Part shown: positions 1-64,000 of the stretch, in pieces
Layout of the letters: each line of letters begins with the position of its first letter
Numbering within the stretch: position 1 is the stretch's first letter
Assembly: GCA_037305845.1 (NCBI GenBank)
Contig: CP147778.1
Coordinates: forward strand, 1,856,001 to 1,920,000
Length of the DNA: 64,000 nt
Reading direction: 5' to 3'
DNA from: Candidatus Freyarchaeum deiterrae
GTDB taxonomy: Archaea; Asgardarchaeota; Jordiarchaeia; Jordiarchaeales; Jordiarchaeaceae
Program-made: the position numbers and the translations under genes
Notes under the pieces: generated by a model
Told to the model about the DNA's origin: nothing
What the model saw: only the letters and a program-made list of their open reading frames with translations
Databases searched by the model: none

Positions 1-483
1 CCTGTCTAACAAGTGACCTGTAAGGTTAGATATGGGTTTGAAGCCAAATTCTTTTATTGTTTTCTCAACTATTTCGCCTATGTGATTTGATTTCACTCCA
101 TGTTTGATGGTTTTCAAAGCGTTTTCAAGAGCAGACTCTGAAGCTTTAACCAATTCTAGGCTCACCTTACCAACACTCACAGTTAGCGATGTGTCGGCAA
201 TAAAACCTCCAACATGAACCCCGATATCTACCTTAACTAAAGACTTAGGAGGAATAGTAGATTTATCACCCGGCGGAGAAGTATAATGTGCTGCAACATC
301 ATTCAACGAGATATTTAGTGGGAACGCCAGCTTACCATTCTCCTTTATGATCTTTTTCTCTAACGTTTCACAGATTTTTATTAGCGGAGTTCCCTCTTTA
401 ACTATTTTTTCCGCTTCCGCTCTAACCTTTGCTGCTATATTTCCAGCTGTCCTATAAGCTTCTAAAGCCTGGGCATCTAGCAT
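1..483 (-). CDS. map: Type II methionine aminopeptidase (runs off the window start)
   Basis: Manual translation from ATG 483: MLDAQALEAYRTAG...AFPLNISLNDVAAHY...KVDIGVHVGGFIADT...PISNLTGH, the MetAP2 metal-binding motifs. Confidence 0.93.
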   Translation of the reverse strand, partial: MLDAQALEAYRTAGNIAAKVRAEAEKIVKEGTPLIKICETLEKKIIKENGKLAFPLNISLNDVAAHYTSPPGDKSTIPPKSLVKVDIGVHVGGFIADTSLTVSVGKVSLELVKASESALENALKTIKHGVKSNHIGEIVEKTIKEFGFKPISNLTGHLLDR

Positions 484-587
484 TATTTATATCCCCTTTC
501 ATATGTTTCAGTATGTGAAATATAATTGTTCTGTGAAGATGTACATATAACTATTATCAGTCTACTAGCGATGTTGGAGAGGATAGT

Positions 588-1061
588 ATGCCATACAAGT
601 TTAAATTGGTAGGAGTTTCAGGGACCTTTGATAGACTTCATATCGGACACATAGCCCTGCTACGTAAGGCCTTTGAGGTCAGCGAACGCGTAGCGATTGG
701 ACTAACTACAAGCAGAATGATTCAACACAAAAATCTTGCAGAGAAAATAGAACCCTATGAGGTGAGAAAGAAAAAATTGGAGGAATTTCTCAAAAAAGAG
801 GGCTATCTAGAAAGAGCTGAAATATTGAGCTTGGATGATCCCTACGGCCCAGCCATAATGGACTCGGGATTAGAAGCATTAGTCGCAACTGAAGAAACCT
901 CGACCGGAGTTGAAAAAATTAATATAATACGCAGAGAGAAAGGGTTACCACCTCTAGAAGTCGTACTAGCACCCATCATATTAGCCGAAGATAAGAAGCG
1001 TGTTTCAAGTACACGAATTCGTGAAGGAAGAATCAATGCGCAAGGAAAACTACTGAAATAA
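588..1061 (+). CDS. coaD: Phosphopantetheine adenylyltransferase, archaeal/eukaryal type
   Basis: GTFDRLHIGH nucleotidyltransferase motif, DPYGP, RVSSTRIR. Confidence 0.9.
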   Translation: MPYKFKLVGVSGTFDRLHIGHIALLRKAFEVSERVAIGLTTSRMIQHKNLAEKIEPYEVRKKKLEEFLKKEGYLERAEILSLDDPYGPAIMDSGLEALVATEETSTGVEKINIIRREKGLPPLEVVLAPIILAEDKKRVSSTRIREGRINAQGKLLK

Positions 1062-1311
1062 TCCCGTTATTATTTTAACAGAATTAAAAATTGCCCAAAT
1101 ATGTGTTACAGGTGATTATAATTGTATTATTTTTATATACACTTTTTACACATCTATTTAACAGTTGTTTATTATAACATTTCCAAAAATATTTATGAGT
1201 GTTATTAGATAAAGGATAACCCAAATTTTTTTAAGAGTTCTTAGCATTTGGTTAAACGCTGAGTCAGTAATTAGTTACTAGCCCCTTAGATTTAGCTCTG
1301 GAGGAAAGAGT

Positions 1312-2835
1312 ATGGAGAAAGAGCAATGGAAATTACGCGAAATAGAGCTTAAAATTCTAAAAGCTTTGAACAAAAGCAAAGCCGAAATGACAATCAGTGA
1401 TTTAGAAAAAGTAACAGGGCTGGATCACGTTGCAATAATTAGAGCCGCAGCTTGGCTAAGTGAGAAAGGTTTAGTGAAACAAAAAGAAACACAAGAAGTT
1501 TATGTTGAGCTACTCACGGAGGGCTACGAATATGTGGAGCAAGGGCTTCCAGAGAGAAAGCTTCTAAATACTATTGTAAAGTTAGGAGGAAGCGCTACTT
1601 TATCTCAGCTTTCTAAGGAAACCGGTCTTTCCGATAAAGACTTGAACATAGCTCTTGGATGGATTCGAAAAAAGGGCTGGGCTAACTTTAGGAAGCAGGA
1701 TGGCGAAAATCTCCTACAGGTTAAAGAGTCTCCTCCTCTTGGAGATGACGAAGAATTATTGAAAGTTTTAAAGGATAAGGGTGAAATGGAAGTCTCCCAA
1801 CTTTCAGATGAAACGAGAAAAACTCTTGATTTCCTGCAAAAGAGAGAACTGATCAATACGCGTCAAGAAACAATCCGTTCTCTGGCTCTTACTGAGGCGG
1901 GAATAAAACTCGTTCAGTCTGGTGTCAGTGTTACAGAGGAAGTTAGCAACCTGACTTCAGAACTCATCAAGTCAGGAAAATGGCGTGAAACTGTACTTAG
2001 AAAATACGATATTGAGGCTCCGGTTAGCTCTGTCTACCCTGGAAAAATTCATCCAGTCATAGAATTAATTAATGAGATTAGGGAAATTTTTTTGGACTTG
2101 GGTTTTACAGAAATAAGGGGGCCGTTTGTTGAATCCGCTTTCTGGAACTTTGATGCGTTATTCCAACCTCAGGATCACCCTGCACGTGAGATGCACGACA
2201 CATTTTACTTAAAATTTCCGAAAACTGCTAAATTACCCGACAAACAAATAGTGCAAAATGTATCTAAAACTCATGAAAACGGATGGGAAACGGGTTCAAC
2301 TGGCTGGGGCTATAAATGGAGCAGTAAAGTTGCTCGTCAAACAATTTTAAGAACACACACCACAGCAACAACGATTCGTTACTTAGCAGAGCACCCAGAT
2401 CCTCCAGTAAAGGTTTTTTCCGTTGATAGAGTTTATAGAAACGAGAAATTGGACTATAAGCATCTAGCAGAATTCTTCCAAATAGAAGGTATAGTTGTAG
2501 ATGAAAATGTGACACTAAGAGACCTTATGGGAACCCTGACCGAATTTTACAAGAATCTCGGATTCGAGAAAGTGCAGTTCTGGCCTAGTTATTTCCCTTA
2601 CACGGAGCCTTCGCTTCAGTCTACCGTTTATGTGGAAGAATTTGGTTGGATAGAACTCTGTGGAATGGGAATCTTTCGCCCCGAAGTAACGCTTCCCCTA
2701 GGTGTTAAGGTTCCTGTACTTGCTTGGGGTGGCGGTTTCGAGAGGCTTGCTATGCTACGCCTCGGTTTAGAAGATGTGAGAGAACTTTATAAAAACGATT
2801 TAGCATGGATTAGAAAAACCCCCATTCTTCTCTAG
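1312..2835 (+). CDS. pheS: Phenylalanine-tRNA ligase alpha subunit
   Basis: FWNFDALFQPQDHPAREMHDTF, YFPYTEPS, archaeal N-terminal winged helices. Confidence 0.97.
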   Translation: MEKEQWKLREIELKILKALNKSKAEMTISDLEKVTGLDHVAIIRAAAWLSEKGLVKQKETQEVYVELLTEGYEYVEQGLPERKLLNTIVKLGGSATLSQLSKETGLSDKDLNIALGWIRKKGWANFRKQDGENLLQVKESPPLGDDEELLKVLKDKGEMEVSQLSDETRKTLDFLQKRELINTRQETIRSLALTEAGIKLVQSGVSVTEEVSNLTSELIKSGKWRETVLRKYDIEAPVSSVYPGKIHPVIELINEIREIFLDLGFTEIRGPFVESAFWNFDALFQPQDHPAREMHDTFYLKFPKTAKLPDKQIVQNVSKTHENGWETGSTGWGYKWSSKVARQTILRTHTTATTIRYLAEHPDPPVKVFSVDRVYRNEKLDYKHLAEFFQIEGIVVDENVTLRDLMGTLTEFYKNLGFEKVQFWPSYFPYTEPSLQSTVYVEEFGWIELCGMGIFRPEVTLPLGVKVPVLAWGGGFERLAMLRLGLEDVRELYKNDLAWIRKTPILL

Positions 2836-2842
2836 AATTCAA

Positions 2843-4522
2843 TTGGAGGAATGCAAAATTCCAGTAATAACTCTGAATTGTAATCGAATGAGTGAGCTAT
2901 TAAGAAAAAAAATTAGTTCTGACGAACTCGAGAAAATAGTTCCATGGCTCGGAGTTGACATAGAGGAAAAAACAGAAAATTATGTCAAAATTGAGTACAA
3001 TCCTAATCGACCAGACTTCTCAAGCCAAGAAGGAATTGCACGCGCTCTGAGAGGATTAATGGAAATAGAAACCGGGCTCCCAAAATACAGAACTTCTGAG
3101 AGCGGCATAACCGTAAAGGTGGATCCTGCCATAGCAGAGATCAGACCATACATAGTTTGCGCGGTTATAAGGAATATTTCATTAAATGATGAAAATATCA
3201 TAGAACTCGTAGGTATGCAGGAGGATTTACATTGGGCCATAGGAAGAAATCGGGTGAAAGCGTCTATAGGCATTCATGACCTCGCTAATGTTAAACCGCC
3301 TTTTGAGTATCGGGCTGTAGATCCAGAAGGAATAAAGTTTATCCCTCTTAATTGGGCGGTAGAAACTACTCCTCGAGAAATTTTAGCTAAACATCCAAAG
3401 GGTTTAGAATACGCTCACATAATGGAAGGAAAGTCCAAGTACCCAATTATCACCGATGCCAATAATGATGTTTTATCATTTCCCCCCATAATTAACGGAA
3501 TTTTAACTCAACTAACCGAAAAAACAAGAAATCTTTTCATAGACGTTACTGGAACCACAATGAACCATATTAATATCGCCTTGAACATTCTTGTAACAGC
3601 ACTGGCGGAAGGAGGGGCCAAAATAGAGAGTGTCAAAATTGAATATCCTGACGAGATAATTAAAACACCAGACCTCACCCCTCAAACTTGGTCTATACAC
3701 GCTGAGTATGTTAACCGTTTACTAGGACTAAAACTTTCAACAGAAGAAATTATGCATTGCTTAGAAAAAGTGCGCATGGGCTCTAAATCAGAGAATGGTG
3801 AAATAAAATTACTAGTTCCTGCTTACCGCTACGACATTATGCATGAGGTGGACTTCGTTGAGGAAGTAGCCATAGGATACGGATTATATAATTTAACACC
3901 CACTCTTCCCAAAACGGTAACAATCGCAAAAGTTCATCCCTATCAAAAACTATCAAATTTAGTAAGACGTATACTAACAGGATTAGGATTTAATGAAGTA
4001 GTTAACTTCACACTAACAAATATTAAAGAGCATTACGAATATATGCGGACTAAAGGCAATCCGATAGAATTGCTTAACCCTGTAAGCTCAGAATACAACA
4101 TGGCAAGAGACGCCCTACTACCCGGGCTAATTAGGACTCTTAGAATCAACAAACATGAGGCATTACCCCAAAAAATTTTCGAGGTGGGTGATGTTGTTTT
4201 TTATGATCCTGAAGCTGAAACCAGCGCTACCCGCAAACTGAACGTCGCAGTGGCAATAACCGATACCGAGATAGGATTTACCGATATAAAAGCTACCTCC
4301 GAGGCCCTGTTAAGGGAGCTGGGATGTGAACAATGGAAATTCCAGCCTACATCCCTTCCAAGTTTCATTGACGGACGGACAGCCCTAGTGGAAGCAGATG
4401 GAAAAGTAATAGGCCATGTTGGTGAGATTCATCCAGAAGTATTAAATAATTTCAACTTGGAATATCCAGTAGGGGCTTTTGAATATAGTCTTGAATCTTT
4501 CTTGGAGAGGATTAAAAAATGA
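2843..4522 (+). CDS. pheT: Phenylalanine-tRNA ligase beta subunit (true start possibly ATT at 2858)
   Basis: NPNRPD, QEDLH..IGRNR, RYDIMHEVDFVEEVAIGYG, GEIHPEVL; follows pheS. Confidence 0.96.
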   Translation: MEECKIPVITLNCNRMSELLRKKISSDELEKIVPWLGVDIEEKTENYVKIEYNPNRPDFSSQEGIARALRGLMEIETGLPKYRTSESGITVKVDPAIAEIRPYIVCAVIRNISLNDENIIELVGMQEDLHWAIGRNRVKASIGIHDLANVKPPFEYRAVDPEGIKFIPLNWAVETTPREILAKHPKGLEYAHIMEGKSKYPIITDANNDVLSFPPIINGILTQLTEKTRNLFIDVTGTTMNHINIALNILVTALAEGGAKIESVKIEYPDEIIKTPDLTPQTWSIHAEYVNRLLGLKLSTEEIMHCLEKVRMGSKSENGEIKLLVPAYRYDIMHEVDFVEEVAIGYGLYNLTPTLPKTVTIAKVHPYQKLSNLVRRILTGLGFNEVVNFTLTNIKEHYEYMRTKGNPIELLNPVSSEYNMARDALLPGLIRTLRINKHEALPQKIFEVGDVVFYDPEAETSATRKLNVAVAITDTEIGFTDIKATSEALLRELGCEQWKFQPTSLPSFIDGRTALVEADGKVIGHVGEIHPEVLNNFNLEYPVGAFEYSLESFLERIKK

Positions 4523-5061
4523 AGCCTGCGATTCTGGTAATTGACATGCTTAACGATTTTGTTCTAGAGGGAGCGCCTCTAGTATGTGGTAAAGTAAGAG
4601 AGATAATAAAGCCGATAAAACGCCTTATAGAACAAGGAAGAAAGAAAAACATTCCAATAATATACGTAACGGACAGCCACGACCCTGACGATAAAGAATT
4701 TAAAATATGGCCGCCACACGCTGTAGAGAACTCTAAGGGCGCAGAGGTTATAGACGAGTTAAAGCCTCAAAAGGGAGAAATAATCGTTAGAAAAAAAACA
4801 TATGACGGCTTTTTCAGGACAAATCTAGAGAAAGTGCTAAAAGAAAAGAAAATCGACACTCTGATACTAACTGGAGTATGTACCGATATCTGTATTCTTC
4901 ACACCGGTAGCACTGCCACACTACTCGGCTATAATGTAAAGGTTCCGAGAGAATGCGTAGCTGCGCTAACAGACGAAGACCACAATTTTGCTCTGAAACA
5001 CCTAGAAAAAGTTCTCAAATCCGAAGTCAATACTTTGGATAATATAATGAAACAACTTTAA
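4519..5061 (+). CDS. Isochorismatase/nicotinamidase family cysteine hydrolase
   Basis: VIDMLNDF, WPPH, KKTYDGF, GVCTDIC; start overlaps pheT stop. Confidence 0.88.
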   Translation: MKPAILVIDMLNDFVLEGAPLVCGKVREIIKPIKRLIEQGRKKNIPIIYVTDSHDPDDKEFKIWPPHAVENSKGAEVIDELKPQKGEIIVRKKTYDGFFRTNLEKVLKEKKIDTLILTGVCTDICILHTGSTATLLGYNVKVPRECVAALTDEDHNFALKHLEKVLKSEVNTLDNIMKQL

Positions 5062-5397
5062 CTGATTTTTATTACTAAAAAATAAAAACTGCTGCCCACT
5101 TTTCCTAATCAACAGGGTCATAACTTTTTCTAATTATAAAATTTACATTACTAACATGAAACAATAGGTTTTGGAGCGACTTTTATACAATGGCCAGTGT
5201 TTTTTATAAAATTATAACTGTCTTATGTTTCAATAATTTTGTTAATATAAATATTAATATTTATGTAATTGTCTCTGTTTAATAAAAATTACTTCGGCAA
5301 AATTAGAACTTTTTTTTAATATTCGCCAAAAGTCTTATATATTATAGTTTATGACCTCTTTAGTAATCTAATTCCTTTTTCTGAGGAGTTGTGTCTT

Positions 5398-6174
5398 ATG
5401 AGTAAACTCACTGATGAGAGTAAAAAAAGTCTATGCCAGAGTATTGCTGGTGAAATAGCGTTGTCTGATGATCCAGGTAAAGTAATGCGTAAGTGGAGAG
5501 AGAAATTTCAGATTGCGCAGAAGGATTTGGCTGGATATCTTGGAATCTCTCCATCAGTGATTAGTGACTATGAAAGCGGTAGAAGGGTGTCTCCCCGAAT
5601 AGACACTATGAGAAAATTTGTAGAGTCTCTTGTGGCTATTGATGAGATAAAGGGCGGGCAGATAGTTAATGGTTTGATTAGGATTTTAACCAGGGAAATA
5701 CCCTCAGATATTATTCTGGATATTAGAGAGTTTCCATACGCGATTAAATCTGAGGTTTTATGCGAATACTTAGAATGTGAAGTTCTTGCCAATAGCGAAA
5801 TGTTAAGTCAGCCAATATATGGATACACTGCTGTGGATGTTATTAATGCGATCGTCAATCTATCTTCCGATCAGCTTCTCACGCTTTATGGAGCTACACC
5901 CCAGCGTGCAGCCATATTCACCAATGTAGTTAGTGGAAGAGCTTCTATGGTAGCCATTAAAACGAGTCAAATGGGCACTACTCGTTCATTAAAGCCTTCT
6001 CTACTAATAATTCACGGACCCAAGAAAGTGAATCAAGTAGATCCGCTCGCTATAAAAATAGCAGAGGTAGAACGTATACCCCTCGCAGTAACAAAGATAG
6101 AAAGTGTAGATGCATTAATAAAAGCATTAAGAAGCTTTATGTCAAAGGAAATAACAACTATCACAACTCCATAA
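5398..6174 (+). CDS. Archaeal XRE-type HTH transcriptional regulator (COG1709-like)
   Basis: MRKWREKFQIAQKDLAGYLGISPSVISDYESGRR HTH; RAAIFTNVVSGRASMVAIK. Confidence 0.8.
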   Translation: MSKLTDESKKSLCQSIAGEIALSDDPGKVMRKWREKFQIAQKDLAGYLGISPSVISDYESGRRVSPRIDTMRKFVESLVAIDEIKGGQIVNGLIRILTREIPSDIILDIREFPYAIKSEVLCEYLECEVLANSEMLSQPIYGYTAVDVINAIVNLSSDQLLTLYGATPQRAAIFTNVVSGRASMVAIKTSQMGTTRSLKPSLLIIHGPKKVNQVDPLAIKIAEVERIPLAVTKIESVDALIKALRSFMSKEITTITTP

Positions 6175-6244
6175 AGGATCCTGTCTCAAAAAAAAAGTTT
6201 CAATTCTAAGGGTATGGTTTTTCCCTCAGAAAATATTCTTTGTT

Positions 6245-7255
6245 CTAGTCCTCGTCTCTGAGGTCTATCATGTCTAGTGCTCCAGGCCCAGTTCCTATAA
6301 GGCATACTGGAATTTTTATTACTTCCTCTACTTTTCTTATGAAAGAGAGGCTTTCTTCGGGCAATTTGTCTATTGATCTAGCTCCGCTACATTCTGGATA
6401 GATTACGTCAAATTTTGTAATGGCAGCTTTAGTGGCACCATTTAGCATTACCGCTCTTTTTGCTAATTCAAAATTGAAGGGTGCAGCTCTTCTTTTTCTT
6501 CCAGTTACGGTTCCTGTTTCAAACCAGCCACGCTTTTTAGCCTCTTCTTCAGATAATTCTCCTGGGAGTTCACCCGCCCCCACTCTTGTGGTAAACGATT
6601 TGAATACAATAAAAACCTCATCTATCTTAGTTGGCCCTACTCCCACATCGGCGCAAGCTTGGGAGGCGGTGGTGTCCTTGCTGGTTACGAAAGGATAAGT
6701 ACCATGATATAGTGAGAGAAATGTACCTTGAGTTCCTTCTATTAAAACATGTTCTCCATCATTAATTGCGGTATTAACCTCTAATGGAACATCGGTAATG
6801 TAATTTGCAAGGTCCGGAATGTCTTTTGCTAGTTTAACTTTTCTCATTGCTCTCTCTGCATTACAAGGCCCGCACCCGGAACCTGTGCTTCCAATTTTTC
6901 CTTTAAGAAATGAGGAACCTCTATCTTCTTCTATGTGTTTTTCTTCAATTATTGCGCACTGACGATCAATCTTTAGTCTTTCTCCAACTCCTGTTTCCTC
7001 TGCCTCTTTTTTTAGAACATCAGCATTAACCAGCACACCGGGGCCGATTAGTATTTTGGATTTTTCTTGGACGAATCCGCTGGATATCTGTCTCAACTTA
7101 TAGGTCTTACCCTCGTATTCGACAGTGTGCCCCGCATTTGTGCCAACACCCGCTCGTACACATACTGAAGGCTCATCTTTTATCGCTAGATAAGAAACAA
7201 TTTTGCCTTTTCCTTCATCTCCGAAAAAGCCGCCTACAAGAACATGACAGGTCAA
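6245..7255 (-). CDS. purA: Adenylosuccinate synthetase, short archaeal form
   Basis: GDEGKGK, NAGHT, EGTQG, YPFVTS, TVTGRKRR. Confidence 0.97.
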   Translation of the reverse strand: MTCHVLVGGFFGDEGKGKIVSYLAIKDEPSVCVRAGVGTNAGHTVEYEGKTYKLRQISSGFVQEKSKILIGPGVLVNADVLKKEAEETGVGERLKIDRQCAIIEEKHIEEDRGSSFLKGKIGSTGSGCGPCNAERAMRKVKLAKDIPDLANYITDVPLEVNTAINDGEHVLIEGTQGTFLSLYHGTYPFVTSKDTTASQACADVGVGPTKIDEVFIVFKSFTTRVGAGELPGELSEEEAKKRGWFETGTVTGRKRRAAPFNFELAKRAVMLNGATKAAITKFDVIYPECSGARSIDKLPEESLSFIRKVEEVIKIPVCLIGTGPGALDMIDLRDED

Positions 7256-7489
7256 CCGTTAACCTCCATCAAATTTTTCAAAAGCGATAACTATAATGTT
7301 TAAACCCAATTAGAAGTACACTTATTGCCTATATTTTTCAAATTATAAACCGAATTTCTGATGTCTCAATTTGTTTTTAAGTTTTCCCTTTCCAGTTATT
7401 GAAGATATTAGAAGGTTTTTTGTGTAACAATTATATCCCTTTATTACAATTGTTTCATAACAGTTTAACGAATTGGAGAGTTAAATTAA

Positions 7490-8639
7490 ATGTGGAAACT
7501 AATTCGCCCTGATGCGTATAGAGTTTGGAATGATAGTATTGTTCGAGAAAGGCTTTGGAGATACTACGAGGTATTTAATAACAGACTCAACGCCAAGTTT
7601 TTAATTGCTTTGAAAGTGGGTGCAGATGTGGAACTAGATGCTGAATCGGGTAAGCTCTGGAGTGTACACGATAAAACTAGTGGCATATTCAGAGGCCTCT
7701 TGAAACGTGTTGACACAGGTGAAGTAAAATTAGATGATATGGACTCACCGAAGATTTCTTATTTAGATCTAAAGGTTGAACTTGCCCGTAGAATTCTATC
7801 CGAGTGCCATTTCTGTGAAAGGCGGTGCGGAGCTAACAGATTAGAGGACAAGAAAGGATTTTGTAAATTAGGAAGCGCGTCTTATGTATCCACGGCTTTC
7901 TTGCACACTGGTGAGGAAGCTCCCTTAGTTCCATCCGGCACAAACGCTTAATGAGCATTGCTCTAGCGGTGCATTCTTCTTCTCCAGTTGCACGTTTAAA
8001 TGTGTATTTTGTCAGAACTACGATATTTCAACAAATCCGAAAAGCGGTATTGAAACTTCAGGAGAAAGTCTTGCACGAATAAGTAGAGACTTGAGAAGAG
8101 AGGGTGCAAGAAATGTAAATTATGTGGGCGGGGAGCCAACACCCAATACTTACAACATTTTAAAAGGTATCAGGGAAACCAAAACAAACGTTGCTCAACT
8201 ATGGAATTCTAACATGTACTGCTCTAAAGAATGCATGAAACTTCTGCTAGATGTTATGGATTTTTGGCTTCCAGACTTTAAATATGGAAACGACCAGTGC
8301 GCCGAAAGATTAAGCAAAGTTTCGAATTATTGGGAAATCGTCTCCAGAAACCATAAGATGGCTTACGATGAAACCGTAGAAACCGGAGCGTCAGGTATGA
8401 TCATAAGACACCTAGTTTTACCAAGTCATATCGAATGCTGTACCAAACCGGTTCTTGAGTGGATAGCTAAAAACTGCCCAAAGGCTTTGGTTAATATCAT
8501 GGAACAATATCATCCTACACATGAAGTATCAGGAAACAAGGAGTTCATGGACATAGATAGAAAAGTCACTCATGAAGAGATGGAAGAGGCGTACAGGACC
8601 GCTGATGAATTGGGAATTATCTGGCAACCTGTATCTTAA
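7490..8639 (+). CDS. PflX-like radical SAM protein, spliced: join(7490..7943,7975..8639), 372 aa
   Basis: After removing a 31-nt BHB intron it reads HTGEEAPLVPSGT-I-FFSSCTFKCVFCQNYDIS (CxxxCxxC), then VGGEPTP and LPDFKYGN. Confidence 0.88.
7944..7974 (+). other. 31-nt BHB intron in the PflX-like gene
   Basis: GCAC-AA^A ... GTGC-AT^T; inner stems CGCT/AGCG and GAGC/GCTC; removal repairs the frameshift and stop. Confidence 0.88.
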
Positions 8640-8884
8640 TAGAGTTAAGTTATCTACAATTCTCAACCCACATCCCTAAATTGAGACAATACATTGAAAT
8701 CATGTTCCGTAAATATTATCTTCGGATTATATTGTCTTAATACATTTTTTAAACGTCTTAGATAAAAATAAAAAGTGTTGACTAGATAATTATAGTTTTG
8801 TTTTAAATGCTGTTTTAAATTTTGAAAGGGTAGATTTTTATCGAGTTTAGATTAAATTGATGCTTAGAGAAGAGTTGATAAATA

Positions 8885-9769
8885 TTGCTTGAAAAAACAG
8901 TAATACCCGGTCCTAGCTCACAGCTCTTGGGACTACGCCTCGCAAGGTGTTTAAAGTCAAGCGTGGTTCCTATAGAGTTTAAGACTTTCCCAGATGGAGA
9001 AAGATACATTCGGATAAAGGAAGAACCAAAGAATGGTCATGCTGTTGTAGTTCAGTCTACGATACCGCCTGATCCCAATCAATGTATAATTGAACTTTGT
9101 TTCATACTTGAAACTCTTAAGGAAATAGGTTTGGAGAAAATCACTGCAGTGATTCCCTATTTCGCTTACGCCCGCCAAGACAAAAAATTTCTACCTGGCG
9201 AGGCCGTAAGTGGAAAGATAATTTGCGATATCATACAGAACGCTGGGGCTGATGAAGTAATAACTGTGGATATTCATAGCAAAAGAATTTTAGAAAATTT
9301 CAAAATTCCCATAAGAGATGTTAGTGCAGTTCCTCTGCTTGGGGAATACTTGAACAATTTTAAACTAACTAACCCCTTAATTATTTCCCCAGATGAGGGA
9401 GCGATTGAAAGGGCTAGAACTCTTGCGGTTTTCATGGATGCTGAATACGTTACGTTTACTAAATCCCGGGATAAGCACACAGGTGAAATTGAAATATTGA
9501 TTAAAGAAATCGATGTTGCTAATCGCGATGTAGTTATAATAGATGACATTATCAGTACTGGCGGAACTATGGCGAGTGCGGTTGAAATCGCTAAGAGTCA
9601 GGGAGCTGCTCGAGTTTATGCAGCATGTACTCATGCTGTTTTGGTGGGTGATTCCAGATTTAAAATTCTTAACGCAGGGGCGAATGAGATAATCGGAACT
9701 GACACAGTTCCCAGCGATGTGAGTTTCGTATCTGCGGCTCCTATTATTGCTGAGGCGCTAAAAGAGTGA
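8885..9769 (+). CDS. prs: Ribose-phosphate pyrophosphokinase
   Basis: FPDGE, PYFAYARQDK, IIDDIISTGGT. Confidence 0.96.
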   Translation: MLEKTVIPGPSSQLLGLRLARCLKSSVVPIEFKTFPDGERYIRIKEEPKNGHAVVVQSTIPPDPNQCIIELCFILETLKEIGLEKITAVIPYFAYARQDKKFLPGEAVSGKIICDIIQNAGADEVITVDIHSKRILENFKIPIRDVSAVPLLGEYLNNFKLTNPLIISPDEGAIERARTLAVFMDAEYVTFTKSRDKHTGEIEILIKEIDVANRDVVIIDDIISTGGTMASAVEIAKSQGAARVYAACTHAVLVGDSRFKILNAGANEIIGTDTVPSDVSFVSAAPIIAEALKE

Positions 9770-10812
9770 GACAAGACCAATTTTATATTTTGTCAGGAGA
9801 GAATCCCACTATTCCAAGCGCTGAATGCCTAGCAATTCTTGAAAGCCTCAATATACCCTACAAAGCAGAAAAATATGAACAGGTGCTAATTTTAAACTCA
9901 GAGGAGGAAAGCTGCCAACGAATAGCTGAGCGGGCTGCAATGGTTCACAATTGTTGTATTTTACTAACTAAAAGTGAAGCAAACATTGACCAGATAATGG
10001 GGTCTGTTCGAGAAATAGATTTTCAAAAACACATTTCTAACGATGATACCTTCGCCGTGAGAATAAAGCACATAAGTAACTATTCACAGGAATTAAGTTC
10101 AACTCTCCTTGAAAAAGAAATTGGAAACATAATCCATAAAAGTGTAGGAGCAAAAGCGAATCTCAGAAACCCCGATAAATTACTTTATGGGGTCCTAACA
10201 GAGAATGTTTTCATATTTGGAAAGAACGTTCGAAGATCCGAAAGGAAAACACTGGGTTTAAGAAAAGCCAAGTTTAGACCCTTTTTTATTCCCAGTTCTA
10301 TGAACCCCCCTCTTGCTAGAGCAATGGTTAATCTGTCTAGAGCTCGCCCCAAAGGTATTTTTTACGATCCATTTTGTGGAGCTGGAGGACTTCTAATCGA
10401 AGCCGGACTTATGGGATGTAAACTCATAGGTTCAGACATCGATATAAAAATGGTTTTAGGAACGGAAAAGAACCTCAAACATTTCAACTTAGAAGATTGG
10501 AATATACTTCAATCAGATGCCAAAAACTTGACTATAAACAAAGCTAATAGTATAGCGACAGATCCACCTTACGGAGGAGCTGCCTCCACTAAGGGTATCC
10601 GCCGCGAAAAACTAATTGCGGGTTTCATAGAAGAAATAGCCGGCATATCTAGTTCAGTTGGATACATATGTATGGGTGCGCCCTCCACAATAGACTTGGA
10701 AGAACTTGTTAAAGAAGCAGGTTTACAGACAGTAGAAAAACATTTAGTACGAGCACACAAGAGTTTAACCCGCCAAATTATAGTATTAAGAAAGCCAACT
10801 TCTGACAGCTGA
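9766..10812 (+). CDS. trm11: tRNA (guanine10-N2) methyltransferase, THUMP + MTase
   Basis: RPFF.PSSMNP.LARAMVNL, DPFCGAGG, TDPPYG. Confidence 0.88.
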   Translation: MRQDQFYILSGENPTIPSAECLAILESLNIPYKAEKYEQVLILNSEEESCQRIAERAAMVHNCCILLTKSEANIDQIMGSVREIDFQKHISNDDTFAVRIKHISNYSQELSSTLLEKEIGNIIHKSVGAKANLRNPDKLLYGVLTENVFIFGKNVRRSERKTLGLRKAKFRPFFIPSSMNPPLARAMVNLSRARPKGIFYDPFCGAGGLLIEAGLMGCKLIGSDIDIKMVLGTEKNLKHFNLEDWNILQSDAKNLTINKANSIATDPPYGGAASTKGIRREKLIAGFIEEIAGISSSVGYICMGAPSTIDLEELVKEAGLQTVEKHLVRAHKSLTRQIIVLRKPTSDS

Positions 10813-10876
10813 AGACAAATATTTAAACAAAAAGACATTTTTTCCTACAAATGAAATAAACTTCTCGTATAGGAAT

Positions 10877-11791
10877 GTGAAAGAATTGCTGAGAGTCATT
10901 ATCCTGGGAACCTCAGGGGGAATTCCTACCGTTGAAAGAAATCTCCCAGCGATAGCTGTAAAGATAAGCAAGGAAATCATTCTGTTTGATTGTGCTGAGG
11001 GAACACAGAGACAGATGGAAAAGGCAAAGCTGAGTGTGGGCAGGATTAATAAAATTTTTGTTACACATCTTCATGGAGACCACATAATGGGAATTCCTGG
11101 AATACTGCAAACACTTTCACTTCAAAACAGAAAAACGCCTCTTCATATTTTCGGTCCGGAAGGTACTGGGGCTTTTATTAAAGCTATAAAAACTACCGTA
11201 AATTTTACTCTCACGTTTGACGTTTATATCAAAGAGATCTCTGAAGGAATAATATTTGAAGGGAGTGATTACTACATCAATTGTGTTAGAACCGAGCACA
11301 CCGATAACTCCTTTGCCTTCGCTTTCATTGAAAAAGATAGACCCGGGAAATTTTACCCAGAAAAGGCTAGCACTCTTCAGATACCAATGGGGCCGCTATG
11401 GAGAAAATTACAATACTGGCAAGCAGTCACACTACCCGACGGAAGAACAATAGAACCCGGTGAAGTGGCGGATCCTCCAAGACCAGGAAGAAAAATTGTG
11501 TATACAGGAGACACCGCTCCGTGTGATTCTGTTGTACAAATAAGCAAAGGCTCCACTCTCTTAATACATGAGAGTACTTTCGGCGATGACTTGGAAGAAA
11601 AGGCTGTGGAAACAAAGCATTCCACGGCAGCACAAGCTGCGAAGGTGGCTAAAGAGGCTGGCGTCGAAAAACTGGTTTTAACACATATAAGTTCAAGATA
11701 CCCAAACCCGAATGAATTGTATGAACAAGCCAAAAAAATTTTTGAAAACACTAAAGTTGCAAAGGATCTGATGGAGATAGTTTTTAATTAG
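10877..11791 (+). CDS. rnz: Ribonuclease Z
   Basis: THLHGDH, exosite GP motif, YTGDT, HESTF, LTHISSRY. Confidence 0.96.
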   Translation: MKELLRVIILGTSGGIPTVERNLPAIAVKISKEIILFDCAEGTQRQMEKAKLSVGRINKIFVTHLHGDHIMGIPGILQTLSLQNRKTPLHIFGPEGTGAFIKAIKTTVNFTLTFDVYIKEISEGIIFEGSDYYINCVRTEHTDNSFAFAFIEKDRPGKFYPEKASTLQIPMGPLWRKLQYWQAVTLPDGRTIEPGEVADPPRPGRKIVYTGDTAPCDSVVQISKGSTLLIHESTFGDDLEEKAVETKHSTAAQAAKVAKEAGVEKLVLTHISSRYPNPNELYEQAKKIFENTKVAKDLMEIVFN

Positions 11792-11898
11792 CGATACAGA
11801 AAAATATTATGAAAAATTTTGTTTATCAGCGATTTTAATAATACCTGCTGTCAGAAGTATCTTCTTAGTTTTATGCGGCTCACTAGGTCTTCTTCCTT

Positions 11899-12330
11899 TT
11901 AGCTGTCTATGGGAGGTTCTCGCTCTAGCGGTCTTCCCTCTACTGTTTTTGGGGAGAGCCAGTCAACTAATTCTTCTATGTTGCTGCTTCTGATACTTAT
12001 TTTTATAGAGCCCATCGGGGATTCTGCTTCTGGGTGGCTGAAGTGAATTTTACCCATGAAGGCGGCCTGCTTATGAAGGTAAAAAGTTACAGTGTCCCCG
12101 ATTACGCCTCTTCTTATGATTTTTCTTGCGGATTCAACTATGAGTTGATCTCTTAGGCGCTGGTATATTTTCGAAACCCCCTCCAGTCCTTGAGCTTTGC
12201 CGTGAAGAATATTTTGTCCATCTTTTTCTGAAAGTGAGTAGTCTATATCCACGATTGCTTTTAGGGCTTTTTCTACCTTCTCTCTACTCTCGGTGGGGTA
12301 TACGGGGGCTTCGATTTCTAGTTCTATCAT
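11899..12330 (-). CDS. UPF0201/COG1931 putative RNA-binding protein
   Basis: VYPTESREKV.KA, LHKQAAF.G, SPMGSI, WLSPKT. Confidence 0.85.
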   Translation of the reverse strand: MIELEIEAPVYPTESREKVEKALKAIVDIDYSLSEKDGQNILHGKAQGLEGVSKIYQRLRDQLIVESARKIIRRGVIGDTVTFYLHKQAAFMGKIHFSHPEAESPMGSIKISIRSSNIEELVDWLSPKTVEGRPLEREPPIDS

Positions 12331-12875
12331 TTTATTATCTTCCCCAGAATTGTTCGCATTTTTTCAATTAATTCATCCTCACATCCTTCGTTTACAATTA
12401 GGTAATCCGCTAGGGCCATTGCTGATCTGATTCCAAAATTTGTCTCTCTAGCGTCTCTTTCTTGAAAAGTTTTGATATCCAGTGAATCATCAGAGCGTTC
12501 ACGTTCGCATAGACGTTTGAAGCGTGTTTCGGGTGATGCCTGAATAGCAACTAAAGTGAAATCAGGATAATGCTTTTTGAATAATTCTATCTCCTCGAGG
12601 CTCCTGATCCCTTCAACCAAGACAATACGAGATTTTTCTTTTTCGATTTTGGGTAAGGTCCTATTTGCCACAGCTTGCGATCCTTCCTCTTCGCGTAAGC
12701 CCTTTGATACCTTGCCCAAATTTTCTGGTGTTTCCTCTAAACCTCTTAATTTTACTTCCTCCCGAACTACGTCCCCCATCGATACTACTGGTATACCTCT
12801 ATCTTTTGCTGCATTAACTGCCAGTGATTTGCCGGAGCCGGGCATGCCGACAAACGCTATGATTTTCTTCTTCAA
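12327..12875 (-). CDS. Archaeal dephospho-CoA kinase-like P-loop kinase (UPF0200)
   Basis: GMPGSGKS, SMGDVVREE, EGIRS, RDARE..FG. Confidence 0.82.
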   Translation of the reverse strand: MKKKIIAFVGMPGSGKSLAVNAAKDRGIPVVSMGDVVREEVKLRGLEETPENLGKVSKGLREEEGSQAVANRTLPKIEKEKSRIVLVEGIRSLEEIELFKKHYPDFTLVAIQASPETRFKRLCERERSDDSLDIKTFQERDARETNFGIRSAMALADYLIVNEGCEDELIEKMRTILGKIIK

Positions 12876-12959
12876 AACCTACACCCATTAGTCCGCAGAA
12901 AATAAATTTTTGGCAAGTTTTGGAGATCAAAAATAATTTGGATTGTTTATGTTTCTGTT

Positions 12960-14081
12960 TTAGGTGAACATTTTTGGTTTTTCTTTTGATTGTTTCTCGT
13001 TGAGTAGCTTAAGCGTTATCTCTATTATTTCTTGTGTTACACTGCCCTTATCTTGCAGAATTGCTTTGTGGAGAGCTGCTTTTAGAAGTTTTTCTTTAAG
13101 GTCTCTACCGGAGAAGCCTTCTGTGTTCATAACTATTTTTTTAATATCGGCTTTTACTGGTAATGGCATTTTCGATATGTAGAGTTTGAGGATTTGTTCC
13201 CGTTCTTCGGTACTAGGCAGTTTGAATTCGATCTCCTCTTCAAATCTGCTTTTTACAGCCTTATCTAAGGCGGTGGGGTTATTTGTGGCTCCAATGCATA
13301 CTACACCTAGGTTAGCGCTTAGTCCGTCCAATTCCCCTAGGAGTGCGTTGACTATCTCTGATACGTCACCTCTAATATTCTGAAAGCTACGGTCCAGTCC
13401 TATAGCATCGATTTCATCTAGGTATATAATGCTAGGCGTGTTGTCTGAGGCTATTTTGAAAATTTGGTGCACTCTTCTAGAGGCGTCTCCCACATTAGCT
13501 CCGATTAAATCAGTGGATTTAATCAAATAAAACGGTGAATTTGTTTCATTGGCTAGAGCCTGAGCCAGCATGGTTTTCCCCGTGCCCGGGGGACCATAGA
13601 ATAGAATGTTTTTTGGCGCCCATTCTCCGAAAGCCTCTGGGTTTTCTAAATACTTCTTGATTATTAGACACTTGTTTTTCGCTTCATTCTGTCCTATAAC
13701 ATCTGGGAAATGAACTTTCAGCCTTTTCTCCTCTGTTAATGGCTTCCTTTTCAGGATGAAACGGGTGGAAAGGTTTATTCTTCCCTGTTTTGGCTGCGCA
13801 TCAGTTACTTTAAAAGCAAAATCAGGGAAAACCAGTTGGTCGAACAGGTAGTCTCCTTTCTTAACATAAATTCCCGCCCATTGTTCTCGGGCGTAGGCTT
13901 GAAACAGTTCAATATCATCTGTTAGTAAGGCGATGGGGGAATCTTCTCCAGCGAGGCGAAAAGGATAACCTGATGGCTGGAGCTCCAAAACTGAAAGGGA
14001 TTGAATGCGGCTTTTCTTTTTTGCATGCTCCTCTCGTAAGGAGGTAGGCAGATGTATAATTTTCTCACTATTTTCTCTCAA
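12960..14081 (-). CDS. Archaeal AAA+ ATPase (COG1223-like)
   Basis: YAREQW N-domain, FGEWAPKNILFYGPPGTGKT, YLDEIDAI, SRFEEEIEF. Confidence 0.88.
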   Translation of the reverse strand: MRENSEKIIHLPTSLREEHAKKKSRIQSLSVLELQPSGYPFRLAGEDSPIALLTDDIELFQAYAREQWAGIYVKKGDYLFDQLVFPDFAFKVTDAQPKQGRINLSTRFILKRKPLTEEKRLKVHFPDVIGQNEAKNKCLIIKKYLENPEAFGEWAPKNILFYGPPGTGKTMLAQALANETNSPFYLIKSTDLIGANVGDASRRVHQIFKIASDNTPSIIYLDEIDAIGLDRSFQNIRGDVSEIVNALLGELDGLSANLGVVCIGATNNPTALDKAVKSRFEEEIEFKLPSTEEREQILKLYISKMPLPVKADIKKIVMNTEGFSGRDLKEKLLKAALHKAILQDKGSVTQEIIEITLKLLNEKQSKEKPKMFT

Positions 14082-14140
14082 AAATCTTTCACCCTACCGC
14101 TTGTGACATCTTTATAACCGTTTCAGAGTTCCTTTTAGAA

Positions 14141-15451
14141 TTATACCTCATTGAATTGCATAATTTTTAGATTTACGGGTTTCTTTGTAATGTTTTCCTG
14201 TCGCACACCTAAAATGTATTCCGCACCTTTTTCTTGGGATATGTCCACTAACCTCTGAGTTATTATGCCGTCAAGAATAATGGCTTTCACCGAGTTCATT
14301 TCTTTCAGACTCTCTGCCAGTGAAGATACTTCTATTTCTTTGATTAACTCGAAGTTCTCCCCCAAAAGTACAGCTTTATTAGAAGAGGGAATACCTGACA
14401 AATGGCTCAAAATTTGCTCAGGAAGTTTAGGTTTCGGAGGGGCTTCCACCTTTTTATATCTCTTTACCTCTTTTTCTCTTTCTTTTCCCTTTTCTTTTTC
14501 CTTCTCTTTTTCTTTTTCTCTTTCTTTTCCCTTTTCTTTTTCCTTCTCTTTTTCTTTTTCTCTTTCTTTTCCCTTTTCTTTTTCCTTCTCTTTTTCTCTT
14601 TCCCTTTCCTTCTTTTTAGGTTCTTCTGATTCTTCTTGTTCTATAGGCAGTTTATTTCTTAATGCTTTAACCACTTCTTTTTGGCTGAGCTCTTCGACTT
14701 CTCTGCCTGGAGGGGCACGAGCTATGTAAGCTATGTCCGCTATTTGTTGGAGTTCTTTTAGAATCAAGTCTCCTCCCCTATCTCCATCTAGAAATGCTGT
14801 AATTGATTTTTTCTTACTGAGCTCAGTTACAGTCTTTGGTACACTCGTACCTTCAACTGCTACCACGTTCTTATAACCACATCTCAAAAGATTAAGAACA
14901 TCAGCTCTTCCCTCTACAATTATTATGTCATCAGAGGCATCAATACTCGGTCCAGCAGGCAGCTCTTCAGGACCGTATTTCTCGATTTCAGCGACTCGAA
15001 CAGCGTCCATAACCTCATCAGTGATCTGTTGGCTTTCAGGTGACACGTCTTCGGACCATTTTCGAATAATATCCGCCGCTCTTTCTACAATCTTCTTCCT
15101 TTTAACCTCACGAACATCTTCGATTATCTCTAGAGTTGCATGAGCTGTACAGGGTCCGACTCTATCCACGGTTTCCAGCGCAGCAGCTAACATCGCTGTC
15201 TCCACTTTATCCAAACTTGAGGGAATTATCACCGTTCCAGTTGATTTACCCGCTTTTGATTCTATGGTCACTCTTATTCTGCCTATCCGACCCGTTCTCT
15301 GAAGCTCACGTAGATCAAGCTCAGCTCCCAATAAACCTTCAGTCTGTCCAAAAACAGCTCCAACCACATCTGGTTTTTCAACCACACCGTCTACATCTAC
15401 TTTAGCTTTTATAATATATTTTGTCGTGCTAAATTCATTCTTATTAACCAT
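14141..15451 (-). CDS. dnaG: Archaeal DnaG-like primase / exosome-associated protein
   Basis: [32 protein letters not shown] and DGDRGG. Confidence 0.95.
14471..14596. repeat. Three perfect 42-bp tandem copies encoding a Lys/Glu linker in DnaG
   Basis: Unit tttttctctttcttttcccttttctttttccttctctttttc at 14471, 14513 and 14555. Confidence 0.9.
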
Positions 15452-15626
15452 GTAAGCGTCACTTCCATTAAGTAAGTTAAGAAATGAAATGTGAAATGAA
15501 TGTAAGATTCAATTAATAATCCTGAATTTCAAAGCTCCTCAAATACCAATATGCATACACATACTGTTAACATTAACGATACTTTCGGGATAATTATGCT
15601 TTTCTCTTTTGAACTACGAAAAGGGT

Positions 15627-16040
15627 TTACCAGTCGATACTAACGTTTTTCCATGATTGGTTTTGGAGATTAAGATATGAAGAAGCTAACCCTTCAATAT
15701 CACAGGTGATTTTCGAGACTAAATTTTGGAATCTTCTTCTGAAACTCCGCGTTAAATCAACCTTTCGGCAATCTAAGTAACGAGAGAGACGCAAAGCCAA
15801 TACTCGTCCTTCACGGTCAAAGTCTGTTAAAATCAAGAAGTTTTCAAACTGCGCCAGCTCTTCTGCAACTTTTAAAAGATTTTTTCCAGACAGCCTAATA
15901 ATCTGCCCGCTAACTCCTAATGTTCGCAAACTTCTCTCATCTTTGAGACCCTCTACGACAATGGGGATACCGCTATCAGAGAATATCTTCAGCATGGAAA
16001 TTAACTGATCCAATTCGTCAAAGAAACTATTAATAAACAT
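15627..16040 (-). CDS. Small TOPRIM-domain protein (RNase M5/primase-like); start uncertain
   Basis: IVVEGLKDERSLRTLG, ILTDFDREG, DIEGL. Confidence 0.8.
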   Translation of the reverse strand: MFINSFFDELDQLISMLKIFSDSGIPIVVEGLKDERSLRTLGVSGQIIRLSGKNLLKVAEELAQFENFLILTDFDREGRVLALRLSRYLDCRKVDLTRSFRRRFQNLVSKITCDIEGLASSYLNLQNQSWKNVSIDW

Positions 16041-16165
16041 ACTCAACCATCCACGTGAACAAGGAAAAACTAATAATGGTAAACTCTCTAAGCACCAGAT
16101 ATAAGTGGAACAAAATAAATTTTTCTTATTTTTAAAGCAATCGGTACCATGTATAACAGAGATTA

Positions 16166-17296
16166 TCACCGTGTTACTATTGCCTTTTTTAAGGCTTCAA
16201 GAAGGTCGTGTGCTTCATTGTTTTCTTCAAAATGCCTCCTAACATTTTCCAATAGATTAATGAGCGCCTCCGCAGTGGCTTGCTTCAAATCCATGGGATG
16301 AAGATTACCACCAGCATAAGCTGATTTCAATTCGTCAAAACTCGTAAAGTCCACAGGCCCTCCGAATTTCTCCTTACGTTCCACATGAAGCTTAGAACCA
16401 TCTCTCGAAAGAAGGAGAAGCCTATTTATCTCGATTATCGGATTAAACTCCAACTGTTTCGGTGGGCAAAAAGCCGCTCCAATCTTCGCCCTTATATCCT
16501 CCGGCGTATCATGGATAAAAACAGCGGTCTGAGGCTTAGATTTCGACATCTTAGCCTCCATTAAAGCATCCTCATCCTCCTCCTCTCCCCCCTTTTTAAC
16601 ATCCATTCGTGATAAGCCCTGCAAACCAATCAGAAGAGGTGTATGAATAGCCACAGGCTTCCAATCCAAACCCAACTTGGGAGCCAACTCCCTAGCAAGT
16701 ACATGAGCCCTCCTCTGATCAGTTCCCCCCAAACACAACTTAAAACCAGAATACAAAATATCAGCAACCTGAATACAAGGATAAAGCGTTTTAGAATAAT
16801 CAGACTCCGCCTCATCCACCTTACGGCCCATAATACTCATAGCCCTCTTAACACGAGCAAGAGTAATATTCTTAGCAACATTAATCACCGTCCCCCAATA
16901 ATCCAAATCATCCATAAGATCCTCTGCTCTCTCAAACTGAACCCTCCCAGTATCTATACCCAGCGACTCCAAACAGTGCTCAATGTACCTCGCACACATG
17001 TGAATAGTATCCATGTCTCCACCAAACTTGTCATTAATCTTAGCATGCCAAGTTGCCTCGAGAACATGCACATCAGCATCAGCCAGAACCAAATCCTGAA
17101 GCTTCCAAGCCCAAACCACCCAACCTATATGAAATATTCTGGAACCATTAGGACAACTAAAGGCTTATCCAGAAGGCTCAACACCAATATAGGCTTTAGG
17201 ATGGCTTTCAACCTCAAACAAACTCTGCAAATCCTCAACCGTAACAACCTCATCCAAGCCACGCGAAACCATCTGAACCTTTTCCTCAGTATCCAT
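16166..17296 (-). CDS. tyrS: Tyrosine-tRNA ligase, spliced: complement(join(16166..17136,17167..17296)), 366 aa
   Basis: YIGVEPSG-L-FHIGW restored by removing a 30-nt BHB intron; YPCIQVADI, GGTDQRRAH, KMSKS; GGAGG upstream of ATG 17296. Confidence 0.93.
17137..17166 (-). other. 30-nt BHB intron in tyrS
   Basis: mRNA sense CTGG-AT^A-AGCC...GGTT-CCAG-AA^T; creates an in-frame TAA if unspliced. Confidence 0.9.
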
Positions 17297-17563
17297 CAGT
17301 AATTCCTCCAAATCAATATTTAATATAACCAAAACGCAAACATCATCAACAACAACGCACAATCAAATATCTGCAAAAAATAATAATAAAACCGTAATTA
17401 AAACTTTCCCAAAGTAAGTACAAACATCGAAAAATAGAAACCCAAAGTTAAACCCTCCACAAATATTCCAAAACAACGCATTTTTTTTCAATTCAATTAT
17501 AATTCAAAATTTCGTGGTGTTCAAATACCATTTTTTAAAGAAAATAGAATGAGATGATATAAA

Positions 17564-17905
17564 TTGGATCCATACTGGTTTATGTACGACCCCCTCACCC
17601 AAAGCCTGCTCAATATCATCTTCGGAATAGTCCTAATAGTCGGAATAGGTCTACTCGTCATGAACATAGTAAAACTGGCAACCTCTCACCAACGCATGGG
17701 ACCCACCATAGGTCTGATTCTAAGCTTACTCATCATCGGACTATCAGCCTCATGGCAATCCGTCCTACCCATAATCGCACAAACCATGGGAGGAGTGGTA
17801 CAATACCTCTCAATCTACCTCTACACACTCATCTACCAATGGATAGCACAACACACAACCACAACAACCGCCACAGCACTCCTACTACTACCACTACTAC
17901 TATAA
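17564..17905 (+). CDS. Small multi-pass membrane protein of unknown function
   Basis: 113-aa ORF with about 3-4 hydrophobic segments. Confidence 0.55.
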   Translation: MDPYWFMYDPLTQSLLNIIFGIVLIVGIGLLVMNIVKLATSHQRMGPTIGLILSLLIIGLSASWQSVLPIIAQTMGGVVQYLSIYLYTLIYQWIAQHTTTTTATALLLLPLLL

Positions 17906-17996
17906 TCAAAAACCAACGCAAAGCTAGCGATGGAAAATAACCGGTTCTCTATCCTAATAAAATAAAAAAGCGTTAAATTCATGAATATCCCAAAAG

Positions 17997-18064
17997 CCTA
18001 AAAAACACAAACAGAGCAAAGCAAAAAAACCACCAACAAACAGTAAATAAAAATAGTAAAATCA
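17997..18064. repeat. 68-bp imperfect direct repeat, copy 1
   Basis: cctaaaaaacacaaacaga.caaagcaaaaa...aacaaaca.taaataaaaa.agtaaaatca matches 19884-19951. Confidence 0.8.
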
Positions 18065-18439
18065 AATAATGCAACGAAAAACCCACACCATCCTCAAATA
18101 CACACCTCATTCTTTATCCCGCTCTTCCACAGAGAAAAAACCAAACAAAAGAGTATAAACCCCAGCTTGCATAATCCCCCAATTCACACAAGCTCTCCTT
18201 ACCCCCAACAAAAAAGAATCCGATAAAACAAAAAGAGAAAAGCCAATAACTAATAATTCAAACTTCCCATCCCTGTCACTATTATCGAACCCATCAACCA
18301 CCACAGAGAAATAAAAGAGACAAAAAACAATATATCAACCCGTTATACTTCTCCACATTCCCTCCCATCAAGCAAAACAAGACATAAAAAAATTTATAAG
18401 ACGCCTCATCGCCCTAAACAAAAGAGAGGCGGAAAAAGG

Positions 18440-19816
18440 ATGAAACTCCCAAAAGAAAATACAAACAATAAAAAGTCGAAAGCAGGGACACCACCCGCAC
18501 CACCGACATCACCCGCGGCAGGGACACCACCCGCACCACCGACACCCCTCGAAGGAAATCTAACCTTCGAAGCAAAGACACCCCCCGCAGCAACGCCAAC
18601 CCCCGAAGCAAAATCAATAATGGACGGTTATTCCGAAGAAGATAAAAAGTTAATAGAATTAATAATAGAAGTATATTCCCAAAATTTTATAGAAAAATTT
18701 CCTAAAAGAAAGAAGGAGGAGGAGGAGAGGGAGAAGAAGAAGTTAACGGAGGAGGAGAAGGAGGAGGCGAAGGGGAAGATCGAAACACTATTACTTATAT
18801 TGAGAGAGGAGGAGGAAGAGCAGGAGAAGAAGCAGAAGGAAAAGGAGGAGGAGAGGGAGAAAAAGAAGTTAACGAAGAAGCAGAAGGAGGAGGAGAAGCA
18901 GAAGGAGAAGGAGAAGGAGGAGGAAATGAAATCTCCACTGCGTGGACTTGCTTTGCTCTTTTTAGACTACGAAAAAGTCGAAAAGAAATATTTGCCCAAA
19001 CAAGAAAAAATAGAAGAAATAACGGGTAAAGGGGGACAAGAGGGGAAAGATCTCTATGAGTATATAAAAAATGAAATTTATGGAATCACAATTCATAAAC
19101 TAATATTAAAAATTTATGATCAGCGTCTCGAGAGAGTAACTGAAAGAAAGGAAAGAATCAATAAGAAATTGGACGAAATGGAAGACAAGAGTTACGGTTG
19201 GGTTGCTAAAAATTCCAAGAGATTATTTTGGATCGGTGTAGCTATTGTTTTTTCATCTATACTTATACCCTTAGGAGTTTGGATTTTATCCTCTTGGACA
19301 TTTTGGCAATTACTTAGTACTATTCCAGTATACGCACTAATTGCAACATCCACATCAACACCAGCAATATACACAACATTACCTGCAATAATCACATCAT
19401 TACCCTGGCAACAATTAAATAACACATCCCTAATCTCAGGAGGAATAGGCGGAACAGTAGGCCTAAGCACTATAATTACAACCTTGATTAAAGGAGCATT
19501 CCAAGAAATAAAGAGCGCCTCATTAGACAGAGTCCAAGTTACACTACTCCAAGATGCGTATCGTGACAAAATCAGGAAGATAACAATACAACTAGAACGA
19601 GATCTATACGATATAGTTGAAGAGAATCCGGCAAAGAAGAAAACGGAAGAGGAGAAAAACAATCAATGGAAGTATTTCTTTGATGTGGAAAAAAAATTTT
19701 ATCAAGATGAAGCTCAAATATATGAAGAATTAGCAAACGATCTACAAAAATACGTCGAAGGCATTATAAAAACCGAAAAGAGTAACAACAAAGATAGTAA
19801 CAACCAAAAAGAGTAG
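18440..19816 (+). CDS. Hypothetical membrane protein with Pro/Thr and Glu/Lys low-complexity repeats
   Basis: 458-aa ORF, AGTPPAPPT x2, KEEEREKKKLT x2, 2-3 TM segments; GAGGCGG upstream. Confidence 0.6.
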   Translation: MKLPKENTNNKKSKAGTPPAPPTSPAAGTPPAPPTPLEGNLTFEAKTPPAATPTPEAKSIMDGYSEEDKKLIELIIEVYSQNFIEKFPKRKKEEEEREKKKLTEEEKEEAKGKIETLLLILREEEEEQEKKQKEKEEEREKKKLTKKQKEEEKQKEKEKEEEMKSPLRGLALLFLDYEKVEKKYLPKQEKIEEITGKGGQEGKDLYEYIKNEIYGITIHKLILKIYDQRLERVTERKERINKKLDEMEDKSYGWVAKNSKRLFWIGVAIVFSSILIPLGVWILSSWTFWQLLSTIPVYALIATSTSTPAIYTTLPAIITSLPWQQLNNTSLISGGIGGTVGLSTIITTLIKGAFQEIKSASLDRVQVTLLQDAYRDKIRKITIQLERDLYDIVEENPAKKKTEEEKNNQWKYFFDVEKKFYQDEAQIYEELANDLQKYVEGIIKTEKSNNKDSNNQKE

Positions 19817-19883
19817 TAACAACGCAAATAATAGCAAAAAAGAGAACAGACAGAGAAACAAAATACACGCTCAACAACCAAAC

Positions 19884-19951
19884 CCTAAAAAACACAAACA
19901 GAACAAAGCAAAAACACCAACAACAAACAATAAATAAAAACAGTAAAATCA
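19884..19951. repeat. 68-bp imperfect direct repeat, copy 2 (T-rich on minus strand, just downstream of ahcY)
   Basis: Matches 17997-18064. Confidence 0.8.
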
Positions 19952-19984
19952 TGAAACACTGAAACCAAAGAAAAAGGGTTAGGC

Positions 19985-21601
19985 TCAGGTACCCTCAGCC
20001 CAACCATGAATATACGCATCCTGCTCTGGAGTCAGAACATCCAACTTAAGACCCATAGCCGCGCACTTTAATTGAGCCACAGTATTATCAATCGCTTCGG
20101 GAATATCCAAAACAACACTGCCCATCTTAGACAAAGACTCCCTGTTCTTGACAATATACTCTACCGCCAAAGCTTGGTCTGAGAAGCTCATGTCCATAAC
20201 CTTACCAGCCACATGCATAGTAAAAACTCCCAAAGGTGTTGGTTTATTGTGGGATGACATTTTTTGATTTGACTCAGTATCCCTCTGCTTAACACTTCTA
20301 CATAATGGTGTTAAGGGAGAACTAGAAATACTGGTCCACAATCCGCCACCACAGCAAGTTCACACATCTAGAAGTTTTAATTAAACATGTGGTCACTGGG
20401 GTGCCCCTCTGCACAAGCTAGATTCACAAGTCTGCCTTGTCCGAGTAGGTAAATTTTTCTTCCGTCTTTCATTGTGTATTCGTCGACTAGTGGTCTCAAC
20501 TCTCGTTTGCTGACACTGAGTTTCTCTAGGTCCGGTATGTTTATTTCGACATTGAAGTGCCCAGTGTTACAAATTGTCGCCCCGTTTTTGAACTTCTTCA
20601 TATGCTCTGCGTTAACCACGTTTTTACAGCCCGTAGCTGTGACGAAGATGTCGCCTACCTCAGCGGCTTCTATCATGGGCATCACATCGAATCCCTCAAG
20701 TGCAGCCGTTAGCGCTCTGTGTGGGCTAATCTCGCAGATGATAACTCTTCTGGCGCCTAGTCCCTTGGCTCTTATCGCTACGCCTCTACCGCAATGACCA
20801 AAACCAGCGACTACAAAAACTTTACCTGCTATAAGATCCGCTGTTGCTCTTAGTATGCCGTCGATGGTGCTTTGTCCGGTTCCCCACAGGTTATCAAATT
20901 TGGGCGCAAACACTTCAGCGTTTACGTTTCCCATTTTGTGGGGGTGTCGTTAGTGGCTAAAATCGGATAGAGTAATACATTATCTTTGGCCATAGCCCTC
21001 AACCGAACAATTCCGGCCATATGTTTAATAAAAACTCTCAGGGGCATTAATGATTTAACATATGGATTCCGGTCGTGGTTTCTTCGGCTCCGGCCCATAC
21101 GGTGTCTGCCCAGTCTTTTTTTTCTCCTAGGATTTTTTTGACTATTTTTATTTCTTCTCCTGTTTCTCCTCTTTTCAGTTTGATGAGTGTTGATACCAGG
21201 TCGGCGCCGTCGTCCAGAGTAATGTTGGGTTTCGCTTTGATTACGTTGGCTATTGCTCTGTAGTAGCCTTCGTGGTCCATTCCTTTCCAGCCGTAGGTGG
21301 ATATGCCTTCTTTTACCAGAGCTGCGACGACGTGGTCCTGTGTTGATAGTGGATTAGAAGCGCATAGGTAGACCTCAGCGCCGCCTGCTTTCAGGGTTTT
21401 CGCGAGCACCGCGGTCTCCTTGGTTAAGTGGAGGCATGCTCCCACTTTCACGTTTTTGAGTGGTTTCTCTTTGGTGAATCTTTGTTTTACTTGCATGAGT
21501 ACCGGCATGTGTGCTTCTGCCCATTCTATTGTGCTCTGTCCGCTTGGCGCCAATTTCATGTCTTTGACTTCGTATTTTTCTCCTTTTTCTGTTTGTGACA
21601 T
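19985..21601 (-). CDS. ahcY: S-adenosylhomocysteine hydrolase, four exons: complement(join(19985..20202,20394..20898,20928..21010,21067..21601)), 446 aa
   Basis: Spliced product has [75 protein letters not shown]; exons total 1341 nt. Confidence 0.93.
20203..20393 (-). other. 191-nt BHB intron 3 of ahcY
   Basis: CCAG-TG^A-CCACATG...CATGTGG-CTGG-TA^A; restores GHPSEVMD. Confidence 0.88.
20899..20927 (-). other. 29-nt BHB intron 2 of ahcY
   Basis: TGGG-AA^A-CGTAAACGC-TGAA-GTGTTTGCG-CCCA-AA^T; restores KWEFDN. Confidence 0.9.
21011..21066 (-). other. 56-nt BHB intron 1 of ahcY
   Basis: CCGG-AA^T-CCATATGTT...AACATATGG-CCGG-AA^T; restores ETTTGIVRL. Confidence 0.9.
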
Positions 21602-21720
21602 TGTTTTTTTCACTCCTTTGTGGGGTGTTTTGTCTTTCTTTTATGGGTTTAGTCTTATAAAAGTTATATATTTGGGTGTGGATAGTTTGCACATGGATAG
21701 GCGTATTTTGTGTGGTTTTT

Positions 21721-22623
21721 ATGCTGTTGGATGCTGTTGAGAAGGCGGTTTTGAATCTTCTGTTAGAGGATTCTTCTCTTGGGATTGTGGGTTTGGCGGG
21801 GAGGCTTGGCAAGAGTCGTAATCATGTAGCCAAGCTGGTTAATCAGTTGTTTGAGAAGGGGGTTTTGAGGAGCTATAGTGTGGTTTTGAATCCTCTGAAA
21901 ATATTGTATGATCGTAGCATTTTTCTGTTTGTTAAGACTAATCCTCATGAGAATGCTATTGTTAGGGGCTTGTTGAGTCTCCCGGAGATTCAGGTTCTTG
22001 ACGGGATTTCTGGTGAGTATTCTCTTTTGGGTTTGTATCGTTTCCGGTCTCCTTCGGAGTTTTCGTCTTTTCTTTCCGGGCTTGATCGGTTGATGGTTGT
22101 TTCGAGGTTTAAGAAGTATCGTTTGGTGGAGGTTTTGGCTACTTTTAAGGAGTCTGGGTTTACTGTTCCGGAATCTAAGGGTGAGTCTTCTGTTCTTTCT
22201 GAGTTTGATTGGAAACTGCTTGGTGCTCTTAGGCAGCAGGTGGTTCGTACGCCTTATTCTCAGACCGATATAGCGAAAATGTTGGGTGTTTCGCAGCCTG
22301 TTGTTTCGAGAAGTATCTCAAAGCTGCGGAGCGAGAATGTGATTATTGGTTATACTGCTCGTATAAATTTTTCAGCAGTTGGTTTGGAAGCGAAGTTTTA
22401 TTTAGAAATTAGAGTTGATCCGCGTTCCTATCTTTCAGTGGCTAAGAAGCTTTGTGAGTTTGATGAGGTGTGGAGTTTGTATCGGTCTGGTGAGGAGTAT
22501 GGTTTGATGGCTGTTATTCGTGTGAGAGATATTAAACACTATAATCAGCTTCTGCTGAAGATTTTTGAAATGGATGATATTATAGATACTTATTCCAGTG
22601 TGGTTTTTCAGGAATGGATGTAA
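21721..22623 (+). CDS. Tandem (duplicated) Lrp/AsnC-family regulator, divergent from ahcY
   Basis: Two HTH + RAM modules (LDAVEKAVL..., LSEFDWKLL...SQTDIAKMLGVSQPVVSR; SGEYSL and SGEEYGL). Confidence 0.85.
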   Translation: MLLDAVEKAVLNLLLEDSSLGIVGLAGRLGKSRNHVAKLVNQLFEKGVLRSYSVVLNPLKILYDRSIFLFVKTNPHENAIVRGLLSLPEIQVLDGISGEYSLLGLYRFRSPSEFSSFLSGLDRLMVVSRFKKYRLVEVLATFKESGFTVPESKGESSVLSEFDWKLLGALRQQVVRTPYSQTDIAKMLGVSQPVVSRSISKLRSENVIIGYTARINFSAVGLEAKFYLEIRVDPRSYLSVAKKLCEFDEVWSLYRSGEEYGLMAVIRVRDIKHYNQLLLKIFEMDDIIDTYSSVVFQEWM

Positions 22624-22777
22624 TCTTGAAGATGAATAGTTTGGCGGATTGATTTACATTTTTTCGCCTTTTATATTTCTTTCTTTTTAAGAAATATTTT
22701 TATAATATGTGTTTTAATTATGAAAGCTTATAGACGATTAGGATACTGTTGATTTGTTTTGGTTCGGAGGTAAGTGG

Positions 22778-23800
22778 ATGTCTTTGTATGGGTTGCGGGT
22801 TATTTGGAAGCCGGAGATGTATCATGGACATTCGAAGAAGAGAAATTTCTTTGAGGGCTGGTATTTTAAGATAATCGATAGTAAAGAAGAGTTTTTTTAT
22901 GCGATTATCCCTGGAGTTTCTCTAGGAAGTAGTAAAGAAGTTTCTCATTCGTTTATTCAAGTCTTAAATGGGGTAGAAGGAACTTCAAGTTATCATACGT
23001 ATAGTCTTGGGGACTTTAGTTATTCTAAAAATAATTTTGAGATTTGGATTGGTAAGAATTATTTTAGTCTGAACGGGATAAAGCTGAATATTGAGGGATC
23101 GGAGGCTCGTATTAAGGGTGAGCTTAAGTTCAAGAATTTGATAGGCTGGCCAGTGAAATTTACTTCTCCAGGAGCGATGGGATGGTATGCCTTTTTGCCT
23201 TTTCTGGAGACTTATCATGGTATTTTGAGCCTTAACCATGATATTGATGGTAACATAACGTTTAATGATCAAAAAGTCAACTTTTCTGGTGGTAAGGGAT
23301 ATATCGAAAAGGATTGGGGATCGTCATTTCCTAGTGCATATATTTGGATGCAGAGTAATCACTTTGACGAAAAGAATGCTTCAATCACGGCTTCTATAGC
23401 TAGAGTGCCTCTTTTGGGGAGATCCTCTACTGGTTTTATTGTTGGATTCTTGTATAATAACAAACTCTATAAATTTACTGCTAATACTGGTGCCAAAATA
23501 ATCAAGTTGCAGAAGAAGGCTAACCTGATAACTGCGAGCTTCAGAGATAAAATGCACCTTTTAGAAATAGAAGCCGCAAAAGAGAAAGGCGCAGAGCTGG
23601 CTTCCCCTATTCTCGGCGAGATGGCTGGGAGAATAAATGAAACTCTCAAGGCAAAAATTAATGTTACTTTATATAGGTTAAATGGAGGAAAAAAAGAGCT
23701 TGTCTTTTCGGGGGTAGGAAGGAATAGTGGTTTAGAAGTTGTAGGAAATTTTAAAGAATTGGTTAGTGGCTTTAAGACCGTCAAACATACTAACGCGTAA
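22778..23800 (+). CDS. Tocopherol cyclase-like protein
   Basis: FFEGWYFK, MGWYAFLPFLE.YHG, GYIEKDWGSSFPSAYIWMQSNHF. Confidence 0.85.
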   Translation: MSLYGLRVIWKPEMYHGHSKKRNFFEGWYFKIIDSKEEFFYAIIPGVSLGSSKEVSHSFIQVLNGVEGTSSYHTYSLGDFSYSKNNFEIWIGKNYFSLNGIKLNIEGSEARIKGELKFKNLIGWPVKFTSPGAMGWYAFLPFLETYHGILSLNHDIDGNITFNDQKVNFSGGKGYIEKDWGSSFPSAYIWMQSNHFDEKNASITASIARVPLLGRSSTGFIVGFLYNNKLYKFTANTGAKIIKLQKKANLITASFRDKMHLLEIEAAKEKGAELASPILGEMAGRINETLKAKINVTLYRLNGGKKELVFSGVGRNSGLEVVGNFKELVSGFKTVKHTNA

Positions 23801-23829
23801 ACTGGCATTCAACAACTTTTGTTTCTCGA

Positions 23830-25839
23830 TTATCCTATTTTGCTTCCTGTTTCGACGTCCTTATCTGGTACTAGTAGTGAGATTTTATCTCCGTCTAAGG
23901 CTGCTAGGAGCATACCGTTTGATAGTATTCCCTGAATTTTTCTGGGTTTTAGGTTTGTTAGCACCGTTACCTTTTTACCTTTTAGTTCTTCGGCTTTGTA
24001 GCTTCCTCCGAGTTTGCCTACTATTGTTGTTTGCTTGTTCGGTTCTGTTTGGACGACTAGTTGTACGAGGTCTCCTTGGATTTTTTTTGCTGTGATTATT
24101 TCTCCTATTCTTATGTCCAGTTTGTTGAATTCGCTGATTTCTATTTCTGGTTTCTTTTCGATTTGTTTTGTTTGTTGTTTTAGTATTTCTATTTCTTTCT
24201 TGATTTCTTCTTCGGGAATTTTTTCGAACAGCGGTTCTGCTTTCATTATTTTGTGTCCTGGTTTTAGTTGTAGTTCCCTTGCAGAGTCCCAATCGTCTAT
24301 TTTTGAGTTTAGGTATTTTTCTAATTTTTCTGCGGATTGGGGTATTATTGGGTAGAGGTAGGTTGTTGCTGAGCGTAGGAAGTTTGCGCAGATGTAGAGT
24401 GTGGTTTTTGCTTCTTCTGGGTTTTCTTTTATTTTTTTCCAGGGTTCTTTGGCTGTGAAGTAACTGTTGGCGAATTTGAAGGATTCTATTATTCTTTTTA
24501 CGGTTTTTGATAGATCGCATTGCTGATAATATGCGGCGAGTTCATCTGTTAAGGAACCAATTAGCTCGATAAATTCCTTGTCACGATTGTCGTAATCTGA
24601 GGGTTTGGGAATTTTGCTGTCATAGCGGTTGTTTATGAAGTTTAGGATTCTGTGTATGAGGTTTCCAATGTTGTCTACTAGGTCTCCGTTTATTCTTTCT
24701 TGGAATTCTTCCCAGCTGAAATTGTTGTCTTTGATTGTGTTTGCTGCTTTGAAGGCTAGGTAGAATCTTACGTAGTCTGCGGGATATTTTTTCAGAATGT
24801 AGTTTAAGGGTATTAGCCAGTTTCGGCTCTTGCTCATTTTTAAGCCTTCGAGGGTTAGATATCCGTTTACTACGTATTTTTTGGGGAGTGTTATTTCCTC
24901 GGTTCCCATGAGTACGGCTGGCCAGAAAAGAAAGTGGTGATAAACTATGTCCTTTCCAATAAAATGGGTTATGAAGGAATCTTCTCCTTTCCAGTAATCC
25001 TCCCAGTTTGTTTCCTTCTTTTTGCTCCAATTGATTGTGGAAGCTATGTATCCTATTGGTGCGTCAAACCAGACGTAGACGTACTGGTTTTCCTTTGCGT
25101 CCTTGTAGGGTAATTTGAATCCCCAGTAATTTTCACGGGTGATGTCCCAGTCCTCAAGTCCCGATTTTATCCACTGGACCACGTAATTAACAACATCTTT
25201 TGGGAAATTTTCTCCCGTTTCATCTGATGTTAACCATTCGTATAGCCTATCAGAAAAGGCGCTGAGCTTGAATATGAAATGGTTCTCTCTTCTTGTCACA
25301 GGCGGATTACCGCAGAGAATGCAGTAGGGCTTAATTATCTCGCCGGGTTCGATTGTTCGTCCGCAAACCTCGCAAGCATCGCTGTATTGGTTCTCCGCGC
25401 CGCAGTATGGGCAGGTACCCTTTATCATTCGGTCTGGCAGGTACGTTTTGTCTTTCTCACAGTAGAAGAGTTCCACCTCTTTTTGGTAAATGTATCCGTT
25501 CTCCCTCAGTTTTAGAAGGAAATGCTCTGTTATTTCCTGATTTTCTTCACTGTGGGTTCTGTAATAGTTATCATAACTGATGTTTAGTGCTTTAAGATCA
25601 TTTAATTGCCTTTCGCGATAATAGTCAACGTGTTCTAGGGGGGTACGTCCAGCTTCACGGGCTGCAATTGAAATGGGAGTGCCATGCTCGTCCGCTCCAC
25701 CAACAAAAACTACATCGTATCCTCTCAATCTGCAAAAACGTGCATAAGCATCTGCCGGGATATATGTGCTTGTAACATGCCCAATGTGAAGATCGCCATT
25801 AGCATAAGGTAGCGCAGTTGTAATCAGAATTCGATTCAA
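23830..25839 (-). CDS. metG: Methionine-tRNA ligase with C-terminal tRNA-binding domain
   Basis: ALPYANGDLHIGH, zinc knuckles, YVWFDAPIGY, KMSKS, NLKPRKIQGILSNGMLLA. Confidence 0.97.
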   Translation of the reverse strand: MNRILITTALPYANGDLHIGHVTSTYIPADAYARFCRLRGYDVVFVGGADEHGTPISIAAREAGRTPLEHVDYYRERQLNDLKALNISYDNYYRTHSEENQEITEHFLLKLRENGYIYQKEVELFYCEKDKTYLPDRMIKGTCPYCGAENQYSDACEVCGRTIEPGEIIKPYCILCGNPPVTRRENHFIFKLSAFSDRLYEWLTSDETGENFPKDVVNYVVQWIKSGLEDWDITRENYWGFKLPYKDAKENQYVYVWFDAPIGYIASTINWSKKKETNWEDYWKGEDSFITHFIGKDIVYHHFLFWPAVLMGTEEITLPKKYVVNGYLTLEGLKMSKSRNWLIPLNYILKKYPADYVRFYLAFKAANTIKDNNFSWEEFQERINGDLVDNIGNLIHRILNFINNRYDSKIPKPSDYDNRDKEFIELIGSLTDELAAYYQQCDLSKTVKRIIESFKFANSYFTAKEPWKKIKENPEEAKTTLYICANFLRSATTYLYPIIPQSAEKLEKYLNSKIDDWDSARELQLKPGHKIMKAEPLFEKIPEEEIKKEIEILKQQTKQIEKKPEIEISEFNKLDIRIGEIITAKKIQGDLVQLVVQTEPNKQTTIVGKLGGSYKAEELKGKKVTVLTNLKPRKIQGILSNGMLLAALDGDKISLLVPDKDVETGSKIG

Positions 25840-26082
25840 ACTCCATCACCTTGAACAGGTCTTTTGATTTGTTTTAAGTGAAAGCATTAATTTTTCTTTA
25901 GAATTTTTTTGATGGGGAAAGCTAAGAAATTCAGCTTCAGTATTTTTTGAATCTCACAATCCCAATTCTGTCATCAGAAAGATGGGACGAAACTATTTTA
26001 AACATTTGGTAGCTAAACTACTGGCTAAGAAAAGTATTAAATCATTTTAAGAGCCTTATTTTACGAAACTCGAATTCCATGG

Positions 26083-26949
26083 TTGAGGGTGATAAATGTG
26101 CAGAACTTTCCTGCTACCGATAATCATATGCATATTAACCCCGTTCTGGGTCTTGGACCTATACAAATTGGAAAAGTATTCCAAAAAGCGGGTGGCACAG
26201 CGTTAATGTGTGTCTGCCTCCCTTCTTGGAGCTACAATGTTAGAGTTTTGAAGCCTTCAGATTACGAAACCTGTTACGGCTATGTTTTCGATTGTGTCGA
26301 AAAAATCAGAACCCTTGGTCTTCATGCTTATGGTGTCATAGGAGTTCATCCTGCTGAGCTAACGCAGATGCTGGATAGAGGAATAGATTTGAAAAAGGCT
26401 AGGGAACTTATGTGTGCTGGATTGGATATAGCTGCGAAATGGATTAAAGAAGAAAAGGCGATAGCTATGGGTGAGATTGGGCGCCCCCACTACCCGGTAA
26501 GTCCAGAGGTTTGGGAGGCTTCAAATGAAATTTTACTATACGCTCTCGGATTAGCTAGAGATTGTGGTTGCGCGGTTCAACTTCACACAGAAAGTGTGGG
26601 TGAAAAAGAAATAATCGAGTTATCCAAAATGGTGAAAAAGGCTAATATGGATCACAGCCGAGTGGTGAAGCATTTTAGTCCACCCTTGATAAAAATTTGT
26701 GAACGAGAAAAAATTTTTCCCTCAATAATTGCTTCAAATAAAAATATTGAAGCTGCCCTCAAGGAGGGAGATCGCTTCCTTCTCGAAACAGACTATATGG
26801 ATGATCCCAAAAGACCAGGAGCGGTTCTGAGTCCCCAATCCGTACCCAAGAGAGTAAACCAATTAAAAGAACAACAAGATTTAAAGGAGCGACTTTGGAA
26901 AGTTAATAAAGAATACCCCGAAAAAATTTACGGCGTTCAATTTTTTTGA
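26083..26949 (+). CDS. TatD-related amidohydrolase/DNase
   Basis: DNHMH, GVHPAE, GEIGRPHY, QLHTE, LLETDY. Confidence 0.88.
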   Translation: MRVINVQNFPATDNHMHINPVLGLGPIQIGKVFQKAGGTALMCVCLPSWSYNVRVLKPSDYETCYGYVFDCVEKIRTLGLHAYGVIGVHPAELTQMLDRGIDLKKARELMCAGLDIAAKWIKEEKAIAMGEIGRPHYPVSPEVWEASNEILLYALGLARDCGCAVQLHTESVGEKEIIELSKMVKKANMDHSRVVKHFSPPLIKICEREKIFPSIIASNKNIEAALKEGDRFLLETDYMDDPKRPGAVLSPQSVPKRVNQLKEQQDLKERLWKVNKEYPEKIYGVQFF

Positions 26950-27065
26950 ACGTTTCAACTAACTCCACCCATGGATCTCGATAAAAATTTTTTCTGGGGT
27001 TGCGTCTTATAGTTTTTGTTAGTACTCGAATGGATTTATAGTCTGATTTCCGATAGAGTTCAGGA

Positions 27066-27737
27066 GTGATTTGGTTGAGTGGAATTGTTAAAAAAAGGGC
27101 CGCTGCTTACAAGGTTCATATTTCCGACTTGGTTAGTGGCAAATGGGTGGAGAAACCTGGCGGCCGATTTGTTTTGACCAATTCTGGATTAGAGGCCCAG
27201 AGGGCTCGAGTTCTGGGAACAGTGGTTGATAAATTTATCAGTTCCCAGTCGGAATTTGGTAGTATTACTGTTGATGACGGTACTAAAACAATTAGAGCTA
27301 AAACTTGGAAAACTCAGAATCCCCTTCTGAATAAAGTCCAGATTGGTGACATTGTAGATCTTATCGGTAAGGTTAGAGAGTATCAGGGTGAGATTTATTT
27401 AGTTCCCGAACTTATCATAAATGTGGACGATCCCAATTGGGAACTTCTAAGAGAATTAGAATTAATTTCCTTTAACCCTAAAGATAAGACTAGTCCCATA
27501 AAGGAAGAAGTAGGGGTATCGGAAGAAGACAAACCCCCCGCTGAAGAAGACCTCGTTGATAAGATTGGTAATGTTTTGGAAATCATAGAAGAAATGGATG
27601 AAGGCGAAGGAGTAGATTTCGAAACAATCAAGAAAAAAACCGGGTTATCACAAAAAGAATTAGAGTCTTGTCTAGTAGAACTGTTGTCTGATGGAACAAT
27701 CTACGAGCCGAGACCTCAGAATTATAGGAAACTCTGA
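27066..27737 (+). CDS. RPA32/RPA2-like ssDNA-binding subunit (OB fold + C-terminal winged helix)
   Basis: RARVLGTVV, DDGT, GKVREYQGE; C-terminal L..DGTIYEP. Confidence 0.82.
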   Translation: MIWLSGIVKKRAAAYKVHISDLVSGKWVEKPGGRFVLTNSGLEAQRARVLGTVVDKFISSQSEFGSITVDDGTKTIRAKTWKTQNPLLNKVQIGDIVDLIGKVREYQGEIYLVPELIINVDDPNWELLRELELISFNPKDKTSPIKEEVGVSEEDKPPAEEDLVDKIGNVLEIIEEMDEGEGVDFETIKKKTGLSQKELESCLVELLSDGTIYEPRPQNYRKL

Positions 27738-27758
27738 AACATTTATGGAGGTTAAACA

Positions 27759-28169
27759 ATGGATGACTACCAACGTCTATTAGATAGAGCACGGGAGCAG
27801 GTGCCCCCTGAAGTATTTGAAAGTAAACGGTTTGATGTTCCTAAGGCGTCTATCTTCGTTGAAGGTAGCAGGACAATTATTAAAAATTACAAAGATATAG
27901 CCCAAGTTATGAATAGAGACCCTCAGCATCTGTTGAAGTTTCTCATGCGTGAATTGGCAACCTCAGGTGTTGTAGATGGACAGAGAGCGGTTTTCCAAGG
28001 AAAATTCTCAAGTAAATCCCTCGACGATTTAATATCAAGATACACCAAGACTTACGTTGTCTGTTCTGAGTGTGGTAAACCTGACACTCATATTGAGAAA
28101 CAAGATAGATTCCAATATTTGGTGTGTGAAGCTTGCGGAGCGAGAGCCTCAATAAAAATTATACAGTAA
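27759..28169 (+). CDS. eif2b: Translation initiation factor 2 beta subunit
   Basis: YQRLLDRA, NRDPQHLLKFL.RELAT, CSECGKPDT, CEACGA. Confidence 0.95.
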   Translation: MDDYQRLLDRAREQVPPEVFESKRFDVPKASIFVEGSRTIIKNYKDIAQVMNRDPQHLLKFLMRELATSGVVDGQRAVFQGKFSSKSLDDLISRYTKTYVVCSECGKPDTHIEKQDRFQYLVCEACGARASIKIIQ

Positions 28170-28221
28170 AAAGCTACATTGTATCCAATTACTATAACAT
28201 GAAACACGGAGAATATAAAAA

Positions 28222-28518
28222 ATGAGAGTATACCTTCGTGTGCGAAGAGTCAATAACGAGGTTTTGGTCGCTGTTTGTGACGAGGACATAGCAGGAAAAA
28301 CCTTCAGAGAAGGCAAGCTCAAAATAGAGGTGAATAAATCCTTTTACTGCGGCGAACTTGTCTCAATAGAAGAAGGCGTTGAGGCGATTAAACAAGGAAC
28401 TATAGTAAACATAGTCGGCAACAACATAGTTTCTGAAGCTATAAGCGCCGGATTAATTCACCCTCTAGGAATCATAAAAATCGAGGGAGTAGCTCACGCA
28501 CAAAAAGTAATAATGTAG
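28222..28518 (+). CDS. DUF424 family protein
   Basis: LVAVCDED..GK.F.EG, FYCGE, NIVG, GVAHAQ. Confidence 0.85.
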   Translation: MRVYLRVRRVNNEVLVAVCDEDIAGKTFREGKLKIEVNKSFYCGELVSIEEGVEAIKQGTIVNIVGNNIVSEAISAGLIHPLGIIKIEGVAHAQKVIM

Positions 28519-28545
28519 ATTCAGATTTGACGGAGCCATAATTTA

Positions 28546-29607
28546 ATGTCGAAAAGATTCTGCGCACTTTGTGGAAAAACAGACGTCCCCCTAATTGAAA
28601 ATCTCTGCCAAGCGTGCTATTTTAAGAAAAACCCCCCTTTCAGCATTAAACATGAACCAGAATTAAGGATTTGTCCTCACTGCTTCAGCTATAAACTCTC
28701 TAAAAAATGGGTACAAACACAAAGCTCAAACCAAACCGAATTCTTAGAACAAGCAATCGCACAGGTCTTACCACTATTCATAAAACACTCTCCAGAGTTT
28801 GATATTACCGTACAACCTCAAATAGATGAAGAAATAAAATTAACAAATAAAATCGAAATCCCCGTCTTAATATCCGCTAAAAAGGATGATATAGTTATTA
28901 CCGAAACATTGCCGGTCACAATTATCATCGAATCTGCTCCATGCGAGGTATGCACAAAAAAAATGAGTGGCGCTTATGAGGCTATACTCCAATTCAGAAG
29001 CTTGAAAGGTCGAATAAGCGAGGAGGAGAAACTACAAGTCTACGATATAATAGACAAAACTCTTTGCTTAGAAAGCTATAAAGGCGCCTACATTTCCGAA
29101 ATTAAAGAGAAAAAACAAGGCTTCGACGCCTATGTTAGCTCAATAAGATTAGCCAAGAGCATAGCAACATCCGCTAAAGATCTTATGGGCGCAAACCTAC
29201 AGGAATCGTTCAAAATTTCGGGAATGAAAGATGGAAAAAAACTAGGAAAATTCTCCCTCTCCGTGAGACTCCCCTCCTTTAGCATAGGCGAAATACTACA
29301 AACCCCTGATAAAACCATCATATTTGAAAAAATCGAAAAAGGAAACCCTATCGGAAAGAATCCAGAAACTGGAGAGCGATCAGTCATCCAATACAAAGAT
29401 TTATGGGAGTCAGAAATACAAAGCTGGGAACCAGAAACAAGAGAATACCAAATAATCTCAAAAACAGGAAACTTCCTCCAACTAATGGATCTAAAAACTT
29501 ACGAAATCACAGAAATAAAAAAAGAAGCCAACTACACCAACCTGAGCGAAGGAGAAACAGTAAAAGCAATAAAGATAGACGAAAAAATAATAATTATCAC
29601 ACCCTAA
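28546..29607 (+). CDS. nmd3: NMD3 family ribosome biogenesis protein
   Basis: FCALCG, LCQAC, ICPHC, CEVC...YEAILQFR, C-terminal OB fold QLMDLKTYE. Confidence 0.9.
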   Translation: MSKRFCALCGKTDVPLIENLCQACYFKKNPPFSIKHEPELRICPHCFSYKLSKKWVQTQSSNQTEFLEQAIAQVLPLFIKHSPEFDITVQPQIDEEIKLTNKIEIPVLISAKKDDIVITETLPVTIIIESAPCEVCTKKMSGAYEAILQFRSLKGRISEEEKLQVYDIIDKTLCLESYKGAYISEIKEKKQGFDAYVSSIRLAKSIATSAKDLMGANLQESFKISGMKDGKKLGKFSLSVRLPSFSIGEILQTPDKTIIFEKIEKGNPIGKNPETGERSVIQYKDLWESEIQSWEPETREYQIISKTGNFLQLMDLKTYEITEIKKEANYTNLSEGETVKAIKIDEKIIIITP

Positions 29608-29876
29608 CCTAAAAATTAATAATGCACTTCTCTCACCTTGGAACAATGACCCATGTAACTCAAAACAAACTCACTATTTTTGATAAACGCTAACATCATC
29701 AAAGTCTCCGTATTTTACATTCATCCAATAAACAGGAATGTAATAGTGTATCACATACCATTCTCTGCCCCAACCATACAGGACAATGTCGCACACGATA
29801 CCCTATCAAAAATAGAAAGATTTAGGAAATTTTAAAAGAGCGTATACATTTATTCATTAAGAGAACCAAAAGAAGG

Positions 29877-30197
29877 TTGAAAATTGTGTCACCCAAAAGA
29901 ACAACCACAGATAACGAAGAAGAATACAAAAAGGTACGTCTCCCACGACAGGGAGAACTTCTCGGAGTAGTATTAAAAATGCTAGGCTACGACCACCTTC
30001 ACGTGAAGTCTACCGATGGACAAACCAGAATGTGCAGAATAAGAGGAAAAATGAAGAAAAGAGTATGGTTGAGAGAAGGTGACATAGTAATTCTCGCACC
30101 CTGGGACTTCCAAGACGCAAAAGCCGACATAATCTGGAGATACTCCCGGGGACAAGCCAAATGGCTCGAAGAAAACGGTTACCTACAAGGAATATGA
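29877..30197 (+). CDS. eif1a: Translation initiation factor 1A
   Basis: CRIRGKMKKRVWLREGD, PWDFQ, DIIWRY. Confidence 0.96.
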   Translation: MKIVSPKRTTTDNEEEYKKVRLPRQGELLGVVLKMLGYDHLHVKSTDGQTRMCRIRGKMKKRVWLREGDIVILAPWDFQDAKADIIWRYSRGQAKWLEENGYLQGI

Positions 30198-30210
30198 AGT
30201 CCTCACCGGA

Positions 30211-30795
30211 TCATGTTCCTGTTCCCGCACCGGTTCCACTCGCAGTCTTCCATGTAGCCAGTCTTCTTTTTAAAGCTCGTTTTCTCTTTTGAAGAACAGT
30301 GTAAACTGTCGAGTGGGGGGCACCTTCGATTAACATCATTACTGCCTCCTTAGCTATTCTGCTCTGATACACATCACCTATTATGGTTACAGTGTGTCCA
30401 TAAACTGACAGTATAGCCCCACTAGCTTCTTCAATAATCCTTCTGCTCTTCCCCCCAGCACCTATAATGCGACCCTTAATCCTATCCAACATGTTCTTAG
30501 ACTTGGCAAAAAGTGTAAGGTCAACTATCTCCAGCAACTCATCATCACCCAAGAGCCTAAACGCTCTACTTGGACTAAAACCTCTACCAATAGCCCGCAC
30601 AATATCCCTAGCCTTCCAAATAGCCACAGGATCTTCCATCTCCGCCGTTGGAACGATAATAACGTTGCCCTCTTCACCATCAATCTCAAGCCTAGTTTTA
30701 GTATCCCTCTCAATAACATTCTTAACCCTTCCCTCAGGGCCAATAATAACCGCAACACGTTCTTTTGGAACTTTTACAAATTCTCTTGTCTCCAT
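30211..30795 (-). CDS. KH-domain rRNA processing protein (Dim2/Pno1/Krr1 family)
   Basis: RVAVIIG, AIGRGFSP, RIKGRIIG, GAPHSTVY. Confidence 0.92.
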   Translation of the reverse strand: METREFVKVPKERVAVIIGPEGRVKNVIERDTKTRLEIDGEEGNVIIVPTAEMEDPVAIWKARDIVRAIGRGFSPSRAFRLLGDDELLEIVDLTLFAKSKNMLDRIKGRIIGAGGKSRRIIEEASGAILSVYGHTVTIIGDVYQSRIAKEAVMMLIEGAPHSTVYTVLQKRKRALKRRLATWKTASGTGAGTGT

Positions 30796-31592
30796 TTCAA
30801 CTCCTCACCTGTAACCTCTTTATAAGCCTCCTCCAAAGAGGGGACACCTACTCCTAAACCTGAAAAATACCTCAAAATATTCTTCAAATCACGTGCCAAA
30901 AAATCTAACGCAAGAGGATGACTCAGAAGAACCGCCTGAGAAACATCAATAATCACCGGCCCATTCTTCCAATACAAAATATTATACTCACTGAGATCCC
31001 CATGAACTAACTTCGCCTTCTTGTAAAGTGTAATAACATAATCAAAAACAGTCCCAAAAACGGATTCAGGTTCCTCAATAACTATATCCTTCAGCCTAGG
31101 AGCAGAAACACCGTTCTCACCAATAAACTCCATAACAAGAACATTACTCCGACAAACAACCGGCTTAGGAACCCTAACACCCACCTCATCCGCAAGCTTA
31201 AGATTCTTAAACTCCTTCTCCGCCCATGCATACATTATAGAACTAGTATCCTTCTTAACTTTAGTGAACCGCGGATCCCCCTCAATATAACCCCAAATAT
31301 GTTTAAAATCCAAGGTAGAAGTCCGATAAACCTTAACGGCCAAATCTCTTTCCTTACCATCCTCCTCAAGAGTCGCCCAATAAACATTCGACTCCTTCCC
31401 CGAAGCAACAACCCCCTTCATACCGCTCAAGTAACCACGACTAATCAAACCATACAAAATAATCGCAGTCCTCTTATCAACAACCGCCTGCACAGTATCC
31501 AAATCCTCAGACCTCTTCCTCCTAACCCTACTCCTATCAATCTTACGATCAAACCTATCCTCACGCTTATCCAAAACTATCACCATCATCAA
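30774..31592 (-). CDS. rio1: RIO1 serine/threonine kinase
   Basis: SGKESNVY, AVKVYR, WAEKEFKNL, LVHGDLSEYNIL, IIDVSQAV. Confidence 0.95.
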   Translation of the reverse strand: MMMVIVLDKREDRFDRKIDRSRVRRKRSEDLDTVQAVVDKRTAIILYGLISRGYLSGMKGVVASGKESNVYWATLEEDGKERDLAVKVYRTSTLDFKHIWGYIEGDPRFTKVKKDTSSIMYAWAEKEFKNLKLADEVGVRVPKPVVCRSNVLVMEFIGENGVSAPRLKDIVIEEPESVFGTVFDYVITLYKKAKLVHGDLSEYNILYWKNGPVIIDVSQAVLLSHPLALDFLARDLKNILRYFSGLGVGVPSLEEAYKEVTGEELKWRQENL

Positions 31593-31664
31593 ACAAAAAT
31601 AACTAATAAAAGGTTCCCTCTATACTCAAAACAAACATTTTTTTCCACTTTTCAAGTCAAGATT

Positions 31665-31836
31665 TGGTGCGGGGAACGGGACTTTCAGCGAAGCAGAAGA
31701 ATCTGCCTCACATTCGAACCCGTGAAGGCCTACGCAGCTCCGCCAAACACCGACGAAACACTACGCCACCAGGTCCTAAGCCTGGCTCCTATAGCCAACC
31801 CTTAAGGGGGAGTTTGACCGGCTCGGATATCCCCGC
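31665..31836 (-). tRNA. tRNA-Leu(UAG) with three introns (D-loop 31791-31813, variable arm 31730-31760, T-loop 59/60 31682-31712); CCA encoded
   Basis: Acceptor GCGGGGA/TCCCCGC, anticodon arm CCAGG-CTTAGGA-CCTGG, T arm ACGGG-TTCGAAT-CCCGT; mature length 87 nt. Confidence 0.9.
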
Positions 31837-32020
31837 AACAATTCTAAATCACTAAACTACCACAACAACAAATTCCTAATATACAAAATGGATACGCATA
31901 ATAATTTTTATACATTTCCTTTTGAACTTTACTATCCCCAAAAATTGGAATAAAGAAGATTAACAGAGAAAGAGTACCTAAAAAGTTTTTGAAACCCTTT
32001 ATGGATTTCTTTTCTACCAC

Positions 32021-32034
32021 AGAAACTTATAAAA
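32021..32034 (+). promoter_or_regulatory. BRE/TATA promoter of tRNA-Leu(GAG)
   Basis: AGAAAC-TTATAAAA about 40 nt upstream of tRNA position 1. Confidence 0.5.
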
Positions 32035-32073
32035 AGTGGTTAGCATAATCCTATTTTTGGCAATAAATTTGGC

Positions 32074-32267
32074 GCAGAGATATCCCAGTCTGGTCAATGT
32101 ATACGACTAAAGGAGTAGGACTGAGGTTACTCGGGTTCGAACCACTCGAGAATCAGAGCTCCTATGGCGCAGAAACTCTCTAGCCTTCTAGGGGTTTACG
32201 TAGGCCTTCGGGAGTTCAATCAGTAGCAGAGTTCCTGTTGCTGGAATATATCTCCCTCTCTGCACCA
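32074..32267 (+). tRNA. tRNA-Leu(GAG) with four introns (32098-32110, 32127-32158, 32173-32203, 32220-32249); CCA encoded
   Basis: Acceptor GCAGAGA/TCTCTGC, anticodon arm TAGGA-CTGAGG|C-TCCTA, T arm GGGAG-TTCAA|AT-CTCCC; mature length 88 nt. Confidence 0.9.
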
Positions 32268-32372
32268 TTTACATCTACTTTTTCAATGAAAAGGAGCGGA
32301 ACGTGTAAAATAAGATTGTTGCAAAATCATATAGAGCATTGTTCAATATGGAAATCAAGGAGGTTTCTAGTC

Positions 32373-32648
32373 ATGTTATTTTTAGTGATAAGCAGCCCAT
32401 ATTCCTCAAAACCTGAAGATGTCAAAAACGCAAGATTGGAATTTAGGTCTTGGATTAAAGATTTGAAGTCAAAGAGCAAAGTGACCTGCTTCTATCCCAA
32501 AGTAGGAAGGGGCTCCGTTGTAATTTTCGATGTCTCCTCAAATGATGAACTTCATAAACTGCTGACCCACTGGCTAAACATTGTACCCGTAAGTTTCGAC
32601 ATTTACCCTTTGGCAACCCCATCGGAGGCGGAGGAGCTTTTAAAATAG
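32373..32648 (+). CDS. Small DUF3303/muconolactone-isomerase-like protein between the two tRNA-Leu(GAG) copies
   Basis: AGGAGGT SD then MLFLVIS...GRGSVVIFDVSSNDELHKLL..W...FDIYPL. Confidence 0.6.
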   Translation: MLFLVISSPYSSKPEDVKNARLEFRSWIKDLKSKSKVTCFYPKVGRGSVVIFDVSSNDELHKLLTHWLNIVPVSFDIYPLATPSEAEELLK

Positions 32649-32903
32649 GAATAGATAACATGGGATTGCTCGCACTATCGCCGCGCGTACGCGCGCAGAA
32701 CCATGAGCCAACATTTGACACTCACATCGTTCTTTTGTTCTGTATTTTGACAAAGTGCCGATACTTTCTTTTTGAGTTAAAAAAAAGCGAGAACGCACAG
32801 TATTAAGACTTATAGGTATGTCCCGACTTGCACCGTAAGATGATCCAGAAAGCTCAAGTCCCTAAGACGCACCAGAGCCCTGAGCTTTTACTCAGAATTT
32901 GAT

Positions 32904-33092
32904 TATCCTAGCCTGGTCAAAGTTTAACGACTAAAGGAGCAGGACTGAGGTTACTCAGGTTCGAACAACTCGAGAATCAGAGCTCCTGTGGCGCAGAAAC
33001 TCTCTAGTCCTTTTAGGGGTTTACGTAGGCCTTCACGAGTTCAATCAGTAACAGAATCCCTGTTGCTGGAATACATCTCGTCCTCCGCACCA
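32904..33092 (+). pseudogene. Second tRNA-Leu(GAG) copy with the same four introns, lacking the 5' acceptor strand
   Basis: Homologous to 32081-32267 from position 8 on; its 3' strand CCTCCGC-ACCA has no partner in the preceding ATTTGAT. Confidence 0.75.
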
Positions 33093-33196
33093 TTCATTAT
33101 CTCCTATTTCTATCTACATCATTATACTTCTTCTTAAGAAAACTACAATATCGCAGCGGTTTTTTGGAAGGATAAAAAATGAGGGAGAAGACTTCT

Positions 33197-36100
33197 TTAC
33201 TGTCTTCGTAATAATGTTTCATGTATTCTGGTCAGGGTGTCTGGGTAGAAGACTCTCATGAGAATTAGGACTACTACCAGTAACCCGAATATAATAGTAA
33301 CTATTCTGCTCAGGGTGTCCATGTCAAATTGACCGCTAGCTGCATTTGCTGTGAGCAGTGACAAGATTGGAATGGGTGACGGTGGCGTTGGGGTAACTAC
33401 TTGGACTGTGAAACTTTCATTAAAGCTTCTACCAGCGTTGTCGGTCACATTTAGGGTGATATTTAGATTGCCGAGAGAACTCGGAGTTATCGGAAGCTCC
33501 GCAATCCCCGTATTATTGTTGTAGAATACTGTTGCATCATGGGATTCGCCATTTAAAAACACTGTTAGATTGGTTAAGTTAACCTGTGGAGTACTTGAAG
33601 CGTTGAAAGGTAGATATCTTACCCATATCTGCAAATTAAACGGTATTCCTAGAGTTAATGTTTCGTTAAGTGTAACATCTGGTTCTATTAGTCCCGCTTC
33701 TAATTGGTACACGTTGAATATGTAATAGTTCTGTGCTAGTGCCTGGTTGCCTATCCCCCTTATCATAATGTTATTACTTGAGTTCGTTGTAACTGATGCA
33801 ATGTATTCCCCAATATCTTGGGGGGTGAAATTTACGTTCCAGTTCTGGAAATCGGTTGTGTTTCCTGAATAATTAAACATCGTGCCGTTGGGGTTGATTA
33901 TGGTTACGGTCAAATTACTTGGGTTATCCAGTACATTTGTAATATTTAACGTGACTGATGTGCCCTTATAGGGCACGATGGTTGATGTAACATTCACTTG
34001 GGAGTAGAAGGTTATTGTAGTGTTCATTGTTTCTCCATTAGAAAGTTCTTGTCCTATGCTTGTAGAGTTGAAGGCGTTTTTGAGTATTGTTATCGTCTTG
34101 GTTATCGAATTTGTAAATGCCTCAGTCCAATTATCTGAAAGAAGGGTGCTGTTGAGAAATATTGTGTTAGCAGCGCTTTGGTTCGCTGCTGGATTATAGC
34201 TGACATACTCAGATTCCTGCGATAAGGAAATAGTCGCATTACTATGCGTATATATACTGGTGAATGTAGAGCCCGAGAATGTGGATGTGTTTGTATAAAC
34301 CATTTGAGCATTAATGGATGCGTTTAAACTGGTGCTGTTCCAATCCTGACTGGTTTGGTTCCAAGCCTTAAAAATTAGCGTAGCTACACCTGTGCTACTG
34401 TTGTATCCCACTTGACTGCTGGTGAAGATTTGACTCCAGTAACCTTGAGTACTGTTAACCATAGAGATATCGTTAATATAAAATAATGTATGGTTACTCA
34501 AGCCGTCACTGTAGTTATAGTAAAATAAATTGTAAGTTAGACTGTATTGGATATCCTTACTACTCGCCAGATTAAAGGTAACGATGCTTCCTGAGGCGTT
34601 TTGTATCGGGGTCCAAACAGTATCATTCCATACCCGATTACCGCCAACGAGTTTATTATTAACGGAGATATTGATACCACTCGTATCTGTCGAATTATAA
34701 GATGTAATCTGCATACACTGCCAGTATCTGTGACCGAACGGGTCTCGGACATCCTTCCAGTTCCAATTGCTAGAATTATCAGGGGTGGTCCATATTCCAT
34801 AGCCCTCTGGCGGAGGAATCTCAAATGCACTAGTATGGCTCGCCCAATCATAAAACTGACCGCTACTCGGATCTCCCGTCCAGTTTTTTGTATGAATTAC
34901 TAGGAAGTAATTTCCTTGTGAGAAATGACCTGTAAAGTTAAGAGTAAGCAAATTATAAGTTGAATTTACGTTCTGGTAAGGCACTTCCAAAGCGACACCA
35001 GTAACATTGCTGCTTAAATTATAAGCCCCAATTGATGAATCGAATGTAGCATTCCAAATCTCGGCAGTGAGGTTTTGCGTTAAACCTGTGGTGCGTAGTA
35101 TCAGTATCTGAATTGTGAGATTGTTCGAGTCATCCGGCAATGTGAACCTTTGAGCTTGGCTCACATTTCCAACGGTGTGTGCGAAGCCGTCTGAATTAGT
35201 TACGTTCTCAATAACGTGTAACTGTGAAACCGGAGTTATACTAGTAAAGTTGATGACGGCAAGATACATCCGATCCCCGTTAGGAATGATGACGTTGAAG
35301 CTACCTGTACCCCCTGTAATATTTCCAGTGGTGCTGCCTGCAATATTATAGTTAATATTACCTGTGTTATTAAAGACATCCACTGAGAGCTGATTCAAAG
35401 TCCAATTCGCTGGGAGCTGCAATGTCAATGTATACTGAAGCTTTGTTAAATTCATTATCATCCAGCAATTGAATGCAACTGAACTTTGAGACCAAAGATT
35501 GGTATCATTTATTTGTTCTATATCTGTGAAATTTTTCAGGTTGAGTGCTAATCCTCCGCTATTAGGAGTACATCCCCAAGTATAATATGTAGTATTGTCG
35601 CTTGAAGTACTAGTATTTAATCTTACCAATATGAAATAAGTCTGGCTTGGGTTCAGCTTAATGGTAGTTTCATTAAGTAGAGTAACCCAATTTCCACTGG
35701 CATTAAAACTGCTATTTGAGTACGTTTGACTTAGCAGAATAGCATCTGATGCGTTACTTGGCACCCACATCGAACCAATCAGGGTTCCATTCCTCAGCTC
35801 TACCCTAAAATCTGGAGGAGACGTATTATTATAGCCTATCCATAGTTGAACACCATTAAAGTATGTTGTAACATTTGAGGTGCTAAATGGCATGGCTACA
35901 GAACTGTTCAAGTTATCGTTCCAAGATATATTGAGATTATTTTCTGGCGGCCCGGTGAGATTACCTTCTATAGTATCCGAGGCCGTTTTATTTGTGATTT
36001 GAAACCATGTTACATTGTAATATGCTCCATTTATTTGGATTGTGGGGTCATTTGTAGTGCCTTTCAGTTGAGGGGGATTCATTTTTTGGCCTGCGGTTAG

Positions 36101-36211
36101 TGGAGATGCTACTGGCGTGTTGGTGGTTAATATGAATAGCATAGCGCATAGAAACAATACGCAAAGTACAAGCGCAATAGCCGCCTTTTTTCTGCTCTTC
36201 ATTTCAACCAC
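33197..36211 (-). CDS. Large secreted, membrane-anchored cell-surface glycoprotein (S-layer-like)
   Basis: N-terminal KSRKK + hydrophobic signal, very many N-x-S/T sequons, Pro-rich linker, C-terminal TM helix. Confidence 0.8.
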   Translation of the reverse strand: MVEMKSRKKAAIALVLCVLFLCAMLFILTTNTPVASPLTAGQKMNPPQLKGTTNDPTIQINGAYYNVTWFQITNKTASDTIEGNLTGPPENNLNISWNDNLNSSVAMPFSTSNVTTYFNGVQLWIGYNNTSPPDFRVELRNGTLIGSMWVPSNASDAILLSQTYSNSSFNASGNWVTLLNETTIKLNPSQTYFILVRLNTSTSSDNTTYYTWGCTPNSGGLALNLKNFTDIEQINDTNLWSQSSVAFNCWMIMNLTKLQYTLTLQLPANWTLNQLSVDVFNNTGNINYNIAGSTTGNITGGTGSFNVIIPNGDRMYLAVINFTSITPVSQLHVIENVTNSDGFAHTVGNVSQAQRFTLPDDSNNLTIQILILRTTGLTQNLTAEIWNATFDSSIGAYNLSSNVTGVALEVPYQNVNSTYNLLTLNFTGHFSQGNYFLVIHTKNWTGDPSSGQFYDWASHTSAFEIPPPEGYGIWTTPDNSSNWNWKDVRDPFGHRYWQCMQITSYNSTDTSGINISVNNKLVGGNRVWNDTVWTPIQNASGSIVTFNLASSKDIQYSLTYNLFYYNYSDGLSNHTLFYINDISMVNSTQGYWSQIFTSSQVGYNSSTGVATLIFKAWNQTSQDWNSTSLNASINAQMVYTNTSTFSGSTFTSIYTHSNATISLSQESEYVSYNPAANQSAANTIFLNSTLLSDNWTEAFTNSITKTITILKNAFNSTSIGQELSNGETMNTTITFYSQVNVTSTIVPYKGTSVTLNITNVLDNPSNLTVTIINPNGTMFNYSGNTTDFQNWNVNFTPQDIGEYIASVTTNSSNNIMIRGIGNQALAQNYYIFNVYQLEAGLIEPDVTLNETLTLGIPFNLQIWVRYLPFNASSTPQVNLTNLTVFLNGESHDATVFYNNNTGIAELPITPSSLGNLNITLNVTDNAGRSFNESFTVQVVTPTPPSPIPILSLLTANAASGQFDMDTLSRIVTIIFGLLVVVLILMRVFYPDTLTRIHETLLRRQ

Positions 36212-36761
36212 TATTTTCTGTTAATTTATAACGTCATCATGAAATAGCCCATGTGATAGTTTTATTTGGGCGCTTTTCATTTTAAAGTCTTTGGATATTT
36301 TAAGAGGTTTATATTCGGTTTTGCTTTTATTTTTTTAGGTTTAATTAAGGGGTTTTTTGCTTATTATGGCTTGGTACTTTTACCAATTTTAGTTGGTTAC
36401 CCTCGTCATTTCCTATATGGTTCATTTCATGAAAGTTAATCCGTCTTGTTATCTCCTCTTTCCTGTTTTTGGGTCTTTCGATGAGTGCATTTTAATATTT
36501 TACATATAGTTGGTTTTTGGGATCGATAAAATTTTTTATTATGTTTATTTATATTTGTGTTTTTTAAATTTAAAATTTATTTTTTAAATATTTACGGCTT
36601 TGAAGCTCTAATCTCATACTCTTCGTTAAAAAGCTTTTATGGCCTTAAAAACAAAGCTATAATGCCCGAATTTCTTAATTTTCTTAACTACGCAAAGTGA
36701 AAATTTCATCCCTTCGTTTTTTATTACTTCGGCATTTAACGTGGGATTATAAATTGTAAAA

Positions 36762-36776
36762 CGATAATTTTAAATA
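36762..36776 (+). promoter_or_regulatory. Putative BRE/TATA for the candidate ncRNA
   Basis: CGATAAT-TTTAAATA, TATA start about 30 nt upstream of 36799. Confidence 0.45.
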
Positions 36777-36798
36777 ATTGAAACCAAATTCTTAGAAA

Positions 36799-37318
36799 GT
36801 CCAAAACTGGATAGAGGACTTGAGAGAAAAAAGGTAGCCTTCGCGTGAACAGCACAGATCAAGTATGCTAAATCTGATGGTTTACTGCTATTGTCCGCTG
36901 TTCTAAAATATATGGGCTAACATCGTATCGTGTCGTACATAGAGGTAGATAAGTGACAGTGTACCTATGCCTCTGTAAATCGAAATTCTTATCCCTGGTG
37001 TTTTTCAACATCATTGGCGGGGAAACGAAAGATATTCAGTAAAACCCCGCCACGCTCCCATTATCCAACATGCGGCTAATATTAACAGGGGCGTCATGTC
37101 TACATATTTTCTACAATAATATTTGCTCAGTTCTGTGTATCAATACTCTCACTGGGCGGAACGCATATTCTAGTTTTCGCCGTTATGCGGTTCTTGGTAT
37201 CAAAGAATTCTCAACTATTATGTTTAGCATTGGCCTATAATCTTAGGTGCACTATGCCTCAATAGTAAAATTATTTGATATAGATATGATTTACCTCAAA
37301 ATATCGCCAGAATAGGAC
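36799..37318 (+). ncRNA. Candidate ~520-nt structured non-coding RNA of unknown class
   Basis: No ORF of 60 aa or more; 5' and 3' ends pair; about 9 internal helices with G-U pairs on the + strand; TATA upstream, T-tract downstream. Confidence 0.55.
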
Positions 37319-37333
37319 GCAAAAAATCCGCTC

Positions 37334-37344
37334 TTTTTATTTTT
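37334..37344 (+). terminator. Oligo-T tract after the candidate ncRNA
   Basis: TTTTTATTTTT 15 nt after the closing helix. Confidence 0.4.
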
Positions 37345-37496
37345 AATTCTTAGCCGTTAATTTAAAAACATTTCATAATGAGAAAAATGGGTTGAAATTA
37401 CAATAATTTGGGTAGTGAATTTTTGGAGAGTTTTTCAAAAAATAGAAAAATAAGGGTTAAATTATATGAACTCGGAGCCCTCGGCTAGTTGGGTTT

Positions 37497-38231
37497 TTAG
37501 TGCGTGAGTCCCGGGAAGTAGTATCTTTCTCCGTGGGCGTAGCTTTCGTCTTTTCTGGTTATACCTTCCTGCTCTAAGGCTTGGAGTGCGTTCTGTGCTC
37601 TGACCTTTGTCCAACCTGATTTTAGCATTACTTCTTCGAGGGTTGTAAATCCGTCTCTGCTCGCTATGCTTAGCACTTCATTTTGGTCTTCGGTGAATTC
37701 TACTGGGAAGAAGCTTATTATTTTCACGCCGGATTTCAGTTCGTGTACTCCGGGTATGAGTTTGTTTTTCTTGAGTATTTTTACTGCGTTTTCTATGTCA
37801 TGGGTTTCCAGTTTCTGGGCGAGTTTTCCGGTGTTTGCTAGTAGGTATGCTTCACTGTAGGTCATTATTCCGCCGTTTTCCTTGCGTTTGAGCATTGCTC
37901 TCTGGTAGAGTAGCATTCCTAGTTTTTCGTGGTCTATTTTTGTCCCTATCCCCATGGTTCCTTTTTTGAGTACTTCTTCTTCCGACATTACGTGGGTTAT
38001 TATCGCTTCTTTCGGTATTCCATATTGTTTTCTTATTCTTTCAACCTCATCTTGAAGCTGGGGACTGGTGGCGATAATGACTCCGTATTTTCTAGCAAGC
38101 TCTTCTAGCTTCTCTTTTGTTTCGGTTGCGGTTTCCAAGTCGTTTCTGATTTCCTCTAGTTTAAACTCAGTGGCCTTTTTTTGTACGTATCTTTTTTTTT
38201 CCATTTTATCGCGTAATTCATGTATTCCCAT
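37497..38231 (-). CDS. ESCRT-II Vps22/Vps36-like (EAP30 domain) protein
   Basis: MGIHEL N-terminus, ENGGIM, DIENAVKIL, P.EFTEDQNEVL, GWTKVRAQNAL..L..EG...D......YYFPGL. Confidence 0.85.
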   Translation of the reverse strand: MGIHELRDKMEKKRYVQKKATEFKLEEIRNDLETATETKEKLEELARKYGVIIATSPQLQDEVERIRKQYGIPKEAIITHVMSEEEVLKKGTMGIGTKIDHEKLGMLLYQRAMLKRKENGGIMTYSEAYLLANTGKLAQKLETHDIENAVKILKKNKLIPGVHELKSGVKIISFFPVEFTEDQNEVLSIASRDGFTTLEEVMLKSGWTKVRAQNALQALEQEGITRKDESYAHGERYYFPGLTH

Positions 38232-38253
38232 TTTTCCGACTCCCTTTATCTAT

Positions 38254-38928
38254 CTATAACTGCCTTAGTCTTTGACGGAAGTCTTTGAACCACCTTACAG
38301 AATCATACTCTATTTTTTTAGCATCTTCCGAATCGATTACTAGATCTGGGGGTTCGTCTTTGAGTTTGTCACGCCAAGCGGTTATTTCCTGATAAACCCA
38401 GTAGTTTTTGTCATGAAGTCCTGTAAAATTTTCTAGGAGAAGTATTACATCGTCCATTATTGGCACTATGTTATCGACCCTAGCATAGTCCCCTAACTGT
38501 ACACAGTCAATTAGAGTAATGAAATTTGATACCAGGTCAGCAGTTTCGGTGGCGAGCTTTGCTGGAGAGAATTTGAGGATTTCTAAAGGTATCTCTTCCT
38601 CCGGCCTCATGGCCGTTTCGTCCAATTTTATAATTCTTAACTTCACCGCTGCATCGGGATAATTCTCTATGATTTTTTCTTTCTCTATAAACTGGGCGAG
38701 GTCAAACCCTCTCTCCTCAAGATTTTTGCGTACCTCGAGAATTTTTTGGATGTACGCTCTCATTTGGAGACTGTAGGTGGCGGCGTCAATTAAACCGCCA
38801 TTGTAATTTTTGCCCAACATATCCAGCGTTGCAATACAAGAATATAGCTCCGCTTCTAATTCCAATTGTTTATCCACGTCACTTTCTGATTGCTTTGCAC
38901 TAGGTTTCGGTTTTTCTGCTATCTTCAT
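38254..38928 (-). CDS. vps28: ESCRT-I Vps28-like protein
   Basis: AELYSCIATLDML.K.Y..G.I....Y, NFITLID, helical C-terminal domain. Confidence 0.82.
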   Translation of the reverse strand: MKIAEKPKPSAKQSESDVDKQLELEAELYSCIATLDMLGKNYNGGLIDAATYSLQMRAYIQKILEVRKNLEERGFDLAQFIEKEKIIENYPDAAVKLRIIKLDETAMRPEEEIPLEILKFSPAKLATETADLVSNFITLIDCVQLGDYARVDNIVPIMDDVILLLENFTGLHDKNYWVYQEITAWRDKLKDEPPDLVIDSEDAKKIEYDSVRWFKDFRQRLRQL

Positions 38929-38956
38929 TTTTTTATCCTCCTGTCCCTTGGACTAC

Positions 38957-39754
38957 TTACTTTGCCTGAAGTTTCTCCAGCTTCTTGTTTACTATGTATA
39001 ATTGTTTCTTATACCTCTTATACAGCTTAGTATAATCAGTTGGGCCTACTTCTCCACCTTCAAACTTCTCTTCCAGTGTTCTGATCAAATCCTCAATAGC
39101 TATCTTTTCACTTTCAACATCCAAAACTTCTCGATATACGGGATCCTCCGGGAGCAGGTCGGATTGCGGATGCTCGTCCGCCGCTTCTGGTACATTGTGA
39201 GCGGATAATCTGCCACGGAGCATTGCTATTTCCTCATCACGCTCTTGAAGCGTGCTTTTAAGTTTCTTAGTTTCACTTTCCATACCCGAAAGTTGCGAGG
39301 ATGCCTCTGAACCAACCTCTTCTCCTTCTTGTGTCTTCTCCTCTTTGTCTACTATTGTTACCGTTACTCTAGGCGCCTCTTTCTCCACTTTAACCCGTCT
39401 TGTGGCTGGGCTTGGAGGTATCCTTGCAAAAGCGCCCTTTAGTGTATTTACTACGTGGTACAAGTGGTACTCTGGTCTCCACTGGTCTAGGATGTTCAAC
39501 TTCACTCTTCCGGTTTCAATGTCTACGTTAGGATGCTCGGTAGGAGAAATCATACGAACTTGAGGGGGGTCAATAGGAAATGTGGGTGGGATTTTGATTT
39601 CCACCTCGAATTTGAGTCCTCTAAATTCGCCTCTACCCGCTATTTCACCTATCCAACGGGTTAGATCGCCTTTAACAGGTTCAAAGCCTCGGGTCCTCTG
39701 ATACATTAATTGAGTTTCCCGTGCAAGAGTTAATTCAAAATTGCTGCTGGACAA
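38957..39754 (-). CDS. ESCRT-I Vps23/TSG101-like protein (UEV + coiled coil + steadiness box)
   Basis: UBC fold FPIDPP...HPNVD..TGRVKLNIL with Lys at the catalytic Cys position; C-terminal AIEDLIRTL......G......Y.K.Y. Confidence 0.82.
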   Translation of the reverse strand: MSSSNFELTLARETQLMYQRTRGFEPVKGDLTRWIGEIAGRGEFRGLKFEVEIKIPPTFPIDPPQVRMISPTEHPNVDIETGRVKLNILDQWRPEYHLYHVVNTLKGAFARIPPSPATRRVKVEKEAPRVTVTIVDKEEKTQEGEEVGSEASSQLSGMESETKKLKSTLQERDEEIAMLRGRLSAHNVPEAADEHPQSDLLPEDPVYREVLDVESEKIAIEDLIRTLEEKFEGGEVGPTDYTKLYKRYKKQLYIVNKKLEKLQAK

Positions 39755-40039
39755 AGCTTATAACAGCCCCTTTCACTTTTTTCTCTACAAAATATCCCCG
39801 AATATGACATATTAAAACTTTTGATATAGGCATAAAAAACCCCCTTTTTTTCTGTTTTAAACAAATTCCCAAACATTTTTAGTTAATTCAACCCTGAAAC
39901 ATTCTAGAAAAACAGAAAAGATTAAAGCGATTTCATAATAAATATTTTAAATATAACAATTTTGAGAATTAATATCTAGATGCATTGATAAGCATTTACC
40001 AGTTCTTTTAATACAAGGGTTAAATTTGGGTGAATATTA

Positions 40040-40564
40040 TTGAGTAATCTAATATTTCAAGCATTAATAAACGGTTTAAATCAAACAATTTTCCAGAAAT
40101 TCATTTCAGAATTGGCTTTTAATATAAGAGACAGAAACATAACACAAGGTAGCATCGAACATCAAGGGCGGAGAATAGACATAACTATTATTCGAGAAGG
40201 AGAAAAGCTTAGCATCATAATTCCCGATAATCGTATTCCTAAAGATGAGTGCGAACAAATCGCCAAGAAAATTCTAATTAACCTATACGCCATTCTAGGT
40301 AAGAGTACAAAACCTGAAGAAATTATGGTAACACGCCTTGGCTATGCTAGCGGAATTTGCAATTACTGTTTAATTGTAGCTCCTCTCACTTACAAATGTC
40401 ACCGTTGCGGTGGATACTATTGCGCCGAACATAGGCTCCCAGAAAAACACAATTGCCCAAAAGAAAGAGAGGAGGAAACAACTAATAAAAATATAGATAA
40501 AAATAAGAAACCTAATAAAGAAAAGGGAAGAAAAATTATCCTCTCTGAGGCTCCCTGTGGATAA
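40040..40564 (+). CDS. AN1-type zinc finger protein
   Basis: CNYC...YKCHRCGGYYCAEHRLPEKHNC. Confidence 0.85.
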   Translation: MSNLIFQALINGLNQTIFQKFISELAFNIRDRNITQGSIEHQGRRIDITIIREGEKLSIIIPDNRIPKDECEQIAKKILINLYAILGKSTKPEEIMVTRLGYASGICNYCLIVAPLTYKCHRCGGYYCAEHRLPEKHNCPKEREEETTNKNIDKNKKPNKEKGRKIILSEAPCG

Positions 40565-40753
40565 AGCCCCTAAACTCTAGAAACCAATTCTAACCAAATT
40601 AACTATTACGTGGAAAACATCCACAATTATTAATATGAATGTCAAAATTTATTTTAAGAACTTAATAATTTGTTTTTAAATATAAAGGACAAGACTAATA
40701 TCGTTGAAAACGGCTTATTTCATTAATTAACTGAATTACTTGGTGGATATAAG

Positions 40754-41455
40754 ATGGAGAAGGCTCCTAAAGCTGAGGGGTTTGTTGTAATCGGTGGCAG
40801 AGTTTACGCTGCAAACCAAGTTATCCCCGCCCTAATGGCCGAAGGCTTTGCAGATATAAAATTAGAGCCTGGAGGCGTCTTAATAATTGGTGGGGTACGT
40901 ATACCCCCAATTTTCAAAAGTCCACAAGAACAAGCAATGGTAATTACCTGCTATGGCAGCCTAGCCTACTGCTGCAGCTTAGAGAAGGCTTGTGAAAATA
41001 GGGATAAAGCACTAGAACTACTAGGCTTATCAAAGGAAGATTATTTACGATTAAAAAATTATTTACATAACAAATTTATAGAATACTCAAAAGGCTTGGT
41101 TTCAAGTGAACCGGAATCAAGATACTTTACACCAGAGGATACCTACAATTCATACTCATACCGCAACAAACCAATCAACGCACCCGAAATTTTCGAGAAT
41201 GTTGAGAACACAAAGCCTCATCCCCTAATGAACTCTAATAAAACAAAACAAGAAGGAAACATCGCAGAACCAATAGCCGATCTTTTCAATCCTTCAGAAG
41301 AATCGAAAGCAGGCGAGTTGAATTCCTCGCAAAGCTACAGAGGCCGCGTATTATTTTCTGATCAAAATGATGAATTCTCTTTCTGCATTTATTGCGGGTC
41401 AACACTGCAACCGATGGCAAGATACTGCAAAAGGTGTGGAAAACCTGCACTCTGA
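40754..41455 (+). CDS. Cys-rich protein with methanogenesis-marker-9-like motif and C-terminal zinc ribbon
   Basis: TCYGSLAYCC...K.C..RD.AL..LGLS.EDY..LK; FCIYCG...YCKRCG. Confidence 0.6.
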   Translation: MEKAPKAEGFVVIGGRVYAANQVIPALMAEGFADIKLEPGGVLIIGGVRIPPIFKSPQEQAMVITCYGSLAYCCSLEKACENRDKALELLGLSKEDYLRLKNYLHNKFIEYSKGLVSSEPESRYFTPEDTYNSYSYRNKPINAPEIFENVENTKPHPLMNSNKTKQEGNIAEPIADLFNPSEESKAGELNSSQSYRGRVLFSDQNDEFSFCIYCGSTLQPMARYCKRCGKPAL

Positions 41456-41715
41456 ACCAACACCCCGCTTCCATCCTCCCTCAAAATCACGCATCCGAGT
41501 ATAATTCCGCATAAAGAGGGAGGACTCCATGCTCCGAATCCACAATACTGCACAAGAGGATTTCTCCCAGAGCTAGAGCTTGTTCACATAATTTTCTGAC
41601 ACAAACTACTAAAGCGAAATATTATAAACGAAAATATATTATTATTAAAGTGAAGAAGTGTCAGATGCTCTAAACTTGAAAATAAATCAGTTAAGACATC
41701 AGAAGGCGAAACAGA

Positions 41716-42231
41716 TTGGATGAAGAACCAAGAGTAATGAAAATTCTGGTAACAGGACCCTATTCCTCTGGAAAAAGTACTGTAGTAAGCAAACTATGCA
41801 AAAACGCTGTAAGCATTGATGCATTACATACAACTGTGGGTTTTGATTTTGGTTCTAGATATGAGGAAGTTAATTTTTTGGATTTGAAAATTTTTGGGAC
41901 ACCAGGCCAGGTGAGATTCAAATTTTTGCAGGAGATTCTGGCTCAGGGTAGTGCAGGTATTTTGCTGGTTGTAGATAGTACAGCTCCTGAAACTCTAGAA
42001 GTGGCAAAGGATGTCCTCATAAGGATGCAGAATGAACTTTCAGGAAGAGTATCCGTAGTGATTCTTGCAAACAAACAGGACTTAGTTGGAGCTCTAAGTC
42101 CAGAAGAAGTCAGAGAAAAATTAGGTGTTTCTAAAGATATTCCAGTGATAGGGACAGTGGCTACAGAAGCCATTGGGCTAAAAGAAGCCATTACAAAATT
42201 AATTAAACTGATGCTAAAAGCAGAAAAATAA
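41716..42231 (+). CDS. Small GTPase (MglA/Arf-like)
   Basis: GPYSSGKST, TTVGFDFG, GTPGQVRF, ANKQD. Confidence 0.9.
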   Translation: MDEEPRVMKILVTGPYSSGKSTVVSKLCKNAVSIDALHTTVGFDFGSRYEEVNFLDLKIFGTPGQVRFKFLQEILAQGSAGILLVVDSTAPETLEVAKDVLIRMQNELSGRVSVVILANKQDLVGALSPEEVREKLGVSKDIPVIGTVATEAIGLKEAITKLIKLMLKAEK

Positions 42232-42305
42232 CACGATTTCAATCCTAAAGCATTATCCGAGCTGGTAATTTTGACAGAGAACAAAAAAGGAGGCTAAGGC
42301 AGACA

Positions 42306-43997
42306 TTGGATAGAATAGTTTTAGTTTCTATTAAGCTTCTCAGCGAGTTACTTAGCGCAGTAGAAACTGTGGACACGCTTAACACCAGCTCTAAATATAA
42401 ATCATGTGTTGAAAAGGTAATCAACGAACATCCTCAAATTTTAGAAGGATTTGATTTCAAATGGTTAGGGCTTAACGCTTACATCATATTGAATAATCTT
42501 TCTAAGACAGAGGAGGGGGCAAGACGTGAAAAATTCGTAGCCGCTCTTTTCGATTTGCTCCAAACCGCCTTTATTTGTGGAGAAACTCTAGGAGTAAACT
42601 TTGAGCAACTAGACAAAGCGGCACTAATTTACAATTCCCATCATCCCTTATTTGAGCAATACGAGCTAGCTAAAGGAAAAATTCATGAAAAACTGATTTG
42701 GTTTAAAAAAGAGAAAATCAAAAAAGAAGAAAATAAAAACAAAATAACCGTTTCACTGAGATGCGGGAGCAGGTTGGAGTCAACAAAAATTCCAGAACAA
42801 ATTTTGAATGGTGTGCTCGAACCCCAAAAAACTATACATAAAAAATTATCAATAAATTCTGTTAGCACTATTTTGAATGAACCAATAGGAAACGAACCTT
42901 TATTAAGGGAAGTTTCTGGCGCAAAAAGAGTGGCTATAATATTAGACTATAATTTTAATTCCCTTACGAGTGACATTCTAAAACTAGTCCTCAGCGAATT
43001 AAAAAAAGCAGGAATACCCAAGATCGAGATAGTACTGGCTTGCGGCTTGAATGAACCGAATTCAAGTGAAGTCATGAAGGAATTATCCTATGGTAACATT
43101 TCGGACAAATACGATATCAGTTTCCACAATCCATTGGACGAAGATAGCCTTACAGAAGTTGGAAGAACACTATCCGGAGCAAAGCTGAAGATAAACACGA
43201 AGATAACAGAAGCCGATTATCGAATAGCTATAGGATCCATACACCCCAATCCCTATTCAGGATTTACAGGAGGTTATCAATCCATACTTCCTGGAGTGGC
43301 AGGAGCAGAAGCAATTGTGTGTAATCAACTTAGAGGAATACTTTCAGGCAGCAGAATAGGGCACACATCTGATAATCCAGTGTTTAAAGACACACAAAGC
43401 GTAGCTTCACTTTGCAGCATTGACTTCCTCCTAAACACAGTTGTTGATAACAATGGCATAGCGGTAGACTTGGTCGCGGGCAACCCCGAAAACGCCTACG
43501 CTAAGGGAATAGACATATCCGGAAAGCTTTTCACAACAGAAGTAGATGAACGAGCAGAAGTAGTAATACTAGCACCAGGAAAACCGTATGACCAAGAACT
43601 TTACAAAAGCCTACAATCACTAGGAACTACAAAACAACTTCTAAAGCCTAACGGCCTAACAATAATGATTTTAGACCTGAGTCATGAAGATCTCACCAAA
43701 CTCGAAAAGGCTATGTCAATCAAATACAGCGAATTTCTAAATAATATAGACAAAGACCCCACGGCTATTCTGATAAGAAATATAATGGAGGTCGAAAGTA
43801 GGAACCTTATACTCGTCCCGGGAAGGTCTCTAAAAAATATCGGCAGACTTCCCATCATTAACGTAGATAACTTAAAAGAAGCAATAGACCAAGCAACACG
43901 GATAACTAAGCCATCTTCAATTCTGGTAGTTCGTGAAGCTTGGAATATAATTCCAGAATTTAAAAATGGTGAACACCCTTTTTCAAGCGACTTTTAA
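42306..43997 (+). CDS. LarA (lactate racemase) family protein with N-terminal extension
   Basis: LACGLN, HNP, GRTLSG, HPNPYSGFTGGYQSILPGVAG. Confidence 0.7.
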   Translation: MDRIVLVSIKLLSELLSAVETVDTLNTSSKYKSCVEKVINEHPQILEGFDFKWLGLNAYIILNNLSKTEEGARREKFVAALFDLLQTAFICGETLGVNFEQLDKAALIYNSHHPLFEQYELAKGKIHEKLIWFKKEKIKKEENKNKITVSLRCGSRLESTKIPEQILNGVLEPQKTIHKKLSINSVSTILNEPIGNEPLLREVSGAKRVAIILDYNFNSLTSDILKLVLSELKKAGIPKIEIVLACGLNEPNSSEVMKELSYGNISDKYDISFHNPLDEDSLTEVGRTLSGAKLKINTKITEADYRIAIGSIHPNPYSGFTGGYQSILPGVAGAEAIVCNQLRGILSGSRIGHTSDNPVFKDTQSVASLCSIDFLLNTVVDNNGIAVDLVAGNPENAYAKGIDISGKLFTTEVDERAEVVILAPGKPYDQELYKSLQSLGTTKQLLKPNGLTIMILDLSHEDLTKLEKAMSIKYSEFLNNIDKDPTAILIRNIMEVESRNLILVPGRSLKNIGRLPIINVDNLKEAIDQATRITKPSSILVVREAWNIIPEFKNGEHPFSSDF

Positions 43998-44169
43998 ATA
44001 ACGCTCCCTTTAAAAAATTTCAGCACTTCTATCGTAATTCCACTCCAGCAGCAATGAAATACATGATGGAGGAAAGTACGACCTTCAGGGCAGGTAGTTT
44101 TACTGAATTCGAAAGGAATTAATACTTTATTTTTGTGACTCTTGAATATGTCCGTGTTATTGAAGTTTG

Positions 44170-45180
44170 TTATTGTTCACATTTGATTGTTTTTCCTTTC
44201 AATATTGCTTCATAAAGGGCTTGATCGATTGCGGTTTCAGAAATGTCTGAACAGTAATCAATAATTCTCTCGAGATGTATAATAATTACTTTACTTTCTG
44301 GAAATTCAGTTTCCAAGATCCTTATTTCTTTTTTGAGGATATTTCTCTGATCCAAAATATCAAACGCCTTACTTAAGTCTCTGCTGAAAAGCACACTAAT
44401 AAGCGAACTGTATAAATTGTTCGCCTTTTCCGCAAGCTTGGATAACTCCTCGTTAGCTGTTCCGTTGGCTAAAATCTGCTCTGCGATACCCACTGCGTGA
44501 TCCGCTATTCTTTCTATGTATCGAGTTATGTGACTATAATGCAGGCCTTCTATAGGTAGAATGTTCAATTCTTTAGCTAAAGTTGGATTCTCGAGTGTTA
44601 AGTGAACCATTCTCTGTACAAGCCAGTGATAACGATCAACATCATCATCCCGGTTGATGATTACCTGAGACTCCTTGGGATCCCCGTTTCCAATAATCCG
44701 GACTACACTATTTAGTATATAACCTGTTGTATTTAGTAATCTCTGAATTATAGGTTTTATAGATGACACTTCACTGATATCCTTAATTGAAATAGATTTA
44801 TCGGTCTCATCAACAACTTCAATCCCAATCATGGCCCTAACAGCGCTTTCAATATACTCTCTAAATTCGAGGGATATCTCCTTTGTAGATACTAAATTCA
44901 TTTGGTCTAGCCCTACCATATATCCCGCGACCAACATTACATGGGCCATATGCGGTTCACAATTCTCTATGTTCAGTGTGCCATTCAACTTTCGCTTATA
45001 TTCTTCTTTACTTGAAAATATCACTAGGCTTCCATCTTTCAACTCTTGAAAGTTAACTTGACTTCCGCCTTTTATCTTAGCTTTCACACACCATTCCTTT
45101 GGTAAATAAACGTAGAAAGACCCCTTTACCTCTTGGACTTTTCTAGATTCCATAATCCTAACACCTACATAAGGATTCAC
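44170..45180 (-). CDS. Phosphate uptake regulator (AbrB-like + PhoU domains)
   Basis: RKVQEVKGSFYVYLPKEW, RDDDVDR, IERIADHA. Confidence 0.88.
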   Translation of the reverse strand: MNPYVGVRIMESRKVQEVKGSFYVYLPKEWCVKAKIKGGSQVNFQELKDGSLVIFSSKEEYKRKLNGTLNIENCEPHMAHVMLVAGYMVGLDQMNLVSTKEISLEFREYIESAVRAMIGIEVVDETDKSISIKDISEVSSIKPIIQRLLNTTGYILNSVVRIIGNGDPKESQVIINRDDDVDRYHWLVQRMVHLTLENPTLAKELNILPIEGLHYSHITRYIERIADHAVGIAEQILANGTANEELSKLAEKANNLYSSLISVLFSRDLSKAFDILDQRNILKKEIRILETEFPESKVIIIHLERIIDYCSDISETAIDQALYEAILKGKTIKCEQ

Positions 45181-45256
45181 ATGTATCCTTAAGAATCTTT
45201 AGGAAAATCTTAGTATAGCAAAAGATTAGAAGTCATCTCGAAATAAGTGTATAAGA

Positions 45257-46189
45257 TTGAGAAGTATGAAAGCAATACTAAGCCTGACACCCAAAAAAAC
45301 TTCATTGATTATACTTGGCCTACTAGGAATAGCAGCAATCTTCGCATTTGTAATCTATCCATATATATATGTCAAACCTCAAGCGGATTTACAGATGACT
45401 CTGGGGTACTACACTGGACAATCCTCTGATACAATAAATGTCGGGGGATCAACGACAGTACTGCCGATATCACTTGCTATCGCCCCGCTTTTTCACGCAT
45501 TTAGTGGAGTTAATGTTCAAGTATCTGCTGGAGGCTCAGGCCTAGGATACAGCAATGTTATTGATAGAATTTCGCCTATAGGCGCTGTTTCTAGAACTCC
45601 CACGAGTGATGAACTTAGTAGCGCTGCCTTAAAAGGGATAACACTTACATTAAATCCCATAGCACGTGACGCCATCTGCATAATTTGGAATATTCCTGAA
45701 GCGTCTAACTTAGAGCTAACAAAACAGCAAGTAGCAAATATATACAACGGACTTTATACCAACTGGAACCAAGTGAATCCGAGTTTCTCCCCTGTGACTA
45801 TATGGGTTGTTGGTAGGGAGCCCAACTCTGGGACGCGCCAAACTTTCGAAAGCACTTTTGGAGTTAGTAACGCTAAGGTTACCCAACAAGTAACCAATAA
45901 TCAGGACATGGTTTCTTCCGTTTTAAGCACACCTTACTCAATTGGGTATTGTAGCATCGCTTACGCTACTAATGTTAACACCGCTGAAATCGCCGGAGCT
46001 AATGGTACGTTCTACGCTCCAACAAGAGAAAACGTTAGAAATGGACTCTACCCTGCTTCAAGGGTGCTATACTATTTAACAGACGGAATTCCTTTCACAG
46101 GTTCCCTTATCAGTATGTTCCTTAACTTTGTGAATAGCACTATTGGTCAAGAGGCTGTTGAATTGTCGGGCTACGTGTCAATTATATAA
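45257..46189 (+). CDS. pstS: Phosphate ABC transporter substrate-binding protein
   Basis: GSTTVLP, GGSGLG, REPNSGTR, YPASR; N-terminal TM anchor. Confidence 0.92.
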   Translation: MRSMKAILSLTPKKTSLIILGLLGIAAIFAFVIYPYIYVKPQADLQMTLGYYTGQSSDTINVGGSTTVLPISLAIAPLFHAFSGVNVQVSAGGSGLGYSNVIDRISPIGAVSRTPTSDELSSAALKGITLTLNPIARDAICIIWNIPEASNLELTKQQVANIYNGLYTNWNQVNPSFSPVTIWVVGREPNSGTRQTFESTFGVSNAKVTQQVTNNQDMVSSVLSTPYSIGYCSIAYATNVNTAEIAGANGTFYAPTRENVRNGLYPASRVLYYLTDGIPFTGSLISMFLNFVNSTIGQEAVELSGYVSII

Positions 46190-46219
46190 AAGTAAAGTTT
46201 TTAGAATATAAGCTTCAAG

Positions 46220-47311
46220 GTGGTGAAGATGGATCGGATAGAACATTTACGGAAAGTTATGAGGAATCTTTGGCCTGTTAACTTTCTCATCCGACCGGCT
46301 CCTAGTGCTGATGTATTGCAATTGAAAGGAAGAGAGTACTTTAGGAGGTTTTTCTCACCTGAGGGGTTAACCGGCATATGCGCTCTTTCAAGCTTTATCA
46401 TAACCATGCTTATTCTATTTTTCCTCTTACAACAGAGTTTTCCCATACTTCAAGAGATGGGCTACGGGCAATATGCTCTTTTCCTCCTCAACAAGCTGGG
46501 TTACTCCGATTACGCCTCGATTCTGGCTAACGGAAACATTGTTACAGGTCTCATAAACTTGGTTACGGGTTCAACATGGGATCCAACTAATTTCAATTTC
46601 GGAATTCTTCCGCTAATAGCTGGAACTCTTGTGGTTGTCGGTGGGGCTCTGCTTATAGCAATTCCTATTGGAATATTTTCAGCGGTCCACCTATCAGAGT
46701 ACTGTCCTAGGAGAGTTAAGAATATAATAAAGCCGGTTATTGAACTTCTGGCGGGTATTCCGTCTGTAGTTTACGGGTTTGTTGGACTTACTATTCTAGT
46801 TCCCTGGATCGCTAGTGTTTTTAGTCTTAGGTCTGGTCAGTCGGCTCTTGCTGGATCAATCATTCTCTCAATCATGATTCTTCCCACAATCGTCACTATA
46901 AGCGAAGATGCAATAAGCGCCGTTCCTAGAGATTATAAAGAAGCTTCACTTGCCCTTGGAGCAACTCACTTCCAGACGGTTTGGAAAGTTCTTCTACCCG
47001 CTGCTGTTTCGGGCATTACGGCGAGCATTATTCTGGCAATTGGCAGAGCGCTTGGAGAAACTATGGCAGTACTTATGGTTGCCGGCGGAGTAGCAAACAT
47101 ACCTCCCCTTTCTTTACAAATGTTCTTCACATCCGTCCAACCTATGACCGCTGCGATAGCGGCAGAAATGGGAGAAACTGCTGTGGGCAGCGCGCACTAC
47201 AGTGCGCTTTTCGGTGTTGCGCTAGTGCTTTTTGGAATCACATACTTTGTCAATTTTATTGCTGATATTATTAACTCTAGGTTTAAAAAGAAGTTTGGGA
47301 GAGCTAAATAA
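46220..47311 (+). CDS. pstC: Phosphate ABC transporter permease
   Basis: [30 protein letters not shown]. Confidence 0.94.
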   Translation: MVKMDRIEHLRKVMRNLWPVNFLIRPAPSADVLQLKGREYFRRFFSPEGLTGICALSSFIITMLILFFLLQQSFPILQEMGYGQYALFLLNKLGYSDYASILANGNIVTGLINLVTGSTWDPTNFNFGILPLIAGTLVVVGGALLIAIPIGIFSAVHLSEYCPRRVKNIIKPVIELLAGIPSVVYGFVGLTILVPWIASVFSLRSGQSALAGSIILSIMILPTIVTISEDAISAVPRDYKEASLALGATHFQTVWKVLLPAAVSGITASIILAIGRALGETMAVLMVAGGVANIPPLSLQMFFTSVQPMTAAIAAEMGETAVGSAHYSALFGVALVLFGITYFVNFIADIINSRFKKKFGRAK

Positions 47312-48210
47312 TGGAAATTAAAAGAGAGTTGCCTATCGTCAAGAAGCGAGTTGGCATCGGAGAGATACTCTTCAGTATTCCCACCCTACTTATTTTAGCT
47401 TCATTCTTCATAATTATGGGTGCTATTGTTTATAATGGCGCGCCAGCAATTAGCTGGGATTTTCTAACTGGTACACCAGGATACAGAATGCTCTATGGTG
47501 GAGCGTTTATGCCCTACGGCGGAATACTACCCATGATATTTGGAACCCTTGCGCTTGTATCTGGAGCTATTGGCATAGCTGTGCCGCTCGGGGTTTTTTC
47601 AGCTGTGTACCTAAACGAATACTTGCATGAAGGTCGGTTAAAATCCTTCATAGACCAGTTTATAAGCAATCTAGCTGGAGTTCCTTCAATAGTGTTTGGT
47701 CTCTTCGCATTCTCCTTCTTCTCTAAACAGTTGGACTTGGGTGTTTCACTTATCACCGGATGGTTCGTCCTAGGATTCATGGCTCTTCCCATAATAGTCA
47801 AGTCAACAGAAGAAACCCTAAAGACTATACCTAGAGGCTTCCGGGAGGCAAGCTTAGCCCTTGGGGCGACCAAATGGGAGACCATAACCTCAGTTGTTCT
47901 ACCTGTAGCAGCCCCTGGAATCTCAACTGGTGTAATACTAGGGATTGGACGTGTTGCGGGTGAGACAGCAGCTATACTTTTTGCGGCAGCAATCTTTTAC
48001 CAGAGCAGTCTATACCCTGCAAATGTCTTTCAGCCAGTCATGGCTCTAACCTACCACTTGTACTACGAGGCAACCTCAAGTCCTTTTGCAGGAATAAACA
48101 GACCATACGAGTTTGGAACCGCTCTTGTGCTCGTCGGATTAGTTCTTCTCTTCAGCATGATTGCAATCTATATCAGAGCTAGAGGTCAGAAAAAAAGAAA
48201 AGGATGGTGA
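47311..48210 (+). CDS. pstA: Phosphate ABC transporter permease
   Basis: [31 protein letters not shown]. Confidence 0.94.
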
Positions 48211-49052
48211 ACTTAATGGTATCCGTGTTAAACAAATTTACTTTGTCTAACCATCCGGAGGACGAAACCGGTAAAGAAAAAGAAAAAAGGCGCACCAGTA
48301 AAGATGTTAAGATAGAGACTAAAAATCTAAATCTATGGTTTAGTAAACATCAAGTCTTAAAAAACATAAATCTGAAAATTTCAGATAAAAAAGTCACTGC
48401 AATTATTGGGCCGTCAGGCTGTGGAAAAACTACTCTCATAAGATCTTTTAACAGAATGGTCGATCTGGATGGAGCTAGGGTTGAAGGGGAAGTACTTCTT
48501 GATGATGAAAACGTTTACGATTATGGAACCAATGTAGTAGCGCTCAGAGAAAGAGTAGGAATGGTTTTCCAAAGGCCTAACCCATTCCCTATGTCAATAT
48601 ATGACAACATTGCCTACGGTCCCAAACTTCATGGAATAAGTAATGATACGAACTTGGATAAAATTGTGATAGAAAGTTTGAAGAGCGCTGCATTATGGGA
48701 AGAGGTCGAGGATAGATTAAATGCGAATGCATATGAACTTTCTGGAGGTCAACAGCAAAGACTCTGTATTGCCCGAGCATTAGCTATAAATCCTGAGGTC
48801 CTGTTAATGGATGAACCATGTTCCTCCCTTGATCCTATAGCCACAGCGAAAATAGAAGACCTTGTGTGGGACCTCAAGGAAAAAATCGCGGTTATTATAG
48901 TAACTCACAATATGCAGCAAGCTGCAAGAGTTTCCCAGTTCACAGCCTTCATGTACCTAGGTGAACTCATAGAGTGTGACAAGACCAAAAAGATTTTTGA
49001 AACCCCACAGGAAGAACGCACAAGAGACTACGTTACAGGAAAGTTCGGATAA
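48204..49052 (+). CDS. pstB: Phosphate ABC transporter ATPase
   Basis: [44 protein letters not shown]. Confidence 0.96.
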
Positions 49053-49069
49053 AGGAAGGAAGGAGTAAA

Positions 49070-49753
49070 TTGAAAGACGCATTAAAAGTTGAGAAGAAGA
49101 AAGTAAGAATACGCTACCAGGAACAATTAAAACAATTAGAAAATCTCGTTGCTAAGATGGGTGAGACAGCAATTGAGACAGTTCGGGATTCTGTTGAATC
49201 ACTGAAAAAACAAGACATCGAACTAGCTAAAAAAGTTCTGGAAAAATGCAAGACTGTTGATGAACTGGAATTTGAAATAGAAAAATTCTGCATGGATCTA
49301 TTAGCACTCCAACAGCCTATGGGAGACGATCTACGCTTTATTGCAACCTGCTTGAAAATCATAACAGACATAGACCGGATAAGCGACTACGGAGGCGACA
49401 TTGCAGAAATCACCTTAAAAACTGCAGGCAAACCTTTCTTCAAGCCCCTCATAGATATTCCCCGAATGGCTGAAATCACACAGGGAATGATTAGAAAAGC
49501 CTTAGATGCGTTTGTCACAAGAAAGGTTGACAACCTAACGAAACTCGGCGAGGAAGACGACCTAGTAGATGGTCTCTTCGACCAAATATGGAGAGAACTC
49601 ATCGCCTTAATAAAAGAAAAACCAAGCGGATTTTCTGACGCTGCGTACCTCCTTTTTGTAGCAAGATACCTTGAGAGAATAGGAGATCATTCTTGTAATC
49701 TCGCATCCAGAGTTATTTACATGGTCACTGGCAAAAGAGTAAAGATAGATTAA
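49070..49753 (+). CDS. phoU: Phosphate signalling protein PhoU
   Basis: LQQPMGDDLR, DDLVD, RYLERIGDH. Confidence 0.95.
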   Translation: MKDALKVEKKKVRIRYQEQLKQLENLVAKMGETAIETVRDSVESLKKQDIELAKKVLEKCKTVDELEFEIEKFCMDLLALQQPMGDDLRFIATCLKIITDIDRISDYGGDIAEITLKTAGKPFFKPLIDIPRMAEITQGMIRKALDAFVTRKVDNLTKLGEEDDLVDGLFDQIWRELIALIKEKPSGFSDAAYLLFVARYLERIGDHSCNLASRVIYMVTGKRVKID

Positions 49754-50013
49754 AAAATTAATTAAAAATCTAAATTAACACAAAACAAATTTTACAATTT
49801 CTTTAATTTTGAATTTCTCATTATCAACCTATTCATAAAATCATTTTTGGCCAAGCTTATCTGTTCTAAACGCTTTCAAAAGCATTAAAAGTAAATATCA
49901 TTACAAGACAGAATTCTGAAAACCTTGACAAACTCAAAATAAATTTAAGTATCGGTGAATTTACGTCTCAATAATCACTGAACCTTAAGTATCTTAACAG
50001 GTGGGCGTTAAAC

Positions 50014-50973
50014 ATGACCATAATCGACCTACTAAATGAGAAACAAGTAAAGTTCATGCTGTTTGGTGGCAAAGGCGGCGTTGGTAAAACATCCTGTGCA
50101 GCAGCGGCGTCTATATGGGCGGCCGGGCATGGCAGGAAGACTCTGATTATCAGTACAGACCCCGCTCACAGCCTAGGTGATAGTTTAGACCAGCAGATAG
50201 GTCCGGAAATAAAGAAAATTAAGGGAGTTAAAAATCTTTACGGGTTAGAGCTAGACCCTCATAAGGCTTTTGAGAATTATCAGAATAACTTGGAGCAGGG
50301 AGAGCTTCCCGAATCTCAGGCCCAGTCCTTACTTGGAGGATTAGGCGGCATAACAGGAATGACTCCGCCGGGAGCAGATGAAGCGTTGGCATTTGCCAAG
50401 GTGCTTGAGTACATTGAAAATCCGGAATACGATCTTGTAATCTTCGACACCGCACCCACAGGGCATACACTGAGGCTCCTATCCTTACCCGATGTACTTA
50501 GCGGCTGGGTTGTAAACCTACTTAAAATGAGAGAGTATTTCGGGAAATTCTCTGGAATGTTTAAACGATTAGTAGGAAAAGGCGGTGGGGAAGACCATAG
50601 TATGGAGGTTTTGGAGAAACTTAAGGACACCATTGATATTGCTCGGGGTGAGCTTTCGAATCCCGATAGCACGGCTTTCGTAATTGTTATGATACCTGAA
50701 GCAATGGCTGTGTTTGAAACCGAAAGATTACTTACTGCTCTCAATGAATACGAAATTCCCTCCGACCATATACTCGTTAACATGGTCTATCCGGAAATAC
50801 CAGATTGCGCATTTTGTAGGGCGCGGCGGACTATGCAGTTGGAAAACCTTAAGGAGATACACGAAATCTATGATGACTTCAACATCACAGAGATTCCACT
50901 ATACGAAAACGAAGTCAGAGGCATAGAACAACTAAAAAAGCTATCCAAAATATTATTCGGTGAAGCTGAGTAG
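50014..50973 (+). CDS. ArsA/Get3(TRC40)-family ATPase
   Basis: GGKGGVGKT, STDPAHSL, FDTAPTGHTLRLL, ETERL, CAFCRAR. Confidence 0.92.
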   Translation: MTIIDLLNEKQVKFMLFGGKGGVGKTSCAAAASIWAAGHGRKTLIISTDPAHSLGDSLDQQIGPEIKKIKGVKNLYGLELDPHKAFENYQNNLEQGELPESQAQSLLGGLGGITGMTPPGADEALAFAKVLEYIENPEYDLVIFDTAPTGHTLRLLSLPDVLSGWVVNLLKMREYFGKFSGMFKRLVGKGGGEDHSMEVLEKLKDTIDIARGELSNPDSTAFVIVMIPEAMAVFETERLLTALNEYEIPSDHILVNMVYPEIPDCAFCRARRTMQLENLKEIHEIYDDFNITEIPLYENEVRGIEQLKKLSKILFGEAE

Positions 50974-51007
50974 AGTTCTCAAAGTTGAGGCCTATTCCCC
51001 AAATCTA

Positions 51008-51346
51008 CTATTGCAGGAATTGAAATGGATTAACTGGCGTGGATAAAAGAACATAACTTAATAGTATCAGTATCACCAGTCCGACTATTACTGTTAGAAT
51101 GATGCCCCACCGAGGATACCGGGCTCGAATCATTCCTCCAACTAGACTTAAAAAGGCTAAAAAACTCAAAATGATTAGAGTGATTGGTGACTTAAGATAG
51201 ACCTCTCCTACCGAATTAACTGTAAATGGATATATGCCGAGCAAATAGTCTCCAAAAATGAATGCTGCAACCAGTAAAGAAACCAGAAACAGAAAAGTCG
51301 CGAGTGCGTCTGTTTTCTCTTCTTTTGGTGGCTCTTTATCTTCCAT
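51008..51346 (-). CDS. Small 3-TM membrane protein
   Basis: 112-aa ORF with three hydrophobic segments. Confidence 0.6.
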   Translation of the reverse strand: MEDKEPPKEEKTDALATFLFLVSLLVAAFIFGDYLLGIYPFTVNSVGEVYLKSPITLIILSFLAFLSLVGGMIRARYPRWGIILTVIVGLVILILLSYVLLSTPVNPFQFLQ

Positions 51347-51466
51347 GGCAACTCTTCCAGCACTATATTTTTAAGTGAAATATTTTAATAAGGTTATTTT
51401 TATAACATTCTTTACATAATCTCAATGTATGACCTTAACCCTTAGAATAAAAGGTGGAGAGCGTTC

Positions 51467-52180
51467 ATGAGTGGAATAACTGCGTTCCAAGGGCGTATGA
51501 ATCAATTGCCGGCTACCTTATTAAGCCTTTTAGACCTCCAAGCTCCTAGCAGAATACCGCCAAAAATTGAGGGACTTCCTAAAAATCTTCAATCAAAGCA
51601 TATAATTTTCGCTATTTTCGACAACTTTGGTCTGCTGGAGTGCACTTATTACCAGCCAAAATTCCTAATAGGAAAATCAGAAGCAATATTAATGCTGGAC
51701 ACACCGAACCCCTACACGCGAAACATTATAAAAGAAATTGTTCGTGGGAATCCTAACGCCGATTTCAATCTTTTAAACTACATATCAGAACACGGACGCA
51801 AAGTAACACTAATCGCTAGACCCGATGATATTAAAGAAGTAGACGTGAAAGTGGAAACAAAACCAAGTGACTCCGACAATAGAACATACATTGAAACCGT
51901 TAAGATTCTTAACAGAACCGACTTTATCTGGATTCACTTTCTAGATTTTGAAACCCTCTACAAACAGTACAGCTTCAGACCCCCAGAAGAAATAACTCAA
52001 AAGCTAATCTCCCGCACAGACAGCTGGCTAAAAGTACTACACAAACAAGCCGCCCCAGGCAGTCTCTTAGCCGTTTTAGGCACACATGGGAGAGAGGAGG
52101 CGCCTAAAATAGAATACGAAGGAAAATACGCCGATTGGAAAAGAGCAAGTCTACCAATATGTATCATGATCAAAAAATAA
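51467..52180 (+). CDS. Hypothetical protein, possibly degenerate alkaline-phosphatase/phosphodiesterase fold
   Basis: IIFAIFDNFG, DFIWIHFLDF, VLGTHG; GGTGGAG SD. Confidence 0.5.
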   Translation: MSGITAFQGRMNQLPATLLSLLDLQAPSRIPPKIEGLPKNLQSKHIIFAIFDNFGLLECTYYQPKFLIGKSEAILMLDTPNPYTRNIIKEIVRGNPNADFNLLNYISEHGRKVTLIARPDDIKEVDVKVETKPSDSDNRTYIETVKILNRTDFIWIHFLDFETLYKQYSFRPPEEITQKLISRTDSWLKVLHKQAAPGSLLAVLGTHGREEAPKIEYEGKYADWKRASLPICIMIKK

Positions 52181-52208
52181 ACCTATAACTTATTACAGAA
52201 CACGCATA

Positions 52209-52883
52209 TTATTCATCAATCGGTTGCTTATTATCCGGTTTTATGATATTAGAAATGCTTTTAAGTTCTTCACGAATTTGTTCAATCTCTTCAGTTACAA
52301 AATTGATTTTTTCCTCTAATTTCCTATTCCACTCATAAACCTCTAATCCGATTCTATCTAAAGCAGTTGAATACGGCTCTTCGCCCCATTCCAAGTAATC
52401 AATAAAATTTTTAATTATCTTATCCTTCTCTAACAAAAGTTCGTACTCTAACGAGACAACCTCATCATCTTGAACTTGGAATATTTTAACTTCCGCATCG
52501 CCCGGACGCCCCGACATAATGAAATCATGTGGATCGACGACCAACGCTATACCCTGAGGGAACATTCCCTGAAGCCCAACTTGGGTTTCCACATCAATCG
52601 AAGAAAGAAAACAGCCGAACCCAGGATGGGAATGATACCAGCCTACAAGGTACTCACTTCTTCCCTGTCTCTCAATTTTCTCAGCAATAAGGGGCGCAAC
52701 AGTTGGCGCTAACTTCACGTGGCCTGGCGTACCAATCTGAGGCCCAGTGTCTGAATCAGTAACTTCAACCACATCACCTGTCAACTTTCCAATTAATACC
52801 CCTGCCACCTCTATTCCAGAGAATGATACACTATGCCTGAGAATCTTAGCGAGGGCTAAAGGATAAACCCTAACACTAACCAT
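52209..52883 (-). CDS. JAMM/MPN+ isopeptidase (Rpn11-like)
   Basis: EVAGVLIG, GWYHSHPGFGCFLSSIDVETQ, LVVDP. Confidence 0.93.
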   Translation of the reverse strand: MVSVRVYPLALAKILRHSVSFSGIEVAGVLIGKLTGDVVEVTDSDTGPQIGTPGHVKLAPTVAPLIAEKIERQGRSEYLVGWYHSHPGFGCFLSSIDVETQVGLQGMFPQGIALVVDPHDFIMSGRPGDAEVKIFQVQDDEVVSLEYELLLEKDKIIKNFIDYLEWGEEPYSTALDRIGLEVYEWNRKLEEKINFVTEEIEQIREELKSISNIIKPDNKQPIDE

Positions 52884-53090
52884 ATTAATTCACCACAAAA
52901 CAATCGAAGAATCAAGCACTAAACTTTACACTTAATTAGTTCGCGTATCAAAAGAAATTATCCCTTCCTATATCTGAGTTATCCGTCTATTTATTTCTCC
53001 CTCTTAAGAAGATTTTTTATTTCTCCCTTAATATAAAACTATGGTATTGATTGATACAAATAAGCTACCAAATCAAATGTTACATAAAAA

Positions 53091-53798
53091 ATGAGGAGAA
53101 ATCAGTTGTCTGGGAAGAACGTTTTACATGTATATTCCTGCTGTGATGTTGCCACCCCTGCAAAAATATCTAGTAAAATGTTTCAGGAAAAATACGATGC
53201 TGAAGTTGAATTCACAATTGGAATGCCCAATGAAATAATTCCCAAACTCGCAAGCACGCATGAAAGTGATGTCTTCACCTGCGGAGCGGCATACATAATG
53301 GATGAAGTGGAAAAAAGTGGTTTAATAACTAGACAGAACAGAAGAGTCCTAGGCTACAGAAGGTCATTAATATTAACACAAAAAAATAACCCCAAAAAAA
53401 TAAAATCTCTCACAGATCTGACAAAAAAGGACATAAAAATCGCTGTGTCAACTACAGGAAGCCTAAAGGGAGTTTGGGACGAAATCACCAGCAAAACTGG
53501 ACTAACAGAAAAAATACAGAAAAACATCACCCTATTCGCCGACGGATGCGGAGAACTATTAGGCTCAATTGTGCAAAAAAAAGTAGACGCTGCCTTCGGC
53601 TGGAATACCTATAAAGTTTTACACACAAAAGCTATTGATGCAGTTGAACTTTCCAAAGAAATACAAGTCTATAGAAGCACTCTAATAACAATTACCTCCT
53701 TCACGGAAAACAAAGAAACGGCGAACAAATTCATCAAATTTCTATTATCAAAAGAAGGAAAAAAAATATACACAAAATACGGATGGATAACCCCGTAA
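53091..53798 (+). CDS. ModA-like oxyanion substrate-binding domain protein
   Basis: KNNPKKIKSLTDL, VDAAFGW, A.KFIKFLLS.EGKKIYTKYGW. Confidence 0.75.
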   Translation: MRRNQLSGKNVLHVYSCCDVATPAKISSKMFQEKYDAEVEFTIGMPNEIIPKLASTHESDVFTCGAAYIMDEVEKSGLITRQNRRVLGYRRSLILTQKNNPKKIKSLTDLTKKDIKIAVSTTGSLKGVWDEITSKTGLTEKIQKNITLFADGCGELLGSIVQKKVDAAFGWNTYKVLHTKAIDAVELSKEIQVYRSTLITITSFTENKETANKFIKFLLSKEGKKIYTKYGWITP

Positions 53799-53945
53799 CT
53801 GAAACAAGCCCTCAAATAATATTAAAACAAGAAATCAAGTTACCTCTACTTAAGTCCTCTCCTTATGAGAAGACTTTAAATTGTTTATTCTCCCTTGATT
53901 ACATAATAAGTCAGAAATAAACTAACACCACGGGAGGTTCAACCT

Positions 53946-54191
53946 TTGATAGTGAGAGTGGTCCCGGCAATAGGCAATAGTACGCCGTTTGAGATGGAAG
54001 TTGGCATAGATGAGAAGGTAAAGTCGTTTAAGGAGAGAGTAGCTAAATCGATTTCGCTTCCTTCAAATGCGTTGACGCTTACGTGTAGAGGTATTGAATT
54101 ACAGAACGAGAACGCCACCTTGGGAAGCATAGGAATCCAGGATGGTGATAAAATATTCTATGTAAGTTCTGACATCGAAGGTGGTTTCTAA
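53946..54191 (+). CDS. Ubiquitin-like modifier precursor ending GG-F
   Basis: Beta-grasp pattern V...K..VA....LP...L.L...G.EL....TL...GIQDGD; C-terminus IEGGF; GGGAGG SD. Confidence 0.9.
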   Translation: MIVRVVPAIGNSTPFEMEVGIDEKVKSFKERVAKSISLPSNALTLTCRGIELQNENATLGSIGIQDGDKIFYVSSDIEGGF

Positions 54192-54299
54192 AAATACTTA
54201 ACTTGTCCTATTTCTCTGATTAAAAATTCTCTAGCGGCTTTTGATGAGTCGCAAGAACTTATTTTAACTATTACTAATGTTTCTCTGGGAGGTTCGTAA

Positions 54300-54779
54300 A
54301 CGTCTGCTCAACTTGATTCGGAGCGTTATTGGGCTAGACTCGCCTTGGAAGCGCAGCGAATGAGGAAGGAGGAGCCTAATTTTCATCCAGTGGATGGTAA
54401 GCTAACCCATTGGCGTGGAATAATATACGGCTTCGCTGGTGCACCCTATGAGGGTGGAATGTTTAAGGTAGAGATTAAAATTACTCGTGGCTTTCCTTTT
54501 GAACCGCCTCAGGTTTTGTGGCAAACTAGAATATGGCACCCTAACATTGCTTTCGGAGACCGGGCTCCGTTCTCGGTTTGTATAGCGATACTGGGGAGGG
54601 AGTGGAGACCTCAAACGAATATAGTTGGAATCATTGAATCTCTGAAGACCTTATTAACGAATCCCAATCCCGATAGTCCTCTTAACGCAGAAGCAGCTTA
54701 TCAGCAGCGACGCGAGCCGATGAAATTTCTTGAGAAAGCTAAAGAGTTTGTTTCAAATTACGCTAATAAGGGTTGGTAG
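54300..54779 (+). CDS. Ubiquitin-conjugating enzyme E2 (probable ACG start at 54300; ORF track TTG 54345)
   Basis: PYEGGMF, FPFEPP, IWHPNI...VCIAIL (catalytic Cys), PNPDSPLN. Confidence 0.93.
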   Translation, partial: TSAQLDSERYWARLALEAQRMRKEEPNFHPVDGKLTHWRGIIYGFAGAPYEGGMFKVEIKITRGFPFEPPQVLWQTRIWHPNIAFGDRAPFSVCIAILGREWRPQTNIVGIIESLKTLLTNPNPDSPLNAEAAYQQRREPMKFLEKAKEFVSNYANKGW

Positions 54780-54830
54780 AAAATTAGCTTTCAATAAATT
54801 TTTGGATAAAAATTCGATTGGGGTTTTGAT

Positions 54831-55982
54831 ATGGAGGATCGTTACCATAGACAAAAACTTGTGAACGTTATGGGTGTTGCCTGGGATCAGGATAAGCTAC
54901 TGAATTCTACTGCTTTGATTGCGGGTATGGGCGCCTTGGGTTGTGAGTCCGCCAAAAACCTAGCTTTGATGGGACTTAAAAAACTGATTATAATTGATAA
55001 CGATGTTGTGGAACTCTCCAACCTAAGTAGACAAATGTTATTCCGAGATGGGGATATCGGTTCACCGAAAGTTGCGGCCGCTGAGCGTAATTTGATGGAG
55101 ATGAATCCAAATATAGAAGTGGAAAAATATTACGAAAGCATAGAGAACATTCCCATAGAAAAATATCAGGAGGCAGACATTTTTCTGAGTGGTCTGGATA
55201 ATTTTGAGGGTCGCCGCTACCTAAACTCGATAGCGATTACTCTAAACAAACCATTTGTCGACGCGGGAACACATGTTTTCTTTGGCCATGTGCGGGTAAT
55301 CATTCCCCGTGTAACGCCCTGTTATGAGTGCTATCCCCCTAAAGAGAAGCAGAGGGTTTGGTGTTCCCTTCGAAGACGCAAACCCAGCGATTTACTCAAT
55401 GAATTGAAGGAATACAGGATAAAAGGTTTAACAACTGGAATTGTAGACGAACTATTTTCAAGGGGCTACAAAACCGAACTTGATTTAAAATATGCCAAGC
55501 TGAAAGACTTAACCTCCATTCCAGGGATTTCTGAGAATCTGGCAAAAAAGATCCAAGAGAAGATAGCTCCAAAATTACCCGCCATTCTAACCACAAATGC
55601 CATAATTGCGGGAATTCAATCCCAAGAAGCAATAAAAGTTCTGCTCGGCTTCCCCAGAACCGCGGAGATGTTCAGATACAACGGACTCAGCGGGGGCCTC
55701 GACTACCTAAACAGAGAGCGAAGAGCTGACTGCTGGCTCTGCGGGACGGGAGAAGAAGCTACACAAATCAATGTTGATTCAAACTCCACAGTCTACGACC
55801 TCAAGGTACAGATATCCCAAAGATACGCAATACCCGACCCCGAAATAGCGTACAAGGAATACTTTCCCCTAGGCGAAGAACTCAGACTCAAAGATGTCGG
55901 AGCGAAATCTGGCGAAAACATATTCATAATATCGAGACATATAGCAACACCTAAAACGCTTAAGTTAAACCTCATAAAATAG
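54831..55982 (+). CDS. Ubiquitin-activating enzyme E1 (ThiF core + HhH insertion + C-terminal ubiquitin-fold domain)
   Basis: GMGALGCE, DNDVVELSNLSRQ, GLDN...R, TPCYEC, CWLC. Confidence 0.92.
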   Translation: MEDRYHRQKLVNVMGVAWDQDKLLNSTALIAGMGALGCESAKNLALMGLKKLIIIDNDVVELSNLSRQMLFRDGDIGSPKVAAAERNLMEMNPNIEVEKYYESIENIPIEKYQEADIFLSGLDNFEGRRYLNSIAITLNKPFVDAGTHVFFGHVRVIIPRVTPCYECYPPKEKQRVWCSLRRRKPSDLLNELKEYRIKGLTTGIVDELFSRGYKTELDLKYAKLKDLTSIPGISENLAKKIQEKIAPKLPAILTTNAIIAGIQSQEAIKVLLGFPRTAEMFRYNGLSGGLDYLNRERRADCWLCGTGEEATQINVDSNSTVYDLKVQISQRYAIPDPEIAYKEYFPLGEELRLKDVGAKSGENIFIISRHIATPKTLKLNLIK

Positions 55983-56020
55983 ATGAGTTCTAGTGAAGCT
56001 TAATGCTTCAATTTCTAAAT

Positions 56021-56593
56021 CTAAATTGGCGTATCACAAAGCACACAGGTTCTTTTATACCCTCGACTTATCCAGTTTTCAAAACAGTTTCTGTGATAAA
56101 GGCTCAGACATCTAGGATTTCTACACCGAATAGTGTTTTCATAATCTTGTACAGTAATTTTGTCCAAACATATAACACAAGTAGGTGGGGCAAAATTATT
56201 GAAAAATTCTAAAATAGATAAAGCGACTTCAAAAAGATGTCTATCAGGGTTCCAATTCCTGAGAGAAGGAAGATTTCCTAAATAGTTTTCCAGATTTAAA
56301 TCCATGTCCTCCCCACCGCTAGATATTTCTATTCTCGGTTTCATCTTTGGAAACTCTTCGGGAAGAGTTAGTTTAATAACTAAAACTTTTCCATAAAGTC
56401 TGGGTTTCGAGTATCTTGAGAAGGCAACCATTAGTTTGTATTCTCTGAGACTGGGAGTGTCCCTTAGAATTCTAATCGACACATACTCCGATCCGCTCAG
56501 AAGTACAGGTGAATTTTCCTTCATTCTTTGGAGTTCTTCAGCAAGTCTTTTTGAAACACTCTTATCCTTATCAATATCTCCCCTTTTTTCCAA
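56021..56593 (-). CDS. RWD/UBC-like domain + C4HC3 RING, putative E3 ligase (FANCL-like architecture)
   Basis: LPEEFPKMKP, WNP; CVIC...CRNPRC...YHRNC...W...CVLC. Confidence 0.75.
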   Translation of the reverse strand: MEKRGDIDKDKSVSKRLAEELQRMKENSPVLLSGSEYVSIRILRDTPSLREYKLMVAFSRYSKPRLYGKVLVIKLTLPEEFPKMKPRIEISSGGEDMDLNLENYLGNLPSLRNWNPDRHLFEVALSILEFFNNFAPPTCVICLDKITVQDYENTIRCRNPRCLSLYHRNCFENWISRGYKRTCVLCDTPI

Positions 56594-56871
56594 GACTGAC
56601 GCCCGCCTTGAATACGTTCATTAAATGATTCATCTTCATCGGGCTTACGTGCAAAAGCCTTTCTTTAAATGATTCCTCACAACCGAAAAAGTTGATTAAG
56701 AGGCTCCTCAGAAATCTCCAGGTTTAATGCCTTTGAGTTCACGTTCTAGTTTTTTGAAGAAAGGCTCAGGCTCGTTCATACCTCTATTGTTTTCATTAAT
56801 TTTAATGATAATGGATATAATCTTAAACCAAGACTATTCTACGCTTTTCAATTTTTTTAGCTTAAATGTTT

Positions 56872-57231
56872 TTACCTCATTGCATGTCTTGTGTATGCGA
56901 CTCCTATAGGTGTCAGGTCTACTGTGTTTCCTTCTGCGGCAATAAAGAAGATGCCTTTGAGGAATTGAAGATGGAAACCTAATGTTTTTTCATCTAGATT
57001 CAAACGGTTTGCTATTTCCTCTATTGTTAGAGCTTGATCCTTGAGCATTGTCAGAATTTCTCGCCTAATTGGATTTTGCAAGGCATGAAGAGCTCTCCTG
57101 TGCGCCTCGGTTGGGTCTCCTACCACTCCGCTCTCATCTAATTTTTGCTTCCAAGCATCAAGTTCCCCGTCACTCATTTCTCTATAATTTTTCTTTCCCA
57201 AACAAATCACCATGTTCCTGATATTATCCAA
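56872..57231 (-). CDS. ArsR-like winged-helix protein
   Basis: ALQNPIRREILTML....TIEEIA.......LGFHLQFL. Confidence 0.75.
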   Translation of the reverse strand: MDNIRNMVICLGKKNYREMSDGELDAWKQKLDESGVVGDPTEAHRRALHALQNPIRREILTMLKDQALTIEEIANRLNLDEKTLGFHLQFLKGIFFIAAEGNTVDLTPIGVAYTRHAMR

Positions 57232-57608
57232 AATACATGAACCAATTATTCAAGTAATTCCTCCAAAGATGTTACAATGTTTATCCAATTTCCCACTCAA
57301 AAAGCCCAAAGCCCATCGAAACTAACGAATTTACGTCTTCTTATCTTACATATTAATTTATTGAATTTACTATATTTTCTTACAGTACTACAGCAGAATA
57401 TAGTATTTCAGATTATTGACATATGCGCAGCATAAATGACTAGTCACGGAAATCGATGAAAGATTGGACGAATAATCACGAGTACTAATTTATAATATAA
57501 TCTCAGAAGAGGCGAGTGCAGACGTTAATTTTTTCTTATGAAACTGGAAGTATTTTTAAACTCTGTTTTTATCTTTTTTATTAGCATTTTATATGGTGTT
57601 TTTTAGGA

Positions 57609-58349
57609 GTGGTTCTAATGAGTGAGCACTATCTGGGATGGATTCTGAGAAATTTGGTCTTACCTGCGTTTCTTGAATTGAAAAATGAAAAATTCGATAC
57701 TCAGTTTGGTGAAATACCCAAAGATATGCTCGCGAATGTTAAAACCGTAGAGCTCAGAAAAGGTAGCAAAAGCGTTGCGAGAAAACATTTTATCACTATA
57801 AGTGAGAGACTGAGAGGATGGAGTGAAGACGAGGTTGCCGCGGTTATGGCTCACGAATTGGGACATCTGGTAAATCGAGGTTCTCTATTCAGAAATTTTC
57901 GTGACGAAGAACTGGGGGCATCAACGCAAGCTATCTCTAGAGGATTCCTAAATGGCTACAAAAAGATTTTTTCAAGATTTTGTAAAGAACCTTGTTGGGT
58001 TATTACTAGGACTGGAAACGGGTTTGAGCTTAGGAGTGAATGGAAACAACTAGGAGGAATTGGTTGTCAAGCGGGTTCTGGCGTTTTCCACACATATTGC
58101 CCCTTCGCTGAAGGTTTAAATCTCACCTCTATTGCTTATCTTCATCCTTTACTGTTTCCAACAAGCGGAATTTGTGGACTATGTAAAACAGTTCTAAATG
58201 ATGAAGTAACAACTTGGAAGTGTGAAACTTGTTCGGTTCTTTTTCATGAGGGTTGTATAAATGTTTATGTTCGGCTAAATGGTAAATGTCCCACTTGTGG
58301 AAAATTCGCTATTTTTCAAAAATCCGATCTAAATAACCGCTCCGTCTAG
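57609..58349 (+). CDS. HEXXH zinc metalloprotease domain fused to a C4HC3 RING
   Basis: VMAHELGHL; CGLC...CETC...FHEGC...Y...CPTC. Confidence 0.72.
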   Translation: MVLMSEHYLGWILRNLVLPAFLELKNEKFDTQFGEIPKDMLANVKTVELRKGSKSVARKHFITISERLRGWSEDEVAAVMAHELGHLVNRGSLFRNFRDEELGASTQAISRGFLNGYKKIFSRFCKEPCWVITRTGNGFELRSEWKQLGGIGCQAGSGVFHTYCPFAEGLNLTSIAYLHPLLFPTSGICGLCKTVLNDEVTTWKCETCSVLFHEGCINVYVRLNGKCPTCGKFAIFQKSDLNNRSV

Positions 58350-58353
58350 GTCG

Positions 58354-58578
58354 CTAATCTCTTATTTTAACTTCACGTCCACACAGGGGGCATTTTTTAG
58401 AGTTTCTGGAACTCATCCAGTTTTTGAGTTCTTCCATGTGCATCATTTGGCGGCATTGCGTGCACTGATACACTTTTCCGCGGTCTTTAACTGGGTCGAT
58501 TTCTAGGGAGCAGATTAAGCAGTTCCATTTCCATTCTCCTAGGAAACGCTTAGTTAAAGTAATGTATCTTTCGCTCAT
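58354..58578 (-). CDS. Stand-alone RING-variant zinc finger protein
   Basis: CLIC...CTQC...H..E..W...CPLC. Confidence 0.7.
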   Translation of the reverse strand: MSERYITLTKRFLGEWKWNCLICSLEIDPVKDRGKVYQCTQCRQMMHMEELKNWMSSRNSKKCPLCGREVKIRD

Positions 58579-58692
58579 TTTTCTTTCTCCGAGAGCCTTA
58601 GAAATATTTTAGTATCTCCAATGTATAGTTTTCAACGAATGTTATTTAAAGTGTTTTCTGGGAGACAGTGTCCTCTATAAGGGGTTTGTATT

Positions 58693-64000: not shown

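What the first reader, a model, noticed from the sequence alone, without database searches (positions are those of the whole stretch)
55360..55580. E1 carries a RadA-N-like helix-hairpin-helix domain next to its presumed catalytic Cys
After TPCYEC...VWC the sequence IKGLTTGIVDELFSRGYKT..DL..A....LTSIPGISENLAKKI is a tandem HhH pattern, sitting where eukaryotic E1s have the catalytic-Cys domain. An E1 with a putative DNA-binding module suggests activation on DNA or chromatin.
Basis: partly seen in the sequence, partly recalled or inferred. Interest (0 to 1): 0.7.

Follow-up and report, generated by a model that had tools for sequence, protein, structure and literature searches.

The report
Archaeal E1 with borrowed helicase domain
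The ubiquitin-activating enzyme of this Asgard archaeon carries its catalytic cysteine beside a small domain of the helix-hairpin-helix type, apparently borrowed from a DNA helicase but stripped of its DNA-gripping residues, so it most likely serves as a protein scaffold rather than making the enzyme DNA-dependent.

Summary
Observation confirmed. Residues 184-246 of the E1 (54831-55982, Jordarchaeum-type Asgard archaeon) form a five-helix (HhH)2 domain right after catalytic Cys178 (Pfam HHH_5 E 2e-5; model pLDDT 81; top folds Rad51/RadA-N). It is family-wide: all 120 homologues have it, including the characterised Caldiarchaeum subterraneum E1, where papers treated it as a eukaryote-type cysteine domain. 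It shows no profile likeness to the Uba3-type cysteine domain, which occurs in 219 of 400 Asgard genomes. The closest donor tested is Hel308 domain 5 (HHalign 97%), ahead of archaeal RadA-N (43%). DNA binding is poorly supported: Hel308's RAR arginines are absent in 102 of 102 variants, the Rad51 Lys-Gly-Lys triad is complete in 1 of 102, net charge is near zero, hairpins are the least conserved part, and the C. subterraneum enzyme worked in a buffer listing no DNA. Best reading: an alternative catalytic-cysteine domain with a protein-contact role (0.65). Weak DNA tethering in Jordarchaeum is not excluded (0.15): hairpin glycines are kept there and the operon sits beside an SMC cluster. The scan noted this architecture before in another genome (e1-5396742). 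New variant of a known system.

The parts
54831..55982 (+). Ubiquitin-activating enzyme E1, 383 aa: adenylation domain, HhH-type cysteine domain, C-terminal ubiquitin-fold domain (Uba3-like layout)
   Evidence: Pfam ThiF E 6e-59; Foldseek best match Uba3, TM 0.74; 38% identical over its length to C. subterraneum E1
55320..55331 (+). First zinc-binding CxxC (C164, C167); partner pair C301/C304 at 55731-55742
   Evidence: C164, C167 invariant in 120 homologues, C301/C304 at least 90%
55362..55379 (+). Presumed catalytic Cys178 and following S/T-L-R-R-R motif
   Evidence: Aligns with the Uba1 catalytic Cys; C178 and L180 invariant, R181-R183 about 90%
55380..55568 (+). Five-helix (HhH)2 domain, residues 184-246, serving as the cysteine domain; closest to Hel308 domain 5
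   Evidence: 60-63 residues long in all homologues
55419..55448 (+). First hairpin (I197-T201) and the position of Hel308's RAR DNA-binding motif, here I204-V205-D206 (degenerate)
   Evidence: HHalign register; column counts
55461..55514 (+). Connector region 211-228 with K214, T215, D218, K220, Y221: the conserved face of the domain
   Evidence: 72% of columns invariant in 12 Jordarchaeum-type sequences against about 30% in the hairpins; K214 and D218 invariant family-wide; Y221 aligns with human Rad51 Tyr54
55518..55532 (+). Second hairpin I230-P-G-I-S234; Gly232 kept in Jordarchaeum, mostly lost in Caldarchaeales
   Evidence: G232 in 11 of 11 against 9 of 91 variants
55746..55979 (+). C-terminal ubiquitin-fold domain (E2-recruiting by analogy to Uba3)
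   Evidence: Pfam ubiquitin hits 101 of 120 homologues; strand pattern in model
53946..54191 (+). Ubiquitin precursor ending Gly-Gly-Phe
   Evidence: Pfam ubiquitin E 4e-8
54300..54779 (+). E2 conjugating enzyme, apparently starting at a conserved ACG
   Evidence: Pfam UQ_con E 3e-32; ACG after a Shine-Dalgarno-like run and in-frame TAA in all 5 other Jordarchaeum-type loci
52209..52883 (-). JAMM/Rpn11-like protease, divergent from the operon as in Caldarchaeales
   Evidence: Pfam JAB E 4e-19; synteny
56021..56593 (-). RING protein with an N-terminal domain (candidate E3)
   Evidence: Pfam zf-RING_2 E 1e-5, FANCL_C E 0.002; conserved position in Jordarchaeum
57609..63700 (.). Neighbouring peptidase-RING, solo RING, AAA ATPase, SMC and two downstream genes (kleisin and kite labels taken from earlier notes, not tested here)
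   Evidence: Pfam for the first three; same order in the four long Jordarchaeum-type loci and, up to the contig end, in a fifth; no SMC match within 10 kb of any Caldarchaeales operon fetched

Best explanation
The insert is this enzyme family's catalytic-cysteine domain. An ancestral short-loop E1 took up a small (HhH)2 module, most like domain 5 of the helicase Hel308, immediately behind the catalytic Cys. The module kept its fold but lost the residues that bind DNA. It works like the cysteine domain of Uba1/2/3: a mobile helical body on the two crossover linkers that carries Cys178 between the ubiquitin-adenylate and the E2 cysteine and offers a protein-contact surface (the conserved K214-T215-x-x-D218-x-K220-Y221 face) to the adenylation core or the E2. 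Shown: position, fold, family-wide retention, loss of DNA motifs, lack of detectable likeness to the Uba3-type domain. Inferred: the donor, the movement and the contact partner.
For: Kept at 60-63 residues in all 120 homologues although hairpin glycines survive only in Jordarchaeum-type copies and P0028. Hel308 arginines R-x-R-x-R are basic in 30 of 30 donors but 0 of 102 E1 variants have both RAR positions basic; second Gly of G-h-G is Thr in 11 of 11 Jordarchaeum variants; mean net charge +6.8 in Hel308 D5 against +0.5 and -0.2 in E1s. Rad51 DNA triad K40/G65/K73 (PMC1964548) complete in 1 of 102. Within Jordarchaeum the hairpins are least conserved (0.31, 0.29) and the connector as conserved as the enzyme core (0.72); its Tyr221 aligns with Rad51 Tyr54, which stacks on Phe195 of a neighbouring protomer (PMC10435448). 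Three interchangeable states occupy the same slot: short loop, Uba3-type, HhH-type. The C. subterraneum orthologue is active in a buffer listing no DNA and auto-ubiquitylates a lysine in this domain. HhH_5 is a mobile module in this genome: 15 matches over the cut-off, including fusions to ribosomal proteins.
Against: No contact between the domain and E2 or the core was shown: no model coordinates or interfaces were available. Net charge is a weak test, since archaeal RadA-N averages -1.6 and still helps bind dsDNA. K214, T215 and D218 are also typical of Hel308 D5, so they may be fold residues rather than a contact face. The window's own copy keeps G232 and K240 of the Rad51 triad and invariant K214/K220/K223/K225 plus R181-R183. 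The no-DNA assay concerns the hairpin-degenerate C. subterraneum enzyme and did not test stimulation.
Confidence: 0.65

Rival explanations
1. In Jordarchaeum the domain still binds DNA weakly through the second hairpin and nearby lysines, tethering or stimulating the E1 on the chromosome, where it serves the neighbouring RING proteins and the SMC complex. Caldarchaeales lost this role.
For: G199 in 10 of 11 and G232 in 11 of 11 Jordarchaeum variants; invariant basic residues R181-183, K214, K220, K223, K225, K244, K248; the intact-hairpin version co-occurs with a conserved link to RING genes and an AAA-SMC operon, while the decayed version has no SMC nearby; top fold matches are mostly DNA-binding domains.
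Against: RAR and the second hairpin Gly absent, Rad51 K40 is Glu in 11 of 11, K73 position basic in 4 of 11; hairpins are the most variable part even within the genus; the SMC link is one genus, so one evolutionary event; hairpin G-hydrophobic pairs are also needed for the fold itself (PMC1964548).
Confidence: 0.15
2. The domain is an adaptor for a partner outside the E1-E2 core, for example pairing with another HhH or SAM-like domain as in XPF-ERCC1 or NusA-alphaCTD, or binding a RING protein of the operon.
Against: No co-occurring HhH partner is conserved beside the operon in both lineages among the neighbours tested; the purified C. subterraneum cascade needed no extra factor.
Confidence: 0.12
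3. The domain is a passive, thermostable spacer that only shields the cysteine loop and makes no specific contact.
For: Short-loop E1s with the same ubiquitin-fold domain and operon partners exist without any such domain, one in this genome.
Against: Invariant polar residues K214 and D218 and near-invariant K220, Y221 across proteins only 36-46% identical; fixed length.
Confidence: 0.08

Closest known systems
Candidatus Caldiarchaeum subterraneum E1-like enzyme CSUB_C1476 (Nunoura 2011, PMC3082918; Hennell James 2017, PMC5654768)
   Same: Orthologue, 38% identical end to end; same insert, same JAMM / Ub-E2-E1 / RING layout. [quoted passage not shown]
   Different: Those papers took the insert as eukaryote-type and modelled it on Uba3 (3GZN); neither mentions HhH. 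Its hairpin glycines are lost, which hides the HhH pattern; the window's copy keeps them and sits beside an SMC operon.
Uba3 (NEDD8 E1 catalytic subunit) and Asgard E1s with a Uba3-type cysteine domain
   Same: Same overall architecture (Foldseek TM 0.74); helical domain of similar length in the same slot; Asgard Uba3-type E1s group with the HhH-type E1s on the tree (99/94).
   Different: No profile likeness between the two cysteine domains (HHalign at most 2%, limited to the flanking Pro-Ala), whereas a Helarchaeota E1 matches Uba3 through the whole domain at E 2.4e-7.
Hel308/Hjm helicase domain 5 (HhH domain with RAR motif)
   Same: Best profile match: HHalign 97%, E 3e-11 for Jordarchaeum, 93% for Caldarchaeales alone; 6 of the 10 best non-E1 hits in Asgard genomes; Atlas models TM 0.68, rmsd 2.2-2.3.
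   Different: G-h-G-R-x-R-A-R motif lost; neutral instead of strongly basic.
RadA/Rad51 N-terminal (HhH)2 domain
   Same: Top Foldseek and VIA matches; Tyr221 = Tyr54, Gly232 = Gly65, Lys240 = Lys73 in the alignment.
   Different: Weaker profile match to archaeal RadA-N (43-75%); Lys40 is Glu207; triad complete in 1 of 102 variants.

Membership tests
Archaeal eukaryote-like ubiquitin E1 (C. subterraneum type) | ThiF-type adenylation domain with GxG loop and zinc CxxC pairs | tested here: met
   Pfam ThiF E 6e-59; invariant columns
Archaeal eukaryote-like ubiquitin E1 (C. subterraneum type) | Catalytic Cys after the first zinc pair | tested here: met
   C178 aligns with the Uba1 Cys, invariant in 120
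Archaeal eukaryote-like ubiquitin E1 (C. subterraneum type) | C-terminal ubiquitin-fold domain | tested here: met
   Ubiquitin Pfam in 101 of 120 homologues; full-length alignment to CSUB E1
Archaeal eukaryote-like ubiquitin E1 (C. subterraneum type) | Operon with ubiquitin, E2, RING and JAMM genes | tested here: met
Archaeal eukaryote-like ubiquitin E1 (C. subterraneum type) | ATP-dependent ubiquitin thioester formation | not testable with these tools
   Activity shown only for the orthologue (PMC5654768)
(HhH)2 / Pfam HHH_5 domain | Two helix-hairpin-helix units joined by a connector helix | tested here: met
   Models and fold matches
(HhH)2 / Pfam HHH_5 domain | Pfam HHH_5 gathering score of 27 bits | tested here: inconclusive
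   25.4 bits, E 2e-5 for this copy; best homologue E 1.1e-6
(HhH)2 / Pfam HHH_5 domain | Gly plus hydrophobic residue in both hairpins | tested here: met
   G199-L200 and G232-I233; 10 of 11 and 11 of 11 in Jordarchaeum, mostly lost in Caldarchaeales
DNA-binding HhH (Hel308 domain 5) | G-h-G hairpin followed by the RAR ssDNA-binding motif | tested here: not met
   Reads G-L-T and I-V-D; 0 of 102 variants basic at both Arg positions, against 30 of 30 in Hel308; motif cited in PMC4671958
RadA/Rad51 N-terminal domain | dsDNA-binding Lys-Gly-Lys triad (human K40, G65, K73) | tested here: not met
   E207, G232, K240 here (two of three); complete in 1 of 102 variants
DNA-binding HhH (any) | Measured nucleic-acid binding | not testable with these tools
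   Needs EMSA or anisotropy
Eukaryote-type (Uba3) catalytic-cysteine domain | Sequence-profile homology across the domain | tested here: not met
   HHalign at most 2% against 30 Asgard Uba3-type domains; no Uba3 match at E up to 10 for residues 165-300, with a positive control at E 2.4e-7
Eukaryote-type (Uba3) catalytic-cysteine domain | Structural superposition on the Uba3/Uba2/Uba1 domain | tested here: inconclusive
   Only the best 50 rows are shown; no direct pairwise superposition was possible

The most novel reading that the evidence does not exclude
The Jordarchaeum E1 is a DNA-tethered or DNA-stimulated ubiquitin-activating enzyme that feeds RING ligases of the adjacent SMC operon, and the HhH-type cysteine domain is the older state that the Uba3-type domain of Asgard archaea and eukaryotes later replaced. 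The second half alone is more likely (about 0.3): the best tree nests the Uba3-type E1s inside the HhH-type ones (98/88), but a single HhH clade is not rejected (AU p 0.054; p 0.30 in the smaller set).
Probability: 0.1. Interest if true: 0.85.

Novelty: new variant of a known kind. Interest (0 to 1): 0.5.

Why it matters
The C. subterraneum cascade is the standard model for the ancestor of eukaryotic ubiquitin signalling, and its E1 was assumed to have a eukaryote-type cysteine domain. The evidence here says it has an apparently unrelated domain recruited from a DNA-repair protein, while the true Uba3-type domain is found in Asgard E1s. Archaeal E1s therefore show three states of this slot (loop, HhH, Uba3-type), which makes the origin and job of the E1 cysteine domain testable by domain swaps in a system that already works in vitro. 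If the Jordarchaeum copy did bind DNA it would be an E1 targeted to the chromosome, which I know of in no other system.

Tried and rejected
Complex prediction, two E1 copies plus E2: weak support, score 0.47 against best control 0.00; the mark was reached by 58 of 80 solved complexes and 2 of 110 mismatches, but at 0.60 or under by only 7 of the 80 and by both mismatches; runs agree in at least 90% of contacts, partner pLDDT at least 85; no interface was given and E1-E2 is a textbook pair, so it says nothing on the HhH domain and is not used as evidence. RadA-N as donor: weaker than Hel308 D5 in profile tests (100 of 102 variants score higher on the Hel308 profile), though donor profiles came from Asgard genomes only, eukaryotic Rad51-N and bacterial alpha-CTD lead the PDB sequence search, and other mobile HhH modules were not tested. 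Remote homology with the Uba3-type domain, suggested by a look-alike helix-hairpin-helix near its end: not supported. No E1 appeared in the top 50 fold matches of the isolated domain; absence there is not evidence. Profile search of 1.84 billion representatives found only three E1 clusters plus multi-HhH repeat proteins. Literature searches for an HhH cysteine domain in archaeal E1s found nothing relevant; the library lacks most subscription papers. The primary Hel308 and HhH papers were not held. The identity of the auto-ubiquitylated lysine in the C. subterraneum domain is not given in the held text. The idea that the insert is unique to this genome or genus was rejected.

Full report

Distribution. 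The domain is not a local insert. All 120 homologues have it at 60-63 residues. It is in 6 of 6 genomes of the window's genus and no other of 400 Asgard genomes searched, and in 60 of 401 genomes sampled from the phylum of an Aigarchaeota genome; the named loci are Caldarchaeales and unclassified Nitrososphaeria. The family includes the C. subterraneum E1 (P0131, 38% identical). Nunoura et al. [quoted passage not shown] (PMC5654768) modelled it on Uba3; neither mentions HhH. The hairpin glycines are kept only in Jordarchaeum-type copies and one unplaced metagenomic protein, which explains why the fold was missed.

Origin. A profile of the domain picks Hel308 domain 5 as its commonest non-E1 match in Asgard genomes, over nearly the whole profile. 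With 30 Hel308 and 30 RadA sequences, HHalign gives 97% (E 3e-11) against 43% for Jordarchaeum and 93% against 75% for Caldarchaeales alone. The Atlas search also returns Hel308-like helicases at TM 0.68. HhH_5 is mobile in this genome, with 15 matches over the cut-off including ribosomal protein fusions, so the donor is 'most like Hel308 domain 5 of those tested', not proven.

Relation to the eukaryotic domain. Archaeal E1s fall into three states at this slot. A short basic loop of about 30 residues occurs in many Asgard E1s, including a paralogue in this genome. A Uba3-type domain occurs in 219 of 400 Asgard genomes and matches Uba3 through the domain at E 2.4e-7. The HhH type shows no profile likeness to it (at most 2%). 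On trees built without the domain's columns, HhH-type and Uba3-type E1s group together against short-loop ones (100/95; 99/94). The larger tree nests the Uba3-type clade inside the HhH type as sister to Jordarchaeum (98/88), but one HhH clade is not rejected (AU p 0.054; 0.30). The order of events is open; eukaryotic sequences were not in the trees and the MoeB root is long-branched.

Does it bind DNA? Hel308 domain 5 contacts ssDNA at a surface that includes the RAR motif (PMC4671958). That motif and the G-h-G hairpin before it are near-invariant in the 30 Hel308 sequences; in the E1 they read G-L-T-T-G-I-V-D, and none of 102 variants has both arginine positions basic. RadA/Rad51 uses a Lys-Gly-Lys triad for dsDNA (PMC1964548); here it is E207, G232, K240, and complete in 1 of 102 variants. 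Net charge averages +0.5 and -0.2 against +6.8 for Hel308, though RadA-N is also slightly acidic, so this test is weak. Among 12 Jordarchaeum-type sequences about 30% of hairpin columns are invariant against 72% of the connector, equal to the enzyme core. The connector holds K214, T215, D218, K220 and Y221, conserved family-wide; Y221 aligns with Rad51 Tyr54, a protein-protein stacking residue. The C. subterraneum enzyme ran the cascade in a buffer that lists no DNA. For DNA binding: the Jordarchaeum copies keep both hairpin glycines and several invariant lysines, and only they lie beside a conserved RING / AAA / SMC cluster; that is a single genus and so one event.

Mechanism and verdict. Most likely (0.65) the module is an alternative catalytic-cysteine domain: a mobile helical body that carries Cys178 between the adenylate and the E2 and uses its connector face for protein contact. 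Position, fold, retention and motif loss are shown; movement and partner are inferred from Uba1/2/3 (established knowledge). Rivals are weak DNA tethering in Jordarchaeum (0.15), an adaptor for an outside partner (0.12) and a passive spacer (0.08). The enzyme is a member of a known family; the domain assignment is, as far as the held literature shows, undescribed. An earlier agent of this scan reached a similar architecture reading on another genome (e1-5396742), seen only after my own tests; the Hel308 donor, the motif loss and the three-state comparison were worked out here. New variant of a known kind; interest 0.5.

Noticed in passing
window 54281-54320: The E2 gene seems to start at ACG (54300), right after an in-frame TAA and a Shine-Dalgarno-like run; the same ACG is present in all five other Jordarchaeum-type loci, so it is a conserved non-standard start rather than a sequencing error.
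   Followed up: partly
L093:10001-11239, L097, L180-L210: E1s with a Uba3-type catalytic-cysteine domain are widespread in Asgard archaea (219 of 400 genomes; Uba3 match E 2.4e-7); a few are fused in 730-990 aa frames (L187-L190). One paper search found no description.
   Followed up: partly
L001:8077-10570 (G000 about 1985077-1987570): A second RING / ubiquitin / E2 / E1 cluster in this genome, whose E1 has only a short cysteine loop.
   Followed up: partly
window 52209-63700: The whole JAMM, ModA-like, Ub, E2, E1, RING, peptidase-RING, RING, AAA, SMC block keeps its order in Jordarchaeum-type genomes; Caldarchaeales keep JAMM/Ub/E2/E1 and often RING genes but show no SMC match nearby.
   Followed up: partly
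G000:C1:2053758-2054657 and 1491830-1492621: Proteins that look like ribosomal L13e and L32e carry HhH_5 domains (two and one); family names are from my reading of the sequence, not tested.
   Followed up: no
L212:2067-3023 (P0062): An HhH-type E1 of 318 aa without the C-terminal ubiquitin-fold domain, next to a roadblock gene and not in a Ub-E2 operon; sister to the Jordarchaeum copies on the tree.
   Followed up: no
L209 (G119): One genome of the window's genus holds both an HhH-type and a divergent Uba3-type E1; contamination of the assembly was not excluded.
   Followed up: no
G000:C1:2323552-2324517, 1520672-1521619, 2531141-2532289: Two close RadA copies (79% identical) and a third RadA-like protein with an HhH N-terminus.
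   Followed up: no
L012, L013: Open frames of about 4100 aa in two Asgard genomes with many degenerate HhH-like repeats.
   Followed up: no
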